From NCBI GenBank assembly GCA_046541575.1, contig JBKHDA010000001.1:24243-88242 (forward strand): a stretch of DNA of 64,000 nt. Direction: 5' to 3'. How positions within the stretch are numbered: the first letter of the stretch is position 1; each line of letters begins with the position of its first letter. Under the pieces are notes generated by a model, which did not search any database, was not told where the DNA came from, and saw only the letters and a list, made by a program, of their open reading frames with translations. A program made the translations under genes and the position numbers. This document shows, one piece after another, positions 1 to 64,000 of this stretch. The stretch comes from Halanaerobium sp. (GTDB lineage Bacteria; Bacillota; Halanaerobiia; Halanaerobiales; Halanaerobiaceae).

Positions 1-1
1 A

Positions 2-1060
2 GATATTTTAAATGATCAGAGTAAACATGTGGTTGTTCAGACTGCACCTGCAGTTAGGGTAGCAATTTCAGAACCATTTTCCAATCAGGCTGGAGATATT
101 TCTACCGGTCAGCTGGTGACAGCTTTAAAAAGACTCGGTTTTGATGCAGTTTTCGACACTAACTTTGCAGCAGATTTAACTATTATGGAGGAAGGTACAG
201 AATTAATCAATAGAATAAATAGTGGTGGGAGATTACCTCTCTTTACTTCCTGCAGTCCGGGCTGGATTAAATTTATCGAACATTTTTATCCAGAGTATTT
301 AGATAATCTTTCAACCGCTAAATCTCCTCAGCAGATGTTTGGAGCTCTAGCAAAGACATATTATGCAGAAGAGGCAGGTATAGACCCTGAAGATATTATT
401 GTGGTTTCTATAATGCCCTGTACAGCCAAAAAATTTGAAGCAAAAAGAGAAGAGCTGGCTGGAGATGTCGACTATGTTTTAACCACCAGAGAACTGGTTT
501 CTATGATCAAATCTGCAGGTATTGATTTTCTTAACTTAAAAGAAAGTGAATATGATGAATTATTAGGAGTTTCTTCTGGGGCAGCAAATATTTTTGGAAC
601 CACTGGTGGAGTTATGGAAGCAGCACTTAGAACGGCATCTGAGTTAATTACAGATCAGGAATTAGAAAAAATTGATTTTGTAAATGTGAGAGGATTAGAA
701 GGAATTAAAAAAGCTGAAGTAGAAATAGATGGTTTAAAATTAAGGGCAGCAGTTGCTCATGGACTTGGCAATGCACGCAGAGTAATGGAAATGATTAAAG
801 CAGGAGAGGAATTTGATTTTGTAGAATTTATGGCCTGTCCTGGAGGCTGTATGGGGGGTGGAGGCCAGCCTATTTCCAGTGATGATAATGTACTGGAAAA
901 AAGGCAGAAAGCTATTTATGAAATAGATAAAAATAAGAAATTAAGAAAATCACATGAGAATCCCTATATTAAAAAACTTTATGATGATTATCTTGAGAAA
1001 CCGGGAAGCGAAACTGCTCACAAACTTCTGCATACTAAATATAAAGCACGAAAAATTTAA
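2..1060 (+). CDS. hydA: [FeFe]-hydrogenase group A catalytic subunit, 5'-truncated by the window edge
   Basis: Frame is open from base 2. H-cluster motifs TSCSPGW, MPCTAKKFE and EFMACPGGCMGGGGQP are present, plus the fused small-subunit tail (RKSHENP...LLHTKY). Confidence 0.95.
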   Translation, partial: DILNDQSKHVVVQTAPAVRVAISEPFSNQAGDISTGQLVTALKRLGFDAVFDTNFAADLTIMEEGTELINRINSGGRLPLFTSCSPGWIKFIEHFYPEYLDNLSTAKSPQQMFGALAKTYYAEEAGIDPEDIIVVSIMPCTAKKFEAKREELAGDVDYVLTTRELVSMIKSAGIDFLNLKESEYDELLGVSSGAANIFGTTGGVMEAALRTASELITDQELEKIDFVNVRGLEGIKKAEVEIDGLKLRAAVAHGLGNARRVMEMIKAGEEFDFVEFMACPGGCMGGGGQPISSDDNVLEKRQKAIYEIDKNKKLRKSHENPYIKKLYDDYLEKPGSETAHKLLHTKYKARKI

Positions 1061-1138
1061 TAAGATTAAACTAAAAACTAATAAATTAAGTGAGAATTAA
1101 ATAATATAAAGTTAATTTTTAGAATTTCAGCTTCTCTA

Positions 1139-1167
1139 TTGACAGCTTAATTTTTAAATGATAAACT
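1139..1167 (+). promoter_or_regulatory. sigma-A promoter of carAB
   Basis: TTGACA, 17-bp spacer, TAAACT with extended TG, directly upstream of a PyrR loop. Confidence 0.8.
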
Positions 1168-1194
1168 ATATCACAATAATAAAAAATATATTTT

Positions 1195-1228
1195 CCTTTT
1201 AAATCAGTCCAGAGAGGCTGGCAAAGGT
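1195..1228 (+). promoter_or_regulatory. PyrR-binding loop (carA leader)
   Basis: CCTTTTAAATCAGTCCAGAGAGGCTGGCAAAGG matches the AGUCCAGAGAGGCU / CUUUAA PyrR consensus. Confidence 0.92.
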
Positions 1229-1278
1229 ATACAGATATAGCTATATTTAGCTTTTTATAATCTAACTATATCAATTTT

Positions 1279-1319
1279 AACCTTCAAACCATTCTTTCTG
1301 GGGAGAAGGTTTTATTTTT
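1279..1319 (+). terminator. attenuator terminator of the carA leader
   Basis: AACCTTC...GAAGGTT stem followed by a T-rich tract, between the PyrR loop and the carA RBS. Confidence 0.7.
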
Positions 1320-1436
1320 ATCAATAAACTTTAGTAATTTACTTTAAAAACAAATTAAAGCAGTACTGTAGTAAAGTAATGTTGTAGAGATGCTAAAATC
1401 AGAGCAGTGATTAGTAAAAAAAGTGGAGGTAGTTAA

Positions 1437-2510
1437 ATGAAAAAAGCAAAACTTGTTCTAGAAGAAGGGAGTATTTTCGAAGGCGAAATTTTTGGAGCTG
1501 ATCAGGAAAGTGCTGGCGAAATAGTTTTTAATACCAGTATGACCGGTTATCAGGAAATTCTAACTGACCCTTCCTATAAGGGAGAGATTGTTTGTATGAC
1601 CTATCCTTTAATTGGAAACTACGGGATTAATGAAGATGATTTTGAATCTTTTAAATCTCATGTCAATGGTTTTATTGTTAAAGAATTTGCCGAGGAGCCG
1701 GAAAATTGGCGCCTAAAAAAGAGACTGGAAAAATACTTAAAAGAAAATGGAATTACGGCAATCAGCGGCATAGATACCAGAGCACTGACTAAAATACTGC
1801 GGCGACAGGGAACAATGCGTGGAATTATAACTACTGAAAATTTAAATGATGAAAAATTAATAAAGAAGGCCAAAAATGCGCCCGGACTTTCGGGAAGAGA
1901 TTTGGTTTCATTGGTCAGCAGAAAAGAAGTGGAAAAATTAGGAGCAGGAAATAAGAAGCGAGTAGTTTTAGTAGATTGTGGAGCTAAAGATAATATAAAA
2001 GATTCACTGCTTGAGCGAAACTGTGAAGTTATAATAGTACCGGCAAATACTTCTGCCCGAAATATATTAAATTATAATCCTGATGGAGTAATGTTTTCCA
2101 ATGGACCGGGTGATCCAGAAGATGCAGATTATGTGGCAGATACAATTAAAGAACTTCTGGGAGAGGTTGCAATTTTTGGAATTTGTCTCGGACATCAGCT
2201 TTTAGGCAGAGCCTGTGGTGCTGAAACATATAAGCTCAAATTTGGGCACCGGGGAGCCAACCATCCGGTTAAGGATTTAAAGACAAATCGAGTTTATATT
2301 ACTTCTCAAAATCATGGTTTTGCAATTAAAGAAGATTCACTGACTGAGCTGGATCTGGAATTAACTCATATCAATGTGAATGATCAAACAGTGGAAGGTT
2401 TTAGACATCAAAAATATCCTGCCTTTTCTGTTCAGTATCATCCAGAAGCCTCACCAGGACCTGAAGATTCATACTATTTATTTGATCAATTTATTGACCT
2501 AATGCACTGA
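1437..2510 (+). CDS. carA: carbamoyl-phosphate synthase small subunit
   Basis: GEIVFNTSMTGYQE, SNGPGDP, GICLGHQ and QYHPE motifs; GGAGGT RBS. Confidence 0.98.
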   Translation: MKKAKLVLEEGSIFEGEIFGADQESAGEIVFNTSMTGYQEILTDPSYKGEIVCMTYPLIGNYGINEDDFESFKSHVNGFIVKEFAEEPENWRLKKRLEKYLKENGITAISGIDTRALTKILRRQGTMRGIITTENLNDEKLIKKAKNAPGLSGRDLVSLVSRKEVEKLGAGNKKRVVLVDCGAKDNIKDSLLERNCEVIIVPANTSARNILNYNPDGVMFSNGPGDPEDADYVADTIKELLGEVAIFGICLGHQLLGRACGAETYKLKFGHRGANHPVKDLKTNRVYITSQNHGFAIKEDSLTELDLELTHINVNDQTVEGFRHQKYPAFSVQYHPEASPGPEDSYYLFDQFIDLMH

Positions 2511-2511
2511 T

Positions 2512-2540
2512 GGTACCGGGTACTTAGAAAATATTTCCAA
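2512..2540 (+). repeat. REP-like repeat copy (GGTACCGGGTACTTAGAAAATATTTCCAA)
   Basis: First 21 nt are the exact reverse complement of 21595-21615; near-identical to the left arm of 12969-13007; starts 1 nt after the carA stop. Confidence 0.75.
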
Positions 2541-2569
2541 TATACTTTCAAAAATCTAAGGAGGAAAAG

Positions 2570-5500
2570 ATGCCGAAAAGAGAAGATATCAAAAAAGTTA
2601 TGGTTATTGGTTCAGGACCAATTATTATTGGACAGGCAGCTGAATTTGATTATTCAGGGAGCCAGGCCTGCCGTGCTCTTAAAGAAGAGGGGCTGGAAGT
2701 TGTTTTAGTCAACAGCAATCCGGCGACAATTATGACAGATGAGAATATGGCAGATCGAGTCTACATTGAACCTCTAACTGTTGATAGTATAATTGAAATT
2801 TTGAAAAAAGAAAATCCAGATGGATTGATTCCTACTTTAGGAGGACAAATTGCTTTAAATCTGGCTATCGATTTAGCCGAAACAAATATTTTAGAAGATT
2901 TGAATGTAGAACTTTTAGGAACTCCAATTGATACAATTGAGAAGGCAGAAGATAGAAATACCTTTAAAGAGTTAATGAATGAGATTGGCGAACCAGTTCT
3001 AGACAGTAAGATTGCAGAAGATATTGATCAGGCAAAAGATATTGCAGCAGAAATTGGTTATCCAGTAATTGTGCGTCCGGCCTATACAATGGGAGGAACT
3101 GGTGGAGGTGTTGCCAATAATTTAGAAGAGTTAAAGGAAATCACGGCCCGTGGTTTTAAACACAGCTTGATCGGTCAGGTTTTAATAGAAAAAAGTATTA
3201 AGGGCTGGAAAGAAATAGAGTACGAGGTAATGCGGGATAAAAATGATAACTGTATAGTTGTCTGCAATATGGAAAATTTTGATCCGGTTGGAGTCCATAC
3301 CGGAGATAGTATTGTTGTAGCTCCCAGCCAGACTCTGACTGATAAAGAATATCAGATGTTTAGGAGCTCAGCTCTAAAAATAATTAGAGCTCTGGGAATT
3401 GAAGGTGGCTGTAATGTTCAGTATGCCCTGGATCCAGAGAGTTTTCAGTATTATATCATTGAGGTTAATCCCAGAGTTAGCCGCTCAAGTGCTCTGGCCT
3501 CGAAGGCCACAGGTTATCCAATTGCCAAAGTTTCCGCCAGGATTGCCCTGGGTTACAGCCTGGATGAGATAGAAAATGCAATTACCGGGGAAACTACCGC
3601 CTGCTTTGAGCCAGCCTTAGATTATGTAGTCTTTAAAATTCCACGCTGGCCTTTTGATAAATTTCACTATGCAGATCGAGACCTGGGAACGCAAATGAAG
3701 GCTACGGGAGAGGTAATGTCAATTGAAAGGAATTTAGAGGCTTCGATGCTTAAGGCTGTGCGCTCACTGGAAATCGGACGCTACGGATTTTATCTGGAGG
3801 AGTTTAGAAATTTAAGTGATCAGGAAATCAAAGACTTTTTATATGAAGCAGATGATAACCGACTTTTTGTAATAGCAGAAGCCCTGAGGCGGGGTTTTAC
3901 AGTCAAAAAAATTCATCAAATTACTGAGATCAGTACTTTCTTTTTATACAAAATGAAGAATATAATTGATCTGGAAAAATCTCTAGCTGCAGATAAAGAT
4001 AATATTGCGGGAAATAAAGAACTTTTGCTAAAAGCCAAGGAAAAAGGTTTTTCCGATACGGAGATTGCTCTTTTAACTGAAAAGACTGAAGAGGAAATAA
4101 AAGCTATCAGAGATAGGCTGCAGCTGAAACCTGTATTTAAAATGGTTGATACCTGTGCAGCAGAGTTTGAGGCAGAAACTCCCTATTATTATTCTTCCTA
4201 TGAAAAGGTTAATGAGGCGGAGCCAACAGAGAAGAAAAAAGTAATGGTCATTGGTTCCGGTCCAATTAGAATCGGGCAGGGAATAGAATTTGATTACTGC
4301 AGTGTTCATTCTGCCTGGACCTTAAATGAAGAGGGTTATGAGTCAATTATAGTTAATAATAATCCGGAAACGGTCAGTACTGATTTTGATACCTCAGACA
4401 GATTGTATTTTGAACCGCTGACCAAAGAAGATATTATGCATATTATTGAAAATGAAAAGCCAGAAGGTGTAATCTGTCAATTTGGAGGCCAGACAGCTGT
4501 TAATTTAGCTGAACCGCTGGCAGAGGCAGGAGTTGAAATTTTAGGAACTTCGGTTGATTCTATTGATTTGGCAGAAGATAGAGACCGTTTTATTGGACTT
4601 TTAAATGAATTGGATATTCCGGTACCTGCCGGTGAAGTTGCGGCTTCGTTAAAGGAAGCAGAGAAAATTGCAGCAGAAGTTGGTTATCCAGTGCTTGTTC
4701 GACCTTCTTATGTGCTCGGAGGCCGGGCAATGGAAGTTGTCTATAATAAAATAGAATTAGAAGAATATATGAAAAATGCAGTTAAAGTTTCACCTGACAG
4801 ACCGGTGCTGGTGGATAAATATTTAACCGGAACTGAAATTGAGATTGATGCAATCTCTGATGGAGAAACAGTGATTGTGCCGGGAATTATGGAACATGTA
4901 GAAAGAGCAGGTGTCCACTCCGGTGACAGTATAGCAGTTTATCCACCTCACCGTCTATCTGATAAGTTAAAGAAAAAAGCAGTAGAATATACTAAAAAAA
5001 TTTCGCGAGCGCTGAATGTTAAAGGTGTTGTTAATATTCAGTATGTGGTCAGCGAAGGAGAAATCTATGTGATTGAGGTTAACCCCCGCTCCAGTCGGAC
5101 AATTCCTTATCTGAGTAAGGTAACAGGTGTACCAATGGTTGATCTGGCGACAAAGGCCCTGCTTGGACGCAAACTAAAAGATTTGGGCTGGGAAAGTGGG
5201 ATGGTTTCCGAAAAAGAACATGTAGCAGTTAAAGTTCCAGTCTTTTCATTTTCTAAATTAACTGAAGTGGATACCAATTTAGGACCGGAGATGAAATCTA
5301 CTGGAGAAGTGCTGGGATTAGCTGAAAGTTACGAAAAAGCGCTCTATAAAGGATTGATTGGTGCCGGTCTGGAAATTCCAAGAGCAGGTACAATTCTGGC
5401 TACAATTGCAGATAAGGATAAAGAAGAAGCTGTTGAATATATTAAAGATTTTGCAGAACTCGGTTTTCAAATTACAGCTACTGCAGGAACAGCAGCTGCC

Positions 5501-5782
5501 TTAAAAGAAAAAGGGCTGGAAGTCGATATTGTTAAAAAGATAGGAGAAGGCTCACCCGATTCTCTGGAAATGATTTCTAATGATCAGATTGACCTGGTTA
5601 TAAATACTCTAACAAAAGGTAAAATACCGGAAAGGGATGGCTTTAGAATCAGAAGATCTGCAGTTGAAATGGGAATTCCCTGTTTAACTTCACTGGATAC
5701 AACTCACGCTATGCTTAAAGTTTTACAGGAAATTGAGCACGGAGAGAGAATTGAATATAAAGCACTTCAGGATTATCAATAA
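2570..5782 (+). CDS. carB: carbamoyl-phosphate synthase large subunit
   Basis: MPKR...[17 protein letters not shown] start, two ATP-grasp halves (IEVNPR twice), C-terminal MGS-like domain, 1070 aa. Confidence 0.99.
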
Positions 5783-5856
5783 AATGAGAATAATTTATTT
5801 ATTATTGAGTAAATTATTTTAGATCTTATTTTGATTTGATTTTGTAAACTTATATC

Positions 5857-5897
5857 ACCGATTATCATGGTTAATACCAGGATAATCGGTATTTTTT
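5857..5897 (+). terminator. intrinsic terminator after carB
   Basis: ACCGATTATC / GATAATCGGT stem followed by ATTTTTT. Confidence 0.8.
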
Positions 5898-6262
5898 AGA
5901 TAATAAGCTAAAAATATTGGTAGTCAGGCAGAATAATGAAAAGATGTTAAATTTGATTAGAAAAGAGTTTGGTGAGGTAGAGTTAGAGCAGCTAATAGTT
6001 ACAGGTAGATATTTAAAAACAATTTTACAGAAAATATATCAATAAGATATTGTAAAAGAAGCAGTTGAAGGATTATTTTACTGCCATATTACGGACTGAT
6101 TTTCTTTTTTGCTTTAGAGCAAAAGAAAAAACTAAAAAGTACAGCTTAGTTTCTAACATTTATAATGCCAACTGCTGCCGCAGTTTTTTCTTTAAGTTAT
6201 ATTAGTTGGGTTTATGGATAGGGAATGCGATTAATTTATTTAAGTAGAAATCTAGTATAATA

Positions 6263-6297
6263 TTTTGTGTTTTTATTCACTATAACCAGGTACAAAA
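6263..6297 (+). repeat. 35-bp direct repeat, left copy
   Basis: TTTTGTGTTTTTATTCACTATAACCAGGTACAAAA, identical to 7511-7545. Confidence 0.95.
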
Positions 6298-6316
6298 CGG
6301 CCGTTTTGTACCTGGT
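6285..6316. repeat. 32-bp perfect palindrome (REP-like)
   Basis: ACCAGGTACAAAACGG|CCGTTTTGTACCTGGT, continuing into GTACCTGGTACC. Confidence 0.9.
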
Positions 6317-6362
6317 ACCAATTATGTTATAATAAGCTCAAAATAGAAAGAGTGAGTAAACT

Positions 6363-7505
6363 ATGATCTTAAATTATTTAATAACTTTAATTTCCTTTGC
6401 AATTATACTTTTTTTGAATTATATTTTAGATACACATATTTTAATATCTGTTGTTATAGTTTCAGCAGCTGTTTTATTAATAATTTTGCTAAAAAAACAG
6501 CTTTTAAGTGGACTGAAATTTTTAATTATTTTAATGAGTATTTTGTTAATTAGTTTTATGTTAACCTATTTTACCAGAGAAGATTTATCAGTTTCATTTC
6601 AGGGAGAGCTGATAAATGAGGGAATAAAATTAATAACTCACACTGTTAATCGATTTAGCAGTACGAGTTTTATAGAGCTTAATCTAAACTATTCTAAAGA
6701 GGATTATAATCATCAGGACTGGCAGCCGCCGGCAGGTTATGAAAATAATAAAATTAACTTAACTGATTCAGATGGCTATTTATTAAAAAAGCAGGATTCA
6801 GATCACAAAAAAATTATCTATCAGCTGCATGGTGGAGCTTATATTAGCCCATTTTCTGAAAATTATAATGAAAGTGCTCTAAATTATTCTAAAGCCTATG
6901 ATCAAGCAGATGTGTTTTCACTTGATTACCGTACATCTCCGCAATATGAGCATCCTGCCGCTCTGAATGATGCTCTTGAAGGATATCAGTATCTGCTGGA
7001 TAAGGGGTATCCTGCTCAAAAAATAATTATTGCAGGAGATTCTGCTGGAGGAGGACTGGCTCTGTCCCTGGCAGTAAAAATAAAGAATCTTGAATTACCA
7101 GCTCCAAAAGCATTAATTTTGGCTTCTCCCTGGACAGATCTGGCAGCAGAAGGTAAGAGCTATCAGAATAAAATAGAGGCAGATGCTTTTTTTGGTTACC
7201 CTGAAGCTGAAAAAGCTCCTCGCTATCCGCTGCCTCTTACTTATGCTGGAGATCAAAATCTTAAAGATCCATATCTTTCTCCTGCTTATGCTGATTTAGG
7301 TGGTCTGCCCCCTATTTTAATTCAGACAGGGAGTGAAGAAATATTGTTAAGTGATAGTAAAAAGATTGCAGAAAAAGCAGAAGAGGAAGGAGTCGAGGTT
7401 GAATTTATTGAGTATAAAGGAATGTATCACAACTTTTATATATTAACTCCTTCAATTCCCGAAAGTAGAGAAGCATGGCAGAAAATTGAAGATTTTATCA
7501 ATTAG
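6363..7505 (+). CDS. membrane-anchored HSL-family alpha/beta hydrolase (esterase/lipase)
   Basis: About three N-terminal hydrophobic helices; HGGA oxyanion motif, GDSAGG nucleophile elbow, GMYH catalytic His. Confidence 0.9.
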   Translation: MILNYLITLISFAIILFLNYILDTHILISVVIVSAAVLLIILLKKQLLSGLKFLIILMSILLISFMLTYFTREDLSVSFQGELINEGIKLITHTVNRFSSTSFIELNLNYSKEDYNHQDWQPPAGYENNKINLTDSDGYLLKKQDSDHKKIIYQLHGGAYISPFSENYNESALNYSKAYDQADVFSLDYRTSPQYEHPAALNDALEGYQYLLDKGYPAQKIIIAGDSAGGGLALSLAVKIKNLELPAPKALILASPWTDLAAEGKSYQNKIEADAFFGYPEAEKAPRYPLPLTYAGDQNLKDPYLSPAYADLGGLPPILIQTGSEEILLSDSKKIAEKAEEEGVEVEFIEYKGMYHNFYILTPSIPESREAWQKIEDFIN

Positions 7506-7510
7506 TTATG

Positions 7511-7545
7511 TTTTGTGTTTTTATTCACTATAACCAGGTACAAAA
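7511..7545 (+). repeat. 35-bp direct repeat, right copy
   Basis: Identical to 6263-6297; begins 5 nt after the esterase stop. Confidence 0.95.
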
Positions 7546-7558
7546 ATGAAAATATTTC

Positions 7559-7587
7559 TTGACTTAAAATCTCTATTCTGATAAACT
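7559..7587 (+). promoter_or_regulatory. sigma-A promoter of the pyrR operon
   Basis: TTGACT, 17-bp spacer, TG-extended TAAACT; same architecture as the carA promoter. Confidence 0.8.
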
Positions 7588-7608
7588 TAGTTCAAATAAG
7601 ATAATGAT

Positions 7609-7641
7609 TCTTTAAATTAGTCCAGAGAGGCTAGTAAGGGA
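7609..7641 (+). promoter_or_regulatory. PyrR-binding loop (pyrR leader)
   Basis: TCTTTAAATTAGTCCAGAGAGGCTAGTAAGGGA. Confidence 0.92.
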
Positions 7642-7657
7642 AAATATAAATTTTAGC

Positions 7658-8287
<630 letters not shown>

Positions 8288-8310
8288 AATAAAAACAGTT
8301 TAATAATGTA

Positions 8311-8344
8311 TCCTTTAAATTGGTCCAGAGAGACCGGTAAGGAA
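8311..8344 (+). promoter_or_regulatory. PyrR-binding loop (pyrP leader)
   Basis: TCCTTTAAATTGGTCCAGAGAGACCGGTAAGGAA, with compensatory stem changes relative to the other two loops. Confidence 0.9.
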
Positions 8345-8400
8345 TTAATTTAGCAGAAATCTATCTATGTCAGTAGAGGTAGAAAATGCTTAAAGAGTTT

Positions 8401-8438
8401 AAACTCCTTATCAGTCCAGTCTGGTAGGGAGTTTTTTT
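8401..8438 (+). terminator. attenuator terminator before pyrP
   Basis: AAACTCCTTATCAG / CTGGTAGGGAGTTT stem followed by a T tract. Confidence 0.8.
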
Positions 8439-8542
8439 AATGTTTATTTATAACTTATTTTTTAAAGAGGGAATTTGATAAAAATTTTAGAGATTTTATT
8501 AAAAAGTTTTTCAATAATTTTATAACATCCAGGAGGTATAAA

Positions 8543-9841
8543 ATGAAAATTTTAAAACAAAGCAAAGAAAATTTAGCACAGCTTAAAGAAGATGGAATTA
8601 CAAGACACCGATTATTTATTCTGGCCTTACAGCATATGTTTGCCATGTTTGGCTCAACGGTTCTGGTACCGGCACTGACCGGCTTAAATCCCGCAGTTGC
8701 ACTTTTTACTTCCGGACTGGGAACACTGATCTTTCATGTAATAACCGGTGGAAAAGTTCCTGCCTATCTCGGTTCTTCTTTTGCCTTTATTGCTCCCATA
8801 ATAGCGGCTCAAAATCAATTTGGCACAGAGGGAGCTATGCTTGGAATTATAACAGTTGGTCTTGTGTATGCACTGATGTCATTAGTAATCAGACTGCTGG
8901 GAACAGAATTTTTCCGCAAATTACTGCCGCCGGTAGTAATTGGTCCGGTGATCATTACAATTGGACTCGGGCTGGCTCCAACAGCTAAAGATATGGCTTC
9001 AGAACATCTTTTGGTTGCAGCTGTAACACTCGCAATAGCAGTAGGAGTCAGTGTTTTTGCCAAAGGAATAATTAAAGTAATCCCAATTTTACTTGGAATT
9101 ATCGGCGGTTATACTTTTGCAGCCTTTTTGGGACTTGTAGATTTTGCTCCGGTAATGGAAGCTTCCTGGTTTGCTCTACCAAAGTTTGCCTTTCCAGCAG
9201 TGAGTGGTAATCTAAAAGCTATTTCGCTTGTAGCACCAATTGCTCTGGTAACCATGGTTGAACATTTAGGTGATGTTGTCGCAATCAGCTCCACTGTAAA
9301 AAAAGACTTTATAGAAGAACCCGGCCTGCACAGAACCCTCCTGGGTGACGGAATTGCAACTTTAGTTGCTGGACTTTTTGGCGGACCACCTAACACAACT
9401 TATGGAGAGAATGTAGGGGTTTTAGCTTTGACAAAAGTATATAATCCAATGATTATTCAGCTGACAGCAGTGATAGTAATCTTAAGCTCTTTTGTACAGA
9501 AGGTTGGAGTATTGATTCAGACTATCCCGACAGCAGTAATGGGAGGAATTGTCTTTCTACTCTTTGGTATGATCGCGTCAATCGGACTCAGGACTTTAGT
9601 AGAAAACGAAGTTGACCTTTCTAAAAATAGAAACTTAGTCATAGTTTCGGTAACTCTGGTAGTAGGGATTTCAAATCTGACTCTTAATTTTGCCGGACTG
9701 GAATTTGGCGGTATGGGCCTGGCAGCGATAGTCGGAATAGTAATGAATTTAGTTTTACCGGCAATGGAAAACGAAATTGAGGATAAAGAACTGGAAGAGG
9801 AACTAAAGCTGGAAGCAGAATTGAGATATGAAGCTAACTAA
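8543..9841 (+). CDS. pyrP: uracil permease (NCS2 family)
   Basis: LQHMFAMFG, YLGSSFAF and NTTYGEN signature motifs. Confidence 0.96.
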   Translation: MKILKQSKENLAQLKEDGITRHRLFILALQHMFAMFGSTVLVPALTGLNPAVALFTSGLGTLIFHVITGGKVPAYLGSSFAFIAPIIAAQNQFGTEGAMLGIITVGLVYALMSLVIRLLGTEFFRKLLPPVVIGPVIITIGLGLAPTAKDMASEHLLVAAVTLAIAVGVSVFAKGIIKVIPILLGIIGGYTFAAFLGLVDFAPVMEASWFALPKFAFPAVSGNLKAISLVAPIALVTMVEHLGDVVAISSTVKKDFIEEPGLHRTLLGDGIATLVAGLFGGPPNTTYGENVGVLALTKVYNPMIIQLTAVIVILSSFVQKVGVLIQTIPTAVMGGIVFLLFGMIASIGLRTLVENEVDLSKNRNLVIVSVTLVVGISNLTLNFAGLEFGGMGLAAIVGIVMNLVLPAMENEIEDKELEEELKLEAELRYEAN

Positions 9842-9865
9842 AATACCCGGGCAGGAGGTAAGCAG

Positions 9866-10807
9866 ATGAGTTTAAAAAGAAAAGATTTTTTGGGGCTTTA
9901 TGATGTATCCAAAGAAGAAATTAATGAAATTTTAGATACAGCAGTTGCCATGAAAGATATTTTAACCAGGACAGTTAAAAAAGTTCCAACCCTCAGGGGA
10001 AAAACTGTAATTAATTTATTTTATGAACCTTCAACCAGAACTAAGTTTTCTTTTAATCTGGCTGCGAAGAGATTGAGTGCAGATGTGATGAGCATTTCTA
10101 AATCTTCCAGCAGTATAGCAAAAGGAGAGAGTCTGCTGGATACCGCAAAGACAATGGAAGTTATGGGAGCTGATGTGGTAGTTATCAGACACAGTGCTCC
10201 TGGAGCAGCTAAATTTCTGGCAGAAAATATTTCAGCCAGTGTACTTAATGCAGGAGATGGTGCTCATGCTCATCCAACTCAGGCTTTGCTTGATATTTAC
10301 AGCATTAAAGAAAAAATAGGAGAAATTGCCGGACTGAAAGTTTTAATTGTAGGAGATATTGCTCACAGTAGGGTGGCCCGCTCAAATATCTGGGGTCTAA
10401 ATAAACTGGGAGCTGAAGTATCTGTTGCCGGTCCCCAGACTTTAATTCCAAGGGAAATAGAAAAAATGGGGGTTAAGGTTTATTCTGACCTGGATCAGGC
10501 TCTGGAAAATGTAGATGTGGTCAATATTTTAAGAATTCAGATGGAAAGACAGGAAAGCGGACTTTTTCCTTCGATTAGAGAATACAGAGAAATTTATGGA
10601 ATGAATGCAGAGCGCCTGGAGAGAATCGGCAAAAAAGCTATGATTATGCATCCGGGTCCTATGAATCGCGGTATAGAAATTGAAAGTTCAGTTGCCGACA
10701 GCTCACAGTCAGTAATTACCGAACAGGTAAAAAACGGTGTGGCAATTAGAATGGCGCTGCTCTACCTGCTGGCCGGGAGGGAGATAGATAATGAAAACCT
10801 TAATTAA
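9866..10807 (+). CDS. pyrB: aspartate carbamoyltransferase catalytic subunit
   Basis: FYEPSTRT, HPTQALLD and HPGPMNRG motifs. Confidence 0.98.
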   Translation: MSLKRKDFLGLYDVSKEEINEILDTAVAMKDILTRTVKKVPTLRGKTVINLFYEPSTRTKFSFNLAAKRLSADVMSISKSSSSIAKGESLLDTAKTMEVMGADVVVIRHSAPGAAKFLAENISASVLNAGDGAHAHPTQALLDIYSIKEKIGEIAGLKVLIVGDIAHSRVARSNIWGLNKLGAEVSVAGPQTLIPREIEKMGVKVYSDLDQALENVDVVNILRIQMERQESGLFPSIREYREIYGMNAERLERIGKKAMIMHPGPMNRGIEIESSVADSSQSVITEQVKNGVAIRMALLYLLAGREIDNENLN

Positions 10808-12089
10808 AAATGGAAAAGTGTATGATTCTAAAAATGGACTTGCTGGAAAATATGATATTTTAATTGAAGGTAATAAGATTTTTGAAATAAATAAAGAAAT
10901 TAAAAATCAGGGCTATGAAGTGATAGATGCTGAAGATAAAATTATTATTCCTGCTTTAATCGATATGCACACTCACCTTAGAGAACCCGGTTACGAAGAA
11001 AAAGAAACAGTTAAAACCGGCTGTGAGGCAGCAGCGGCTGGAGGGTTTTCTGCAGTAGCAGCAATGCCCAATACAAAACCGATAGCTGATAATCCGGCAG
11101 TTGTCGAACACCTTAAACTTAAATCAGAAAAGGCAGCAGTTAGAGTTTATCCAATTGGAAGTATCACTCAGGACAGTAAGGGAGAGGTTCTTTCTGAAAT
11201 TGGAACCCTGGCTAAAACTGGTGTTAAGGCCCTGTCAGATGACGGGAACCCGGTGATGAACTCTGAAATTATGAGGCGAGCAATGGAATATGCATCTGCC
11301 TTTGATCTGCCAATAATTGACCACTGTGAGGATGAAAATCTTTCTCAGGATGGAGTAATGCACGAGGGCTATTATTCTACAATTTTTGGCCTGAAAGGAA
11401 TTCCGGCAGCAGCTGAAGAAATCATGGTTGCTCGGGATATAGTGCTGGCAGAGATGACGGGTATTCATCTGCATATAGCTCACTTAAGTACTGAAGGGAG
11501 TTTAAATCTGGTCAAAGATGCTAAGGCCAGAGGAGTAAATGTAACTTTTGAAGTTACACCTCACCATTTACTGCTGACTGATAAAGAAGTAGGAGATTAT
11601 AATCCTGATACCAAGGTTCATCCACCACTTCGTTCGGAAAGAGATAAGAATATTTTAGTTGAAGCTTTAAAGGATGGCGAAATAGATGTACTGGCAACCG
11701 ATCATGCCCCCCATACTTTTGAAGACAAACTGGGAGAGTTTGATTATGCAGCCTTTGGAATTTCCGGGCTGGAAACAGCTCTCGCACTGTTATATCATAA
11801 TTTTATTAAAACTGAAATCATCGACTGGGACGATTTACTCAGAATGTATTATTATAAACCAGGAGAGATATTAAAGATTGAATCTGAAGGTTTAAAACAG
11901 GGAGCTAGAGCTGATCTTTTAATTTTCAATCCGGAGCGGGAATGGACAGTAGATAAGAAGAATTTTAAATCTAAGGGTAAAAATACTCCTTTTGACGGCC
12001 AGAAGTTAAGCGGTAGAAATGAATTGACTTTTGTTGGCGGGAAATTAGTTTATGATGACCGAGGAGGCAAAAATGAAATACTTTATTGA
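10791..12089 (+). CDS. pyrC: dihydroorotase
   Basis: DMHTHLREPG, MPNTKP and ATDHAPH motifs. Confidence 0.97.
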   Translation: MKTLIKNGKVYDSKNGLAGKYDILIEGNKIFEINKEIKNQGYEVIDAEDKIIIPALIDMHTHLREPGYEEKETVKTGCEAAAAGGFSAVAAMPNTKPIADNPAVVEHLKLKSEKAAVRVYPIGSITQDSKGEVLSEIGTLAKTGVKALSDDGNPVMNSEIMRRAMEYASAFDLPIIDHCEDENLSQDGVMHEGYYSTIFGLKGIPAAAEEIMVARDIVLAEMTGIHLHIAHLSTEGSLNLVKDAKARGVNVTFEVTPHHLLLTDKEVGDYNPDTKVHPPLRSERDKNILVEALKDGEIDVLATDHAPHTFEDKLGEFDYAAFGISGLETALALLYHNFIKTEIIDWDDLLRMYYYKPGEILKIESEGLKQGARADLLIFNPEREWTVDKKNFKSKGKNTPFDGQKLSGRNELTFVGGKLVYDDRGGKNEILY

Positions 12090-12969
12090 TAAGCTGCAGC
12101 AGAAAATTGAAGCCAAAGATTCAAGAATTTGTGTTGGACTGGATCCTCATTTAGAATTATTACCGGAAAATGTACTGGCCGCTGATCTTTTAGAAGATCT
12201 GGAATCAAATCAGGAAGAAATTGCAGCCGCAGTTTTAAAATTCAACCAGAATTTAATTGATGCTGTTGCTGATATGACAGCAGTTGTAAAACCACAGATG
12301 GCATTTTACGAAAAACTTGGGATTTCAGGGATGGAATGTCTCTGGCAGACTATGGCCTATGCTAAAAGTAAAGATTTAATTGTGCTGCTGGATGGAAAGC
12401 GAAATGACATTGGATCTACGGCAGGAGCTTATGCAGAAGCTTATCTGGAAAACAAAAATACAGAGGTAGATTCGATAACAATCAATCCTTATTTAGGCAG
12501 TGATGGAATACTACCATTTTTAAAAAATAAAGAAAGAGGAGCTTTTGCACTTTTAAGAACTTCCAATCCTTCTGCAGTCGATCTCCAGGATCTTAAATTG
12601 GATGACGGCAGGACAGTTTATCAGGCTGTTGGAGACTTTTTGCAGAATTTAGGAAGTGACTATCTTGGTGACTGTGGTTATTCAAATCTGGCTGCAGTAG
12701 TTGGAGCAACTTATCCAAAAGAACTCAAAGAAATTAGAGATCAGCTTGATTCAGTCTTTTTCTTAATCCCGGGTTACGGAGCTCAGGGTGGAGGAGCCGA
12801 AGATATTAAAGCCGGTTTTGACAGTGAAGGCAGAGGAGCAGTTGTTAATTCATCCCGCGGAATCAATTTTGCCTACAGAAAAGAAGAATTTGCCCACTTT
12901 GGGGCCGAAAATTATGCTAAGGCAGCAAGAGCAGCAGCCGAAAAAATGAAAAATGAAATCAATGAGTAG
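12073..12969 (+). CDS. pyrF: orotidine-5'-phosphate decarboxylase (long subfamily)
   Basis: CVGLDP, DGKRNDIGST, PGYGAQGG and NSSRGI motifs; start moved to ATG 12073 behind GGAGG. Confidence 0.96.
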   Translation: MKYFIDKLQQKIEAKDSRICVGLDPHLELLPENVLAADLLEDLESNQEEIAAAVLKFNQNLIDAVADMTAVVKPQMAFYEKLGISGMECLWQTMAYAKSKDLIVLLDGKRNDIGSTAGAYAEAYLENKNTEVDSITINPYLGSDGILPFLKNKERGAFALLRTSNPSAVDLQDLKLDDGRTVYQAVGDFLQNLGSDYLGDCGYSNLAAVVGATYPKELKEIRDQLDSVFFLIPGYGAQGGGAEDIKAGFDSEGRGAVVNSSRGINFAYRKEEFAHFGAENYAKAARAAAEKMKNEINE

Positions 12970-13007
12970 TACCGGGTACTTGGAAATTATTTCCAAGTAC
13001 CCGGTAC
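12969..13007. repeat. 39-bp palindrome, complete REP-like element
   Basis: GTACCGGGTACTTGGAAAT-T-ATTTCCAAGTACCCGGTAC, perfect 19-bp arms, between pyrF and pyrK. Confidence 0.92.
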
Positions 13008-13024
13008 CAACAAAGGAGGAGTTT

Positions 13025-13801
13025 ATGTTTAAAATTATTGCTAATAGAGAGGTTGGACCTGGAATTTTTCAGCTTGTCTTAAATTATGATCAATTACCAC
13101 AGCAGCCGAAGCCGGGACATTTTTTCAATATTAAAGTCAGTCAGAATGGCAGTGATGATCCACTTTTGAGAAGACCCTTTAGTATTTTTGATTTTGATGC
13201 AGCAGAAAAAAAGATTGAATTTATTTACAGAGTTGTTGGTAAAGGAACCAAAATTCTTTCTAAATTAAAAAAGAATACTGAACTTGATGTACTTGGACCT
13301 CTGGGAACTCCTTTTTCTCTGGATGCAGCTGAAGGGAATGTTCATTTAATTGGCGGTGGAATGGGTATTGCTCCTCTGTACTATCTTGCTAAAAAATTAA
13401 AAAGCAGCAGACAGACAGTTTATCTTGGAGCTGCAAATAAAGCAGAATTAGAGTTTTTTGAGAAAAAATTTAAGGGACTGGGGGTAGAATGTCATCTGGC
13501 AGCGATGGAAGAAAAACTTGAGATTAAAGGTTCTGCCCTGGTTTTATGGTTAAATTATCTTGAAAAAAATACCCCAGATTATGTTTACACCTGTGGGCCG
13601 GAAAAAATGCTGGCTGCAGTTGAAAAAGAAGCACTTAAAAATAATATTGGGGGCGAACTTTCTGTAGAGAAAAGAATGGGCTGTGGAATTGGAGTCTGTC
13701 TATCCTGCAGCTGTGAGACAAGAGAAGAAGACCAGAAAAACAAAAGAGCCTGTGTGGAAGGGCCAGTTTTTGGACTGGGGGAGGTAATTCTCAGTGCCTG
13801 A
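13025..13801 (+). CDS. pyrK: dihydroorotate dehydrogenase electron-transfer subunit
   Basis: LRRPFS, GGGMGIAP and MGCGIGVCLSC...CVEGPVF [2Fe-2S] motifs; ATG 13025 behind AGGAGG. Confidence 0.96.
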   Translation: MFKIIANREVGPGIFQLVLNYDQLPQQPKPGHFFNIKVSQNGSDDPLLRRPFSIFDFDAAEKKIEFIYRVVGKGTKILSKLKKNTELDVLGPLGTPFSLDAAEGNVHLIGGGMGIAPLYYLAKKLKSSRQTVYLGAANKAELEFFEKKFKGLGVECHLAAMEEKLEIKGSALVLWLNYLEKNTPDYVYTCGPEKMLAAVEKEALKNNIGGELSVEKRMGCGIGVCLSCSCETREEDQKNKRACVEGPVFGLGEVILSA

Positions 13802-14774
13802 AAAGCAGCAAGAAATTATTGATAATAAATTAACAGAAGCTGACTTAAACTTAGAGGTAATGATGAGATCACAGCAGTTTCAGCAGCAAAAAGATTTAAA
13901 ATTAAAAAATCCCCTGATTACCGCTTCCGGAACCTGTGGTAATGGCAAAGAGCTGGCTGATTTTTACGACATCAATCAGCTGGGAGCTTTTACAACTAAA
14001 GGAATTACAGTTGAAGCCCAGTCGGGAAATAAAACTCCCAGGATTGCAGAGACTGCATCAGGAATAATAAATTCTATTGGTTTAGAGAATCCAGGAGTCA
14101 ATAACTTTATTTCAAATGTTTTACCTGAGACTAGTAATTACAGCCTTCCCATATTCGCCAATATTTCTGGCTACAGTAAAGAGGATTTTATAACTCTGGC
14201 GGAGAAATTAGAAGATAGATCAGAATTAGCCGGAATTGAAGTCAATCTTTCCTGTCCTAATATCAAAGGTGGAGGTATGATTTTTGGGACTGATCCGGAA
14301 AAAGTATTTGAGATTACTAAAAAAGTTAGAGAGATTTATTCTGGCTACATTATTGTTAAGCTGACTCCCAACATTACTGATATCACAGAAACTGCTCTGG
14401 CCGCTGAAAAAGCAGGAGCAGATGCAGTGGCTATGATTAATACACTTTCAGCAATGAAAATTGATATAGATCAGCAGAAACCGCTACTTGCCAATACTTT
14501 TGGTGGTCTTTCAGGGCCAGCGGTGCGGCCGGTAGCAGTTAAAATGGTTTATCAGACTTACAAAAAATTGGAAATTCCAATTTTAGGTCTGGGAGGAGTC
14601 CAGAGCGGTAGTGATGTAATTGAATTTATGCTGGCTGGAGCGACAGCAGTTGGAATTGGGACAGTCAATATGATTGACCCAACAGCCGGACCCCGAATAA
14701 TTAGTGAAATTGAAGGTTATATGCTCAGACATCAGATTAAAGATTTAAGTTCAATTATTGGAAAAGCCCATTAA
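13794..14774 (+). CDS. pyrD: dihydroorotate dehydrogenase 1B catalytic subunit
   Basis: TASGT, NSIGLENPG, NLSCPN, KLTPN and GGLSG motifs. Confidence 0.97.
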   Translation: MPEKQQEIIDNKLTEADLNLEVMMRSQQFQQQKDLKLKNPLITASGTCGNGKELADFYDINQLGAFTTKGITVEAQSGNKTPRIAETASGIINSIGLENPGVNNFISNVLPETSNYSLPIFANISGYSKEDFITLAEKLEDRSELAGIEVNLSCPNIKGGGMIFGTDPEKVFEITKKVREIYSGYIIVKLTPNITDITETALAAEKAGADAVAMINTLSAMKIDIDQQKPLLANTFGGLSGPAVRPVAVKMVYQTYKKLEIPILGLGGVQSGSDVIEFMLAGATAVGIGTVNMIDPTAGPRIISEIEGYMLRHQIKDLSSIIGKAH

Positions 14775-14876
14775 ATTTAAAAATTCAATCTGTCTGATTA
14801 CAAAAATAAGTTGATTTTATTTTTGTATAGTTAAATAAAAAATTATTTATAAACTTATAAAACAGGAGTGAATTAG

Positions 14877-15449
14877 ATGACTAAAGAAGAAATTAGAGAA
14901 TTATTAGTAGAAACAGATGTGATTCAGGAAGGCCATTTTGTTTTAAGTTCAGGCCGACATGCTGATATTTATATGCAGTGTGCCAAGGTTTTACAGTATC
15001 CAGAACATGCTTCAACTCTGGCAGCAGAAATTGTAAGAAAATGGGGAGATAAAGAAGTGGATGTAGTTGTTGGTCCGGCTCTGGGAGGAGTTGTATTATC
15101 CTATGCTGTGGCTGAAGAATTGGGAGTCCGCTCAATTTTTAGTGAACGCAAAAATGGGGAGATGAAAATCAGGCGAGGATTTGAACTAAAACCAGGCGAA
15201 AAAGTATTAGTTGTAGAAGATGTAGTAACTACAGGAGGGTCAGTTAGAGAACTACTTGCAGTATTAGAAGAACTGGATGTAGAAATAGTTGGATTAAGCT
15301 CCATTGTTGACCGCAGTAATGGAAAAGTTGAATTTGATTATGATTTTAAGGCACTGCTTCCGGTCGATATCAAATCATATAAGGCAGGAAAGTGTAAATT
15401 ATGTGAGCAGGGGGAAGCTATAACTCGCCCGGGTAGTAAAGAAAAATAA
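14877..15449 (+). CDS. pyrE: orotate phosphoribosyltransferase
   Basis: GHFVLSSGRH and VEDVVTTGGS motifs. Confidence 0.97.
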   Translation: MTKEEIRELLVETDVIQEGHFVLSSGRHADIYMQCAKVLQYPEHASTLAAEIVRKWGDKEVDVVVGPALGGVVLSYAVAEELGVRSIFSERKNGEMKIRRGFELKPGEKVLVVEDVVTTGGSVRELLAVLEELDVEIVGLSSIVDRSNGKVEFDYDFKALLPVDIKSYKAGKCKLCEQGEAITRPGSKEK

Positions 15450-15452
15450 ATT

Positions 15453-15481
15453 TTGCATTTTATACTTCAGCTGATTATAAT
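15453..15481 (+). promoter_or_regulatory. sigma-A promoter of gloA
   Basis: TTGCAT, 17-bp spacer, TATAAT. Confidence 0.65.
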
Positions 15482-15525
15482 ATAAAGCAGAGTAAAATAA
15501 TAATATTTAAGGAGCTGTGATAATA

Positions 15526-15909
15526 ATGCAAAAATATGATTTTGTTCATTCCTGTATTCGAGTAATGAATTTAGAAAAATCAGTTGAATTTTACAAAGAT
15601 GCTTTAAATCTGAAAGAAAGCAGACGCAGAGATTTTCCAGAAGCTGAGTTTACTTTAGTTTATTTAACAGATCAGAATGAAAATTTTGAGCTGGAATTAA
15701 CTTATAATTATGATCAGGAAGAACCTTATATAATTGGTAATGGTTACAGCCACATTGCAGTGGTTGTTGATGATTTAGAAAAATCTTATCAGCGCCACAA
15801 AGAAGCCGGCTATGAAGTGGGAGATTTAAAAAGTTTGAGTGAAGGATCTTCAGGTTATTACTTTATTACAGATCCTGATGGCTATAGAACTGAAGTTATA
15901 GCGAGATAA
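15526..15909 (+). CDS. gloA: lactoylglutathione lyase (glyoxalase I)
   Basis: HSCIRV, ELELTYNY, GNGYSHIA and DPDGYRTE motifs; ATG chosen from RBS spacing. Confidence 0.9.
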   Translation: MQKYDFVHSCIRVMNLEKSVEFYKDALNLKESRRRDFPEAEFTLVYLTDQNENFELELTYNYDQEEPYIIGNGYSHIAVVVDDLEKSYQRHKEAGYEVGDLKSLSEGSSGYYFITDPDGYRTEVIAR

Positions 15910-15912
15910 CAG

Positions 15913-15937
15913 GGTACCGGTCACTTGTAAAAAAATT
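15913..15937 (+). repeat. degenerate REP-like copy
   Basis: GGTACCGGTCACTTGTAAAAAAATT, about 19/25 identical to the family consensus, 3 nt after the gloA stop. Confidence 0.55.
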
Positions 15938-15967
15938 GGAATTCAAAATCAAAAAAATAATCCATAA

Positions 15968-16011
15968 AAAAAGCTCAACTTCTGGCAGCAGAGCCAGTGG
16001 TTGAGCTTTTT
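15968..16011 (+). terminator. intrinsic terminator after gloA
   Basis: AAAAAGCTCAAC / GTTGAGCTTTTT stem. Confidence 0.85.
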
Positions 16012-16059
16012 GTAGTTTAAGCCCAAAATAAGATTTATTTCTACTTGGTTTAAAAGAAA

Positions 16060-16113
16060 TTTACATATATTTAATAATATATTAATACTTCTGTGACATA
16101 TAACATTTATAAT
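16060..16113 (+). promoter_or_regulatory. Pho-box-like 11-bp-period repeats plus -10 box
   Basis: TTTACA (16060), TTAATA (16071), TTAATA (16082), GTGACA (16093), then TATAAT (16108). Confidence 0.45.
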
Positions 16114-16142
16114 AATAATTAAATAAGAAAAGGAGTGTTAAA

Positions 16143-16895
16143 ATGGAAAAAATAGAAACAGATTTACACACACATACTGTTGCAAGCGGTCATGGCTATT
16201 CCACAATTGATGAAATGGCAGGAGGAGCTTTTAAAAAAGGTATAAAATTAATTGCATTAACAGATCATGGGCCAAAAATGCCGGGTGGATCAGATATCTA
16301 TTATTTTAGCAATTTATCTGTTGTACCTGATTTATTGCATGGTGTTAGAATCATTAAAGGTGTAGAGGCTAATATATTGGATGATGGAAAATTAGATTTA
16401 TCAGATAAAATACTTAATTGTTTAGATTTTGTTTCAGCTGGTATTCATAGTTTGACAGGACATAATTTACACAGCAAAAAGGATTATACAAGTGCTATGA
16501 TTAAAGTAATGAAAAATCAATTCCTTGACATGATTACTCATCCTATACAAAAAGAATATCCAATACATTTAGAAAAAGTTGCTAAAGTTGCAGCAGAAAA
16601 TAATGTTATTTTAGAGTTGAATTCTAGTTCTTATAATCCTAAAAAAGGTTATATAAGGGGAGTTAAAAGAGATTCACTTAAACTATTAGAATTAGCAAAT
16701 AAGTATAAATTGAAGCTTGCTATTAATAGTGATGCTCATTTTTATAGCGAAATTGGAGATTTTTCTAATTTAGATTTTATTTTTAATAATAATAATTTCA
16801 ATAGAAAACTGATAGTCAATCGTAGTTTAGATAGTATAACAAACTATCTTAAAAGAAGAGATAAAGAGATTTCTAGACTTAAAAAAACTATTTAA
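16143..16895 (+). CDS. PHP-domain phosphatase (YcdX-like)
   Basis: DLHTHT, HGYST, TDHGP, GVEAN and NSDAH motifs. Confidence 0.9.
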   Translation: MEKIETDLHTHTVASGHGYSTIDEMAGGAFKKGIKLIALTDHGPKMPGGSDIYYFSNLSVVPDLLHGVRIIKGVEANILDDGKLDLSDKILNCLDFVSAGIHSLTGHNLHSKKDYTSAMIKVMKNQFLDMITHPIQKEYPIHLEKVAKVAAENNVILELNSSSYNPKKGYIRGVKRDSLKLLELANKYKLKLAINSDAHFYSEIGDFSNLDFIFNNNNFNRKLIVNRSLDSITNYLKRRDKEISRLKKTI

Positions 16896-16989
16896 GTTTC
16901 TATAAATTTAGATTATAATATAAAACTATTTTTAAAAAATATTGATTAAAATAATAATTTTTTAAAATATAATAATAAAATAGCTTACG

Positions 16990-17012
16990 ACTTCCGATAA
17001 GGGAGTTTTTTT
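16990..17012 (+). terminator. probable terminator after the PHP gene
   Basis: ACTTCC-GATAA-GGGAGT followed by a T tract. Confidence 0.5.
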
Positions 17013-17055
17013 AATTTTTAAATATACTTAAGCAAAAGATGATATTAACTTTAAT

Positions 17056-17976
17056 TTAAATTCCAAGAATAAAATCATAAAAATTTTTTTCATGCTGATT
17101 TAGCTGATAATTTTTTCTTTTGATCAGAGAATATTCAAAATCAAGCAGATTGGCATGTTCTGTTTCAATATCAACTATTTTTATAAGTTCTCTTTCCAGT
17201 TCAAGATCAATAGAACTTCTTGGAAGAAAACCAAGACTGCTGCCATTAATTATGGACTGTTTTGTTATATTTACAGAATTGCTGACAAGAGAAACATTAA
17301 GTTCATTTATTTTATAATTTATTTCAGCTAAAAAATTATTAATTAAATTATAAGCACTAGAATCTTTTTCCCGCATAATAATTGGAATCTTTTTCAATTC
17401 TCTTTTTGTAATAAGATCCTGTTCAAATTCATTAGAAGCACATAAAACCAGGCTGTCTTCAAAAAAATCATATTTATCTATATATGGACACTGCTCACAA
17501 TTCTTTTCAAAAAACAGATGGTCACAGTTTTCCATTCCAGCCAGAATCCCAAGGTTATAGTCATGTTTTAAAACTTTATTTAAAACTTCAGAAGAATTAA
17601 AGGTATCAATTTTTACCCGCAGTTCATTATAATTTTCTTCAAATTTATGTATTTTTGATGCAAAATAAAAAGAACCAAAATTCTGACAGGATGCAATAAC
17701 TAAATGTTTGTTTTTATTTTTAATCATTTCAATTTCATTAAATAAATTTTCTTCTAGATGTAGGATAGTTTCTGCATAATCAAAAACTTTCTCGCCTATC
17801 TCTGTTAAAACAACTCCTTTATTTGATCTTTGGAGTAGAGGCATCGAAAAACTCTCTTCTAACTTCTGCAGCTGTTTACTTAAACCTGGCTGAGTAATAT
17901 GAAGAGTTTTACTTGCTTTAGAAATACTTTTACATCTGGCAGTATAATAAAATGATTTTAGATATTCTATCTTCAC
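17056..17976 (-). CDS. LysR-family regulator (CysL-like), divergent from yeeE
   Basis: SISKASKTLHITQPGLSKQLQKLE HTH; REKDS motif; GTG start behind GGAGGT. Confidence 0.93.
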   Translation of the reverse strand: MKIEYLKSFYYTARCKSISKASKTLHITQPGLSKQLQKLEESFSMPLLQRSNKGVVLTEIGEKVFDYAETILHLEENLFNEIEMIKNKNKHLVIASCQNFGSFYFASKIHKFEENYNELRVKIDTFNSSEVLNKVLKHDYNLGILAGMENCDHLFFEKNCEQCPYIDKYDFFEDSLVLCASNEFEQDLITKRELKKIPIIMREKDSSAYNLINNFLAEINYKINELNVSLVSNSVNITKQSIINGSSLGFLPRSSIDLELERELIKIVDIETEHANLLDFEYSLIKRKNYQLNQHEKNFYDFILGI

Positions 17977-18011
17977 TAAAAGACCTCCTTTTTAAATCGT
18001 AGATTCTGCAT

Positions 18012-18026
18012 ATAACTATCTGTTAT
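18012..18026. promoter_or_regulatory. LysR T-N11-A operator
   Basis: ATAAC-TATCT-GTTAT dyad in the lysR/yeeE divergent spacer. Confidence 0.65.
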
Positions 18027-18269
18027 CATATATAACAAAGATTCATTTTTCAGGTGTTAATAACTATTATATACTACTAGGTGCAGTCAGTAAATTATTT
18101 ATAAAAGTTAATTTAAGCACAAGGGAGGTAGTTAAAATCGAGAAAGAAACTTATTTGCTTGAAGGATTATTTTATTTGAGAAAAGTAAAATAAATAATAT
18201 TTTTTTAGTCAACTTAGAGAAAAAATTAACAAACAATTAAATTTTATTATAGGGGAGAGATTATTTTAA

Positions 18270-19586
18270 ATGAAGAACAATATCAAGAAAAATCAACTTT
18301 GGGCAGCACTAATTTTAATTTTTATTATGATCATAGCCGGAAATCAGCTGGCTGTAATTGATCAGGGACTTACATTATCTTTAATAACAGGCTTGTTTTT
18401 TGGTTATCTATTAACAAGAGGAAGATTTGGCTTTGCCGGGGGAGTCAAAAAAATATACATAACCGGAGAAGGAAGTTTAACAAAAGCACTTTTAGTTATG
18501 TTTGGGGTGACAATTATTGCAATGGCTGGTCTGCACTGGGGAGCAGCAGCTGATGGTGCAGTAGTCAGTTATCTGGTTGAAGGAGATTTAATGCAGATTC
18601 CTGGCTCAGCTTCGGTCAAGGTTCTAAACCTGGCTACTCTAATTGGTGGCTTTACATTCGGAATGGGAATGATGCTTGCAGGTGGCTGTGCATCAGGAAC
18701 TTTAACTGATCTGGGTGAAGGAGCATTTCGTTCTGCTATTGCACTATTATTTTTTGCTATCGGTTCAGTACCAGGAGTTAGTATGCGCTATGCTTTTGAT
18801 CAGTCGAGTTTAGCTGATTTTTCAACAAAAATGTATTTACCACACCATTTTGGTTATGTTGGTGCAACAGTTATTTCCTTAGTTCTGCTTCTGGGAATGT
18901 ATATGATGACCAGAAAATATGAGAGCTTCAGACGGAAAGAAAATCATTTTGAAGAAATGGAATACACTAAAGAAGATTTACCTCTAGAAGAAACTGAAGC
19001 TGATGGATTTTTCAGCTTTAAAACATATCATAAGTTTTTTATGGAAAGATGGTCATTTATGCGAGTTGGTCTGCTGCTGGCTGTAATGTTTGTATTTGTA
19101 GTAAATACAACCGGAAAATCCTGGGGTGTAACTTCAGCTTATGCAAGATGGGGAGTAGCTTTATTCGATAACCTTGGTTTTGATATGACCGGTCCAGCTT
19201 TTCAAGCTCATTATGCAACAGTTCAGCAGGGTTTAATTAATGATGGAGGGACAATCAGAAATATCGGAATAATTTTAGGCTCCAGTATTGCCTTTTTACT
19301 GGCCAGCAAATTTAAATTTGACTTCAATTTCAATTTAAAAGATGCTGGATATTATGCTCTTGGTGGAGCTTTGATGGGCTTTGGTGCCAGAATGGCAAAA
19401 GGTTGTAATATTGGGGCACTGTATTCTGCTATAGCTAACTTTTCACTTCACGGCTGGGCTTTTTTAGTTGCTCTAAGCCTGGGTGGTATATTTGCGCTTA
19501 AAATATTTGCAGGTAAGGTAAATATAATTCCTGCCAGCAGATATGAGGAATCAGAGGAGAAAATTGCTGAAGAACTATCTGCTTAG
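18270..19586 (+). CDS. yeeE: YeeE/YedE (TsuA) sulfur-compound / thiosulfate transporter
   Basis: Polytopic membrane protein with two repeats: GMMLAGGCASG and GARMAKGCNIG. Confidence 0.9.
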   Translation: MKNNIKKNQLWAALILIFIMIIAGNQLAVIDQGLTLSLITGLFFGYLLTRGRFGFAGGVKKIYITGEGSLTKALLVMFGVTIIAMAGLHWGAAADGAVVSYLVEGDLMQIPGSASVKVLNLATLIGGFTFGMGMMLAGGCASGTLTDLGEGAFRSAIALLFFAIGSVPGVSMRYAFDQSSLADFSTKMYLPHHFGYVGATVISLVLLLGMYMMTRKYESFRRKENHFEEMEYTKEDLPLEETEADGFFSFKTYHKFFMERWSFMRVGLLLAVMFVFVVNTTGKSWGVTSAYARWGVALFDNLGFDMTGPAFQAHYATVQQGLINDGGTIRNIGIILGSSIAFLLASKFKFDFNFNLKDAGYYALGGALMGFGARMAKGCNIGALYSAIANFSLHGWAFLVALSLGGIFALKIFAGKVNIIPASRYEESEEKIAEELSA

Positions 19587-19650
19587 TTTAAAGATAATTA
19601 ATTGAGATTAGAATTTATTAAAAAAAAAGAATTTACAGGAGGAATAAAAT

Positions 19651-21348
19651 ATGAGTAAAAAGATTTTAGTTGTTGGTGGAGTGGCCGGGGGAGCAGGAAC
19701 AGCAGCCAGGGCAAGAAGACTGGATGAAGATGCAGAGATCATTATGTTTGAGCGGGGGCCCCATGTTTCTTTTTCTAACTGTGCCCTGCCCTATCATTTA
19801 AGTGGAGTTGTGCAGGACTGTGATGATTTAGTTTTAATGTGTCCTTCCAAGTTTGCCGAACAGTACAATATTGATGCCAGAGTAAACAATGAAGTATTAA
19901 ATATCAATAGAGAAGATAAAACTGTTGAAGTAAAAGATTTAGAAGCTGGTGCAACATATATTGAGGATTATGATAAGCTTGTTTTATCTCCGGGAGCCAA
20001 TCCAATCAAACCCGGCAGTATTAAGGGTGTAAATAATGAAAATGTCTTTACCATCCGTAATGTAGTAGATATTGATAAATTAAATCAATATGTTGAAAAA
20101 AATAATGTTGAAAATGTTGCAGTGATTGGTGCCGGTTATATCGGTGTTGAAATTGCTGAAAACTTTATTCACTCTGATAAAAATGTAGCTTTAGTAGAAG
20201 CTATGGATCAGGTTTTACAGCCTCTGGATTTTGATATGGCTCAGATTCTGCAGAAAGAACTGCATGACAATGGGATCAATGTAGTAGTTTCTGATCCTTT
20301 AACTGAGGTGCATGATGATCATGTTGTTTTAAAATCAGGCAAAAAAATTGATGCAGAAGCAGTTGTTTTAGCAATTGGTGTCAGTCCGGAAACAGAACTG
20401 GCAGAAAGTGCAGGACTAAAAATTGGAGAAACAGGTGGAATTGAAGTAAATCACAACTATGTAACCAGTGATCCCGATATTTATGCTGTAGGGGATGTAA
20501 TTGAAGTCTATTCTAAAATAGCTCGCTGTAAAACAAGATTACCACTGGCCGGACCGGCTCAGAGACAGGCTCGTGCTGCAGCAAATCACATGTACAATAT
20601 TCCGAATAAAAATAATGGAGTTATCGGTTCTTCTGTAATTAGAGCCTTTGACTATAATGCTGCAACAACTGGCTTAAATGAAAAGCAGTTAAAAGATGCA
20701 GGAATTTCTTATGATTTTGTTTATGTAATTCCAACAGACAAAGTGGGATTAATGCCAGATGCCAACCCACTTCACTTTAAATTACTATATGAAGTACCAA
20801 CCGGTAAAGTACTGGGTGCTCAGGCTATCGGTAAAGGCAATGTAGATAAGAGAATTGATGTGATAGCAACAGCTATTTTAATGGATGCAACAGTAGAGGA
20901 TTTGACAGAATCAGAACTGGCCTATGCTCCACTATTTTCAACTCCCAGAAATGCAGTTAACCAGGCCTCTCTGGTAGCGACTAACCTGATTAATAACCGC
21001 TTCCGTCAGATACCGGTAACCGAGGTTAGAGAATTAGTAGAAAAAGATGCCTTTATTGTTGACGTTCGCGAAAAAGAAGAATATGAAATGGGTCATCTAA
21101 CAAATTCCGTTAATATTCCTTTAAGTGAATTAAGGGAAAGAACAGATGAGATACCTGAAGACCAGCCGGTATATTTACACTGCCGCTCAGCTCAGAGAAG
21201 CTACAATGCCTGTCTTGCTTTACAGGGCAGAGGTTATGATAATGTAATTAATGTCTCAGGTTCATTCCTCGGCGTCTGCTGTTATGAGTATTTCTTAGAT
21301 CAGACAACAGAGCGAGAAAAAATTGTAACAGAGTATAACTTTGAATAA
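19651..21348 (+). CDS. CoA-disulfide/persulfide reductase with C-terminal rhodanese domain (CoADR-RHD)
   Basis: GGVAGG, SFSNCALPY redox Cys, GAGYIG, LAYAP and rhodanese DVRE...HCRSAQRS motifs. Confidence 0.93.
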   Translation: MSKKILVVGGVAGGAGTAARARRLDEDAEIIMFERGPHVSFSNCALPYHLSGVVQDCDDLVLMCPSKFAEQYNIDARVNNEVLNINREDKTVEVKDLEAGATYIEDYDKLVLSPGANPIKPGSIKGVNNENVFTIRNVVDIDKLNQYVEKNNVENVAVIGAGYIGVEIAENFIHSDKNVALVEAMDQVLQPLDFDMAQILQKELHDNGINVVVSDPLTEVHDDHVVLKSGKKIDAEAVVLAIGVSPETELAESAGLKIGETGGIEVNHNYVTSDPDIYAVGDVIEVYSKIARCKTRLPLAGPAQRQARAAANHMYNIPNKNNGVIGSSVIRAFDYNAATTGLNEKQLKDAGISYDFVYVIPTDKVGLMPDANPLHFKLLYEVPTGKVLGAQAIGKGNVDKRIDVIATAILMDATVEDLTESELAYAPLFSTPRNAVNQASLVATNLINNRFRQIPVTEVRELVEKDAFIVDVREKEEYEMGHLTNSVNIPLSELRERTDEIPEDQPVYLHCRSAQRSYNACLALQGRGYDNVINVSGSFLGVCCYEYFLDQTTEREKIVTEYNFE

Positions 21349-21394
21349 AAGTTTTGCTGAAAAGATAAATTAATAAAATAATGTTTGAGAAATT

Positions 21395-21444
21395 AAAAAG
21401 TCCGTTTAACTGGAGCTTAAAATCTGCAGCTGAACGGACTTTTT
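21395..21444 (+). terminator. intrinsic terminator after the CoADR-RHD gene
   Basis: AAAAAGTCCGTT / AACGGACTTTTT stem. Confidence 0.85.
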
Positions 21445-21527
21445 ATTTAAGATCAGTAATATTTTAATAAATTTTATTTTATTAGATTTAATTATTTTTT
21501 TGAAGCTTATTTTTAAGCATTTGTTTT

Positions 21528-21553
21528 TCATAATATCCTCATAATATCCTCAT
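21528..21553 (+). repeat. 11-bp tandem repeat (TCATAATATCC x2.4)
   Basis: Read directly from the sequence. Confidence 0.8.
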
Positions 21554-21588
21554 TTTTTTTACTCTCTTTAAAAACTAAAGCCAAAAAT

Positions 21589-21615
21589 GGTAAAATTTTC
21601 TAAGTACCCGGTACC
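21589..21615 (-). repeat. REP-like copy, reverse orientation
   Basis: Minus strand reads GGTACCGGGTACTTAGAAAATTTTACC; 21 nt identical to 2512-2532. Confidence 0.8.
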
Positions 21616-21701
21616 TATTTTTTTAAAATTAAGGCAGGTAAAGGTACCGATTATCTTGAATATATTATATAGAGAAAAGAGACAGAGAAAGGAAGATTTA
21701 T

Positions 21702-22472
21702 TTGCGACAAAAAAATACATATTTAGCTTTATTTTTAAAGTCAATCCCGATTGGTCTGGCAAATACTCTGCCCGGGGTCAGTGGGGGAACTATCGCCTTA
21801 GTTTTAAATATTTATGAAACTTTAATTAATGCTATTAAAGATCTTAAAATCAAAAAGCTGAGCTTTATTGGTCTGGGAGCAGTGCTGGGAGTTCTTATTG
21901 GCTCGGCAGTAATCACTGATTTTTATGCTTCTAATCCCTTAATGGTAAATTATTTTTTATTTGGACTGGTAATTACTTCAGCTCACTCGACCTACAGAAA
22001 AATTGGCAGTTTTAGTTTTTTAAAACTGCTTTTTATGCTTTTAGCATTTGCACTGGCTTTATTTTTCTCCCGCGAAATCCAGCTTGGTTTTATTAATGCT
22101 CAGGGTTTGATGCTCTTTTTCATTGCTGGTTTTTTTGGCAGTATTGCTATGATTTTACCGGGGATCAGCGGTGGGACGCTTTTAATTTTAATGGGGGTTT
22201 ATCATCCAATCTTAGCTGCAGTTAATAATTTAGAAATAATAACCCTTTTAGTTTTTGGAATTGGTATGGGAGCTGGACTTTTAGTTTTTGCCTGGCTTTT
22301 TTCCTATCTGCTTAAAAAACATCAGGCTAAAATTATGGTAGTTTTGACCGGTTTGATTTTAGGTTCAGCAGCTGCAGTTTTTCCGGCTCGACTGGAAATT
22401 GCAGGTTTTATAGCCTTTGCTGCAGGAGCAGTTTTGATAATTATTTTAGAGATCATCGGTAAAAATACTTAA
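21702..22472 (+). CDS. DUF368 membrane protein (undecaprenyl-phosphate translocase family)
   Basis: Duplicated PGVSGGT / PGISGG motifs; TTG start. Confidence 0.9.
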   Translation: MRQKNTYLALFLKSIPIGLANTLPGVSGGTIALVLNIYETLINAIKDLKIKKLSFIGLGAVLGVLIGSAVITDFYASNPLMVNYFLFGLVITSAHSTYRKIGSFSFLKLLFMLLAFALALFFSREIQLGFINAQGLMLFFIAGFFGSIAMILPGISGGTLLILMGVYHPILAAVNNLEIITLLVFGIGMGAGLLVFAWLFSYLLKKHQAKIMVVLTGLILGSAAAVFPARLEIAGFIAFAAGAVLIIILEIIGKNT

Positions 22473-22488
22473 ATGAGGATGAATAATT

Positions 22489-25089
22489 GTGGACTTTAAA
22501 TATTATAATTATCAGCAGAATTTATTTAAAGAAATTATAAGCCGGGAGGCAGAAGTTTATCTTTTTAAAAATTATCAGGATTTAAAAGAGGCGGTTAGAG
22601 TTTATCAGCCTGAGCCTCTGCAGAAGCAGAGTTTATTTTTGACCATCAGGGAATTTAAAGAGAGGCTTTTCAGCAGTGACAAAATACTGATTAAAGAAGA
22701 AAAATTACCTTTAATCTTATTTTCAATACTGACTGCAGCAGAAAAGAATGAGCTCAGTCTTGACAGTTATCAGGACATTTATCAGTTTTCTCAGCGCTTT
22801 TTCTCTTATTTCAAGCTGCTTCAGGATTATAAAATTGAGGAATTTAAAGGACTGACTCTTTGGCAAAAAAAGAGAGTCAAAAGATTAAACCGAATCAAAA
22901 AAAGATATCAAAATAAAATTAGTGAGCTGGGATATATAGATAAGCTGACTTTAAAAGAAGAAAAAAATTTAAACTCTGATTTTTTAAATGATTATCAAAA
23001 AATTAATTTCTTCAATATTTTAGATTATAATCCATTCTTTAAAGATCTGCTGCAGGAATTGAGTCAGAAATTCAAAGTGGAGCTGCATCTACAGCTTAAA
23101 AAAGGGGATTTTGATGAAGATAAATTGATGCTTAAAGAGATTTCTGCCCCTGCTTTTGAAAGGAATAAAATTGAAATTAGAAAAAGTAATTCAACTTTAA
23201 AAAGTCTGGCTGCACTTTTAAATGAATTATCTCAAAGTGAAATAAAAACTGAAGTTATTGATCCCGCTGAAGAAATCGAAACAGCTGATATTATGAGTCA
23301 AAAGTTAAATGTATCTAAATATATGAATTATCAAGAAACAGAAGTTTATACTTTTCTAGAAAGCCTTTATCATCTTTATCAGCAGGGGAAAAAGGGTACA
23401 GAGGTTTTAATTGAAGTTAAGGAATTGTATTCTTTAACGGCCCAAAAATTATTTAGAGGCTGGCTTAATCTGGATGCAGATGCTCTGCTGCAGATAAAAA
23501 ATGTTATCAGAGAAGACTATTATTATCTTGATCAGGATTTGATTGAGCAGAAACTACCCTCATTAAAAAAATTATTAGTTTTTCTAAAGGAAATCAGAAA
23601 AATCAGGGATATACAAGGACTGCTTAATTTAATAGGGAGTATTTCTGATTTTCTGCTGCATGATCAGGCCAAGGAGATAGCAGAAAAATTTAATGACAGC
23701 TTACTAGAGCTTAAGAGTATTGAAGAAATGGGGATTGTAAACAGCTGGCAGGATTATTATTCTGATCGGGGAGCCGGTTTATTTGCCCTATTTTTAAATC
23801 ATCTTAAATATAAAAGCTTTTCCATTCCTGCAGATCAGGAGGCAGTAAACTTTTTGAATTCCGACAGCGCTGTTCAGTCTAAAAGAAAAAAACTGCTTTT
23901 AAACAGCTGTATTCAGCAAAATTTTGCTATCAAAAAAGATGGACTTTTTTTCTTAACTGAAAAACAGCTTCAAAATAATGGTCTGCAGCTTAAACACAAA
24001 AAACTACTTTTAAAAAGATATAATTTTCTGCGCCATATTTTCAACAGTGAGAAAGCGGTAATTTTTACTGTAGAAAATGAAGAGCAAAATATTTCTCCTG
24101 CAGTTATTTTAGAGGAACTAGCCTTAGAATACAAGCTGAATTTTAAGGAAAATAAATTAAAAGATCTGAGTGAAAAAGAAATTTTAAATAATTTATTTAA
24201 TTTTAATTCAGAGGCAGAGCTTAAAGTTTATGATTCAGCCGATTTTAATCAGGAAATGCCGCTGGAAAAAGAGGATTTTGGAACTTCTTTTAACTTTAGT
24301 TATTATAAATATAAATATCTAAAAGACTGTTATCACCGTTTTTATTTAGAACAGCTGGCCAAACTGGATACAGCTTTAGAAATTAACCCCTCACTTTCTT
24401 TAATGGCTCTTGGAATTTTAACTCACGAGATATTTGGAGAATTAATGATTTATGCCAGAAAAAAAAGAATTTCTCCATCTGAAATTCCTGCTTATATAAG
24501 AAAAAAAATAATTAAAAAAGCAATTAAAGCAAATGAACTTAGAATAGATAAGGATTACTTGAATTATTATAATCAGGTTATTTTTAAAAGTCTGGAGAAA
24601 TCATTTATCCATTTTGCTGAGCTGCTCCAGAAATATTTACCACAGGACTATAGTAATATTTTAGTTGAGTGGCCTGAGTGGAATCAAAAGCTGCAGCGAT
24701 ATTTTAGAGCTGCTGAAACGGACTTTTATCTCTCAGGTAGAATTGACCTTCTGTTGTTAGATGAAAATCAATATTTTATTATTGATTTTAAAACAGGCAG
24801 TGGTGATTCAAAACAGCTGGATTTTTATTCGCTGATGCTCAGACAAAATTACGAGGAAGAACTGCCTTCAGAAAGCCGCAAAGCCATTTATAATGTTTTT
24901 GATGAAGATTTTGAACACTCCTATCATAAAATAGAAAAAGAGGATCAGCTGGGAGCTGAGCTTGAAGAACTGAGCCGTCATCTTTTTGCAGCAGGAGTTT
25001 ATCAGCGTATATATAAGAGCCGCTGTCAGCGCTGTCCTTACAAATCTATCTGTAGAGTGGAGGTTAAAAACAATGAAAAAAGTTATTAA
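22489..25089 (+). CDS. addB: AddB-like PD-(D/E)XK nuclease with [4Fe-4S] staple
   Basis: C-terminal GRIDL...IIDFKTG...QLDFY nuclease; Cys in KDCYHRF and CQRCPYKSIC; overlaps the addA start. Confidence 0.8.
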   Translation: MDFKYYNYQQNLFKEIISREAEVYLFKNYQDLKEAVRVYQPEPLQKQSLFLTIREFKERLFSSDKILIKEEKLPLILFSILTAAEKNELSLDSYQDIYQFSQRFFSYFKLLQDYKIEEFKGLTLWQKKRVKRLNRIKKRYQNKISELGYIDKLTLKEEKNLNSDFLNDYQKINFFNILDYNPFFKDLLQELSQKFKVELHLQLKKGDFDEDKLMLKEISAPAFERNKIEIRKSNSTLKSLAALLNELSQSEIKTEVIDPAEEIETADIMSQKLNVSKYMNYQETEVYTFLESLYHLYQQGKKGTEVLIEVKELYSLTAQKLFRGWLNLDADALLQIKNVIREDYYYLDQDLIEQKLPSLKKLLVFLKEIRKIRDIQGLLNLIGSISDFLLHDQAKEIAEKFNDSLLELKSIEEMGIVNSWQDYYSDRGAGLFALFLNHLKYKSFSIPADQEAVNFLNSDSAVQSKRKKLLLNSCIQQNFAIKKDGLFFLTEKQLQNNGLQLKHKKLLLKRYNFLRHIFNSEKAVIFTVENEEQNISPAVILEELALEYKLNFKENKLKDLSEKEILNNLFNFNSEAELKVYDSADFNQEMPLEKEDFGTSFNFSYYKYKYLKDCYHRFYLEQLAKLDTALEINPSLSLMALGILTHEIFGELMIYARKKRISPSEIPAYIRKKIIKKAIKANELRIDKDYLNYYNQVIFKSLEKSFIHFAELLQKYLPQDYSNILVEWPEWNQKLQRYFRAAETDFYLSGRIDLLLLDENQYFIIDFKTGSGDSKQLDFYSLMLRQNYEEELPSESRKAIYNVFDEDFEHSYHKIEKEDQLGAELEELSRHLFAAGVYQRIYKSRCQRCPYKSICRVEVKNNEKSY

Positions 25090-28000
25090 AGCCAGTGCAG
25101 GTACGGGAAAAACTTATAGATTATCTTTAGAGTACCTGGCTGCACTTTTAAATGATATAGATTTCTCAGAAATTATAGTTATGACTTTCACAAAAAAGGC
25201 AACAGCTGAGATCAAAAATCGAATACTCAAACACTTAAGGGCCATTATTACTGCTAATGCAGAAAAAGATAATATAATTAATTCTTTAAAAAAGATTTAC
25301 CCTGAGCTTAAAATTGAAAAAAATAAGTTAGAAAAAATCTATAAGAAAATGATTTTTAATGATGAGGATATCAAGATTTACACAATTGATGCCTTTACCA
25401 ACCAGATATTTAATAGAGGTATTGCTCCTTTTTTAGAGATCTATAATTATCAGATTATAGATGACAGCCAGAATAGAGAAATTATTGAAGAGTTATTAAA
25501 AATAATTTTAAATAATGAAAATTATTATCAGAGACTTCAGAACTTTTTAGAAAATAATTCTGCTCGTGATCTGGATCCCTACTTAAATTTCATTAAAGAA
25601 ATTGTAAATAATGCCTGGAAATTTATGCTTTTAGAATCTGAAAGCAGAGAAAAATTGCCTCAGTCTGATATAGTAGAACTATTTGAAAGCAGTTATCAGA
25701 CTCTAAAGTCACTGGCTGAGGTAAAAGGTGAGGAGTTTTCTGCATCTTATTTTGTTAAAGATGGACGCCCATTTTTTGAACAGTATCCTGATTTAAAAAC
25801 TGAAGCGGCAAAAAAGAAATTTCTTTACAGAAGAAAAAATTATTTATTAAATAAAAGCTATTGGAACGGCAATAAGCTGCGCTCTAAAAAAACGAATGAA
25901 ATAAAAGAAAAATTGGAATTTGAATATAATTTATTTAGAAAAAAACTAGCTGTCGAAGTTTTTAATCAGGAGGTTATACCTGCAGAAAAAGAAATTATTG
26001 ATTTTGCTGAGCTGGTTTTATCTATTTATGAAGATCTAAAATTTAAAAGTAGAAAATTCACTCATGCTGATATCAGCAACTACACATTTAAATATTTAAA
26101 AAGCAGAGAAATTGGACTAATTGAAGACGGCAGGGCTTCTGATTATCTGCTGGATATTTTAGGGGGGGAATATAAGGCTCTTTTTATAGACGAATTTCAG
26201 GACACCAGCATTCTGCAGTGGAAAATTCTGCAGCCTCTGATTAAAAAGGCGGATAATTTTATAGCTGTTGGTGATGAAAAACAGTCAATTTACGGCTGGA
26301 GGGGAGGAGAGAAAAAACTCTTTGCTTCTCTGGCAGATATCATTGATGCTGAGAGTGAACGTCTGGAGAACTGTTATCGCAGTGACCGGAATATAATTAA
26401 TTTGCTCAATGCTTTCTTTTCTGATGCCGAAGTTGACTGGGAATATCATTCTGTAGAGTCAGTGTCAGAAGCTGCTGGATTGACTGAAGTGCTCTATGGA
26501 GGCAGTTCTGCCTATTATAATACTGATACTAAAAAATTTGCAGGGCTGGCAGAGGAAAAGCAGAAAGAGATTGAAGAATTAAACTCTCAGATTGAGGGTG
26601 ATTTAGCAGCTGTAATAGCAGCAGATATCAAAGAAAACTATTCAGCCGATTTTAGTCAGGTGAGTGTGCTGGCCCGGACAGCAAAAGAATTAAATTTAAT
26701 TGCTGATAAGCTGGAAGCAGAAAAGATTCCTTATATTTTAGAAAATAGAAATTCACTTTTAGATGCTTCACTGCCAGCTGCTCTATCAGATTTCCTTCAT
26801 TTTGCAGCTTACAGAGATTTTTATTATCTGCTTAAATTTTTACGGAGTGATCTGATTAAATTAAGCCAGCAAAATTTAAAGCTGCTGCTGAAAAAGCAGT
26901 CAGAAATTAAAAAATATTTTAACTCAGACGGAGCTGAACTACCGGAATTTACCGAAGAAAAAAACGAGTTTAATCAACTTTTAACTAAAATTAAAACAGC
27001 AGTTAATTTAGATTACCAGGGGCTGATCAATTTTCTTTATCAGAAAACTGAAGTTATCAGACTGGCATCTGATAACAGTCTGGCTTTGAAAAATATTTAC
27101 AGCTTTTTTAAAATCTTAAATTCCTTTTCTTCACTTAAAAATTTGCTTAATTATTTAGATCAAAATAGAGACAGTGAAGAATTAAAACAGAAAAAGGTAG
27201 AAAATAAAGAAGCTGTTACCTTAATGACCATTCATCAAGCTAAAGGTCTCTCACTGCCTGTGGAATATTTTTACTGGAATCCCGGCCGCAGGGTTGGCAG
27301 AGATGGGGCTGGAATCAACTTCTATCTTGATTTTGATGATGAATATCAAAACCTAAATAATTATCTCTTTATTCAAAATGAATATCTACCAATTTTAGAC
27401 TGGCTGGATTATGACTTTAAAGAGAAAGCAGAAAAAAAAGAGGAAATGGAAGAAATTAATAATCTCTATGTAGCTTTAAGCAGGGCAGAAAGTGATCTGC
27501 ATCTTTATGTAGAAGCACCACGCAAAATCAAGCCTGATAAAGCTCTGATGTGGTCAGGCAGCAGCTATGATTATTACGAAAAAATGCTTTTGAATTCTGT
27601 TAAAGCAGATAATTTATTGGGGCTGCTGCAGCCTGAACTTAATGGTCAATCAAGGTCTGGGAAAGACGTAAAAGTTGAGCAGGATTATAAACTAGCTGAA
27701 TTAAATAAGTATTTAAAACAAAAAGCAGATTCTTTGTCACTGGAAAAAGAAAATGAAAATAAAAAATATAAATATTTTCAAAAACAGGCTGATGGTTTAA
27801 AAATTACAGAAAGCAAGATTAAAGGTCTGGCTCTTCATTATTATCTGGAAAATATAAAATATAACAGGGAAAAGGAAAAACTTTCTGCCTGCAGACTGCT
27901 TAAAAGTAAATATGGAAATTTACTGGGCTCAGATAAAATAGCTCAGATAATTAAAAAAGGAAATCAATTTATTGATTCAGAACCTGAATTATTTTCTGAA

Positions 28001-28228
28001 AAATATCAGGTTTTTAATGAATATTTATTAAAAGAAAAAACCGATAATGGCGAAAGAAATTACCGTATTGACCGGCTGCTGGTTGATCACCAAAATAAAA
28101 TAGTTAAAATAATAGATTATAAAAGTGGGAGCTATAGAGATCCAGCCCAGCTTCAAAAATACAGAGAACTTTTAGGAAGAGAACTTAATTCCAGCTGGGA
28201 AATTGAAGCTCAATTTTTAGATATTTAA
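25073..28228 (+). CDS. addA: AddA-like UvrD helicase-nuclease
   Basis: ASAGTGKT, TFTKKA, DEFQD, GDEKQSIYGWRG, TIHQAKG, YVALSRA and C-terminal RIDRL...IDYKSG; ATG 25073 behind GGAGGT. Confidence 0.9.
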   Translation: MKKVIKASAGTGKTYRLSLEYLAALLNDIDFSEIIVMTFTKKATAEIKNRILKHLRAIITANAEKDNIINSLKKIYPELKIEKNKLEKIYKKMIFNDEDIKIYTIDAFTNQIFNRGIAPFLEIYNYQIIDDSQNREIIEELLKIILNNENYYQRLQNFLENNSARDLDPYLNFIKEIVNNAWKFMLLESESREKLPQSDIVELFESSYQTLKSLAEVKGEEFSASYFVKDGRPFFEQYPDLKTEAAKKKFLYRRKNYLLNKSYWNGNKLRSKKTNEIKEKLEFEYNLFRKKLAVEVFNQEVIPAEKEIIDFAELVLSIYEDLKFKSRKFTHADISNYTFKYLKSREIGLIEDGRASDYLLDILGGEYKALFIDEFQDTSILQWKILQPLIKKADNFIAVGDEKQSIYGWRGGEKKLFASLADIIDAESERLENCYRSDRNIINLLNAFFSDAEVDWEYHSVESVSEAAGLTEVLYGGSSAYYNTDTKKFAGLAEEKQKEIEELNSQIEGDLAAVIAADIKENYSADFSQVSVLARTAKELNLIADKLEAEKIPYILENRNSLLDASLPAALSDFLHFAAYRDFYYLLKFLRSDLIKLSQQNLKLLLKKQSEIKKYFNSDGAELPEFTEEKNEFNQLLTKIKTAVNLDYQGLINFLYQKTEVIRLASDNSLALKNIYSFFKILNSFSSLKNLLNYLDQNRDSEELKQKKVENKEAVTLMTIHQAKGLSLPVEYFYWNPGRRVGRDGAGINFYLDFDDEYQNLNNYLFIQNEYLPILDWLDYDFKEKAEKKEEMEEINNLYVALSRAESDLHLYVEAPRKIKPDKALMWSGSSYDYYEKMLLNSVKADNLLGLLQPELNGQSRSGKDVKVEQDYKLAELNKYLKQKADSLSLEKENENKKYKYFQKQADGLKITESKIKGLALHYYLENIKYNREKEKLSACRLLKSKYGNLLGSDKIAQIIKKGNQFIDSEPELFSEKYQVFNEYLLKEKTDNGERNYRIDRLLVDHQNKIVKIIDYKSGSYRDPAQLQKYRELLGRELNSSWEIEAQFLDI

Positions 28229-28349
28229 ATTTGTTAATTAATTAATATATATTTGAGCTAAAATTGTTTATAATTATATAAGTAAGAAAAGTTAATAAAC
28301 AGTTTATTTAAAATTATTTATTATAAGTAAAATCAGAAAGGGTGATTTA

Positions 28350-29090
28350 ATGAAAATTGTACTGGTCAGGCATGGGGAAAGCAAGTGGAACTTAGCCAAC
28401 AAATTCACAGGCTGGACAGATGTTGATTTAAGTGAACAGGGGGTTAAAGAGGCAGAGGAAGCAGGTAAATTATTAAAAGAAGAAGGTTTTAGCTTTGATC
28501 TTGCTTATACCTCATATTTAAAAAGAGCAACAAAAACTTTAAATATAATTTTAGATATTATGGATTTACACTGGATTCCTGTAATCAAATCCTGGAAGCT
28601 AAATGAACGTCATTATGGTGCTCTTCAGGGTTTAAACAAAGCCGAAACAGCAGAAAAAGAAGGAGCCGAACAGGTTCATATCTGGCGCCGCAGCTTTGAT
28701 ACTCCACCACCTGCTTTAGATAAAGATGATGAGAGATATCCCGGAAATGAAGAAAAGTATGCAGATTTAAGTGAAAATGAGCTGCCGACTGCAGAAAGTT
28801 TAAAAATGACTATTGAGAGAGTTATGCCCTACTGGGAAAATGAAATTGTACCCAGAATGGAAGCGGGGAAAAAAATAATAATTTCTGCTCATGGAAATAG
28901 TTTAAGGGCTCTTGTTAAGCACTTAGATGATATTTCTGATGAGGATATTTCTTCCTTAAACATTCCAACAGGAAGGCCTCTAGTTTATGAATTTGATCAG
29001 GAGTTGAATGTTCAGGATAAGTATTATCTAGGAGATCAGCAAGAAATAGAGAAGGAAATGAATAAGGTTAAAAATCAGGCAAAAAAATAA
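28350..29090 (+). CDS. gpmA: 2,3-BPG-dependent phosphoglycerate mutase
   Basis: [19 protein letters not shown] and AHGNSLR motifs. Confidence 0.98.
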
Positions 29091-29145
29091 TTTAATCTAA
29101 ATTTAATTTTTGCTTAATTTTTCTTTAATTTCTCTCTGTTATATT
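29091..29145 (+). promoter_or_regulatory. four 11-bp-period TTAAT repeats plus extended -10 upstream of htrA
   Basis: TTTAATCTAAA / TTTAATTTTTG / CTTAATTTTTC / TTTAATTTCTC, then TG-T-TATATT. Confidence 0.55.
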
Positions 29146-29289
29146 AAAATTGTAAGTAAAAAAAGCTAAAACTAAAAGCAGAAAGATAATTCCTTCCTAA
29201 GATATTATATTCCCCGCCTGCAGATTAGGGTGGGGAAATAATCATTAAAGTCTATTTGTTTAAATAATAATTAAAGGATGGTGTTAGTA

Positions 29290-30432
29290 ATGAAAAGAAA
29301 GAAAGTTTCATTTCAGAAAGCATTATTGGCTTTAATTGTAATCTCTTTAATAATTTCTACAGCACCTGCTGTGTTTGCTCAGGAGCAGCAGAATCAAAAT
29401 ATTTATGAATCAAATCACTTTGCAGATATAGCCGAAAGGGTAGATAATGGAGTAGTTAAAGTAACAACAACCGTTGAGTCGTCAGAAAGTCAGCAGCTTC
29501 CGGAAATGTTTAATGATCCTTATTTCAGGTTCTTTTTTGGTGATCGTTTTCAGGCACCAGAACAGCAGCCCCGGCAGAGACAGGGTTTTGGCTCAGGTTT
29601 TATAGTTTCTGAGGATGGGTATATAGTAACTAATCAGCATGTAATTGAAGATGCCGATGAAATAGAAATAGCCATCAATGGCATAGAAGATCCAGTTAAG
29701 GCAGAGGTTGCCTGGTCTGATTTTAGTCTTGATCTTGCAGTGTTGAAAATTGACACATCAGAATTAGAAGATGAGATTACACCTTTGGAAATGGGAGATT
29801 CCAAAGAAATTAGACCTGGAGACTGGGCAATTGCAATTGGTAATCCTCTTGGTTTTGAGCATACAGTTACTGTGGGTGTGATAAGTGCTACAGGGCGTCC
29901 GATTCAAATTCCAACTGATGATCGACAGCTTAGAACCTATCAAAATTTAATTCAGCTTGATGCAGCAATTAACCCTGGTAATAGTGGAGGTCCTTTACTT
30001 AATAATCGAGGTAAGGTTATTGGTATAAATACCGCTGTTTCAAGAGTTGGACAGGGTATCGGTTTTGCGATTCCTGTCAATGAAATCAAAGACATTGTTA
30101 CTGAACTCCAGAATACAGGTGAGGTAACAAGACCCTGGATTGGTATAGCTTTTAATGAAATAAATAAAGATGTGCAGGAGTATTTTAATTTAGATAATCG
30201 AGAAGGTATAATTGTTATAGAGGTTTATAAAGACAGTCCTGCCGAAAAAGCTGGACTCAAAAACTATGATATAATTAAAGAAGTAGATCGGCAGGAAATC
30301 AAAGACACCTCCGATTTAACTGAAATAATATCTGAAAAAGAAGTTGGAGATAAAATAATGTTTAAAGTTATTAGAGATGGAAACACTCAAATTTTAGTAG
30401 GAAGAATTGGCGATAAACCAAATGATCTTTAA
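29290..30432 (+). CDS. htrA: HtrA/DegP serine protease with one PDZ domain
   Basis: Signal peptide, GSGF, TNQHV, DLAVLK, INPGNSGGPL and a PDZ domain. Confidence 0.95.
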   Translation: MKRKKVSFQKALLALIVISLIISTAPAVFAQEQQNQNIYESNHFADIAERVDNGVVKVTTTVESSESQQLPEMFNDPYFRFFFGDRFQAPEQQPRQRQGFGSGFIVSEDGYIVTNQHVIEDADEIEIAINGIEDPVKAEVAWSDFSLDLAVLKIDTSELEDEITPLEMGDSKEIRPGDWAIAIGNPLGFEHTVTVGVISATGRPIQIPTDDRQLRTYQNLIQLDAAINPGNSGGPLLNNRGKVIGINTAVSRVGQGIGFAIPVNEIKDIVTELQNTGEVTRPWIGIAFNEINKDVQEYFNLDNREGIIVIEVYKDSPAEKAGLKNYDIIKEVDRQEIKDTSDLTEIISEKEVGDKIMFKVIRDGNTQILVGRIGDKPNDL

Positions 30433-30445
30433 AATTTAAAGGAAT

Positions 30446-30480
30446 AGTAAAACACCGGGCTTAAAGAGCCCGGTTTTACT
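30446..30480 (+). terminator. hairpin/terminator after htrA
   Basis: ACCGGGCT / AGCCCGGT stem followed by TTT. Confidence 0.65.
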
Positions 30481-30517
30481 GTTTAATTTTAATTGATTTG
30501 TTGATATAATAAAAGGG

Positions 30518-31216
30518 GTGAGTAAATTGAACAAAAACATACTGCTGATAGAAGACGATTCTCAAATAGCTAGATTTGTAGAATTAGAACTCGAACATGA
30601 AGGTTATCAAGTTGAAAAATTTGATAACGGTTATGATGGCATTAATGCTTTAAAAGAAGATATTTATGATTTATTATTATTAGACATTATGCTGCCCGGA
30701 CTTGATGGAATCGAAGTCTGCAGTAGAATCAGAGAGTTTTCGGATATTCCAATAATTATGCTGACAGCTAAATCAGAATTGGAAGATAAAGTAGAAGGTT
30801 TAGATACTGGAGCAGATGATTATTTAACCAAACCATTTGAAATTGAGGAACTGCTGGCTAGAATACGAGCTCATCTGAGGAGAGATGAAGGTAATGTTGA
30901 ATCAGATAATATTCTAACAACTGCTGATGTTGAGGTTAACCTTGATGCTCATGTAGTCAAGAGAGCTGGTGACGAAATAGAGCTGACAAAGAAAGAATAT
31001 GATCTCTTAGTTTATTTAATCAAAAACGAAGGTATAGTTGTCAGCAGAGATAAATTATTAAATAATGTCTGGGGATATGATTATACCGGGGAAACCAATA
31101 TAGTGGATGTTTATATTCGTTATTTACGCAGTAAAATTGATGATCCATTTGAACAGAAACTTATACATACAGTGCGTGGAGTCGGTTATGTATTGAGGTC
31201 AGATAAAAATGTTTGA
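30518..31216 (+). CDS. OmpR-family response regulator (ArlR-like)
   Basis: IEDD, LDIMLP, GADDYLTKPF and TVRGVGY motifs. Confidence 0.95.
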   Translation: MSKLNKNILLIEDDSQIARFVELELEHEGYQVEKFDNGYDGINALKEDIYDLLLLDIMLPGLDGIEVCSRIREFSDIPIIMLTAKSELEDKVEGLDTGADDYLTKPFEIEELLARIRAHLRRDEGNVESDNILTTADVEVNLDAHVVKRAGDEIELTKKEYDLLVYLIKNEGIVVSRDKLLNNVWGYDYTGETNIVDVYIRYLRSKIDDPFEQKLIHTVRGVGYVLRSDKNV

Positions 31217-32609
31217 TTTTGTCCATAAAAAAAGCAAGATTTCCTGGAAAATAACAATTCTTTATGCATTTATGTTTATGATGTTAATATTCCTAGTCAA
31301 TCTTTCTATTTATTTTTTCCTTTCTAATTTTATTGATGAGAATATCAAAAAAAGTATAAATAATACCACAGAATTGGTGCTCTCCCAGTTTTCTGGTATT
31401 GGTGACCCGGCTAATTTTTTTGATACTGATATTTTACAGCAGATTAGCCGCAGTGAAGAAAATATATTTTTTAGAGTGCTGAATAATGAGGGGAAAGTTC
31501 AGGCACAGTCAAAATACCTGGAAGAAATGGATATTCCAATCAGCGCAGAAATTGAAGAATTTCGTTCAGAAAATAAAATATTAGCAGTTAAAACTATGCC
31601 GATGAATAATTTTGTTTTTTCACGCGGTTATTTACAGGTTGTTAGAGATATTACTTTTGAAAAAAACTTTCTTGATTTTTTAATCATAGTTCTAACTATT
31701 GCTGCTGGAATAGGAGCCTTGATTTCGGTCTTTTTGGGTTATTTTATTACTAAAAAAATGCTTTCTCCAATTAATAAAGTTACGGAAACTGCCAGAGAGA
31801 TTAGCTCCAGTGATTTAGGACGCAGGCTTGAGGTTCGCGGACCTGATGATGAGCTCAAAAAATTAGCTTTAACCTTTAATTCAATGTTAGACAGGCTGGA
31901 AAAATCGTTTAAAAGACAGAAGCAGTTTGTATCTGATGCCTCACATGAATTAAGGACACCTATATCTGTAATAAAAGGTTATGTAGATCTGCTTGACCGC
32001 TGGGGTAAGGAGAAAGAAGACGTTAGAGACGAGGCTGTTGAAGCTATAAAAAAAGAAACTGCCAACATGAAACAGCTAATGGAAAATCTGCTGCTTCTGG
32101 CTCGTGGTGATGATAGTAAACTAAAAAAAGAAGAAGAATTATTTAATTTTAATAATCTGGTTAAAAAAATAATTAAAGAATTTCAGCTGATGGAAAAAGA
32201 GATCAGTTTTGAATTAGAAGAAGAGGCAGAAATAGAATTTTATGGTGACCGTAATTTATTCAAGCAGTTATTGAGAATATTCCTGGATAATGCTGTTAAG
32301 TTTACTTCAAATAACGGGGAAATAAAAATAAATATAGACAAAGTTAATTCTAATAATTTTTATTTCTCTATTGCAGATGATGGTCCGGGCATTTCAGAAA
32401 AAGACTTACCATTTGTTTTTGATCGTTTTTATCAGGCTGATAAGTCCAGGACCAGAAAAGATAATAACAGGGGTTCTGGTTTGGGTCTTGCAATTGCCAG
32501 ACAGATTGTTGACAGTTATAATGGTTATATTGATGTAGAAAGTGAAGAAGGAAGTGGAACCAAATTTATTATTGTACTTCCTCTAATTCAAAAGAATAAT
32601 AATCAATAA
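31209..32609 (+). CDS. sensor histidine kinase (2 TM, HAMP)
   Basis: DASHELRTP H-box, DNAVKF, DDGPGI and GSGLGL motifs. Confidence 0.95.
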   Translation: MFDFVHKKSKISWKITILYAFMFMMLIFLVNLSIYFFLSNFIDENIKKSINNTTELVLSQFSGIGDPANFFDTDILQQISRSEENIFFRVLNNEGKVQAQSKYLEEMDIPISAEIEEFRSENKILAVKTMPMNNFVFSRGYLQVVRDITFEKNFLDFLIIVLTIAAGIGALISVFLGYFITKKMLSPINKVTETAREISSSDLGRRLEVRGPDDELKKLALTFNSMLDRLEKSFKRQKQFVSDASHELRTPISVIKGYVDLLDRWGKEKEDVRDEAVEAIKKETANMKQLMENLLLLARGDDSKLKKEEELFNFNNLVKKIIKEFQLMEKEISFELEEEAEIEFYGDRNLFKQLLRIFLDNAVKFTSNNGEIKINIDKVNSNNFYFSIADDGPGISEKDLPFVFDRFYQADKSRTRKDNNRGSGLGLAIARQIVDSYNGYIDVESEEGSGTKFIIVLPLIQKNNNQ

Positions 32610-32652
32610 TAATAAATTTAAATATATGAGTTTTAAATGGGAGATGATTCTT

Positions 32653-35295
32653 TTGTCAAATAACGAAAACGAGGAGAAAAAAACACTTTTTTTATTAGAT
32701 GGACATAGTTTAACCCATAGAGCATTTTATGCTCTACCATTATTAACTAATGATGATGGTGAATATACCAATGCGGTTTTTGGATTTGTAAGGATGCTGT
32801 TTAGTTTAACAGATGAGTGGAATCCTGACAGAATGATAATTACCTTTGATAAAAAAGCACCAACATTCAGGCATGAAGAATATGAAGATTATAAAGCGGG
32901 TAGAAAAAAAATGCCGGAGGAACTGGTGCCGCAAATACCACTGCTGCAGCAGACAATAGAAAAGTTAAAAATTCCAATGATGGCCAAAGAGGGTTATGAG
33001 GCTGATGACCTGCTGGGTACTCTTTCTAAAGAAGCAGCAGAAGAGGGATATAAAGTTTATATTGTTACTGGTGATCGGGATGCTCTGCAGTTGGTATCTG
33101 AAAATGTAAATGTATTATATACACGTAAGGGTATTTCTGATTTAGTTAAATTTGATTTAGACAGGGTAATGGAAAAATATGAACTTCCTCCAGAGAAATT
33201 AATAGACAGAAAGGGTCTAATGGGAGACAGCTCTGATAATATTCCTGGAGTGCCGGGTATAGGTAAAAAGACAGCTTTAAAGCTGCTTAAAGAATTTGGA
33301 TCAATGGAAGAAATTTTGGCTAATATTGACCAGGTTTCGGGCAAAAAAAGAAAAGAAAATCTGCATAAGTATGCTGAACAGGCCAGGATGAGCTACAGAC
33401 TTGGCAAAATAAAAAGAGATGTTCCGGTTGATGTTGATTTTGATCAGTGCCGCCTGGACCTTTATGATGACCAGGAAGCTGCGGAACAATTTGAAAAACT
33501 TGGTTTTACCTCTTTGCTGGACCGTTTTGATTTTAAAGAGGAAGCTAATTCTGAAAATCTTGAAGTTATAAATTTAGAAAAAGAAGATTTAATCAATTTC
33601 AAAGAAAAGGTTCTAGAAGCCGGGGAAATAGCCGCGACTGTAAATTTAGCTAAAGATAGTAAAGCTATTGATGGTAAAATAAAAGAATTTTTATTTTCTC
33701 TAAAAGATGAAGAAAACATATATTTATACCAGCCGGATGCAGAAATCGATCAGGTTGTTAAAGAAATTTTTGAATCAGAGAAAATAGCAAAACTGATTCC
33801 TGATGCTAAAGAAGCTTCTCTTGCTTTATTAAAACATCAAATTGAGGTTTTAAACATTTGTTTTGAACCACTACTTGCTTTTTACCTGCTGCAGCCGTCT
33901 TCTTCACTGCCGGAAGTAGAGGAAGTTTTTAGCCGTGAATTAACTTTATCATTTGATGAGCTGGAAAAAGAAAATAAACTGGCTGTAAAAATTTCTAAGC
34001 TGTATGAATTAAAAAATAAGCTAATTAATAAATTAGAAAAAGACGATTTGCTTAAGTTATATCAGGAAATCGAGCTTCCTCTGATAAAAGTTCTGGCCCG
34101 GATGGAATATAATGGTGTTAAAGTAGATAAAGACTGGCTCAATTCTCTATCAGAGCGGCTTGGAAAGCGTCTCGAGATAATAACTAACAGGGCTCATCAG
34201 CTGGCAGGAGAAGAATTTAATTTGAATTCCCCCAAACAGCTGGGAGAAATTTTATTTGAAAAATTGGGGCTGCCGGTGATCAAGAGAACAAAAACCGGTT
34301 ATTCTACAAATGCCAGTGTTTTAGAAAAATTGGAAGGTAAACATGAAATTATTCCTTTGATTTCAGAGTATAGAGAGCTGGCAAAATTAAAATCAACCTA
34401 CATTGATTCGCTGCCCCCTCTGATTAACGAAGAAACAGGTAAAATCCATACCTCCTTTAATCAGATGGTAACCGCTACCGGAAGACTAAGCAGTACAGAT
34501 CCTAATCTGCAGAATATACCAATTAGAACTGAGGAAGGAAGAGAGATCCGCAAGGCTTTTATTCCTTCTGAGGAAGATATGCTGCTTCTGGCCGTAGATT
34601 ATTCTCAGATTGAGCTCAGAGTTTTTGCTCATTTAAGTGGAGATCAAAAATTAAAAGAAGCTTTCAATTCTGGAGCTGATATTCATACAGAAACAGCAGC
34701 TGAAGTTTTTGAAGTAAAGCCGGAAGAGGTATCCCCAAACTTACGCCGCCACGCTAAGGTTATTAACTTTGGTATTGCTTACGGAATGAGTGCTTACGGT
34801 CTGAGTCAGGATTTAGATATTGCTGTTGAAGAAGCTCAGGAATATATTGATAAATATTTTGACAGATTTTCTGGAGTTAAAAAATATATGGACCAGACTA
34901 TAGAAAAGGTTAAGGAATGCGGTTATGCAGAAACAATGTTTGGCCGCCGCCGTTATATTCCGGAAATCAACAGCAGCAACTATCACCGCCGTTCATTTGC
35001 TGAAAGAACTGCAATCAACACTCCGGTTCAGGGAACTGCAGCTGATATAATGAAAAAATCAATGCTTGATGTTTATGATGCTTTAAAAGAAGCAGAGCTT
35101 GAGTTAAATATTTTACTTCAGGTTCATGATGAACTTGTATTTGAAGTTAAAAAATCAGATTTAGAAAAAGCTGCAGAATTGATCAAAGAAAAAATGGAAA
35201 ATACAGCTGAGCTGGATGTGCCTCTTTTAGTTGATCTTCAGACAGGAGAAAACTGGAGAGACAAAAAGGATTATGAGGTGGAAAATAATGCCTGA
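32653..35295 (+). CDS. polA: DNA polymerase I
   Basis: 5' nuclease (LDGHSL, EADD, GDRD), DYSQIELR and QVHDEL motifs. Start uncertain (32626, 32644 or 32653). Confidence 0.97.
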   Translation: MSNNENEEKKTLFLLDGHSLTHRAFYALPLLTNDDGEYTNAVFGFVRMLFSLTDEWNPDRMIITFDKKAPTFRHEEYEDYKAGRKKMPEELVPQIPLLQQTIEKLKIPMMAKEGYEADDLLGTLSKEAAEEGYKVYIVTGDRDALQLVSENVNVLYTRKGISDLVKFDLDRVMEKYELPPEKLIDRKGLMGDSSDNIPGVPGIGKKTALKLLKEFGSMEEILANIDQVSGKKRKENLHKYAEQARMSYRLGKIKRDVPVDVDFDQCRLDLYDDQEAAEQFEKLGFTSLLDRFDFKEEANSENLEVINLEKEDLINFKEKVLEAGEIAATVNLAKDSKAIDGKIKEFLFSLKDEENIYLYQPDAEIDQVVKEIFESEKIAKLIPDAKEASLALLKHQIEVLNICFEPLLAFYLLQPSSSLPEVEEVFSRELTLSFDELEKENKLAVKISKLYELKNKLINKLEKDDLLKLYQEIELPLIKVLARMEYNGVKVDKDWLNSLSERLGKRLEIITNRAHQLAGEEFNLNSPKQLGEILFEKLGLPVIKRTKTGYSTNASVLEKLEGKHEIIPLISEYRELAKLKSTYIDSLPPLINEETGKIHTSFNQMVTATGRLSSTDPNLQNIPIRTEEGREIRKAFIPSEEDMLLLAVDYSQIELRVFAHLSGDQKLKEAFNSGADIHTETAAEVFEVKPEEVSPNLRRHAKVINFGIAYGMSAYGLSQDLDIAVEEAQEYIDKYFDRFSGVKKYMDQTIEKVKECGYAETMFGRRRYIPEINSSNYHRRSFAERTAINTPVQGTAADIMKKSMLDVYDALKEAELELNILLQVHDELVFEVKKSDLEKAAELIKEKMENTAELDVPLLVDLQTGENWRDKKDYEVENNA

Positions 35296-36118
35296 GCTGC
35301 CAGAGGTAGAGACTGTTGTTAAGGGCCTCAGGCCTTTAATTACAGATAAAATAGTTACTGCAGTTGAAATAAGAGAAAAAAACATGATTGCATATCCAGA
35401 AAATGATATCGAAAGCTTCAGAGATTCTTTAATCGGTTCAAAAATAGAGGCTGTCAATCGCCGCGGTAAATATATTATAATTGAACTTAGCCAAGATAAA
35501 AATATGGTAATTCATCTTAGGATGACCGGTAAACTGCTGGTAAAAGAGGTTAAAGAATTTAGAGATAAACATACTCATGTTATTTTCAGCCTCAATGATG
35601 GACAGGAAATTCGTTTTAATAATATCCGAAAATTTGGCCGGGTTTATTTAATTGACAAAAATCATCCAGAACAGGCCGGTGGGCTGGCTGATTTAGGTCC
35701 TGAACCTTTAAGCGAGGAACTGACTTTAGAAGATTTTAAGAAACTTTTTGAAAATAGAAGGGCTTTAATGAAATCTCTGCTTTTAAACCAGCATTTTGTG
35801 GCCGGAATTGGTAATATTTATGCAGATGAAATTCTTTTTCGCTCAGCTGTTAGGCCTGATAGGACTGCTGACACTCTAACTGAAGCAGAAAAAGAAGCAA
35901 TTTATCATAATATGCGTGATATTTTAGAAAAGGGAATAATTTATGGAGGAACCAGTTTTAGTGATTATGTAAATGCTTTTGGTGAAAAGGGATCATTCCA
36001 GGAAGAATTAAGGGTGCATCAGCGTGAAGGAGAAAATTGTTATGACTGCGGCAGTATAATAGAAAAAATTAAAATCAGCGGACGCTCAACGTACTTTTGT
36101 CCGAAATGTCAAAAATAG
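35288..36118 (+). CDS. mutM: formamidopyrimidine-DNA glycosylase
   Basis: [23 protein letters not shown] and a C-terminal Zn finger. Confidence 0.98.
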
Positions 36119-36132
36119 AGAGAGGGATGCTT

Positions 36133-37113
36133 ATGATTATAGGTTTAACAGGTGGTATAGCTACTGGTAAATCAACAGCTGCTGAATATTTAAAACAAAA
36201 GGGAGCTGAAATCATTGATGCTGATCAGATTTCTCATAAAATCAGTCAAAAGGGAGAAAAGGGCTGGCAGAGGGTAGTTGATGAATTTGGTCAAGAAATT
36301 TTAGGAAAAGATGGAGAATTTGATCGAGAAAAACTGGCAGAAATCGTCTTTTCTGATTCTAAAAAGAGAAAAAAGTTAGAATCACTGCTGCATCCCTTAA
36401 TTATTTATAAAATGAAAGAAAAAGCATATGAGTATTTAGAAAAAAATAAAATTGTAGTATTTATGGCACCACTACTTTATGAAGCAGGACTGGATCGTTT
36501 TTGTGATCAGGTCTGGGTTATTTCTAGCTCAGAGCAAACACAAGTAAATAGATTAAAAAAGAGAGATTCTCTCAGTAGAGAGGAAGCTTTAAAAAGAATT
36601 AATTCTCAGATGCCCATCTCTCAAAAAGAAAAGAAGGCGGATGTAGTTATTGAAAATAATTCAACTATTGCTGCTTTGAAGGCAAAATTAGATTTATACT
36701 GGGAAAAGATATTGAAAGGAGCAGATGCCAAAGTGATTAGAATTGCCCTAGTAGCTCATGATGAGAAAAAGGAAGATATGATTAAATTTGCTAAAAAGCA
36801 CAGAGAAGTTCTATCAGACATGAGGTTGATTGCTACCGGCACAACCGGGCAGAGATTAATTGATGAAACAGGACTTGCTGTTGAAAGAATGGCCTCTGGT
36901 CCGATAGGTGGGGATCAGATGATTGGAGCAGAAATTGCAAAAGATCGTCTGGATGGAGTAATATTTTTAAGAGATCCCTTAACAGCTCAACCACATGAGC
37001 CTGATGTAACGGCTTTATTAAGACTCTGTGATGTTCATCAAATTCCTCTGGCAACAAATTTAGCAACTGCTGAAATGATTATTCACTCTCTAGCCCAAAA
37101 AAACCGTATTTAA
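36133..37113 (+). CDS. coaE-mgsA: dephospho-CoA kinase fused to methylglyoxal synthase
   Basis: N-terminal [12 protein letters not shown]...IDAD...HPLI...SQMP; C-terminal [24 protein letters not shown] and PHEPDV; no stop between the halves. Confidence 0.92.
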
Positions 37114-37134
37114 CTTAAGGGAGGATAAATATAG

Positions 37135-37695
37135 TTGAGGATAAAATATCTATATAGAGTAATTATTTTGGTGATTTTAGCTGCAGTATTTTTTATATTA
37201 ACTAACAGCAGCTTTGATTTATGGACAGTCAGAAGAAATTTGGCTCCAGTAAGATATCAGAGTGAGATCAGAAAATATGCTGATAAATTTGCCCTTGATG
37301 AAGAATTATTAACTGCATTAATTTATGTGGAGAGCAGATTTGACCAGTATTCTGAATCTCCCAGGGGAGCAGTTGGTTTAATGCAGCTGATGCCTTCAAC
37401 CGCAAACTGGATAGCTGATCAACTGGGACATAGTAATTTTAAATTAGACGATTTAGATGATCCTGAGTTAAATATAAAATTTGGCAGCTGGTATTTTGCT
37501 TATTTATATCAGAAATTCGATAAAGATTTAATTATAACCATTGCTGCTTATAATGCCGGGGAAAATAATGTTCGAAAATGGATTAATAATGGCTGGGAGG
37601 GAGATATGCAGCAGGAATTACCATTTTTAGAAACTGATAACTTTGTTAGGAGAGTGCTGTCTACCCGGGAATATTATAAACAAAATGATATATAG
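37135..37695 (+). CDS. SLT-domain lytic transglycosylase
   Basis: VESRF, GAVGLMQLMP and AAYNAG motifs; N-terminal TM helix; TTG start behind GGGAGG. Confidence 0.93.
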   Translation: MRIKYLYRVIILVILAAVFFILTNSSFDLWTVRRNLAPVRYQSEIRKYADKFALDEELLTALIYVESRFDQYSESPRGAVGLMQLMPSTANWIADQLGHSNFKLDDLDDPELNIKFGSWYFAYLYQKFDKDLIITIAAYNAGENNVRKWINNGWEGDMQQELPFLETDNFVRRVLSTREYYKQNDI

Positions 37696-37735
37696 TTGTA
37701 TACAACTTGATTTTTTAGCTAAATAATTATATAAT
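37694..37735 (+). promoter_or_regulatory. 14-bp palindromic operator plus sigma-A promoter of the peptide ABC operon
   Basis: AGTTGTATACAACT (37694-37707) abuts TTGATT, 17-bp spacer, TATAAT. Confidence 0.6.
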
Positions 37736-37898
37736 TTTAGTTAGTGAAAACTTAAATATTTAAAATCTTATCAATAAGTTAAATTTTTATTTGTTTAGAT
37801 TTTATAATTTTTATAAAGAGGGAGGGGATAAACTTTAAGTAGTTAGAAATTAAAAAGCAATATTTTTTTCAATTAATTATTAGGAGGGAATTTCGAGT

Positions 37899-39713
37899 AT
37901 GAAAAAAAATTTAATAGTTTTTTTAAGTTTAATTTTGGTTTTAGCTATGGGTTCTGCTGTAGGAGCTCAGGAAGAAGTTAAAAATCCTGACACCCTTGTT
38001 GAAGTTAATATGGGAAATATAGATAGTCTTGATCCTCATTATCAGTATGATTCTGCAAGTGCAGAAATTATTGATAATGTTTATGAAAATCTAATTAAAT
38101 TTGATGAAGGGGATATTACAGAATTTTTACCACATCTTGCAACTGAAGTACCAAGTGAAGAGAATGGTTTAATTAGAGAAGACGGTACAGTCTATGAATT
38201 TCCTATTAGAGAAGGAGTTACTTTCCACAGCGGAAATCCATTAACTCCTGAAGATGTTAAGTACAGTTTTCTGCGTGCATTAATTCAGGATAGAGATGGT
38301 GGACCTGTCTGGATGATTTATGAACCACTTTTCCAAAAAGGTTCATTAGCAGAAGTAGTTGAAGAAGTTTTAGGAGAAGAAAAAAGCCCTAGTGATTTGA
38401 GTGCTGAAGAATCTGAAGAAGTATATGCTTATTTAGAAGAAGCAATTGAAATTGATGGAAATAGTGTAATCTTTAATTTACCTCAGGCTTTCCCACCTTT
38501 CTTAAGTATTATTTCTCAGGGTAATGGTCTGGGTGCAATTCTTGATAAAGAATGGTCTATTGAACAGGGTGACTGGGATGGTGAGCCAGATTCTATAGCT
38601 GAATACACTAATCCTTCTAAAGAAGATGACCCATTATTTGAAGTTATGAATGGTACTGGTCCTTATAAGTTAGTTGAATGGGTCAATGGTGAAGAAGTAG
38701 TGTTAAATAGAAATAATGATTACTGGCGTGAACCTGCTTCAATCAGAAAAGTTATTATTAGAATGGTTGATGAATGGTCAACACGTAAGTTAATGTTACA
38801 GCGTGGAGATGCTGATATTGTTTATGTAGATAAGCAGTATATGAGTCAGGTTGAAGATATGGATGGGGTAGAAGTTATTACTGGTCTGCCAAATATCTAT
38901 ATGGGAGCCGGACTTATGAACTACAATATTGTGACTGATGGTAATTCAGATGTACACAGTGGAGAATTAGATGGTGAAGGTGTTCCTTCTGATTTCTTTA
39001 GTGATATTGATGTGAGAAAAGGATTCCTTTATTCTATGAATTATGAAGCATTTATTAAAGATGTACTAGAAGGAGATGGACAGCAGGGACGTGGACCTAT
39101 TCCAGAACCTTTATTAGGTTTTGATGAAGAGTCTCCAACTTATGAAATGGATCTTGAAAAAGCAGAGGAACATTTCAGAGAGGCATTTGACGGCGAACTC
39201 TGGGACAAAGGATTTGAAATTACAATTCTTTATAACTCAGGTAATGAAGTGCGGAAAAGTGCTGCTGATATGTTAAAATATTATGTTGAGCAGATTAATC
39301 CTGATTTCAAGATTAATGTTCGCGGAATTCAGTGGTCTTCTTATCTTGATAAGTTAATTGCTGGTGAGTTTACTTTAGGCTTTATAGCCTGGGGAGCTGA
39401 CTATGCAGATCCACATAACTTTGTAGTTCCTTTCTTAGGTAGTGATGGAACTTACGGTGGATTTAAAGGCGAAGATTATGTAAGTTATGCTGAAGAGAAT
39501 ATAGATCCTTTAATTGAAGAAGCTGTTTCTTTAACTGATCCTGATGAACGTGAAGAGATTTACAGAGAATTACAGCAGATTTCTTATGATCAGGCAATTG
39601 ATATGTATCTCTATCAGCCAACTGCTCAGGTTGTTATGAAAGACTGGGTTAAGGGCTGGTACTATGATCCAATTAGAGATCCAGGACAGTATTTCTATGA
39701 TTTAAGTAAATAA
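37899..39713 (+). CDS. family 5 (Opp/Dpp) ABC substrate-binding protein
   Basis: Signal peptide, SLDPH, VYENL, GTGPY and WGADYADP motifs; very acidic. Confidence 0.93.
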   Translation: MKKNLIVFLSLILVLAMGSAVGAQEEVKNPDTLVEVNMGNIDSLDPHYQYDSASAEIIDNVYENLIKFDEGDITEFLPHLATEVPSEENGLIREDGTVYEFPIREGVTFHSGNPLTPEDVKYSFLRALIQDRDGGPVWMIYEPLFQKGSLAEVVEEVLGEEKSPSDLSAEESEEVYAYLEEAIEIDGNSVIFNLPQAFPPFLSIISQGNGLGAILDKEWSIEQGDWDGEPDSIAEYTNPSKEDDPLFEVMNGTGPYKLVEWVNGEEVVLNRNNDYWREPASIRKVIIRMVDEWSTRKLMLQRGDADIVYVDKQYMSQVEDMDGVEVITGLPNIYMGAGLMNYNIVTDGNSDVHSGELDGEGVPSDFFSDIDVRKGFLYSMNYEAFIKDVLEGDGQQGRGPIPEPLLGFDEESPTYEMDLEKAEEHFREAFDGELWDKGFEITILYNSGNEVRKSAADMLKYYVEQINPDFKINVRGIQWSSYLDKLIAGEFTLGFIAWGADYADPHNFVVPFLGSDGTYGGFKGEDYVSYAEENIDPLIEEAVSLTDPDEREEIYRELQQISYDQAIDMYLYQPTAQVVMKDWVKGWYYDPIRDPGQYFYDLSK

Positions 39714-39734
39714 AAATTATTAAATAGAATATTT

Positions 39735-39781
39735 ACAATAAATATCTGGGGGGATATTTTGCCCTCCAGATATGTTATTGT
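39735..39781 (+). other. intercistronic stem-loop after the binding-protein gene
   Basis: ACAATAA-ATATCTGGGGGG / CCCTCCAGATAT-G-TTATTGT. Confidence 0.65.
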
Positions 39782-39819
39782 TTATATAATTAAAAAGTTA
39801 GAAAGGATGAAATTAGAGG

Positions 39820-40854
39820 ATGATTTCTTATATTTTAAGGCGTTTATTTATTCTTCCGGTAATCCTCTTTGGAGTTAGTTTATTGATTTTTTCGATGATT
39901 ATGATGCTGGGACCCTATCAGAGATTAAGTACATATATTACTGATCCTGCCCAATTAAAAGGAGCAGAGGACATTGATCAGTTGGTTGCAAAATATGGAC
40001 TTGATGATCCCTGGTATGAACAGTATGGTCGTTGGATTACAGGAGTTGCACAGGGTGATTTTGGGTGGTCAGAATCAGCAGGAGCCCCGGTAACAAGTGC
40101 TATAGCCAGTAGATTTCCTGCAACAATTGAACTTGCATTATTATCTTTAATACCGGTTATTTTTGGTGGTATTATTCTGGGAGTTATATCGGCGGTTCAT
40201 CATAATAAAATAATCGACCACACAATACGAATATTTGCAGTAATTGGATGGTCGTTTCCTTCGTTTGTATTTGGATTACTTGTTTTAATGATTTTCTATG
40301 GAGTTTTGGGCTGGCTGCCACCAGGAAGATTATCAAACTGGGCAACAGATATTGTTCGATCAGCAGAATTTGTAAACTATACAGGCATGTATATTTTAGA
40401 TGGACTACTGAATCTTGATTTTGCTGTAGTTTTAGATGCAATTAGACATATGATTGCACCAGTTATTACAATTTCAATTTTATGGTGGGCTTTTATATTA
40501 AGAATTACTCGATCTAATATGTTAGAGACCTTAAAGAAAGATTATATTAGAACTGCAAGAGCAAAAGGACTGGCAGATAATGTTGTTGTTTATAAGCACG
40601 CTGTTCGAAATGCACTAATCCCGGTAGTAACAGTTGCTGGTCAGATGGTGCTTGGACTTGCAGGTGGTTTAGTAATTGTAGAAAGTATTTTTAATATAAG
40701 GGGATTAGGTCAGTTCATGGCCAGATCTGCTCAGCAGCTTGATTATCCAGGTGTACTGGGAGGAGCTTTATATTTTGGTTTTTTATTAATTTTAATAAAT
40801 CTTTTTGTAGATGTGTCTTATGCTATAATTGACCCAAGAATTAGATTGGAGTGA
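39820..40854 (+). CDS. peptide ABC permease (OppB/DppB)
   Basis: YILRRL, RFPATIEL and EAA loop (RTARAKGL). Confidence 0.95.
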   Translation: MISYILRRLFILPVILFGVSLLIFSMIMMLGPYQRLSTYITDPAQLKGAEDIDQLVAKYGLDDPWYEQYGRWITGVAQGDFGWSESAGAPVTSAIASRFPATIELALLSLIPVIFGGIILGVISAVHHNKIIDHTIRIFAVIGWSFPSFVFGLLVLMIFYGVLGWLPPGRLSNWATDIVRSAEFVNYTGMYILDGLLNLDFAVVLDAIRHMIAPVITISILWWAFILRITRSNMLETLKKDYIRTARAKGLADNVVVYKHAVRNALIPVVTVAGQMVLGLAGGLVIVESIFNIRGLGQFMARSAQQLDYPGVLGGALYFGFLLILINLFVDVSYAIIDPRIRLE

Positions 40855-40861
40855 TGGTTTA

Positions 40862-41737
40862 GTGGAATGGCAAGAAGTTTTAAAACGTTTATTACAAAAT
40901 AAAATCTCTTTATTAGGTATATTAATTATTTTATTCTTTATTATTATAGCTGTTTTTGCTCCCTGGATTGCACCACCCAAAGATGCTGATGAACCATATT
41001 TAATTCCCAGAGGTGGCTGGTCAATTCAACCCCAGCCTCCAAGTGAAGAATATATCTTCGGTACAACTGAAGGTCAGTATGATATTTTTTATGGTATTAT
41101 TTGGGGTACCAGGACTGCATTTCGGATTGGTCTGATTGTTGTAGGCATTAGCAGTACAATTGGTATAATTGTGGGAACAGTGGCTGCATATTATGGTGGT
41201 CTGGTAGATGAAATTATCATGAGGATCACGGATATTTTTATGTCAATTCCCTTTATAATTGCTACCATTGTATTTGTTACTATTTTAGGTCAGGGTATAA
41301 CAAATGTTATGATAGCCTTAATTACATTTAGCTGGATGAGTACAGCAAGATTGATGCGTTCACAAGTTTTATCGGTTAAGGAAGACGAATTTGTGCAGGC
41401 AGCTGTTGCTTTGGGGGCAAATGATTTTAGAATAATTTTTAGACATATTATTCTTAATACAATTTTCCCGGTTGTAATCCAGGCTTCGATGAGAATGGGT
41501 TCAATGGTTATTACTGCTTCCACTTTAAGTTTCTTAGGTGTGGGAGCACCAGAAGGTTATGCTGATTGGGGTCAGATGATCTCTTTTGCCCGTAACTGGA
41601 TTTTAGGTGTAGAGGGTAACCCTCTTAATTATTGGTATACTCTGGTAATTCCTGGAGCTGCTATTACATTATTCTGTCTCTCCTGGAACCTAATTGGTGA
41701 TGCCTTTCGTGATATTTTAGATCCAAAACTTAACTAG
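40862..41737 (+). CDS. peptide ABC permease (OppC/DppC)
   Basis: EFVQAAVALGA and GDAFRDILDP motifs; GTG start chosen from RBS spacing. Confidence 0.93.
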   Translation: MEWQEVLKRLLQNKISLLGILIILFFIIIAVFAPWIAPPKDADEPYLIPRGGWSIQPQPPSEEYIFGTTEGQYDIFYGIIWGTRTAFRIGLIVVGISSTIGIIVGTVAAYYGGLVDEIIMRITDIFMSIPFIIATIVFVTILGQGITNVMIALITFSWMSTARLMRSQVLSVKEDEFVQAAVALGANDFRIIFRHIILNTIFPVVIQASMRMGSMVITASTLSFLGVGAPEGYADWGQMISFARNWILGVEGNPLNYWYTLVIPGAAITLFCLSWNLIGDAFRDILDPKLN

Positions 41738-41774
41738 TTTTGTTAAATTGACGCTAATAAGGTAGGTGAATTTC

Positions 41775-42806
41775 TTGAATAAAGAAGCTTTAGTAGAAGT
41801 GAAAAACTTAAAAACATATTTTTATACAGAAGAAGGAGTAGTTAAGGCTGTAGATGGAGTAGATTTTGAAATCTATCCTGGCGAAACTTTAGGTATTGTA
41901 GGAGAGTCCGGCTGTGGTAAAAGTGTTACTTCTTTATCAATTATGAGGCTGGTTGAATCTCCACCTGGAAAGATTGAGGCAGGCGAAATAATATTTAATG
42001 GTAAAGACCTAACAAAACTATCAGAAAAAGAAATGAGAAAAATTCGCGGTAATGACATTTCTATGATCTTTCAGGAGCCGATGACTTCCTTAAATCCAGT
42101 TTATACTGTTGGAGATCAGATTATGGAAGCAATTATGCTGCACAAAAAAGTAAATAGAAAAGAAGCAAGAAAACAGGCCGTAGATATGCTGCAGAAAGTA
42201 GGTATTCCACTCCCGGAACAGCGGGTAGATGAGTACCCCCATCAGTTATCAGGTGGTATGAGACAGCGTGTTATGATTGCTATGGCTTTAAGTTGTGATC
42301 CACAGCTTTTAGTTGCTGATGAGCCGACCACAGCTTTAGATGTTACTATTCAGGCTCAGATCTTAGAATTAATGAATTCATTAAAAGAAAGTTATGGGAT
42401 GTCAATTATGATGATTACTCATGATCTAGGAGTAATTGCAGAGGTTTCAGATAGAGTAGCAGTAATGTATGCCGGTAAAGTTGTAGAGTATACAGATGTA
42501 GATACATTATTTGATGATCCCAAACATCCATATACCTGGGGACTGATGAATTCAATCCCTAAGTTGGATAGGGATGTAGATCGTCTGGAAGCAATTCCGG
42601 GTAGTGTTCCATCTCCACTTAATTTTCCAGTGGGCTGTAAGTTTAATACCCGCTGTCCATTAGCTGAAGGAAAATGTTATGATGAAGAACCACCTTTAGA
42701 AGATACTGATGGAGGTCATATGGTTCGCTGCTGGAGATATGAAGACTTAGAAGAAATCAAAAAACGCGGAGAACGAATTTATGAGGATCGAGGTGTTTTA
42801 GAATAA
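41775..42806 (+). CDS. peptide ABC ATPase (OppD)
   Basis: [25 protein letters not shown] and C-terminal Cys cluster; start could be 41766. Confidence 0.95.
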
Positions 42807-43780
42807 TGGCTGAAAATTTACTTGAAGTTAGAAATTTAAAAAAATATTTTCCGGTAAAAGCAGGAGTTTTTAAAAGAACAGTCGCTCATGTCAAGGCTGT
42901 TGATGATATTTCCTTTGCAGTAAAAGAAGGAGAAACACTCGGTCTGGTTGGAGAGTCAGGTTGTGGTAAATCAACAACGGGTAGAACAATACTGCGTCTG
43001 CTGGAAGCAACTGAAGGAGACGTTATTTTTGAAGGTAAAAATGTAATGGATCTGGATAAAAGAGCAATGCGGGCCATAAGACGTGATATGCAGATTATTT
43101 TTCAGGACCCATATGCATCTCTAAATCCAAGAATGACAGTTGCTGACATTGTTGGTGAACCGCTGGATATTCATAAACTGGCTAAAAATAAAAAAGAACG
43201 CAATGAAAAAGTCAAGGAAATTCTTGAAAATGTGGGGCTTGGAGCAGAATATATGAACCGTTATCCCCATGAATTTAGTGGTGGTCAGCGTCAGCGTATA
43301 GGTGTAGCCAGAGCCCTGGCAGTAGATCCTAAGCTTATTATTGCTGATGAGCCTGTATCTGCTCTTGATGTGTCAGTACAGGCTCAGGTAGTTAATTTAC
43401 TGCAGGATTTACAGAGGGAATATGGATTAACTTATCTTTTCATTGCTCATGATTTAAGTGTAGTTAAGCATATAAGTGATCGAGTGGCAGTAATGTATCT
43501 GGGTAAGATAGTTGAATTAACGGATAAAAAAGAATTATTTAAAAATCCGATTCATCCTTATACTCAATCACTACTATCTGCTATTCCAGAGGCAAATCCG
43601 AAAAAGAAAAAGGATAGAATAATTTTAAAGGGAGATGTTCCTTCACCTGTTGATCCACCTTCCGGGTGCCGCTTCCATCCTCGCTGCCCTAAAGCATTTG
43701 AACCCTGTCCTGTGAAAGAACCGGAGTTTAAAGAATATGGAGATGGACATTTTGCTGCCTGTCATTTATTAGATCAATAA
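42806..43780 (+). CDS. peptide ABC ATPase (OppF)
   Basis: [17 protein letters not shown] and GCRFHPRC motifs. Confidence 0.95.
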
Positions 43781-43802
43781 ATAATTAAATAGGAAAATTA
43801 TT

Positions 43803-43850
43803 AATCCCTGAACTGGATAATTAAAATCCAGACAGGGATTTTCTTATTTT
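43803..43850 (+). terminator. terminator after the peptide ABC operon
   Basis: AATCCCTG / CAGGGATT stem followed by a T-rich tract. Confidence 0.75.
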
Positions 43851-43948
43851 TAGAGAATAATAATTTATAAGAGCATTTTTATCTTAAAAATTATTATAAA
43901 AAGTGTTTATAAAACCGGCTAATATAATTAGCTCTGGAGGTATAATTC

Positions 43949-45538
43949 ATGAATAAAAATAAAAATTTAATTATATTAATTATAGTAATTATTTTAGTTT
44001 CATTTATTATCAGTACAGCAGCTGCAGAGGACAACTTGAGGATTAAAGTCAATCAGAGACCTCTTAATTTAAATCCTATTTATGCAGCCAATGATACTGA
44101 GCTGATGATTATTCGACAGCTTTTCGATAACTTAGTTAAATATGATAAAAATGGAGAAATTGCAGCTGACCTGGTAGAATCATGGAAAGAAGATAGTTCT
44201 GCCTCTGTTTTTAAATTTAAACTAAAAAAAGATGTATATTTTCATAAATATAAAATTGATGGCAAAGAAGTAAAAAAAGAGAAGCGAAGGGTGAGAGCAG
44301 ATGACTGGAAGTGGTCGCTTGAATATTTAGCCTCACCTCAAAATAAGTCTCCTTATGCTGAACTTTTAAAAAAGGTAAAAGGTTATCAGGATTATCGACA
44401 GGGAAGTAGTGATGAAATATCAGGCATAAAAGTTTTGGATGACTATCAGCTGCAGATAGAATTAAATCAACCTTATGCCCCTTTTATTAATAATTTAACC
44501 AAAGAAGCTGCTGTAGTTTTACCAAAAGAAGCAGTTTTAAATGAGAATAAAAACTTTTCAATTTCACCAGTTGGCACCGGTGCTTTCAGAGAAATTAATT
44601 TATCTGAAAATAAGGTTACTTTAAGCAAAAATAAAGAATACTGGAAAAATAATTATCAAAAAGAAAAGCTGCCTTATTTAAATCAAATAGAGATTTATTT
44701 TAATGATTTTGATTTATTGAATGATTATCAAAGCTTTGATTTGTATCAATTAAACAGTGAGGATTTTAAAAAATATAATGAAATGAAAGACAAATTTAGC
44801 AGTTATCAGCTGCAGGAAATCAAAAATGGAATTTATTATTATTTAGCAGTTGACTGCAGCAGTTATCAAAAAAATCAAGCTAAAATAAAGAACATTAAAA
44901 AAAATATAGGAAATTTTCTAAAAGAAGAAGATTTAATTGAAAAATTAAATTCAAATAAAATTATCTCTATTTCAAATACTAATAATCAGATTATTTTTGA
45001 TAGACTTGATAATTGTCTGCAGTGTTCTCAAAATTCAGCAGAAGCTGACTTTGAAGTTCAGAATCAGGAACTGCTGGATTTATATATAAATAATTCAGAT
45101 CAGAATTTGAAATTTGCTGAACTGATAAACAAACAGCTCAGAGATATTGATTTAAACATAAAAAAATATAATTGGGCTGATTATTTAAAAAAACTGCAGC
45201 AAAGTAATTTGAATAACCAGCTTTTTATAATGAGTTATGATTATCAGAATAAATTTGATTTTATATATGATAATTTTTATTCAAAATCAGATAAAAACTA
45301 TTCTAAATATCAAAATAGCCGACTTGATAATTTGGTTGAATATTTAATGTTAAACAATAATCAGCAGAGTAAAAAAAGAGCCTATCAAATAATTGAAGAA
45401 ATTTTAATGCAGGAAAACCCATTTCTCATCTCTATTCAGGGAGGAGAAAGTTATTTAATGTCAGAAAAAATATCAGAGCCGGATTGGTTTTCAAATATAT
45501 ATTTGGATAATAATTTTGAAAAATTATTTTTCAAGTAA
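43949..45538 (+). CDS. second, divergent family 5 substrate-binding protein
   Basis: Signal peptide, LNP, LFDNLV and PVGTGAF motifs; Asn/Lys-rich. Confidence 0.8.
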   Translation: MNKNKNLIILIIVIILVSFIISTAAAEDNLRIKVNQRPLNLNPIYAANDTELMIIRQLFDNLVKYDKNGEIAADLVESWKEDSSASVFKFKLKKDVYFHKYKIDGKEVKKEKRRVRADDWKWSLEYLASPQNKSPYAELLKKVKGYQDYRQGSSDEISGIKVLDDYQLQIELNQPYAPFINNLTKEAAVVLPKEAVLNENKNFSISPVGTGAFREINLSENKVTLSKNKEYWKNNYQKEKLPYLNQIEIYFNDFDLLNDYQSFDLYQLNSEDFKKYNEMKDKFSSYQLQEIKNGIYYYLAVDCSSYQKNQAKIKNIKKNIGNFLKEEDLIEKLNSNKIISISNTNNQIIFDRLDNCLQCSQNSAEADFEVQNQELLDLYINNSDQNLKFAELINKQLRDIDLNIKKYNWADYLKKLQQSNLNNQLFIMSYDYQNKFDFIYDNFYSKSDKNYSKYQNSRLDNLVEYLMLNNNQQSKKRAYQIIEEILMQENPFLISIQGGESYLMSEKISEPDWFSNIYLDNNFEKLFFK

Positions 45539-45556
45539 ATTTATGTTAAAAACTTC

Positions 45557-45596
45557 AATAACCCTGAAAACCTTTTCATTGTTTTCAGGGTTATTT
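45557..45596. terminator. 15-bp-stem hairpin after the second binding-protein gene
   Basis: AATAACCCTGAAAAC / GTTTTCAGGGTTATT. Confidence 0.75.
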
Positions 45597-45748
45597 CAGC
45601 AGCAAAATTAACAGAAAGTTAGCAAAGTTTTTAATTTATTGATTATAAACTTTATAAAAGTTAATTAAGGGTTTTTAGGGGTCTGTTCCTTCAAATCAGG
45701 CATTTTTTTCGTTAAATTGCTTAATTATCAAAAAACTTTGATTTTTTT

Positions 45749-45775
45749 GCAGGATTTTTTGGTTGTGCATTGAAT
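45749..45775 (+). promoter_or_regulatory. sigma-H-type promoter
   Basis: GCAGGATTT-N11-ATTGAAT fits RNAGGAWWW-N11/12-RNNGAAT. Confidence 0.65.
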
Positions 45776-45786
45776 ATATTAAATAG

Positions 45787-45800
45787 TGAAATGGATTTCA
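45787..45800. promoter_or_regulatory. LacI-family operator
   Basis: TGAAATGGATTTCA, one mismatch from the palindrome TGAAATCGATTTCA, just downstream of the promoter. Confidence 0.65.
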
Positions 45801-45822
45801 AAAAATTCTGGGAGCTAAAACT

Positions 45823-46872
45823 ATGGATGTTACTATGAAAGATGTAGCTAAATTAGCAGGTGTTTCATTAAGCACAGTTTCACGTGTTTTGAATGATAGT
45901 TCTTTAGTGAGAGAAGAAACAGCCAGAAAAGTTCAAAAAGCTGTTGATAAACTGGATTATCAAATTAATGATTCTGCTCGAATTTTAAGAACCAATACCA
46001 GTAATTTAATTGGAGTTATTGGAGCAGGTATGGAAAGACCATTTTTGGCTAATCTGCTTAAGGGAATCGAAGCAGAAGCCAGAGAACGAGGTTATGCTTT
46101 AATATATGGTGATTCTGATGGAGAATTTGAAAAAGAGCAGAATTATTTAAATATTATGAAGCAGAAAAAAATTGATGGAATAATCTTAATCACTACTAAT
46201 TATTATAATGAACTGCTTTCTATTGTTAAAAATTATCACATTCCTGTAGTTTTTGCTTCAGGTTATATAAGTGATCCAGATATTAGCTGTGTAACTGTAG
46301 ATAATGTTGCTGCTGCTTACGATATTGTAGAATATCTCTGCCAGGCCGGTCATCGTGATATTGCTTTTATTAAAGGTCCTGATCTAGATTTATTAGCCAG
46401 TCAGGAAAGACTCAGAGGTGTTAAGCTGGCTCTGCGTTTAAGTGATATTAAATATGACCCAAAACGATTTATTGAGGGAGACTTTACATTTGAGAGTGGT
46501 TATTCTGCAGCAAAAAAAATTATTAATAAATTTCCAGATGTAACTGCTATTTTTGCTTTTAATGATGAGATGGCAGTGGGAGTTATTAGATATTTAAAAG
46601 AACAGAATATAAAAGTGCCAGAAGATATTTCTGTAGTTGGTTTTGATGGTATTGAATTAGGGAAATATACAAATCCGGCTTTGACTACAATTGAACAGTC
46701 AGGTTATCATTTAGGGCTAAAAAGTATAGAAATGCTGAATAAAATAATCAATAAGGAAAAAATTGAGGATAATAAAGTTTTTATTCCACACAAATTAGTG
46801 GTTAGAGAAAGTACAAATAAATTAAATGAACTTACTACTAATAAGGAGGTGATAACAAATAATAGGGGGTAG
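45823..46872 (+). CDS. LacI-family repressor
   Basis: TMKDVAKLAGVSLSTVSRVLN HTH, VPEDISVVGFD and LVVRES motifs. Confidence 0.96.
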   Translation: MDVTMKDVAKLAGVSLSTVSRVLNDSSLVREETARKVQKAVDKLDYQINDSARILRTNTSNLIGVIGAGMERPFLANLLKGIEAEARERGYALIYGDSDGEFEKEQNYLNIMKQKKIDGIILITTNYYNELLSIVKNYHIPVVFASGYISDPDISCVTVDNVAAAYDIVEYLCQAGHRDIAFIKGPDLDLLASQERLRGVKLALRLSDIKYDPKRFIEGDFTFESGYSAAKKIINKFPDVTAIFAFNDEMAVGVIRYLKEQNIKVPEDISVVGFDGIELGKYTNPALTTIEQSGYHLGLKSIEMLNKIINKEKIEDNKVFIPHKLVVRESTNKLNELTTNKEVITNNRG

Positions 46873-46927
46873 TTAAGATATAACTTAATTTTTTATTAAC
46901 TAACAATTTTAAGGAGGAGAATTATTA

Positions 46928-48226
46928 ATGAGAAAAAATTTGCTTTTAGTTTTAGCTTTAGTTTTTGTTATTGCATTTAGTGGTGCAGTAGTTGCTGAGG
47001 AGGATATTGAACTTACAATTGCCGGTGGTGCTGTTGGTCAGGAAAAAGAGTTGACTGAAAAAGCCGCAGAAATGTATGAAGAAGAAAATCCAGATGTTAA
47101 AGTAGAAGTTTTAGATACACCTGATCTTTCAAATGACAGGTTGGGATTATATTTGCAGTTTTTAGAAGCTGAAAGTTCTAAGGTTGATGTTTATCAGATA
47201 GATGTAATCTGGCCTGGAGATTTAGCAGAGCACTTTATCGATTTTTATGATTACGGTGCAGAAGAGATAGTTGATGATCATTTTGAAGAAATTGTTGATA
47301 ACAACACAACCACTGACGGTCGTTTGGTTGCTTTACCCTGGTTTACAGATGCTGGATTATTATATTACAGAAAAGATCTATTAGAAAAATATGACCGTGA
47401 AGTTCCAGAAACCTGGGATGAATTAGAAGAAACAGCTAAATATATTATGGAAAAAGAAAGAGAAGATGGTAATGATGACTTTTATGGTTATGTCTGGCAG
47501 GGGAATGCTTATGAAGGTTTAACCTGTGATGCTTTAGAATGGACTTTCTCTAATGGTGGTGGCAAGATTGTAAATGATGATCAGCAAATAACAATTAATA
47601 ATGATAAAGCAATTGAAATTATTGATCAGGCTGCCGGCTGGGTTGGAGATATTTCTCCTACTGGTGTAACAGGAATGGGAGAAGAAGATGCCCGCTCAAT
47701 GTATGAAGCTGGAAATGCTCTATTTATGCGCAACTGGCCTTATGCCTATAATTTAGCAAATGAAGAAGGCAAGCCAACTGCAGGTAACACTGATGTAGCA
47801 CCTCTACCTGCTGGAGATAGTGGAAAATCTGCTGCAACTTTAGGCGGCTGGAACTTAGGTGTAAGTAAGTACAGTGAACACCGTGAAGAAGCTGCTGAGC
47901 TAGCTATGTTCTTAGCTGGAGAAGAAGTACAAAAGATGCGCGCTATTGAAGGATCCTTTAATCCTACAATTAAATCATTATATGAAGATGAAGATGTACT
48001 GGAAGAAGTTCCGTTTTTCGGCAGTCTTTATGAAGTATTTACAAATGCTGTAGCTCGTCCTTCTACTGCCACTGCTCCCCGTTATAATCAGGTATCTGAA
48101 TTATTCTACCAGTCAGTACATTCAGTACTAACGGGAGAAAGTGATGCTCGTGAAGCTATTGAGTATTTAGAATTAGAACTGATGGATACTACAGACTTTG
48201 AAACTGGTGAGCCAACACAACCATAA
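46928..48226 (+). CDS. alpha-glucoside ABC binding protein (ThuE/trehalose-binding-like)
   Basis: DVIWPG, TDAGLLYYRKDLL, YEGLTC, FMRNWPYAY and TLGGW motifs. Confidence 0.9.
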   Translation: MRKNLLLVLALVFVIAFSGAVVAEEDIELTIAGGAVGQEKELTEKAAEMYEEENPDVKVEVLDTPDLSNDRLGLYLQFLEAESSKVDVYQIDVIWPGDLAEHFIDFYDYGAEEIVDDHFEEIVDNNTTTDGRLVALPWFTDAGLLYYRKDLLEKYDREVPETWDELEETAKYIMEKEREDGNDDFYGYVWQGNAYEGLTCDALEWTFSNGGGKIVNDDQQITINNDKAIEIIDQAAGWVGDISPTGVTGMGEEDARSMYEAGNALFMRNWPYAYNLANEEGKPTAGNTDVAPLPAGDSGKSAATLGGWNLGVSKYSEHREEAAELAMFLAGEEVQKMRAIEGSFNPTIKSLYEDEDVLEEVPFFGSLYEVFTNAVARPSTATAPRYNQVSELFYQSVHSVLTGESDAREAIEYLELELMDTTDFETGEPTQP

Positions 48227-48252
48227 GTAAATTAGTTAAAATTGCTTATCAC

Positions 48253-48283
48253 CTGGAGAGGGGTGACCCCTCTCCAGATTTTT
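48253..48283 (+). other. GC-rich intercistronic stem-loop
   Basis: CTGGAGAGGGG-TGA-CCCCTCTCCAG followed by ATTTTT. Confidence 0.75.
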
Positions 48284-48300
48284 AAAAGGAGGGAATTTAA

Positions 48301-49371
48301 ATGGCAATAAGTAGCTCATCAAATCTGGCAAATGAGGAACAAAAATTAGCGTTTAAATTATTACTACCAGCATTTTTAGTCTTAATTATAATTGCTTTAT
48401 ATCCTCTGGGTCAGGTTTTTTATACCAGTTTTACGGATAAACAATTTGCTTCAGGTTCAGAAACTAATTTTGTTGGTCTTGATAATTATAAAGCCCTGCT
48501 TTCAGTTTCAATTAGAGAATTAGAACCTGTAATTGATGAAGAAACAGGAGAACAGGTAGTTGACGAGGAAAGTGGAGAAAGAAAATTTCAAAGTCCAATC
48601 CAGGTATTACCCCGAGATCCAGAATTACATCGACCGTCATTTCAGTTTAGTTTTTTTGGTAATCGATATGTGGTTGGTGCCCAAACGCCAGACTTTATTA
48701 GGTCGGTCTGGAATACTTTAATTTTTACATTTTTCTCGGTCTTTTTGGAAACATTACTGGGTTTAATTGTTGCTTTAGTAGTTAATAGTGAATTTAGAGG
48801 TCGAGGAGCAATGAGGGCTGTAATGCTGGTCCCCTGGGCAGTAATTACTGTTGTTTCTGCAAAAATGTGGGAGTGGATGTTTGAGCCTACCAGAGCCGGA
48901 TTATTTAATATGCTGGGAGATCGATTTGACTTGATTGATGGTAGTTTTGCTTTTTTAAGTAATAATTCTTTACAGATGCCAGCAATTATAGCAGTTGATG
49001 TCTGGAAAACCACCCCATTTATGGCTTTATTGCTTCTTGCTGGTTTACAGATGATTCCAGAGGAATTATATGAAGCTGCAGAGGTAGATGGAGCCAGTAA
49101 ATTAAGACAGTTTTTTAATATTACTTTACCACTATTAAAACCTTCACTTGCTGTTGCTTTAATTTTTAGAACCTTAGATTCTCTGCGAGTATTTGATGTT
49201 TTTCAGGTTATGCTGTCACAGAAAAGATATTCAATGGCAAGCTTTAACTATTTTCAATTGATTTCAGCCAGACAAATGGGAATGGCATCTGCAATAGGAG
49301 TTATAATTTTCATCATTATTTTTGCCTTTGCTATTCTTTATATGAAAACTCTGGGAGTTGATACAAAATGA
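48301..49371 (+). CDS. sugar ABC permease (MalF-like)
   Basis: DVWKTTPF and YEAAEVDGA motifs. Confidence 0.95.
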   Translation: MAISSSSNLANEEQKLAFKLLLPAFLVLIIIALYPLGQVFYTSFTDKQFASGSETNFVGLDNYKALLSVSIRELEPVIDEETGEQVVDEESGERKFQSPIQVLPRDPELHRPSFQFSFFGNRYVVGAQTPDFIRSVWNTLIFTFFSVFLETLLGLIVALVVNSEFRGRGAMRAVMLVPWAVITVVSAKMWEWMFEPTRAGLFNMLGDRFDLIDGSFAFLSNNSLQMPAIIAVDVWKTTPFMALLLLAGLQMIPEELYEAAEVDGASKLRQFFNITLPLLKPSLAVALIFRTLDSLRVFDVFQVMLSQKRYSMASFNYFQLISARQMGMASAIGVIIFIIIFAFAILYMKTLGVDTK

Positions 49372-50234
49372 CAAGAGAACAGAAAAAAGTTGCCAAAAAG
49401 ATATTGTTCTATATTGTTCTGGCATTGGTTGTAATTTATTTATTATTCCCATTTTATTGGGCTATAGCTTCTTCTTTGAAATCTGAATCACAGTTAAGCA
49501 TGACACCTGCTACTCTGATTCCTAGAGATCCGGATACTGGTGAAATATCGATTTTTACCAGAAATTACATTGCGGTATTTTCAAATGGAGGTTTTGTTAG
49601 AGGACTTATAAACAGTACAATTGTTGCTACTTCTACTACAATTTTAGCTCTGATAACCGGTTCATTTGCTGCCTTTGCCTTAGGAAAATTGAGGTTTAAA
49701 GGTAAATCACCTGCATTATATACAATTTTAGCAATGACTATGTTTCCACAGGTTACAGTTCTATCAGGTTTATATGCTGTAATTACTGCTTTAAATCTGA
49801 GTGCCAGGGTAAGTATGATTTTTACATATCTATTATTTACCCTACCCTTTACAACCTGGGTCTTGACCTCATTCTTTAGAGATTTACCCAGAGAAATTAT
49901 GCAGTCAGCTCAGGTGGATGGAGCCACACCTTTTCAGACATTCCACATGATATTATTGCCGCTGACAGCACCGGCTTTAGTTACTACAGGTTTGTTATCA
50001 TTTATTCAGGCCTGGAATGAATATCTCTTTGCTTTAACCTTTACATCAATTGATTCAGGGGCAAGAACCGTACCGGTAGCCATTCAATTTTTCTCGGGAG
50101 AATTTGCCCGGCAGGAGCCATTTGGAGAAATAATGGCAGCTGCTGTTGTTGTAACAGTTCCAATTGTTGTTTTAGTGTTAATTTTCCAGAAACGTATAGT
50201 TGCTGGATTAACAGCGGGTGCTGTAAAAGGTTAA
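49368..50234 (+). CDS. sugar ABC permease (MalG-like)
   Basis: SAQVDGA, AWNEYLFA and GLTAGAVKG motifs. Confidence 0.95.
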   Translation: MTREQKKVAKKILFYIVLALVVIYLLFPFYWAIASSLKSESQLSMTPATLIPRDPDTGEISIFTRNYIAVFSNGGFVRGLINSTIVATSTTILALITGSFAAFALGKLRFKGKSPALYTILAMTMFPQVTVLSGLYAVITALNLSARVSMIFTYLLFTLPFTTWVLTSFFRDLPREIMQSAQVDGATPFQTFHMILLPLTAPALVTTGLLSFIQAWNEYLFALTFTSIDSGARTVPVAIQFFSGEFARQEPFGEIMAAAVVVTVPIVVLVLIFQKRIVAGLTAGAVKG

Positions 50235-50321
50235 TTGTAGATACAGTTTCTTATTAAAAATTTAAACATAAAATAATATTTTATGTTTAGATTATCCAGC
50301 TGATTAAAAACAGAAAAACTC

Positions 50322-50369
50322 AGGCCATCAGATTAGAGATGCATAATAATTTGATGGCCTCATTTCTTT
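50322..50369 (+). terminator. hairpin between the permease and GH65 genes
   Basis: AGGCCATCAGATTA / TAATTTGATGGCCT followed by CATTTTCTT. Confidence 0.55.
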
Positions 50370-50427
50370 GTCAATTAAACAATAATTTTCAAATTTTTTT
50401 AAAATTATATTTTTAGGAGGTATAAAC

Positions 50428-52734
50428 TTGAATCACGAAGATTTTTTTAAGATTAAAGATGACTGGAATTTACAAATTGAAAGTTTAAAAGAAGAACAGC
50501 TTGTTCATTACGGCAGTAATTTACTGTGTGGAAATGGATATTTAGGTTATAGAGGTACTCTGGAAGAATGGGGTAAAGATCAATATCAGGCCTGTATTAT
50601 AACTGATACATATGACATGGCTGATGGTAAATGGAGAGAACTTTCTAATTCTCCTAATGCATTAACAACAGAGCTAATGGTTGGAGAAGAAAAAATAGGT
50701 GATTATCCCGGTCAATTAAAGATGGATACTGAATTGGATTTTAATTTTAAATATGGAGTTTTTAAAAGAATATCAGAATCAAAGATAGATAGTGAAATTG
50801 AAATAATTTCAGAAAGATTTGCCTCATATGATAATCTCCATTTGATTGCAAATAATTATAAAGTAAATAATTTAGCGAAAAAAGAATTAGAATTAAAAAT
50901 AGGAATAAATGGAGATGTCTGGGATTTAAATGGATCTCATTTAGAAAATTTCAGTGGAGAATATGATTCAAATAAAAATATATTATATTTAAAGGCTGAG
51001 ACCGGGGAAAGCGAGATAACTCTGGTGACAGCTTTATCTTTTAAATTCAAAGATGGTAAGGTAAAAAATGTAAAGGTTGAAAATGAGGAAAAGTCTATCT
51101 ACCTTTTAATAAATGTTGAGGCTGAGTCAGGTAAAATAAATTTAGACAGAAATATGATTGTATATTCAAGTAATGACCTGGAAAACCCATTAGAAGCCGC
51201 TCTTAATGATGCAGTTGAAACTCTTGAATCCGGTTATAAAAAACTTAAAAAAGATCATCAGGCAGTCTGGGATAAAAAATGGGAACTGATGGATATTAAA
51301 ATAGAGGGTAATCATCTTGATCAGCTGGCAGTAAGATTTAACCTCTATCACAATATCATAGCAACTCCAGCTCACAGCGAGCGATTACCAATTGGTGCTC
51401 GTGGTTTGTCCTGCCAGGCATATCAGGGAGCTGCTTTCTGGGATCAGGAAATTTTCAATTTACCTATGTTTCTATTTACTGAAACTGAAACTGCAAAAAA
51501 TATATTAAAATACCGCTATCATACTTTAGACGGAGCCCGTAAAAAAGCTGAAGATTTAGGCTATGATGGAGCATTTTATGCCTGGATTTCGGGTAAAAGT
51601 GGAAAAGAGCTGTGTCCTTCCTTTTTCTTTAAAGATGTAATCAGCGGACGTAAAATTAGAAATCATTTTAATGACTGGCAGATACATGTTTCGCCTGATA
51701 TAAGTTATACAATCTGGAAATACTATTTAGCAACTGAAGATATTGATTTTATTGTTGATTATGGTTCAGAAATTTTATTTGAAGTGGCGCGATTTTTACA
51801 TTCAAGGGTCCATTACAACCAATATAAAGATCAGTATGAGATTATTCGTCTTTTGGGTCCGGATGAATATCACGAAAATGTAGATAATAATGCCTTTACA
51901 AATTACCAGACACATTTTGCACTTAAAAAGGCACTATATTTTTATCATAAAATGGAAAATGAATATCCTAAAAAACTAAATAACTTAAAAAATAAAATTC
52001 AGCTGCACGATTCTGAAGTTACAGCCTGGCAGCAGATTGCAGAAAAAATTTATTTGCCGCAGCCAGATGAGAATAATCTAATTGAGCAGTTTGACGGTTA
52101 TTTTGAGCTGGAAGATACTACTGCTGAAGTGCTGGAAGAAAGATTAATTGATAAGGAAGAATACTGGGGTTGGCCTAATGGGGTAGCTGTATTTACTCAG
52201 GTAATCAAACAGGCAGATGTTATCCAGTTATTTACACTGCATGATATATTCTCAAAAGAAGTACTGGCTGCTAATTATGACTATTATGAACCGAGAACAC
52301 AGCATGGTTCTTCTTTAAGTCCATCACAGTATGCAGTGGTTGCAGCAGAACTTGGAAGAGCAGAAGAGGCTTATGATTACTTTAAAAAATCAGCATTTAT
52401 TGATTTGATGAGTACAAATAAAGCTGTAAGTGGAGGGACCTTTATTGGTGGAGTTCATACTGCAGCTGCAGGAGGAATCTGGCAGCTGATTGTAAATGGT
52501 TTTGTTGGTATGAAAATTGATAGAGCGGGACTTTCTTTTAAACCTGTACTCTGCCAGGAATGGGAAGAAATTGATTTTAAACTTAATTATCGAGATAAAA
52601 AGTTTAGTGTAGTTTTAAATCAGGATCAATTTAAGTTGAGATCTGATACAGAAAATGAAGAAAAATTAGAATTTAGAGTTTTTGAAAATGAATATACTCT
52701 TCAACCTGCAGAAGAAATTACAATTGAAATATAA
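50428..52734 (+). CDS. GH65 phosphorylase, probably 1,2-alpha-glucosylglycerol phosphorylase
   Basis: GNGYLGYRG, ARGLSCQAYQGAAFWDQE, GPDEYHE, KQAD and HGSSLS motifs. Long segments match my recollection of the Bacillus selenitireducens enzyme. TTG start behind AGGAGG. Confidence 0.85.
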   Translation: MNHEDFFKIKDDWNLQIESLKEEQLVHYGSNLLCGNGYLGYRGTLEEWGKDQYQACIITDTYDMADGKWRELSNSPNALTTELMVGEEKIGDYPGQLKMDTELDFNFKYGVFKRISESKIDSEIEIISERFASYDNLHLIANNYKVNNLAKKELELKIGINGDVWDLNGSHLENFSGEYDSNKNILYLKAETGESEITLVTALSFKFKDGKVKNVKVENEEKSIYLLINVEAESGKINLDRNMIVYSSNDLENPLEAALNDAVETLESGYKKLKKDHQAVWDKKWELMDIKIEGNHLDQLAVRFNLYHNIIATPAHSERLPIGARGLSCQAYQGAAFWDQEIFNLPMFLFTETETAKNILKYRYHTLDGARKKAEDLGYDGAFYAWISGKSGKELCPSFFFKDVISGRKIRNHFNDWQIHVSPDISYTIWKYYLATEDIDFIVDYGSEILFEVARFLHSRVHYNQYKDQYEIIRLLGPDEYHENVDNNAFTNYQTHFALKKALYFYHKMENEYPKKLNNLKNKIQLHDSEVTAWQQIAEKIYLPQPDENNLIEQFDGYFELEDTTAEVLEERLIDKEEYWGWPNGVAVFTQVIKQADVIQLFTLHDIFSKEVLAANYDYYEPRTQHGSSLSPSQYAVVAAELGRAEEAYDYFKKSAFIDLMSTNKAVSGGTFIGGVHTAAAGGIWQLIVNGFVGMKIDRAGLSFKPVLCQEWEEIDFKLNYRDKKFSVVLNQDQFKLRSDTENEEKLEFRVFENEYTLQPAEEITIEI

Positions 52735-52759
52735 GCAATTTTTTAGAAAGAGTAATATC

Positions 52760-52789
52760 AAAAAAGGCTCCCTGTTAACAGGGAGCCTT
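52760..52789. terminator. bidirectional terminator
   Basis: AAGGCTCCCTGTT|AACAGGGAGCCTT between convergent genes. Confidence 0.85.
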
Positions 52790-52816
52790 AAATATTTTCT
52801 TGAATTTAAAATGATA

Positions 52817-53614
52817 TTAAACTGAAAGCAGCATTCGGTCATTATTAAACTTACTACCATGTTTAATTTCAAACATTTTAAGCAATTTTTCTATTGTTAG
52901 ATCATTTTTTTCTTCACCATCAATATCGTAAATAATCTGACCACCATCCATCATAATTAAGCGGTTACCCATTTTGATAGCATCTTCCATATTGTGGGTA
53001 ATCATTAAAGTTGTAATGTTGTTTTCATTCACCAGATCTGCAGTCAACCTCTTTATTTTTATAGCTGTTGCAGGATCTAAAGCAGCTGTATGCTCATCTA
53101 AAAGTAGTAAACGTGGGTTAGCTACAGTGGCCATAAGAAGTGTTAAAGCCTGCCGCTGACCACCTGATAATAGTTTAACCTTAGTAGTTAATCTTTTTTC
53201 TAAACCCAGATCAATCTTTTCTAAATGTTTACGCATGATTTCTCTTTTGTGTTTATTTAGTCCCCATTTAAGTGAAAGGTTATTTGACTTTGAGATTGCA
53301 AGTGAAAGATTTTCTTCAATTGTCATCTCAGGAGATGTTCCGGCTAATGGGTTTTGAAAAACACGGCCAATTTTTTGAGCACATTTATATTCTGTTTTTT
53401 TAGTAATGTTTTCATTATCCAAAATAATGCTTCCATTGTCTACCGGGAAAACACCAGCAATAGAATTTAAAAGAGTTGATTTTCCTGCTCCATTACTCCC
53501 TACAATTGTAATAAAGTCTCCTTCATTAACAGTTAAATCTATTTTTTTAATTGCTACGTTCTCGTTTGGAGTACCTTTGTAAAAAATTTTTTCTAAGTTT
53601 TTGACTTTCAGCAT
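52817..53614 (-). CDS. ABC ATPase of a TrpXYZ-like importer
   Basis: GSNGAGKST, LSGGQRQAL and LDEHTAALDP motifs. Confidence 0.93.
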   Translation of the reverse strand: MLKVKNLEKIFYKGTPNENVAIKKIDLTVNEGDFITIVGSNGAGKSTLLNSIAGVFPVDNGSIILDNENITKKTEYKCAQKIGRVFQNPLAGTSPEMTIEENLSLAISKSNNLSLKWGLNKHKREIMRKHLEKIDLGLEKRLTTKVKLLSGGQRQALTLLMATVANPRLLLLDEHTAALDPATAIKIKRLTADLVNENNITTLMITHNMEDAIKMGNRLIMMDGGQIIYDIDGEEKNDLTIEKLLKMFEIKHGSKFNNDRMLLSV

Positions 53615-53620
53615 ATTTTA

Positions 53621-54487
53621 TCACCTCAATGCCTTTTTTATTCTTGGAGTTGATAAGAAAATTATAACAAGAATTGCAGTTAACAACTTTAAATCGGAAG
53701 CTGCCAGTCCCAGATTGAGTGCAATAGAGATACTAAAACGGTAAAGAATAGACCCTATAATAACACCAATTGTGGCAATTATTATTGATTTTTCCCCGAT
53801 TACAACTTCACCAATAATCACAGAAGCAAGACCGGCTATAATAGTACCAACACCCATATTTACATCTGCAAATCCCTGATACTGACCGACAAGTGCACCT
53901 GATAAGGAAACCAGTGCATTGGAAATGATTAAGCCCAGCATTTTCATTGAGTTAGTGCTAATCCCCATACTTCTAATCATCTGTGGATTATCACCGGTAG
54001 CTCTTAATGCAAAACCTATTTGAGTATTTAAAAATGCATCAAGAACTAATTTGACAGCAGTTATAACTACAATCAGTAAAAGTAAATTGTTCCAGGGATA
54101 GGGCACTCCCATGTCTCTAATAAAAGAAAAAATAGTTCCTTTACCAATTAGCGGAATATTTGGTCTACCCATTATTCTTAAATTAATTGAGTATAAAGAG
54201 GTCATTGTTAAAATACCGGATAAAAGAGGAGCTATTTTTAGCTTGGTATTTAAAAAACCTGTAATTGCTCCAGCAAGTCCACCGGCGATAATAGATGCCC
54301 CCAGAGAATAAAATGGATTCATTCCCATGGTTAATAATCTAGCTGAGATAGCAGCTCCTAAAGGGAGACTGCCGTCAACAGTAAGGTCAGCAAAATCAAG
54401 AATTCTAAAAGATATAAATACACCCAGGGCCATGATCCCAAAAGCCAGACCCTGTTCTAAAGACGTAATTACAAAACTTAGACTCAT
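53621..54487 (-). CDS. ABC permease of a TrpXYZ-like importer
   Basis: FADLTVDGS, YSINLRIMG and RATGDN motifs. Confidence 0.92.
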   Translation of the reverse strand: MSLSFVITSLEQGLAFGIMALGVFISFRILDFADLTVDGSLPLGAAISARLLTMGMNPFYSLGASIIAGGLAGAITGFLNTKLKIAPLLSGILTMTSLYSINLRIMGRPNIPLIGKGTIFSFIRDMGVPYPWNNLLLLIVVITAVKLVLDAFLNTQIGFALRATGDNPQMIRSMGISTNSMKMLGLIISNALVSLSGALVGQYQGFADVNMGVGTIIAGLASVIIGEVVIGEKSIIIATIGVIIGSILYRFSISIALNLGLAASDLKLLTAILVIIFLSTPRIKKALR

Positions 54488-54537
54488 AACACACCTCACA
54501 CCATTTCTAAACTATATATTTTATTAACAATTTCATT

Positions 54538-55518
54538 TTATTCCTGGTTAATTTCTTCATAAGTTTCATCAGCTCTCTCTAATACATCATCCGGGATTTC
54601 CAGATCAAGATTCTCAGCAGCTTTTGTATTTAAATATAATTTTAGTTCATCAGAACTTTCAACAGCCATTTCAGCTGGATTTTCACCATTAAGAACTCGG
54701 GCTGCCATTTTACCGGTTTGAATACCTAATAATTTATAGTCAATTCCTAAAGTTGCAATCGCTCCCTGTTTAACCTGCCCATTTTCTGAGGCAAATACCG
54801 GGATATTGTTTTCATTAGTAATATTTAAAACAGATGGTAAAGCAGAAACAATAATATTGTCAGTTGGTACATAAATTGCATCAACATCTCCAATTAGAGA
54901 GGAGGTAGCCAGACTAACCTCACTACTGTTGCTTACTGTTCCTTCATGCAGTTCAATTCCCATTTCTTCAGCAGTTTCTTTTGCCAGGTCTACCTGGACA
55001 ACTGAATTCACTTCACCTGGATTATAAAGTACTCCGAGGTCAGAAATTTCCGGAAGGAACTCTTTTATTAATTTAACCTGTTCAGCAACCGGATTCATAT
55101 CCGTAGTTCCTGTAAGATTTCCACCGGGAGCTTCCATACTTTCTACTATACCTGCTTCTTCAGGATCAGTAACTGCAGTAAATAATACCGGTGTATCTGA
55201 AATTACATTTGCTGCGGCCTGAGCATTAGGAGTAGCAATTGCTAAAATTAAATCAAGATCATTATCCTTGAACTGTTGAGAAATTGATTGAGCAGTAGAA
55301 AAATCGGCCTGAGCGTTTTGAGTATTAAACTCAACCTCATCTTCACTAAATCCTTCTTCTGCTAAACCTTCAATAAAGCCTTCACGTGCTGCATCTAAAG
55401 CTGGATGCTCAACAAACTGTGAAATACCTATCTTATATTCCTGAGCACCTGCAGTTAAAGCGGTGGTTAAAATCAACATAAAAGTTAACACTAATACAAT
55501 TAAAAGTTCTTTTTTCAT
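54538..55518 (-). CDS. TrpX-like (aromatic amino acid-type) ABC binding protein
   Basis: QFVEHPALD, AIATP, AVTDP, PTDN and GIQTG motifs; start ATG 55518 behind AGGGGAG. Confidence 0.9.
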   Translation of the reverse strand: MKKELLIVLVLTFMLILTTALTAGAQEYKIGISQFVEHPALDAAREGFIEGLAEEGFSEDEVEFNTQNAQADFSTAQSISQQFKDNDLDLILAIATPNAQAAANVISDTPVLFTAVTDPEEAGIVESMEAPGGNLTGTTDMNPVAEQVKLIKEFLPEISDLGVLYNPGEVNSVVQVDLAKETAEEMGIELHEGTVSNSSEVSLATSSLIGDVDAIYVPTDNIIVSALPSVLNITNENNIPVFASENGQVKQGAIATLGIDYKLLGIQTGKMAARVLNGENPAEMAVESSDELKLYLNTKAAENLDLEIPDDVLERADETYEEINQE

Positions 55519-55700
55519 TTTTACTCCCCTTTCTAACTGGTAGTGGGGATAATAATAAAAAAACACTCCTGGTGGAGTGTTAAATAGCTTTCAGCTAAAT
55601 AGTTTAAAATAGGGTATAAATGCCCCTTGATTAAACTAATAGCTCAGCTTTCCCTACAAATTTCTCCTACCGTATTACCATGCTACCAGTTATTTTATTT
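55519..55700 (-). promoter_or_regulatory. structured leader/attenuator of the TrpXYZ-like operon
   Basis: Terminator AACACTCC-ACCA-GGAGTGTT plus U-tract (55556-55581); anti-SD TCCCC; 10-bp long-range inverted repeat 55534-55543 / 55683-55692. Confidence 0.75.
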
Positions 55701-55705
55701 TCTTT

Positions 55706-55735
55706 ATTATACTATTATAATAGCACTTTTGTCAA
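55706..55735 (-). promoter_or_regulatory. sigma-A promoter of the TrpXYZ-like operon
   Basis: TTGACA, 18-bp spacer, TATAAT on the minus strand. Confidence 0.75.
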
Positions 55736-55775
55736 CTGTAATTAGAAATAGCTTTTCTCTAACATAAGTATTTTT

Positions 55776-56198
55776 TTAAGACTGGTCATCCAGTAATGAA
55801 CGATGGCTTAATCCAACAGTAACTTCATTTAAATTAAACATACCTACACCAAAAAATACAGCAACAACAATATGTTCTCCACTTCGGGCAACACCAATCT
55901 TACCTCCGACATTTAACCCCATTGTTCTGGGCATGATCTGAGTAACTGCATCATGCGCTGCCCCGGCAACTGCTCCCTGAGCAACGTGGGATTCATTTAT
56001 TATATTTTCTCTTTTAGCAGCAATAACTGCTCTTTCAATAATTTCAGGTACTGATTTATTAAATTCTCCCCCAAAATCAACAGCTGCAGTATTTATATCA
56101 TCAGCTGCAAAATCTTTTTTTAATTCTTTTTCTTCACTTCGACTTGATATTGCCATTTTGATAGCTGCTTTTGCAGTTTCTAAACTATTATGTTCCAT
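55776..56198 (-). CDS. hutP: HutP-family RNA-binding protein (variant without the His ligands)
   Basis: 140 aa; AAVDFGG...IERAVIAAKRE...GAVAGAAHDA...GGKIGVARSGEHIVVAVFFGVG...GLSHR fits the clostridial HutP family. Confidence 0.85.
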   Translation of the reverse strand: MEHNSLETAKAAIKMAISSRSEEKELKKDFAADDINTAAVDFGGEFNKSVPEIIERAVIAAKRENIINESHVAQGAVAGAAHDAVTQIMPRTMGLNVGGKIGVARSGEHIVVAVFFGVGMFNLNEVTVGLSHRSLLDDQS

Positions 56199-56426
56199 AA
56201 TTTTTCCTCCTCTGTATTTGTTGTCTTAATTATAGCAGAGATTTTAGCTAAAGTGAAATCAAATAAGTAAATAATTATTGATTTAAAAATTTTTTTATTT
56301 TAACTATATAAAATTGAGCTTTAATTGCATAATTAGCTGATATAATTTATAATATATTAATGTAATTATTTTCAAATCAATTTTCTGCTGATAAAATTAA
56401 TTTTAATTATAAAGTATTAAAAAAGT

Positions 56427-56987
56427 TTGGAGGGGTTTAAAATAAATATTTTACTCGTAGCTTTAGCCCTGGCTCTGGATGCAGCTGGTGTGACAATGGC
56501 AATCGGTTGTGGTACTAAAACAAATTTAATAGAAAAAATCAAAGTTGTTTTTTCTTTTGGTTTTTTTCAATTTTTATTTGCTCTGCTTGGAGGTTTAGTG
56601 GGGCATTATGTTGATCAGAATTTTTTTGCAATCTCTAATTACTTTAGTGGTACAGTTATATTTTTGCTGGGTATTTTTCTGATCAGAGAAGGATATAAAA
56701 ATGAAGAAGAGTGTATTTATAGAAAGCTTAGTCTCTGGGTAGTTATCGTTTTAGGTGTAAGTGTGAGTATTGATGCCCTTGGTGCTGGTTTTTCACTGCT
56801 TTATGATTTAGATTACTCATTAATTTTACAGGACTCTTTAATAATTGGTTTAATTGCTTCTATAATTACTGCAGTTTCTTTTAAAATTGTTATCTACATT
56901 AAACATATTTCTTTAGTGGAAAAATATGCAGATTATTTAGGTGGATTTATTTTATTATTAATTGGAATTAATACTTTTTTTGTTTAA
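56427..56987 (+). CDS. mntP: MntP-family manganese efflux protein
   Basis: ALALDA, FGFFQ and VSIDALGAG motifs, six TM segments; start uncertain. Confidence 0.8.
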   Translation: MEGFKINILLVALALALDAAGVTMAIGCGTKTNLIEKIKVVFSFGFFQFLFALLGGLVGHYVDQNFFAISNYFSGTVIFLLGIFLIREGYKNEEECIYRKLSLWVVIVLGVSVSIDALGAGFSLLYDLDYSLILQDSLIIGLIASIITAVSFKIVIYIKHISLVEKYADYLGGFILLLIGINTFFV

Positions 56988-57013
56988 AATAGAAATATAT
57001 CTATATAAATTTT

Positions 57014-57067
57014 AAAAGAACTGCCTCAGTCTGATCTTACTTGCAAACTGAGGCAGCTTTATTTTTT
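57014..57067. terminator. bidirectional terminator
   Basis: CTGCCTCAGT / ACTGAGGCAG between convergent genes. Confidence 0.75.
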
Positions 57068-57110
57068 GAATCATATTGAGAAAGTTTCTGTTCCAATATT
57101 TGGATAATAC

Positions 57111-58277
57111 TTATATTTTAGTTAAAAGAGTAATTACTTCGATATGTTTCGTGTGTGGAAACATATCTACTGCTTTAAATTTTTGCAGTTTGTAATTATG
57201 ATTTTCCAGTTCTTTTAAATCTCGTGCTAAGCTCTTTGGATTACAGGAGATATATAAAATCTCATTTGCTTCTGCGGCAGCAATTTTTGTAAGAGCTTTA
57301 GGATTAATCCCGGGTCTTGGAGGGTCAATAACCAGCAGATCTGGACTCTGATCAATTTCATTAATTTTTTCCAACACATCTCCAGCAATATATTCTGTAT
57401 TTTGAACATTATTTAGCCTGGCATTTTCAGCAGCTCTCTCAGCAGCTTCCTGGTCAATTTCTATCCCATAGATTTTTGCAGCATCAGCAGCAATAGACTG
57501 GGAAATAGTTCCAGCTCCACAGTAAAGATCATAAACCACCTTATCTTCAGCACTGCTTATATATTTTTCTGCCTCAGAGTATAATAATTCTGCTCCTTTT
57601 GTATTGGTCTGGAAAAAGGAAAGAGAATCAATTTTAAATTGATTATCCAGCAGCTGATCATAAAAGTAATTACGTCCGTGATAGATTTTCATTTCATCAC
57701 AGCTTACCTGATCTGAAAAATCATCATTAATTGTCTGGATAAATCCAACCAGCTCTCCCTGTAAATCAAGAGCTTTTAATTGTTCAGTTAGGGGAGAAAA
57801 ATCATGATTCTGCTGGCTGGTAGTAATCAGATTGGCTACAAGCTCTCCAGTATTGATGCCCTTTCTAATTACCAGGTTTCGCAAAAAACCTTCTCTTAAT
57901 TTAATATGGTATTTTTTGAATTCATTTTCCCGGCAGTATTCTAAGATAGTACTTAAAATATCTCTAAAATCCTGATCAACTAATAAACATTGATCAACTG
58001 TAATTACATCAAATCTTCTGCCCCGGGGATGCATTCCCAGCTGCAGAGTACCGCCTTTTTTTAAATCCCCAAAACTAAACTCCATATTATTTCTGTATTC
58101 ATAAATATCAGGACTTGCTAGAATCCCTTCAAAATTATCAGTTTCAATTTTTTTTTCTTTAAAAATTTCTAAAAGATTATTCTTTTTGTCTTTCAGCTGT
58201 TTAGAATAGGGTACTTCCTGAATTGAACAGCCCCCACAGCGATCATAATGAACACATAAATCTTTATTTTTTGTCAA
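57111..58277 (-). CDS. rlmD: 23S rRNA m5U methyltransferase (RlmD-type, no TRAM domain)
   Basis: CxHYxxCGGC Fe-S motif, SFFQTN, DLYCGAG, DPPR, YISCNP and DMFPHT motifs. Confidence 0.9.
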   Translation of the reverse strand: MTKNKDLCVHYDRCGGCSIQEVPYSKQLKDKKNNLLEIFKEKKIETDNFEGILASPDIYEYRNNMEFSFGDLKKGGTLQLGMHPRGRRFDVITVDQCLLVDQDFRDILSTILEYCRENEFKKYHIKLREGFLRNLVIRKGINTGELVANLITTSQQNHDFSPLTEQLKALDLQGELVGFIQTINDDFSDQVSCDEMKIYHGRNYFYDQLLDNQFKIDSLSFFQTNTKGAELLYSEAEKYISSAEDKVVYDLYCGAGTISQSIAADAAKIYGIEIDQEAAERAAENARLNNVQNTEYIAGDVLEKINEIDQSPDLLVIDPPRPGINPKALTKIAAAEANEILYISCNPKSLARDLKELENHNYKLQKFKAVDMFPHTKHIEVITLLTKI

Positions 58278-58316
58278 AATTGAGCCTCCTATAATTTATT
58301 TAAGCTGCAGATCAGC

Positions 58317-59642
58317 CTAAATTGTTTGATAGATATTAAAAAGCATAATAAATAATACGGCTGCCGGTACAATGTATTTTAAAAAGAGAGAATAAGTATT
58401 TCCAATTTTAAAACGACTGTTTTTATTTGCTTCTTCCACTGCATTTTTGCTGCCCCAGATATGACCGACAAAAATTGAGGTTAAAATTCCTCCTGTTGGT
58501 AAGAAAATAGAGTTGGAAAACCAGTCATAGGTATCAAGCAGATCCATTCCTAAAAAGCTGAAGTTAGAAAATGAGCTGTAACCTAAAAGTGGTGGAATTC
58601 CTACCAAAAATATAACAAAACCCATTAAATAAGAAGCTTTTTTTCTCTTCCAATCATATTCATCAATTAAAAATGCTACTACAACTTCCAGCATTGAGAT
58701 AGAAGAAGTTAAAGCTGCAATTGTAAGCAGTAAAAAGAAGATTAATGAGAAAAAAGTGCCAAAAGGCATTTGGGTAAAAACAGCAGGCAGAGTAATAAAA
58801 GTTAAACCAGGGCCAGATGCTGGATCAAGCCCAAAGGCAAAAACAGCTGGAAAAATTGCAAAACCTGCCAGTAAAGCTACAGCTGTATCAAAAATTAGTA
58901 CATAAGCTGCACTTTCATTAATGCTTTCTTTTTTACTTAAATAGCTGCCGTAGGTAATCATAGCTCCCATACCGAGGCTTAAGGTGAAAAATGCCTGTGA
59001 AATTGCATCAGCAAAGGTCTGAAAATTAATTGCTGAAAAATCTGGTTTTAGATAGAAATTGAGTCCTGCTGCAGCGCCATCCAGTGTAACTGAGCGAATG
59101 ATTAATAAAAAAATAATTCCGAATAAAATTGGCATCAAAAATTTAACAAGTTTTTGAATTCCATTGACTACGCCGGCACCAATAACAGCGATTGTTAAGA
59201 ACATAAAAATACCATGCCATAAAATCGGCTCTGTCAGACTGCTGATGTGAGCCTCGAAAATTTGGGGGAAATTACTTTCAGCAGTAAAAGTCAGTGATTT
59301 AAAGATATAAGATATTCCCCAGCCGGCAATAACAGAATAGTAACTTAAAATAACAAAACCTGAGAGAACACCAAGTGCTCCAACCAGAGGCCAGGCAGTG
59401 TCAGGTGCCATTTTTTTAAAAGCGCCAATGGGGTTTTTCTGAGTAATCCTTCCCAGAGACATTTCAGAAACTAAAATTGGATAACCAATAAATAAGATTG
59501 CTGCTAAATAAATTAAAATAAAAATTGCTCCACCATTTGTCCCCGTAATAAAAGGAAAACGCCAGATATTACCAAGGCCGATGGCCGATCCAGATGCAGC
59601 CAGAATGAAGCCAAGTCTGGAAGTCCAGTTTTCTCTTTCCAT
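58317..59642 (-). CDS. NSS/SNF sodium-dependent amino-acid transporter (MhsT-like)
   Basis: GSAIGLGNIWRFP, QAFFTLSLGMG and GPGLTF motifs. Confidence 0.93.
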   Translation of the reverse strand: MERENWTSRLGFILAASGSAIGLGNIWRFPFITGTNGGAIFILIYLAAILFIGYPILVSEMSLGRITQKNPIGAFKKMAPDTAWPLVGALGVLSGFVILSYYSVIAGWGISYIFKSLTFTAESNFPQIFEAHISSLTEPILWHGIFMFLTIAVIGAGVVNGIQKLVKFLMPILFGIIFLLIIRSVTLDGAAAGLNFYLKPDFSAINFQTFADAISQAFFTLSLGMGAMITYGSYLSKKESINESAAYVLIFDTAVALLAGFAIFPAVFAFGLDPASGPGLTFITLPAVFTQMPFGTFFSLIFFLLLTIAALTSSISMLEVVVAFLIDEYDWKRKKASYLMGFVIFLVGIPPLLGYSSFSNFSFLGMDLLDTYDWFSNSIFLPTGGILTSIFVGHIWGSKNAVEEANKNSRFKIGNTYSLFLKYIVPAAVLFIMLFNIYQTI

Positions 59643-59838
59643 AATAAATCCTCCTATTTGTTTTAATTTTTAATATTTGCTTTTGCCAGTTTATTTTATC
59701 ATATTAGCAGGCAGGCATCAATGCCTAAATTTTAAGGATTAGAGGCGTTTAATATCACAATAAATTTAAAATATCCTTATTTATTTGAAAACGATTAAGT
59801 AAAGTTAAATACATTTTTTTGATTTTTGTCGTAAAAGC

Positions 59839-59867
59839 TGGAAATTGTTGAATTAATTTGTTATAAT
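59839..59867 (+). promoter_or_regulatory. sigma-A promoter of the plus-strand NSS gene
   Basis: TGGAAA, 17-bp spacer, TG-extended TATAAT. Confidence 0.6.
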
Positions 59868-59875
59868 ACATTCAA

Positions 59876-60022
59876 CCTGATTAGTTTAGTTGAGAAGGAT
59901 ACAATCTTTAGATTAGCAAAGTAATAATAATTTAGCAGTAGTTAATGATTGTATCAGAGTAGAGAGCAGTTGATATCTTAATTTTTTTTAATTTTAGCTG
60001 AGTTGAGCCAGGATAAATCAGG
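59876..60022 (+). promoter_or_regulatory. structured 5' leader with clustered NAG triplets
   Basis: Five clusters of three NAG triplets; stems CCTGATT / AATCAGG and GATACAATC / GATTGTATC. Confidence 0.7.
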
Positions 60023-60065
60023 AAAATAAAAAATTGAGTAGAAAGAAGTGAAGGAGGAAAGTAAA

Positions 60066-61541
60066 ATGGAACAGAATCGTGAACAATGGGGAAGTAGAGT
60101 TGGTTTTGTTTTGGCAACAATTGGTTCAGCAGTTGGACTGGGTAATATCTGGCGTTTTTCTTATATGGCTTATGAAAATGGTGGAGGTGCCTTTTTATTT
60201 CCGTATATTTTTGCTCTGCTGACAGCGGGAATACCTCTGATATTACTGGAAATGGGCTTTGGATTTTTTACCAGAACTTCAGCACCTAGTTCATTTCGAA
60301 AGGTTGGTAAAAAGTTTGAATGGGTAGGCTGGTGGTCAGTACTGGTGGCCTTTACAGTTACAGTCTATTATATTGTTATTATTGCCTGGAGTCTATTATT
60401 TGTTTTTAAATCATTTAATCTGGGCTGGACTGCTAACCCGGAAGCCTACTTTTTTGGAGATTTTCTTCAGTTTTCAGGTAGTGCTTTTGATCTAGGTGGA
60501 ATTCAGTGGCCAATATTCTTAGCTTTAATTGGGGTCTGGTTAATTAATTATGTCATCATTGCCGGTGGAGTACAAAAAGGTATAGAAAAAGCAAGTAAAA
60601 TATTTATGCCGCTTTTGGCAGCAATGCTTTTAATTATTGTATTTAGAGGCTTAACTTTACCCGGATCAATGGATGGAGTAAGGGCATTTCTGGCACCTGA
60701 TTTCAGCAGAATTTTTGAACTGGATATCTGGCTGGACGCCTATGGACAGATTTTCTTTTCCCTAAGTCTGGGTTTTGGAATTATGATTGCTTATTCCAGT
60801 TATCTACCTAAAAAATCAGATGTTATTAAAAACGGTACAATTGCAGCTTTTGCAGATGCAATTTTTGCTATTGTAGCCGGACTTGGTGTTTTTGGTATCC
60901 TGGGCTACATGGCACAGACTCAGGGAGTACCAGTCGCAGATGTTGCAACTTCAGGTATTGGATTGGCATTTATTGCTTTCCCACAGGCAATCAATTTATT
61001 ACCTGCTTTACCACAACTTTTTGGATTATTATTTTTCTTATCCCTTACAGTTGCCGGTCTGTCATCAAGTGTTTCCTTAATTGAATCTGTAGTTTCAGCT
61101 TTAATTGATAATTTTAGTTTAAGCCGCACAAAGGCTGTTACAATGGTTTCAATTGTAGGATTCTTAATGGGATTACCAATGGTTACAGAGGGTGGTCTGG
61201 CGATTTTAGATATTTTTGATCACTTTATTAATATTTTTGGTCTGTTAACTGTTGGATTTGTAGAAATGCTTGTTTTAAGTTATGCTTTTGATCTTGATAA
61301 AATTAAAGATAACATGAATCCAAGTTCTGACTATCAAGTTGGTCCAACCTGGAAAGCTCTAGTTAAGTTTGTCAGTCCTATTTTAATTGGTTTTGGTTTA
61401 ATCCAGAATGTAATATCAGAATTCGCTACAGTTTATGGTGGCTATGCACTGGCAGAAGTTATTACTTTTGGCTGGGTAGCAGTAGCTTTAGTACTTTTAT
61501 TTGCAATTTATCTCGGCAAACGAGAAAATACTATAGTTTAA
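60066..61541 (+). CDS. NSS/SNF sodium-dependent amino-acid transporter
   Basis: GSAVGLGNIWRF, QIFFSLSLGFG and GIGLAFIAFP motifs; ATG behind AGGAGG. Confidence 0.94.
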   Translation: MEQNREQWGSRVGFVLATIGSAVGLGNIWRFSYMAYENGGGAFLFPYIFALLTAGIPLILLEMGFGFFTRTSAPSSFRKVGKKFEWVGWWSVLVAFTVTVYYIVIIAWSLLFVFKSFNLGWTANPEAYFFGDFLQFSGSAFDLGGIQWPIFLALIGVWLINYVIIAGGVQKGIEKASKIFMPLLAAMLLIIVFRGLTLPGSMDGVRAFLAPDFSRIFELDIWLDAYGQIFFSLSLGFGIMIAYSSYLPKKSDVIKNGTIAAFADAIFAIVAGLGVFGILGYMAQTQGVPVADVATSGIGLAFIAFPQAINLLPALPQLFGLLFFLSLTVAGLSSSVSLIESVVSALIDNFSLSRTKAVTMVSIVGFLMGLPMVTEGGLAILDIFDHFINIFGLLTVGFVEMLVLSYAFDLDKIKDNMNPSSDYQVGPTWKALVKFVSPILIGFGLIQNVISEFATVYGGYALAEVITFGWVAVALVLLFAIYLGKRENTIV

Positions 61542-61576
61542 GTAAACTTTAATTATTAAGTAAATTATAAATTAAG

Positions 61577-61618
61577 AGGCTGACTTTAATGTTGTCAACA
61601 TTAAAGTCAGCCTTTTTT
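61577..61618 (+). terminator. intrinsic terminator (18-bp perfect stem)
   Basis: AGGCTGACTTTAATGTTG-T-CAACATTAAAGTCAGCCT followed by TTTTT. Confidence 0.88.
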
Positions 61619-61733
61619 GATTTATTGTCGATTATTAATTATAATTATAAATGGAATCTTTGAGTTTTATTAATGAGTAAAATAAATAAGTAGTTTAGTC
61701 CAGAAATAATTTTAAAAAGGGAGCTGATAATTT

Positions 61734-62234
61734 ATGGAAGAAATTTTTGAACGGAGAAGTATCAGGAAGTATCAGGATAAAAATGTGGAAGAAGAAAAAA
61801 TAGAAAAATTATTAGAAGCAGCAGCTGCAGCACCATCTGCTGGTAATGAACAGCCCTGGCATTTTATTGTAATTAAAGATAGAGAAAGACTTAATCATCT
61901 GGCAGAGATTCATCCTTATGCTAAAATGCTTAAAGAAGCACCACTTGCTATTGCAGTTTGTGCAGACTTAAATAAGCAGAAGCATCAGGGTTTTTGGGTA
62001 CAGGACTGCTCAGCAGCAACTCAAAATATTTTGCTGGAAGCTGTGTCTTTAGATCTGGGATCTGTCTGGATTGGCTGTCATCCGGCTGAAGATAGAGAAA
62101 AAGTAGTTAGTGAATATTTAGAAGTTCCAGCTGATTTTAAAACTCTATCTTTAATTGCGGTTGGTTATCCAGCTGAAGAAAAAGGCAGAGTTGATAGACT
62201 AAGTGATGATATTATTCATTATGATAAGTGGTAA
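61734..62234 (+). CDS. nitroreductase-family flavoprotein
   Basis: RRSIRKY, APSAGNEQPW, QDCSAATQN and LGSVWIG motifs. Confidence 0.94.
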   Translation: MEEIFERRSIRKYQDKNVEEEKIEKLLEAAAAAPSAGNEQPWHFIVIKDRERLNHLAEIHPYAKMLKEAPLAIAVCADLNKQKHQGFWVQDCSAATQNILLEAVSLDLGSVWIGCHPAEDREKVVSEYLEVPADFKTLSLIAVGYPAEEKGRVDRLSDDIIHYDKW

Positions 62235-62242
62235 AATTGATA

Positions 62243-62285
62243 ATAAAAGCAGACAGATTGGAAGCTGAAATCTGTCTGCTTTTAT
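62243..62285. terminator. bidirectional terminator
   Basis: ATAAAAGCAGACAGATT / AATCTGTCTGCTTTTAT between convergent genes. Confidence 0.85.
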
Positions 62286-62289
62286 CATT

Positions 62290-62841
62290 TTATAAAAAAT
62301 CAAATCCCGACATCACAGCACTTAAAAAGGCAAGAACTAATATTAGAGTATATTCTTTCTGGAAAATTTCTTTACTTTCCTTGAGATCTAATTGTTCTTT
62401 TAAAGCAGCGACTACAATGAAAACAAGATAAATTGCTGTTAAAGCAGCTGCTATAATAATTAAATCCTGAGAACTATAATTAACCTTTTCTATAATATTA
62501 AACTGAAGTGATAGTACTGCTGGCAGAGCTATAAACTCATGTTTGATACCGGCTATCCAGTCCCCCTGCAGTAAACCACCGCTTTTTATTAACCTAACTG
62601 CAATTAAAGAATTAATGAAATAAACTGCAGGTATTAAAAAGTCAGCAGAGCCAAGATAATAGGAAAATATCCAGGCGGATAAGGCACTAAAGGCCATGGC
62701 TCCTGTTATAATTAATCCATTTTTAAAGGCAGACCTTAATTTAGGAGTTTCTACTATAATTAGCAGTACTGCTGTGTAAGAGATTAATACTATATTATTT
62801 TTCAGCAGCTGATCCCAGAACAGTAACATTATTTCACTCAT
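62290..62841 (-). CDS. RnfA-like membrane protein, cysteine-free
   Basis: 183 aa, six TM; LLKNNIVL start, AALKEQL and C-terminal MSGF resemble RnfA; follows the rnfE-like gene. Confidence 0.65.
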   Translation of the reverse strand: MSEIMLLFWDQLLKNNIVLISYTAVLLIIVETPKLRSAFKNGLIITGAMAFSALSAWIFSYYLGSADFLIPAVYFINSLIAVRLIKSGGLLQGDWIAGIKHEFIALPAVLSLQFNIIEKVNYSSQDLIIIAAALTAIYLVFIVVAALKEQLDLKESKEIFQKEYTLILVLAFLSAVMSGFDFL

Positions 62842-63437
62842 GCTTTAACCTCACTTTCTAATTCGATTCCAGCCTCTTTTTTTATTTTTCTTTCTAAATT
62901 TAACTTTTTAATTATTATCTCATAAATAAAGGCTGTTATTCCAACAATCATAAAGGCACCAGGAGCTTCAGTAGCTATAGAAAGAGGGGGGTTAATAAAA
63001 ATTTGATAATTTAAAATACTGCCCTCACCCAGCAGTTCTCTTAGAAGAGAAACTGCAAGCATTAAATCTAAAAATAAAAGATGATTAATTATAAAATTGG
63101 AAAAGCTTTTATTATTTAGTTCCGCATAGACAAGAGGTGTTACTCCAATTAAAATAAAATAGTAGTTAAAATGGACTGACTGATTATTAAAAATTAGAGG
63201 CAGCAGATGATAAAGAAAATAAGAGATGGCAAAACCTGCAGCCCAGAGAATTATTTTTCCAGATTTTTGACTAAAAAAACTTTCAGATGTTAAATAAATA
63301 AATCTAATTACCAGAGCTGTCAGGCTGAGTGTTAGAGCAAAAATAAGAGCAAAAAGAATACCGTTTCCTGTACCTGCAAGTAAAGCAAATAAGCCTAAAA
63401 GAGTTATTTTATTTACAAGAGTTAAATTGCTGTTCAT
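62838..63437 (-). CDS. RnfE-like membrane protein, cysteine-free
   Basis: LRELLGEGSI and APGAFMIVG are RnfE hallmarks. Confidence 0.78.
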   Translation of the reverse strand: MNSNLTLVNKITLLGLFALLAGTGNGILFALIFALTLSLTALVIRFIYLTSESFFSQKSGKIILWAAGFAISYFLYHLLPLIFNNQSVHFNYYFILIGVTPLVYAELNNKSFSNFIINHLLFLDLMLAVSLLRELLGEGSILNYQIFINPPLSIATEAPGAFMIVGITAFIYEIIIKKLNLERKIKKEAGIELESEVKA

Positions 63438-63483
63438 ATAATCATTCTCCTTTCTTGCTGAATTACGATTTAAGTGTTAAATT

Positions 63484-63999
63484 TTATCCAACTAATTGAG
63501 CTAAGTAACTGAATAGAATAATTATTCCTGCTCCAGTTAAAGCTGCACCAGCAATTTTATAGTTTCTTTTTCGGATTTGATGCTGGCCAAAATGGAAACC
63601 TTCAAATAAATGATCAGTTAAATAGGCAAGACCGTTCATTGTTAAAATAGCAAAAGTAACCCCACCACTATAGCTGGAAAAATAGCGAATTAATACGGTT
63701 AAAGCGCCACAGCCAGCACCATAAAATAATCTTGCTTCTTTAGCTGCAGGAGAGCTGACCATATCAGTTGCCATAAAAAATGAACCTAAAATTACAGCAC
63801 CGGCAAATACACTTAAAATTGGATTAACTCCAAGTATAGCTGAGGTGATAATTACCGCAGTTATAAAGGAACCTGGAATTCTCCAGCTTATATACCCTTT
63901 ATAGTAAAGAAAAGCTGCACCAATTAATAAGGCCAGAGCTGATGTTTCTCCTATTGCTCCCGGTATATTTCCAGAGAATAAATTCCAAAAACCGCTGAG
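63484..63999 (-). CDS. rnfD: RnfD (C-terminal part; runs off the window)
   Basis: Frame is open to the edge: LFSGNIPGAIGETSALALLIG...ISWRIP...FFMATDMVSSP...FAILTMN. Confidence 0.92.
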   Translation of the reverse strand, partial: LSGFWNLFSGNIPGAIGETSALALLIGAAFLYYKGYISWRIPGSFITAVIITSAILGVNPILSVFAGAVILGSFFMATDMVSSPAAKEARLFYGAGCGALTVLIRYFSSYSGGVTFAILTMNGLAYLTDHLFEGFHFGQHQIRKRNYKIAGAALTGAGIIILFSYLAQLVG

Positions 64000-64000
64000 T

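Follow-up and report, generated by a model that had tools for sequence, protein, structure and literature searches.

The window analysed here, a stretch of 64,000 nucleotides from Halanaerobium sp., carries on its minus strand a hutP-like gene (55776–56198) encoding a protein of 140 amino acids, a predicted RNA-binding regulator that Pfam, AlphaFold and alignments assign to a clostridial subfamily of the HutP fold. The gene adjoins the operon of a PF04392 ABC importer (52817–55518, minus strand), which comprises genes for a substrate-binding protein (54538–55518), a permease (53621–54499) and an ATPase (52817–53614) and ends at a terminator (52764–52789). A perfect sigma-A promoter (TTGACA-18-TATAAT; 55706–55735, minus strand), kept in relatives, precedes the operon; for the hutP-like gene itself there is a possible promoter with an extended -10 element (10/12 consensus; 56229–56257, minus strand), such matches being no commoner than chance in the region. 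At a distance of 2–4 kb, past an mntP-like gene and rlmD, lie two NSS symporter genes, one with its ATG at 60066 and its stop at 61541, the other divergent from it (58317–59642, minus strand) and without a period-8 or period-5 repeat in its upstream region. An earlier note on this DNA had described the neighbours as amino acid importers and the window as free of histidine-utilization genes, and both descriptions hold: the PF04392 importer is adjacent, the two NSS genes are close by, and HutH went unmatched in the window and equally in the source genome, which is 80% complete, and in the 80 best related loci. Urocanase was likewise not found in the source genome at this level of completeness.

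Assignment to the HutP family, as proposed in that note, is borne out by profile and structure comparison alike. The Pfam model PF09021 matches the protein with 155 bits (cut-off 25), and the AlphaFold model (pLDDT 91) superimposes on the solved HutP chains of Bacillus subtilis (PDB 1VEA, 1WMQ, 1WPV) both in Foldseek (E = 6.6e-8, TM 0.75, 14–18% identity) and in VIA (Z 16.7, rmsd 2.3–2.4 over 128–130 residues; next unrelated fold Z 7.0). The window protein is thus a member of the HutP structural family. PDB sequence searches with the protein or a 75-sequence profile did not reach the solved HutP chains, and the NCBIfam equivalog model for histidine-utilization HutP (NF002838) matched neither the window protein nor two relatives; with the same model, a canonical HutP whose gene precedes hutH (locus L117) obtained 256 bits (cut-off 155). 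The hutP-like sequence has 2617 protein matches at E ≤ 0.001, its closest named relatives being Halanaerobium proteins, and 200 of the 301 Bacillota genomes sampled have a PF09021 match, a count that takes in canonical HutP and paralogues. Besides the window gene, the source genome encodes two further family members, a fusion of CBS and HutP and a protein whose gene is next to that of a PF01497 binding protein. The two paralogues form long separate branches in our tree, whose saturated inner branches resolve four distinct clades but not their order, and they reside in unrelated gene contexts. The fusion of a CBS pair to a HutP domain (L003:1093–1884, contig C63 of the source genome) directly follows ispD-ispF, recurs in another genome of the genus (L121) and is possibly a nucleotide-sensing HutP variant. 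The divergent third gene (L002:1474–1947, contig C13), located after an NAD-synthetase-like gene and the PF01497 binding protein gene, has kept C-terminal histidines and matches NF002838 weakly (30.7 bits).

The histidines His73, His77 and His138 of B. subtilis HutP are what we take to be its metal ligands. With the canonical L117 protein and the 1VEA sequence as bridge, and positions counted in 1VEA, MAFFT mapped H73 to G75, H77 to G79 and H138 to E125 of the window protein, along with Y69 to H71 and E81 to D83. In the 121 subfamily proteins compared (the window protein plus its 120 best homologues, one canonical HutP row having been subtracted from the alignment totals), both glycines, G75 and G79, are kept throughout, and position 125 is occupied by E in 113 and by D in 8. 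Replacement of the three histidines by G, G and N, as read in the earlier note from a manual alignment, is therefore correct for the two glycines and one residue off for the third, which is E125 and not N124; in none of the 121 proteins does the MAFFT alignment retain a histidine at any of the three positions. A weak, non-significant hhalign comparison with one canonical HutP (E = 0.096) places H73 against the invariant H71 via a four-residue gap, in view of which the mapping of H73 to G75 may not be fully closed. Invariant polar residues of its own (E55, H71, Q87, K100, H132 and R133) make it appear possible that the subfamily has a rebuilt ligand or metal site.

The neighbourhood survey suggested in the earlier note, conducted over up to 6 kb at the best 80 of 551 confirmed related loci, placed the subfamily away from hut genes (HutH in 0/80): aroH, a PF04392 binding protein, aroF, tyrA, aroA or trpE lies near the hutP-like gene in 59 of these 80 loci (aroH 37, PF04392 21, aroF 7, trpE 7, tyrA 6, aroA 4). 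The counts for cmk and for NSS genes were 35 and 5, respectively, among the same 80 loci.

A candidate binding site had been suspected in the importer leader (55519–55700), and it is here that we found three copies of an 8-nt unit, (G)GUA(G/A)NAY, at 55664–55687. In transcript order (minus strand throughout), this predicted binding site is followed by a variable spacer hairpin (55586–55649), predicted to bring the repeat end beside the 5' arm of the terminator; by an intrinsic terminator (55554–55581; stem 55581–55562, then a U tract), for whose 5' arm pairing with the repeat end is predicted in nascent RNA; and by a predicted translational switch (55524–55548) made up of an anti-SD (55548–55545), an anti-repeat (55543–55536) and the SD (55529–55524). 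A segment complementary to the first repeat unit thus lies after the terminator, and then comes a C4/G-rich stem able to cover the SD. The leader folds with a z-score of -3.96, and no Rfam match was obtained for it or for 12 related loci. RNA runs gave contigs of related strains only; in three of four runs, contigs of 135–145 nt extending from 55557 to 55691 or 55701 end in the terminator U tract, but these ends may reflect strain variation and are left out of the evidence.

NAG triplets are present in the importer leader as well as in that of the symporter, in agreement with the earlier description of both as NAG-rich; what marks the importer site is the 8-nt repeat, though, and not generic NAG clustering. 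As dinucleotide shuffling largely fixes the NAG count, it is the spacing alone that can be tested. The importer leader has two GUA(G/A) pairs of period 8 versus 0.02 in shuffles (p = 0.0005) and no pair of period 5, while period 7, the spacing of B. subtilis HutP sites, is not enriched in either leader (p = 0.38 and 0.53). Period 7 and generic NAG richness were thereby rejected as the leader feature, the spacing being 8 in the importer and 5 in the symporter leader. The genome-wide leader scan that the earlier note had recommended, run by repeat spacing, identified the triple repeat as the genome's best period-8 site and its only strict-pattern match, and period-5 clusters turned up at trp genes.

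The symporter leader is most likely a TRAP target and as such separate from the HutP-like system. Its (G/U)AG repeats of period 5 (59882–60011, plus strand), likely TRAP sites, amount to 8 pairs in the segment 59876–60022 versus 1.7 in shuffles (p = 0.0005), with 2-nt spacers; the corresponding leaders of three relatives have 7–9 such pairs, and a period-8 unit was found neither in this leader nor in those of the three relatives. TRAP (mtrB) is encoded in the source genome (PF02081, 130 bits, contig C28). Scanning the genome gave 21 windows with at least four period-5 pairs, of which the two strongest lie before trpP and before an ORF called trpE-like on the basis of its sequence; the leaders of trpB and of the NSS symporter are among the six strongest. 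The idea that the HutP-like protein also controls the symporter leader is not supported, TRAP being present and the period-5 repeats being kept in the three relatives; a TRAP gene that explains the sites is what the earlier note itself had named as refuting its reading, and for this leader that is the outcome. TRAP does not in turn account for the importer leader, which is devoid of period-5 pairs and whose repeat recurs in TRAP-less genomes. Searching the PDB did not reveal what the symporter transports. Also scored in the period-5 scan were AG-rich repeats before ilvC-like and ilvB-like genes of the source genome (contig C6, approximately 51860–51700 and 54335, minus strand).

Members of the Halanaerobiales, Thermoanaerobacterales and Clostridiaceae have the 8-nt repeat before the same importer, and five such genomes of the Clostridiaceae gave no TRAP match. 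When both strands of the 80 best loci were searched, period 8 was found 31 times in sense and once in antisense orientation, and periods 7 and 5 once each. A strict 20-nt pattern, scanned over the 301 Bacillota genomes, yielded 48 sites in 43 genomes: 41 of the 200 HutP-positive (PF09021) versus 2 of the 101 HutP-negative genomes, with the proviso that relatives are not independent. Broken down by class, these are 27/124 genomes with HutP and TRAP, 14/76 with HutP only, 0/21 with TRAP only and 2/80 with neither, which means that the strict repeat does not need TRAP. Forty-three of the 48 sites are on the sense strand before aroF (14), aroH (3), a hutP-like gene with aroH (2), aroA (1) or importers of the PF04392 (13), DctP (7), SSF (2) and LivK-like (1) types; the five sites out of context include all three of the two HutP-less genomes. 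The subfamily envisaged in the earlier note, unconnected to hut and tied to amino acid import, is in line with these targets, and its regulon has to be widened to aromatic biosynthesis.

A held-out set was drawn from 35 HutP-positive genomes without a strict match and 55 HutP-negative genomes, 30 aroF loci being taken from each group, and the 1.5 kb before aroF were scored with a matrix built from 41 distinct strict sites. At 14 bits or more, 18/30 HutP-positive versus 0/30 HutP-negative loci had a site, and at 18 bits 14 versus 0, both thresholds having been chosen after the fact; the best HutP-negative score was 6.3 and the antisense count 0/30. We relied on antisense and HutP-negative controls because the repeat reads almost alike backwards, making reversed sequences unsuitable. 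No site was present at 12 of the 30 held-out HutP-positive aroF loci, 159 of the 200 HutP-positive genomes lack a strict site, and most hutP-aroH-cmk clusters showed no repeat upstream; in several genomes, the repeat precedes the hutP-like gene itself. In the source genome, DAHP_synth_1 obtained a single match, to a KdsA-like gene that belongs to a KDO cluster. Taken as a whole, the control system appears to be widespread in anaerobic Firmicutes. Six Clostridiaceae loci (L026, L031, L035, L041, L067, L072) have a second copy of two repeat units over the SD and start codon of the binding-protein gene, which might serve the oligomer's other face as a further site.

As to the effector, the binding proteins encoded at repeat loci are informative. 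Tyrosine specificity in the PF04392 family has been tied to Glu263 and Tyr279, according to the accessible part of the source (PMC6816091). For the binding protein of the window, the nearest structure is 6HNI (E = 3.6e-79), the tyrosine-binding CD0873, with which it has both specificity residues in common (family structures with Phe and Trp are 3LKV and 3LFT); it scores 316 with the NCBIfam TrpX model, below the cut-off of 390, and is a predicted tyrosine binder. The Glu/Tyr pair is found in 35 of 36 PF04392 proteins at repeat loci, some of them close kin, with the second binding protein of one operon as the exception, and the Ala of the Phe or Trp type occurs in none of the 36. The trpE leaders beside hutP-like genes carry period-5 sites in 6/6 loci. 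Among the targets are pheA-like genes, so that the biosynthetic targets alone do not single out tyrosine. Judged from the binding-protein signature, the effector of the HutP-like protein would be tyrosine, perhaps together with phenylalanine.

For the direction of control, we considered leader geometry and predicted folding. A terminator follows the repeat in 44 of 56 leaders, and four terminator-less sites are located at the SD, 29–37 nt ahead of the start codon. With the repeat blocked, the terminator formed in 43 of the 44 leaders; with the repeat free, it was absent in 13 and kept at equilibrium in 31, including that of the window (0.91). In the nascent fold of the window leader, the repeat end pairs with the terminator 5' arm to give an antiterminator, and the first four SD bases changed from about 0.5–0.6 unpaired to 0 on blocking of the repeat. 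Antiterminator pairing was better than with shuffled repeats in only 4/44 leaders, and nascent pairing was no better than in shuffles (14/39). When cognate and swapped pairing were compared, own partners were favoured in 27/39 cases (p = 0.007 and 0.003), a result confounded by GC content and affected by a few misassigned hairpins. Repression is probably the output, a view that draws mainly on the geometry and the nature of the targets: with genes of synthesis and uptake as targets, repression rather than antitermination is to be predicted.

We regard it as fairly likely (with a probability of about 0.6) that the HutP-fold protein without the three Bacillus histidines acts as a tyrosine-activated repressor on the triple 8-nt repeat of the adjacent, predicted tyrosine importer. 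From its fold and the three-unit repeat we infer a homohexamer with two three-fold RNA faces, one of which would bind three GUA(G/A) units spaced by 8, comparable to HutP on three NAG units spaced by 7. As long as the repeat is free, its 3' end would pair with the terminator 5' arm in nascent RNA and its 5' part with the segment beside the SD, such that the operon is transcribed and translated. Once the repeat is bound, the terminator and the SD-sequestering stem would form and shut expression off, which is how TRAP acts and the reverse of what HutP does. TRAP would handle the tryptophan genes of the same genome, probably including the symporter at 60066.

The predicted logic has much in common with that of TRAP, where an oligomer activated by an amino acid and bound to UAG-type repeats stands in the way of an antiterminator and favours sequestration of the SD; TRAP differs in protein fold and in its many units at period 5, whereas here three units at period 8 would serve the Tyr/Phe branch, also in TRAP-less genomes. 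With HutP of B. subtilis the system shares, besides the fold, a candidate site of three UAG-core units and a target of amino acid metabolism beside the gene. The window protein is, however, only 14–21% identical to it, has the three histidines replaced and is neither recognized by NF002838 nor accompanied by hut genes. The sites differ as well: that of hut, of period 7, lies within the terminator arms (PMC2425495 and PMC12591593, accessible part), whereas the window site has period 8 and is upstream of the terminator, and the antitermination exerted by HutP contrasts with the predicted repression of synthesis and uptake. A HutP fold and TRAP-like logic would here go together with a new repeat and probably a new ligand; in the literature searched, which most subscription journals lie outside, no description of the HutP subfamily or of the 8-nt repeat was found, and the main text of PMC5737381, as far as available, is without mention of HutP.

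Other explanations have to be weighed against a tyrosine-activated repressor. Protein and RNA site could be the same and the signal another one, such as phenylalanine, chorismate or prephenate, or there could be ligand-free binding. The targets, with aroH, aroF-pheA-like and aroF-tyrA operons as well as DctP, SSF and LivK-like importers among them, and the presence of aroH at 37/80 of the best loci leave room for this, which we nevertheless consider unlikely, as the near-uniform tyrosine signature of the PF04392 proteins stands against it and joint repression of synthesis and uptake fits an end product. Improbable, in our estimate, is that the repeat is read by another factor of similar distribution (another RNA-binding protein, a HutP paralogue or a DNA-binding repressor recognizing direct repeats), the hutP-like gene being simply a long-standing aro neighbour. 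Linkage and co-occurrence are indeed indirect, the strict site is confined to about a fifth (41/200) of the HutP-positive genomes, the family often belongs to a housekeeping cluster with cmk, and the source genome has two HutP paralogues. Such a reader would have to be reconciled, though, with three UAG-core units that match the known HutP binding mode (PMC2425495, in the part available), with sites restricted to the sense strand and coupled to terminators or the SD, with the repeat also preceding the hutP-like gene, and with paralogues on long separate branches in unrelated contexts.

A switch that works without any protein, be it a Phe/Tyr leader-peptide attenuator of the uORF-12/uORF-13 type, a T-box or a new riboswitch, seems very improbable to us. 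The aromatic amino acid attenuators of the types uORF-12 and uORF-13, described in the accessible part of Stav et al. 2019 (PMC6429828), resemble the repeat leaders in being terminator leaders before aroF, tyrA and amino acid importers in Clostridia and Negativicutes, with uORF-13 occurring in the same taxa; an AUG is often located within the repeat, and a partial overlap of members is possible. These uORFs encode F/Y-rich peptides, as the accessible part of the source has it, and the repeat leaders do not: in 1 of 43 is the U tract preceded by a uORF that has an SD and adjacent F/Y codons, and the AUG alternates with ACG. Genuine F/Y-rich peptide leaders before aroF (13/14 loci of one Clostridiaceae genus) lack the period-8 repeat, the window leader and 12 related loci went unmatched in Rfam while nine T-boxes (RF00230) were identified elsewhere in the genome and none in the window, and the conserved part is the unstructured repeat. 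Least credible of all is control of both the ABC and the NSS symporter leaders by the one HutP-like protein through NAG clusters. UAG and GAG triplets in both leaders and the position of both amino acid importer genes within 4 kb speak for it. Against it stand the spacing of the symporter leader, which is 5 without any period-8 unit in this genome as in the three relatives, the two strongest period-5 clusters of this TRAP-encoding genome, which lie before trpE and trpP, with trpB in the top six, and the rarity (5/80) of NSS genes near hutP-like genes.

There is a broader view to which we would give even odds, namely that most 'HutP' proteins of Bacillota do not regulate histidine genes and are instead a tyrosine-sensing counterpart of TRAP, with a rebuilt pocket and an 8-nt GGUAG repeat, shutting off shikimate entry, Tyr/Phe synthesis and tyrosine uptake; the HutP of Bacillus, its output reversed, would then be exceptional. 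PF09021 is named for histidine utilization and present in two-thirds (200/301) of the genomes, yet the loci examined are without hut genes; if true, a large, mis-annotated family would gain an effector, an RNA site and a regulon. Many anaerobic Firmicutes would then have a fourth mechanism for controlling Tyr/Phe synthesis and uptake, beside T-boxes, TRAP and leader peptides, and a single fold would turn out to have changed its ligand, the spacing of its repeat and the sign of its output. Substrates for unassigned DctP and SSF importers would also be predicted by the repeat.

The repeat-led importers of the DctP (L122–L126, L135, L159), SSF (L128, L166) and LivK-like (L138) types are candidates for the uptake of aromatic amino acids or aromatic acids. 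The F/Y-rich leader peptides mentioned above, 41–49 amino acids long and with SD and terminator, lie upstream of aroF at 13 of 14 loci (L231–L240, L242, L244, L247, L251) and fit the published description of uORF-13; where genomes were checked, it is the tyrosine importer that has the period-8 repeat instead. A uORF before aroF has also been described for Acholeplasma (PMC8632094, accessible part). Elsewhere in the window, at 1191–1319 and 7605–7693, there are two PyrR binding-site leaders that score above the Rfam cut-off.

What the first reader, a model, noticed from the sequence alone, without database searches (positions are those of the whole stretch)
59876..60022. Structured leader displaying five clusters of three NAG triplets
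Seen: UAG-uu-UAG-uu-GAG (59882-94); UAG-au-UAG-ca-AAG (59909-21); UAG-CAG-UAG (59933-41); GAG-ua-GAG-ag-CAG (59957-69); UAG-cu-GAG-uu-GAG (59995-60007). More NAGs run into the SD. A perfect 9-bp stem (59898-906 / 59947-55) loops out clusters 2-3, and a 7-bp stem (59876-82 / 60016-22) closes the whole. No strong terminator hairpin is present. Known: 5-nt-period (G/U)AG repeats are the TRAP signature, usually up to 11 in a row; groups of three NAG are the HutP signature. Inference: a multivalent landing pad for the nearby HutP variant (or TRAP), acting on translation or stability, or titrating the protein.
Basis: partly seen in the sequence, partly recalled or inferred. Interest (0 to 1): 0.8.

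Follow-up and report, generated by a model that had tools for sequence, protein, structure and literature searches.

The report
Hairpin-split TRAP site before transporter
In salt-loving Halanaerobium bacteria, the leader of an amino-acid transporter gene carries conserved GAG/UAG repeats at the five-base spacing used by the tryptophan-sensing ring protein TRAP, split into groups by conserved hairpins, so TRAP likely switches the transporter off when tryptophan is plentiful.

Summary
The stretch is the predicted 5' leader (promoter 59839-59867) of a Halanaerobium NSS/SLC6 amino-acid transporter (60066-61541). Its (G/U)AG triplets are enriched at a 5-nt period (6 pairs vs 0.98 in shuffles, p=0.0008), not at HutP's 7. 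The genome encodes TRAP. Genome-wide only three loci reach this density: the trpE leader, the trpP leader and this one. The leader is found in 14 of 18 same-genus genomes. Both stems are kept, the inner one with compensatory changes. The nearby HutP gene travels with a different motif (three YGGUAR, 8-nt period). Likely mechanism: Trp-loaded TRAP gathers the split repeats plus SD-proximal triplets and blocks ribosome entry (inferred; termination or stability effects remain open). Against: no binding data, substrate unproven, short repeat-poor leaders in a sister genus, and one repeat-rich homolog in a genome where mtrB was not found. New variant of a known system.

The parts
59839..59867 (+). 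Predicted sigma-A promoter: -35 TGGAAA, 17-nt spacer, extended -10 TGnTATAAT; start of transcription inferred at about 59874
   Evidence: 10 of 12 matches, best of 5 sites in the region; the -10 region is shared by homologs (partly by construction of the search pattern)
59876..59882 (+). P1 5' arm (closing helix at the predicted transcript 5' end)
   Evidence: 5-bp core paired in 19 of 19 aligned leaders, 2 pairs vary on one side only
59882..59897 (+).
   Evidence: (2 or more period-5 repeats in 18 of 19)
59898..59955 (+).
   Evidence: 94% of cells paired, 3 of 5 pairs with changes on both sides; 2 or more period-5 repeats inside P2 in only 4 of 19
59957..59969 (+).
   Evidence: 19 of 19 with 2 or more
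59972..59994 (+). A+U-rich, U-heavy spacer (23 nt here, mostly 23-31 nt, 80-97% A+U); weak or no hairpin
59995..60007 (+).
   Evidence: 18 of 19 with 2 or more
60016..60022 (+). P1 3' arm, 9-10 nt after the last J2b repeat in 16 of 18 scored leaders
60023..60061 (+). A-rich linker, near-invariant GAGTAG (60036-41), further NAG triplets (60043, 60046, 60051, 60054, 60059); GAG 60054 lies in the Shine-Dalgarno GGAGG (60053-57)
   Evidence: invariant alignment columns; spacing here is mixed (2 or more period-5 (G/U)AG in only 2 of 19)
60066..61541 (+). NSS/SLC6 sodium-dependent transporter, 491 aa, the gene the leader precedes; substrate not established
   Evidence: (NF037979, E 3e-33)

Best explanation
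This is the predicted 5' leader of a Halanaerobium NSS amino-acid transporter and carries (G/U)AG repeats at a 5-nt period in three conserved groups, which likely form a split binding site for the tryptophan-activated ring protein TRAP, and bound TRAP would repress the transporter, most likely by blocking ribosome entry. Shown: repeats, spacing, conservation, the P2 hairpin by covariation, an mtrB gene with RNA-binding residues intact, and rank equal to the trpE and trpP leaders. Inferred: (1) P2 folds out about 55-60 nt so groups J1 and J2a read as one run, and P1 holds the 5' and 3' groups close; no single group (2-4 repeats) reaches the 7 repeats that stable binding needs, but together they give about 9. 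(2) With Trp high, TRAP binds these 9 and fills its remaining subunits with triplets near or in the Shine-Dalgarno, as on B. subtilis trpP, trpG and ycbK. (3) With Trp low, the SD is open and the transporter is made. Odds: TRAP is the binder about 0.85; translation block as the main output about 0.55 overall.
For: mtrB present, E 5.6e-38, 1e-27 to solved TRAP. It keeps E36, K37, K56, R58, D39, T30 and T49, the residues named for RNA binding and activation in passages of PMC1474065. Period-5 enrichment p=0.0008; summed over 19 related leaders 105 vs 18.6 expected at period 5 and 15 vs 18.5 at period 7; first base U or G in 204 of 266. Joint first of 1819 upstream regions with trpP. In all windows of both genome strands only 3 loci reach 5 or more pairs: trpP, trpE and this leader. 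The trpE leader has about 11 repeats followed by a terminator-like hairpin. Natural control: trpP leaders score 3-8 pairs in 22 of 22 loci from mtrB-positive genomes and 0-1 in 8 of 8 from genus g9, where mtrB was not found (30 of the 47 trpP matches were fetched; kin are not independent). Four-repeat runs per genome: median 7 in 48 mtrB-positive vs 1 in 13 genomes without a hit. The leader model hits once in 14 of 18 same-genus genomes and 0 of 42 others; all 18 have mtrB. Nine repeats outside P2 in 15 of 19 leaders (11 directly, 4 after removing overlapping registers by eye; the others have 5, 6, 10, 13). No terminator; SD mostly unpaired in folding models. Stable binding needs 7 or more repeats (passage, PMC4027176); direct ribosome blocking on trpG, trpP, ycbK (passages, PMC1635260, PMC10327191, PMC4347634). 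NSS genes under Trp T-box control exist in the B. cereus group (passages, PMC2494555).
Against: No binding or expression data. SD-proximal triplets are irregularly spaced (period-5 (G/U)AG in 2 of 19), weaker than in trpP. GAGTAG before an SD also occurs in distant homologs and in genomes without mtrB, so it may be a separate element. The 76%-identical orthologs of sister genus g3 have 83-86-nt leaders with P1 but only 0-2 period-5 (G/U)AG pairs although G020 and G021 have mtrB; L009 (mtrB-positive G010) is decayed (1 pair) and L022 (62%) scores 1. L164, a 44%-identical homolog, has 9 period-5 pairs in a 1.5-Mb partial genome where mtrB was not found by family, by protein or at the usual dnaE-pfkA locus. 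The pocket has Phe at the LeuT-259 position and Leu at the LeuT-359 position (motif mapping via MhsT, LeuT numbering recalled), not the Gln that lets LeuT carry Trp (passage, PMC9599917), so Trp transport is unproven. P1 has low modelled probability in most long leaders and no two-sided change among the 19. Models often pair the repeats with each other, and structure is reported to inhibit TRAP binding (Xirasagar 1998, title seen in a reference list only). This TRAP has H33N, H51N and T52V near the Trp pocket, although T52 has only a limited role.
Confidence: 0.55

Rival explanations
1. TRAP binds the same split site but ends transcription without a classical terminator, in the U-rich tract (59972-94) or the A-rich tract after P1 (60023-35).
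For: [quoted passage not shown] A conserved 80-97% A+U tract follows group J2a, and nine repeats are complete just before the A-rich tract.
Against: Only 5-6 conserved period-5 repeats precede the U-rich tract (fewer than 7), and conserved group J2b lies beyond it. The tract after all nine is short and A-rich. The same genome's trpE leader uses a proper hairpin plus U run.
Confidence: 0.18
2. TRAP binds inside the P1-closed loop and acts on mRNA stability (opening or holding the 5'-terminal helix), or the leader mainly titrates TRAP.
For: P1 pairs the predicted first bases of the transcript and is the only part kept in the short g3 leaders (modelled probability 0.9-1.0). A similar 5' closing helix is seen on the nearby ABC-operon leader. 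The nine best repeats all lie inside P1 and end about 45 nt before the SD here.
Against: No half-life data. A single-copy mRNA leader is an unlikely dedicated sponge. Protection of 5' ends by stems in Firmicutes is recalled knowledge, not tested here.
Confidence: 0.12
3. A HutP-family hexamer binds groups of three NAG, possibly only the close-packed triplets (UAG-CAG-UAG inside P2; GAG-UAG before the SD).
For: Three HutP-family genes in the genome, one 3.7 kb away. HutP reads three XAG per face. Period 3 is mildly enriched in homologs (33 vs 15.3). GAGTAG and the L164 repeats occur where HutP-family genes are common and mtrB was not found.
Against: HutP site I is period 7, at chance here. HutP acts on a terminator, and there is none. 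The neighbouring HutP gene is followed by a YGGUAR x3 period-8 motif in 18 of 20 loci, also in g9; the motif is single-copy in this genome and is in 0 of 19 of these leaders. Urocanase was found in only 1 of 5 genomes tested and not in this one.
Confidence: 0.06
4. The repeats are a by-product of an RNA fold (G-U-rich self-pairing of UAGUU-like units) or a relic, and no protein reads them now.
For: The minimum-energy fold pairs group J1 with J2b over about 15 positions; in L009 two changes improve that pairing while spoiling triplets; L164 has repeats without a detectable mtrB.
Against: The pairing partners of the groups differ from homolog to homolog and no such helix is in the consensus. Spacers vary (AT, TT, AA, CT...) while AG and the period stay fixed. 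The only two equal loci are orthologs of known TRAP targets.
Confidence: 0.09

Closest known systems
B. subtilis TRAP translational targets trpP (yhaG), trpG (pabA), ycbK
   Same: (G/U)AG repeats with 2-nt spacers ahead of a transporter gene, triplets reaching the Shine-Dalgarno, no terminator, mtrB and trpP in the same genome.
   Different: Most repeats lie 45-170 nt upstream of the SD in three groups, separated by a conserved 55-60-nt hairpin and an A/U spacer and enclosed by a long-range helix. The target is an NSS/SLC6 transporter. Those sites are described as overlapping the initiation region; that some have long spacers is recalled (PMC305772 not held).
B. subtilis trpEDCFBA leader (TRAP attenuator)
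   Same: Same triplet code and period; total near the 11 subunits; A+U-rich tract downstream of repeats.
   Different: There the 11 repeats are one run overlapping an antiterminator and followed by a terminator. Here they are split by structure and no terminator is found. The genome's own trpE leader is of the classical type.
B. subtilis hut terminator / HutP
   Same: XAG triplets in groups of about three separated by a helix or linker.
   Different: HutP site I is period 7 and lies in a terminator that HutP opens; here period 5, U/G first base, no terminator, groups not fixed at three.
T-box-controlled NSS transporters (B. cereus group) and TnaT/MhsT
   Same: NSS genes under amino-acid-specific leader control, including Trp.
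   Different: No T-box or other Rfam family matches at or near gathering score; the pocket lacks the Gln-359 feature.

Membership tests
TRAP-binding leader (TRAP regulon) | Multiple GAG/UAG triplets with 2-3-nt spacers | tested here: met
   Period 5 enriched, p=0.0008; 5.7-fold over shuffles in 19 homologs
TRAP-binding leader (TRAP regulon) | 9-11 repeats in all (7 or more for stable binding) | tested here: met
   9 period-5 NAG outside P2 in 15 of 19, plus SD-proximal triplets; met only if the groups are joined across P2 and the spacer
TRAP-binding leader (TRAP regulon) | Repeats form one continuous single-stranded run | tested here: not met
   Groups of 2-4 split by a 51-72-nt hairpin (38 nt in L020) and an 11-38-nt spacer; this is the variant feature
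TRAP-binding leader (TRAP regulon) | mtrB in the genome with RNA- and Trp-binding residues | tested here: met
   E36, K37, K56, R58, T30, T49 kept; H33N, H51N, T52V differ
TRAP-binding leader (TRAP regulon) | Site overlaps SD/start or sits before a terminator | tested here: inconclusive
   One GAG in the SD and AAGs beside it, but irregular spacing; no terminator; no consistent SD-sequestering switch
TRAP-binding leader (TRAP regulon) | Regulated gene belongs to Trp metabolism or transport | tested here: inconclusive
   NSS amino-acid transporter; substrate not fixed by pocket residues
TRAP-binding leader (TRAP regulon) | Trp-dependent binding and repression | not testable with these tools
   Needs gel shift, footprint and reporter
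HutP target | Three XAG at a 7-nt period per site | tested here: not met
   Period 7 at chance; reference spacing from passages of PMC2425495
HutP target | Sites lie in an intrinsic terminator | tested here: not met
   0 terminator-like sites
HutP target | HutP-family gene present | tested here: met
   Three copies; the nearby one is linked to another motif
T-box or other Rfam cis-element | Match to an Rfam model at gathering score | tested here: not met
   11 weak matches in 55000-62500, all far below gathering score; none a T-box
Leader-peptide attenuator | Conserved uORF with regulatory codons | tested here: not met
   The possible start before the SD falls in all three frames with lengths from 5 codons to in-frame

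The most novel reading that the evidence does not exclude
The leader is a pre-closed RNA belt for the TRAP ring. P1 clasps a loop whose single-stranded path, once P2 and the A/U spacer are looped out, is about 56 nt (median of 18, range 48-67), close to the 55 nt that wraps an 11-mer: 9 repeats plus a 9-10-nt linker worth two subunits. RNA structure would then build rather than block the TRAP site and set its Trp threshold, a new binding mode for this classic regulator on a new class of target. The length match is post hoc and partly follows from counting nine 5-nt repeats.
Probability: 0.2. Interest if true: 0.75.

Novelty: new variant of a known kind. Interest (0 to 1): 0.5.

Why it matters
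TRAP is a textbook regulator, but its described targets are a handful of Bacillus mRNAs with mostly unbroken single-stranded repeats. A conserved site that must be assembled across a long hairpin would show that structure can organise TRAP sites, which would explain why simple repeat searches miss targets. It also extends the regulon to an NSS transporter in salt-in halophiles and nominates that transporter as a likely Trp or aromatic/neutral amino-acid carrier. It is cheap to test. It is not a new class of system.

Tried and rejected
Rfam scan: no family. Conserved uORF at the triplet before the SD: frames differ, rejected. SD-sequestering switch: forcing the upstream repeats open gave no consistent change in SD accessibility over 19 leaders (P1 values for L013, L099 and L102 there used the wrong 3' arm, corrected for lengths). 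Conserved J1/J2b helix: not in the consensus. GAGTAG as a general SD-upstream motif of this genome: only 6 of 1841 genes vs 4 and 9 in control windows. Divergent mtrB in g9 or G061: not found by family, by protein or at the syntenic locus. The nearby HutP gave no hit among solved structures by sequence, so its ligand residues were not mapped. Motif searches for hut enzymes and anti-TRAP in this 80%-complete genome found nothing (motifs recalled). Expression: no RNA holder listed, so no reads were laid. Four of 14 metagenome pattern hits (L100, L101, L111, L112) were unrelated and dropped; duplicates, three short g3-type leaders plus L109, and two leaders lacking the promoter pattern (L011, L014) were left out of the 19-row alignment. 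Earlier-findings look-ups returned nothing. Ten literature searches listed no paper on TRAP control in Halanaerobiales or of an NSS gene; the library lacks most subscription journals, including comparative trp-regulation surveys that I recall and could not see, so a prior prediction is not excluded. No supplements were read.

Full report
Observation. The best promoter-like site of the region lies just upstream (59839-59867, extended -10, 10 of 12 matches) and no terminator-like site is found, so the element is the predicted 5' leader, about 192 nt, of the ORF at 60066-61541, an NSS/SLC6 sodium-dependent transporter. Named records with 77-98% identical proteins are Halanaerobium. The count of NAG triplets is what composition gives (28 vs 27.7), but their spacing is not: 6 (G/U)AG pairs at period 5 against 0.98 in 5000 shuffles (p=0.0008), with periods 4 and 6-9 at chance. 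Folding energy is ordinary (z=-0.63); a 9-bp perfect stem arises in 2.75% of shuffles, a 7-bp stem in 38.7%. Rfam has no match near a gathering score.

Which protein. The genome has mtrB and three HutP-family genes. TRAP reads GAG/UAG with 2-3-nt spacers (passages of PMC3913778); HutP site I triplets are 7 nt apart and lie in a terminator (passages of PMC2425495). In a scan of 1819 upstream regions this leader tied for first with trpP. In a scan of all windows on both strands only three loci reached five or more period-5 pairs, each with six: the trpP leader, the trpE leader and this one. The trpE leader has about 11 repeats followed by a hairpin and U run, and 10 of 11 trp-operon upstream windows from relatives scored 6-9 pairs (the eleventh, L057, scored 1; its longer leader probably put the repeats outside the 400-nt window). 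[quoted passage not shown]

Natural controls. mtrB was found in 48 of 61 genomes, all 18 same-genus relatives among them, and in 0 of 10 of genus g9, which has HutP-family genes in 10 of 10. trpP leaders scored 3-8 pairs in 22 of 22 fetched loci from mtrB-positive genomes and 0-1 in 8 of 8 from g9 (30 of 47 matches fetched). Runs of four repeats number a median of 7 per genome with mtrB and 1 without. Kin are not independent, so these are descriptive. The HutP gene 3.7 kb away is followed, in 18 of 20 loci including g9, by three YGGUAR units at an 8-nt period, with a terminator-like hairpin matching my pattern in 17 of those; the motif is single-copy here and is in 0 of 19 transporter leaders. 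That HutP therefore appears to have its own target.

Conservation and anatomy. Nineteen distinct long leaders were aligned. A covariance model finds the leader once in 14 of 18 same-genus genomes and in 0 of 42 others; the four misses show only the 35-37% paralog or no match. The consensus has two helices. P1 is paired in 19 of 19 with one-sided changes only; P2 is 94% paired with two-sided changes at 3 of 5 pairs, above shuffled and slid controls (related sequences can inflate this). A helix of 8-15 bp at the P2 position was found in all 19, doubtfully in L020. Two or more period-5 repeats occur before P2 in 18 of 19, right after it in 19 of 19, in the last group in 18 of 19, but inside P2 in only 4 of 19. 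The total outside P2 is nine in 15 of 19; P2 sits within a few bases of the flanking repeats; the last repeat is 9-10 nt from the P1 3' arm in 16 of 18.

Mechanism. Stable TRAP binding needs seven or more repeats (passage of PMC4027176), so no group suffices alone; folding out P2 and closing P1 would bring nine together (inferred). Further triplets run into the Shine-Dalgarno, and one repeat over the ribosome site is said to be enough to block it (passage of PMC4347634); trpG, trpP and ycbK are repressed this way (passages of PMC1635260 and PMC10327191). With no terminator, a mostly open SD and no consistent SD-sequestering switch, I commit to Trp-TRAP blocking translation initiation (0.55). 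TRAP-induced termination in an A+U tract (0.18) and an effect on stability or titration (0.12) share the same binder; HutP (0.06) and no binder (0.09) make up the rest.

Results against. The SD-proximal triplets are irregular, and their GAGTAG core also appears before SD sequences in distant homologs and in genomes without mtrB. Orthologs of sister genus g3 keep only P1 with 0-2 (G/U)AG pairs; L009 and L022 are repeat-poor despite mtrB; most distant homologs score 0-3 whatever their mtrB status, L129 with 6 and mtrB being an exception in favour. L164 has nine pairs in a partial genome where mtrB was not found three ways; relic, mis-binning or another binder cannot be told apart. P1 is weak in energy models. 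The transporter pocket has Phe and Leu at the LeuT 259 and 359 positions (numbering recalled), not the Gln linked to Trp transport (passage of PMC9599917), although NSS genes under Trp T-boxes are known (passages of PMC2494555).

Comparison and novelty. It works like the B. subtilis trpP/trpG/ycbK sites and meets the sequence tests for a TRAP target except continuity; binding is untested. It fails the HutP tests of period and terminator. Ten searches of the held library listed nothing on TRAP in Halanaerobiales or on a TRAP-controlled NSS gene; passages of PMC9413887 concern HisR and do not mention TRAP, HutP or NSS, and passages of PMC12591593 cover only Bacillus HutP. All papers were seen as keyword passages, not whole; two were not held; no supplements were read, and subscription-journal surveys may hold an earlier prediction. 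Verdict: real, conserved, a new structured variant of a known regulatory site; interest 0.5. The boldest reading, an RNA belt of about 56 nt pre-closed by P1 to fit the TRAP ring, is not excluded (0.2).

Noticed in passing
window 55691-55535 (- strand), leader of the TrpX-like ABC operon just downstream of the HutP-family gene 56198-55776; L191-L209: Three YGGUAR units at an 8-nt period (55688-55667), then a terminator (about 55581-55557). The third unit can pair with the terminator's 5' arm (antiterminator), and a long closing helix ends beside the SD. Present in 18 of 20 HutP loci, also where mtrB was not found; single-copy in this genome. Candidate new binding motif for a HutP paralog that would cause, not relieve, attenuation of an aromatic amino-acid ABC transporter. 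Deserves its own study.
   Followed up: partly
L070, L073-L075, L077, L080, L081, L083 (trpP upstream regions, genus g9): In 8 of 8 fetched trpP loci from the genus where mtrB was not found, a short upstream ORF of about 19-31 codons with a conserved MDTWW motif replaces the TRAP repeats: a likely Trp-Trp leader peptide, i.e. a switch from TRAP to ribosome sensing.
   Followed up: partly
G000:C28:15736-15936 (L001); L220, L223, L224, L227, L228: TRAP of this genus and sister genus g3 carries H51N plus T52V (and H33N) in or near the Trp pocket; 15 of the 20 fetched relatives keep T52. May alter Trp affinity or specificity.
   Followed up: partly
L068 (G000:C46, - strand, about 1620-1395): Classical TRAP attenuator ahead of trpE: about 11 repeats, a hairpin with U run, and a second conserved hairpin with U run near the SD.
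   Followed up: partly
G000:C64:8358-8423 (L096): trpP leader with a two-part TRAP-type site: three repeats, an A-rich linker, then repeats over the SD and start codon.
   Followed up: partly
L164:1385-1500 (G061): Nine period-5 (G/U)AG pairs before a 44%-identical NSS homolog in a partial genome where mtrB was not found; its trpP match is interrupted by stops. Unexplained.
   Followed up: partly
L024-L031, L254, L257, L259, L263: Distant NSS homologs share an SD-like GGGGGTGAT/GGAGGTG element followed by GAGTAG-n-TAG, upstream of the real SD and independent of mtrB; function unknown.
   Followed up: no
L019, L021, L106, L109: 83-86-nt minimal leaders of the same transporter in sister genus g3: same promoter and P1, with a purine-rich loop of 3-4 NAG and a second hairpin next to the SD.
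   Followed up: partly
window 59642-58317 (- strand): Divergent second NSS transporter, close to MhsT (E 1e-113); its upstream region lacks repeats. Two NSS genes, a HutP-family gene and a TrpX-like ABC operon lie within about 9 kb, a likely aromatic amino-acid uptake cluster.
   Followed up: partly
G000:C13:9581-10051 and G000:C63:10441 onward: The two other HutP-family genes (about 157 aa; and a longer one fused behind another domain) sit among envelope and ispD/ispF-like genes, not amino-acid genes (gene labels from my reading of the translations).
   Followed up: no
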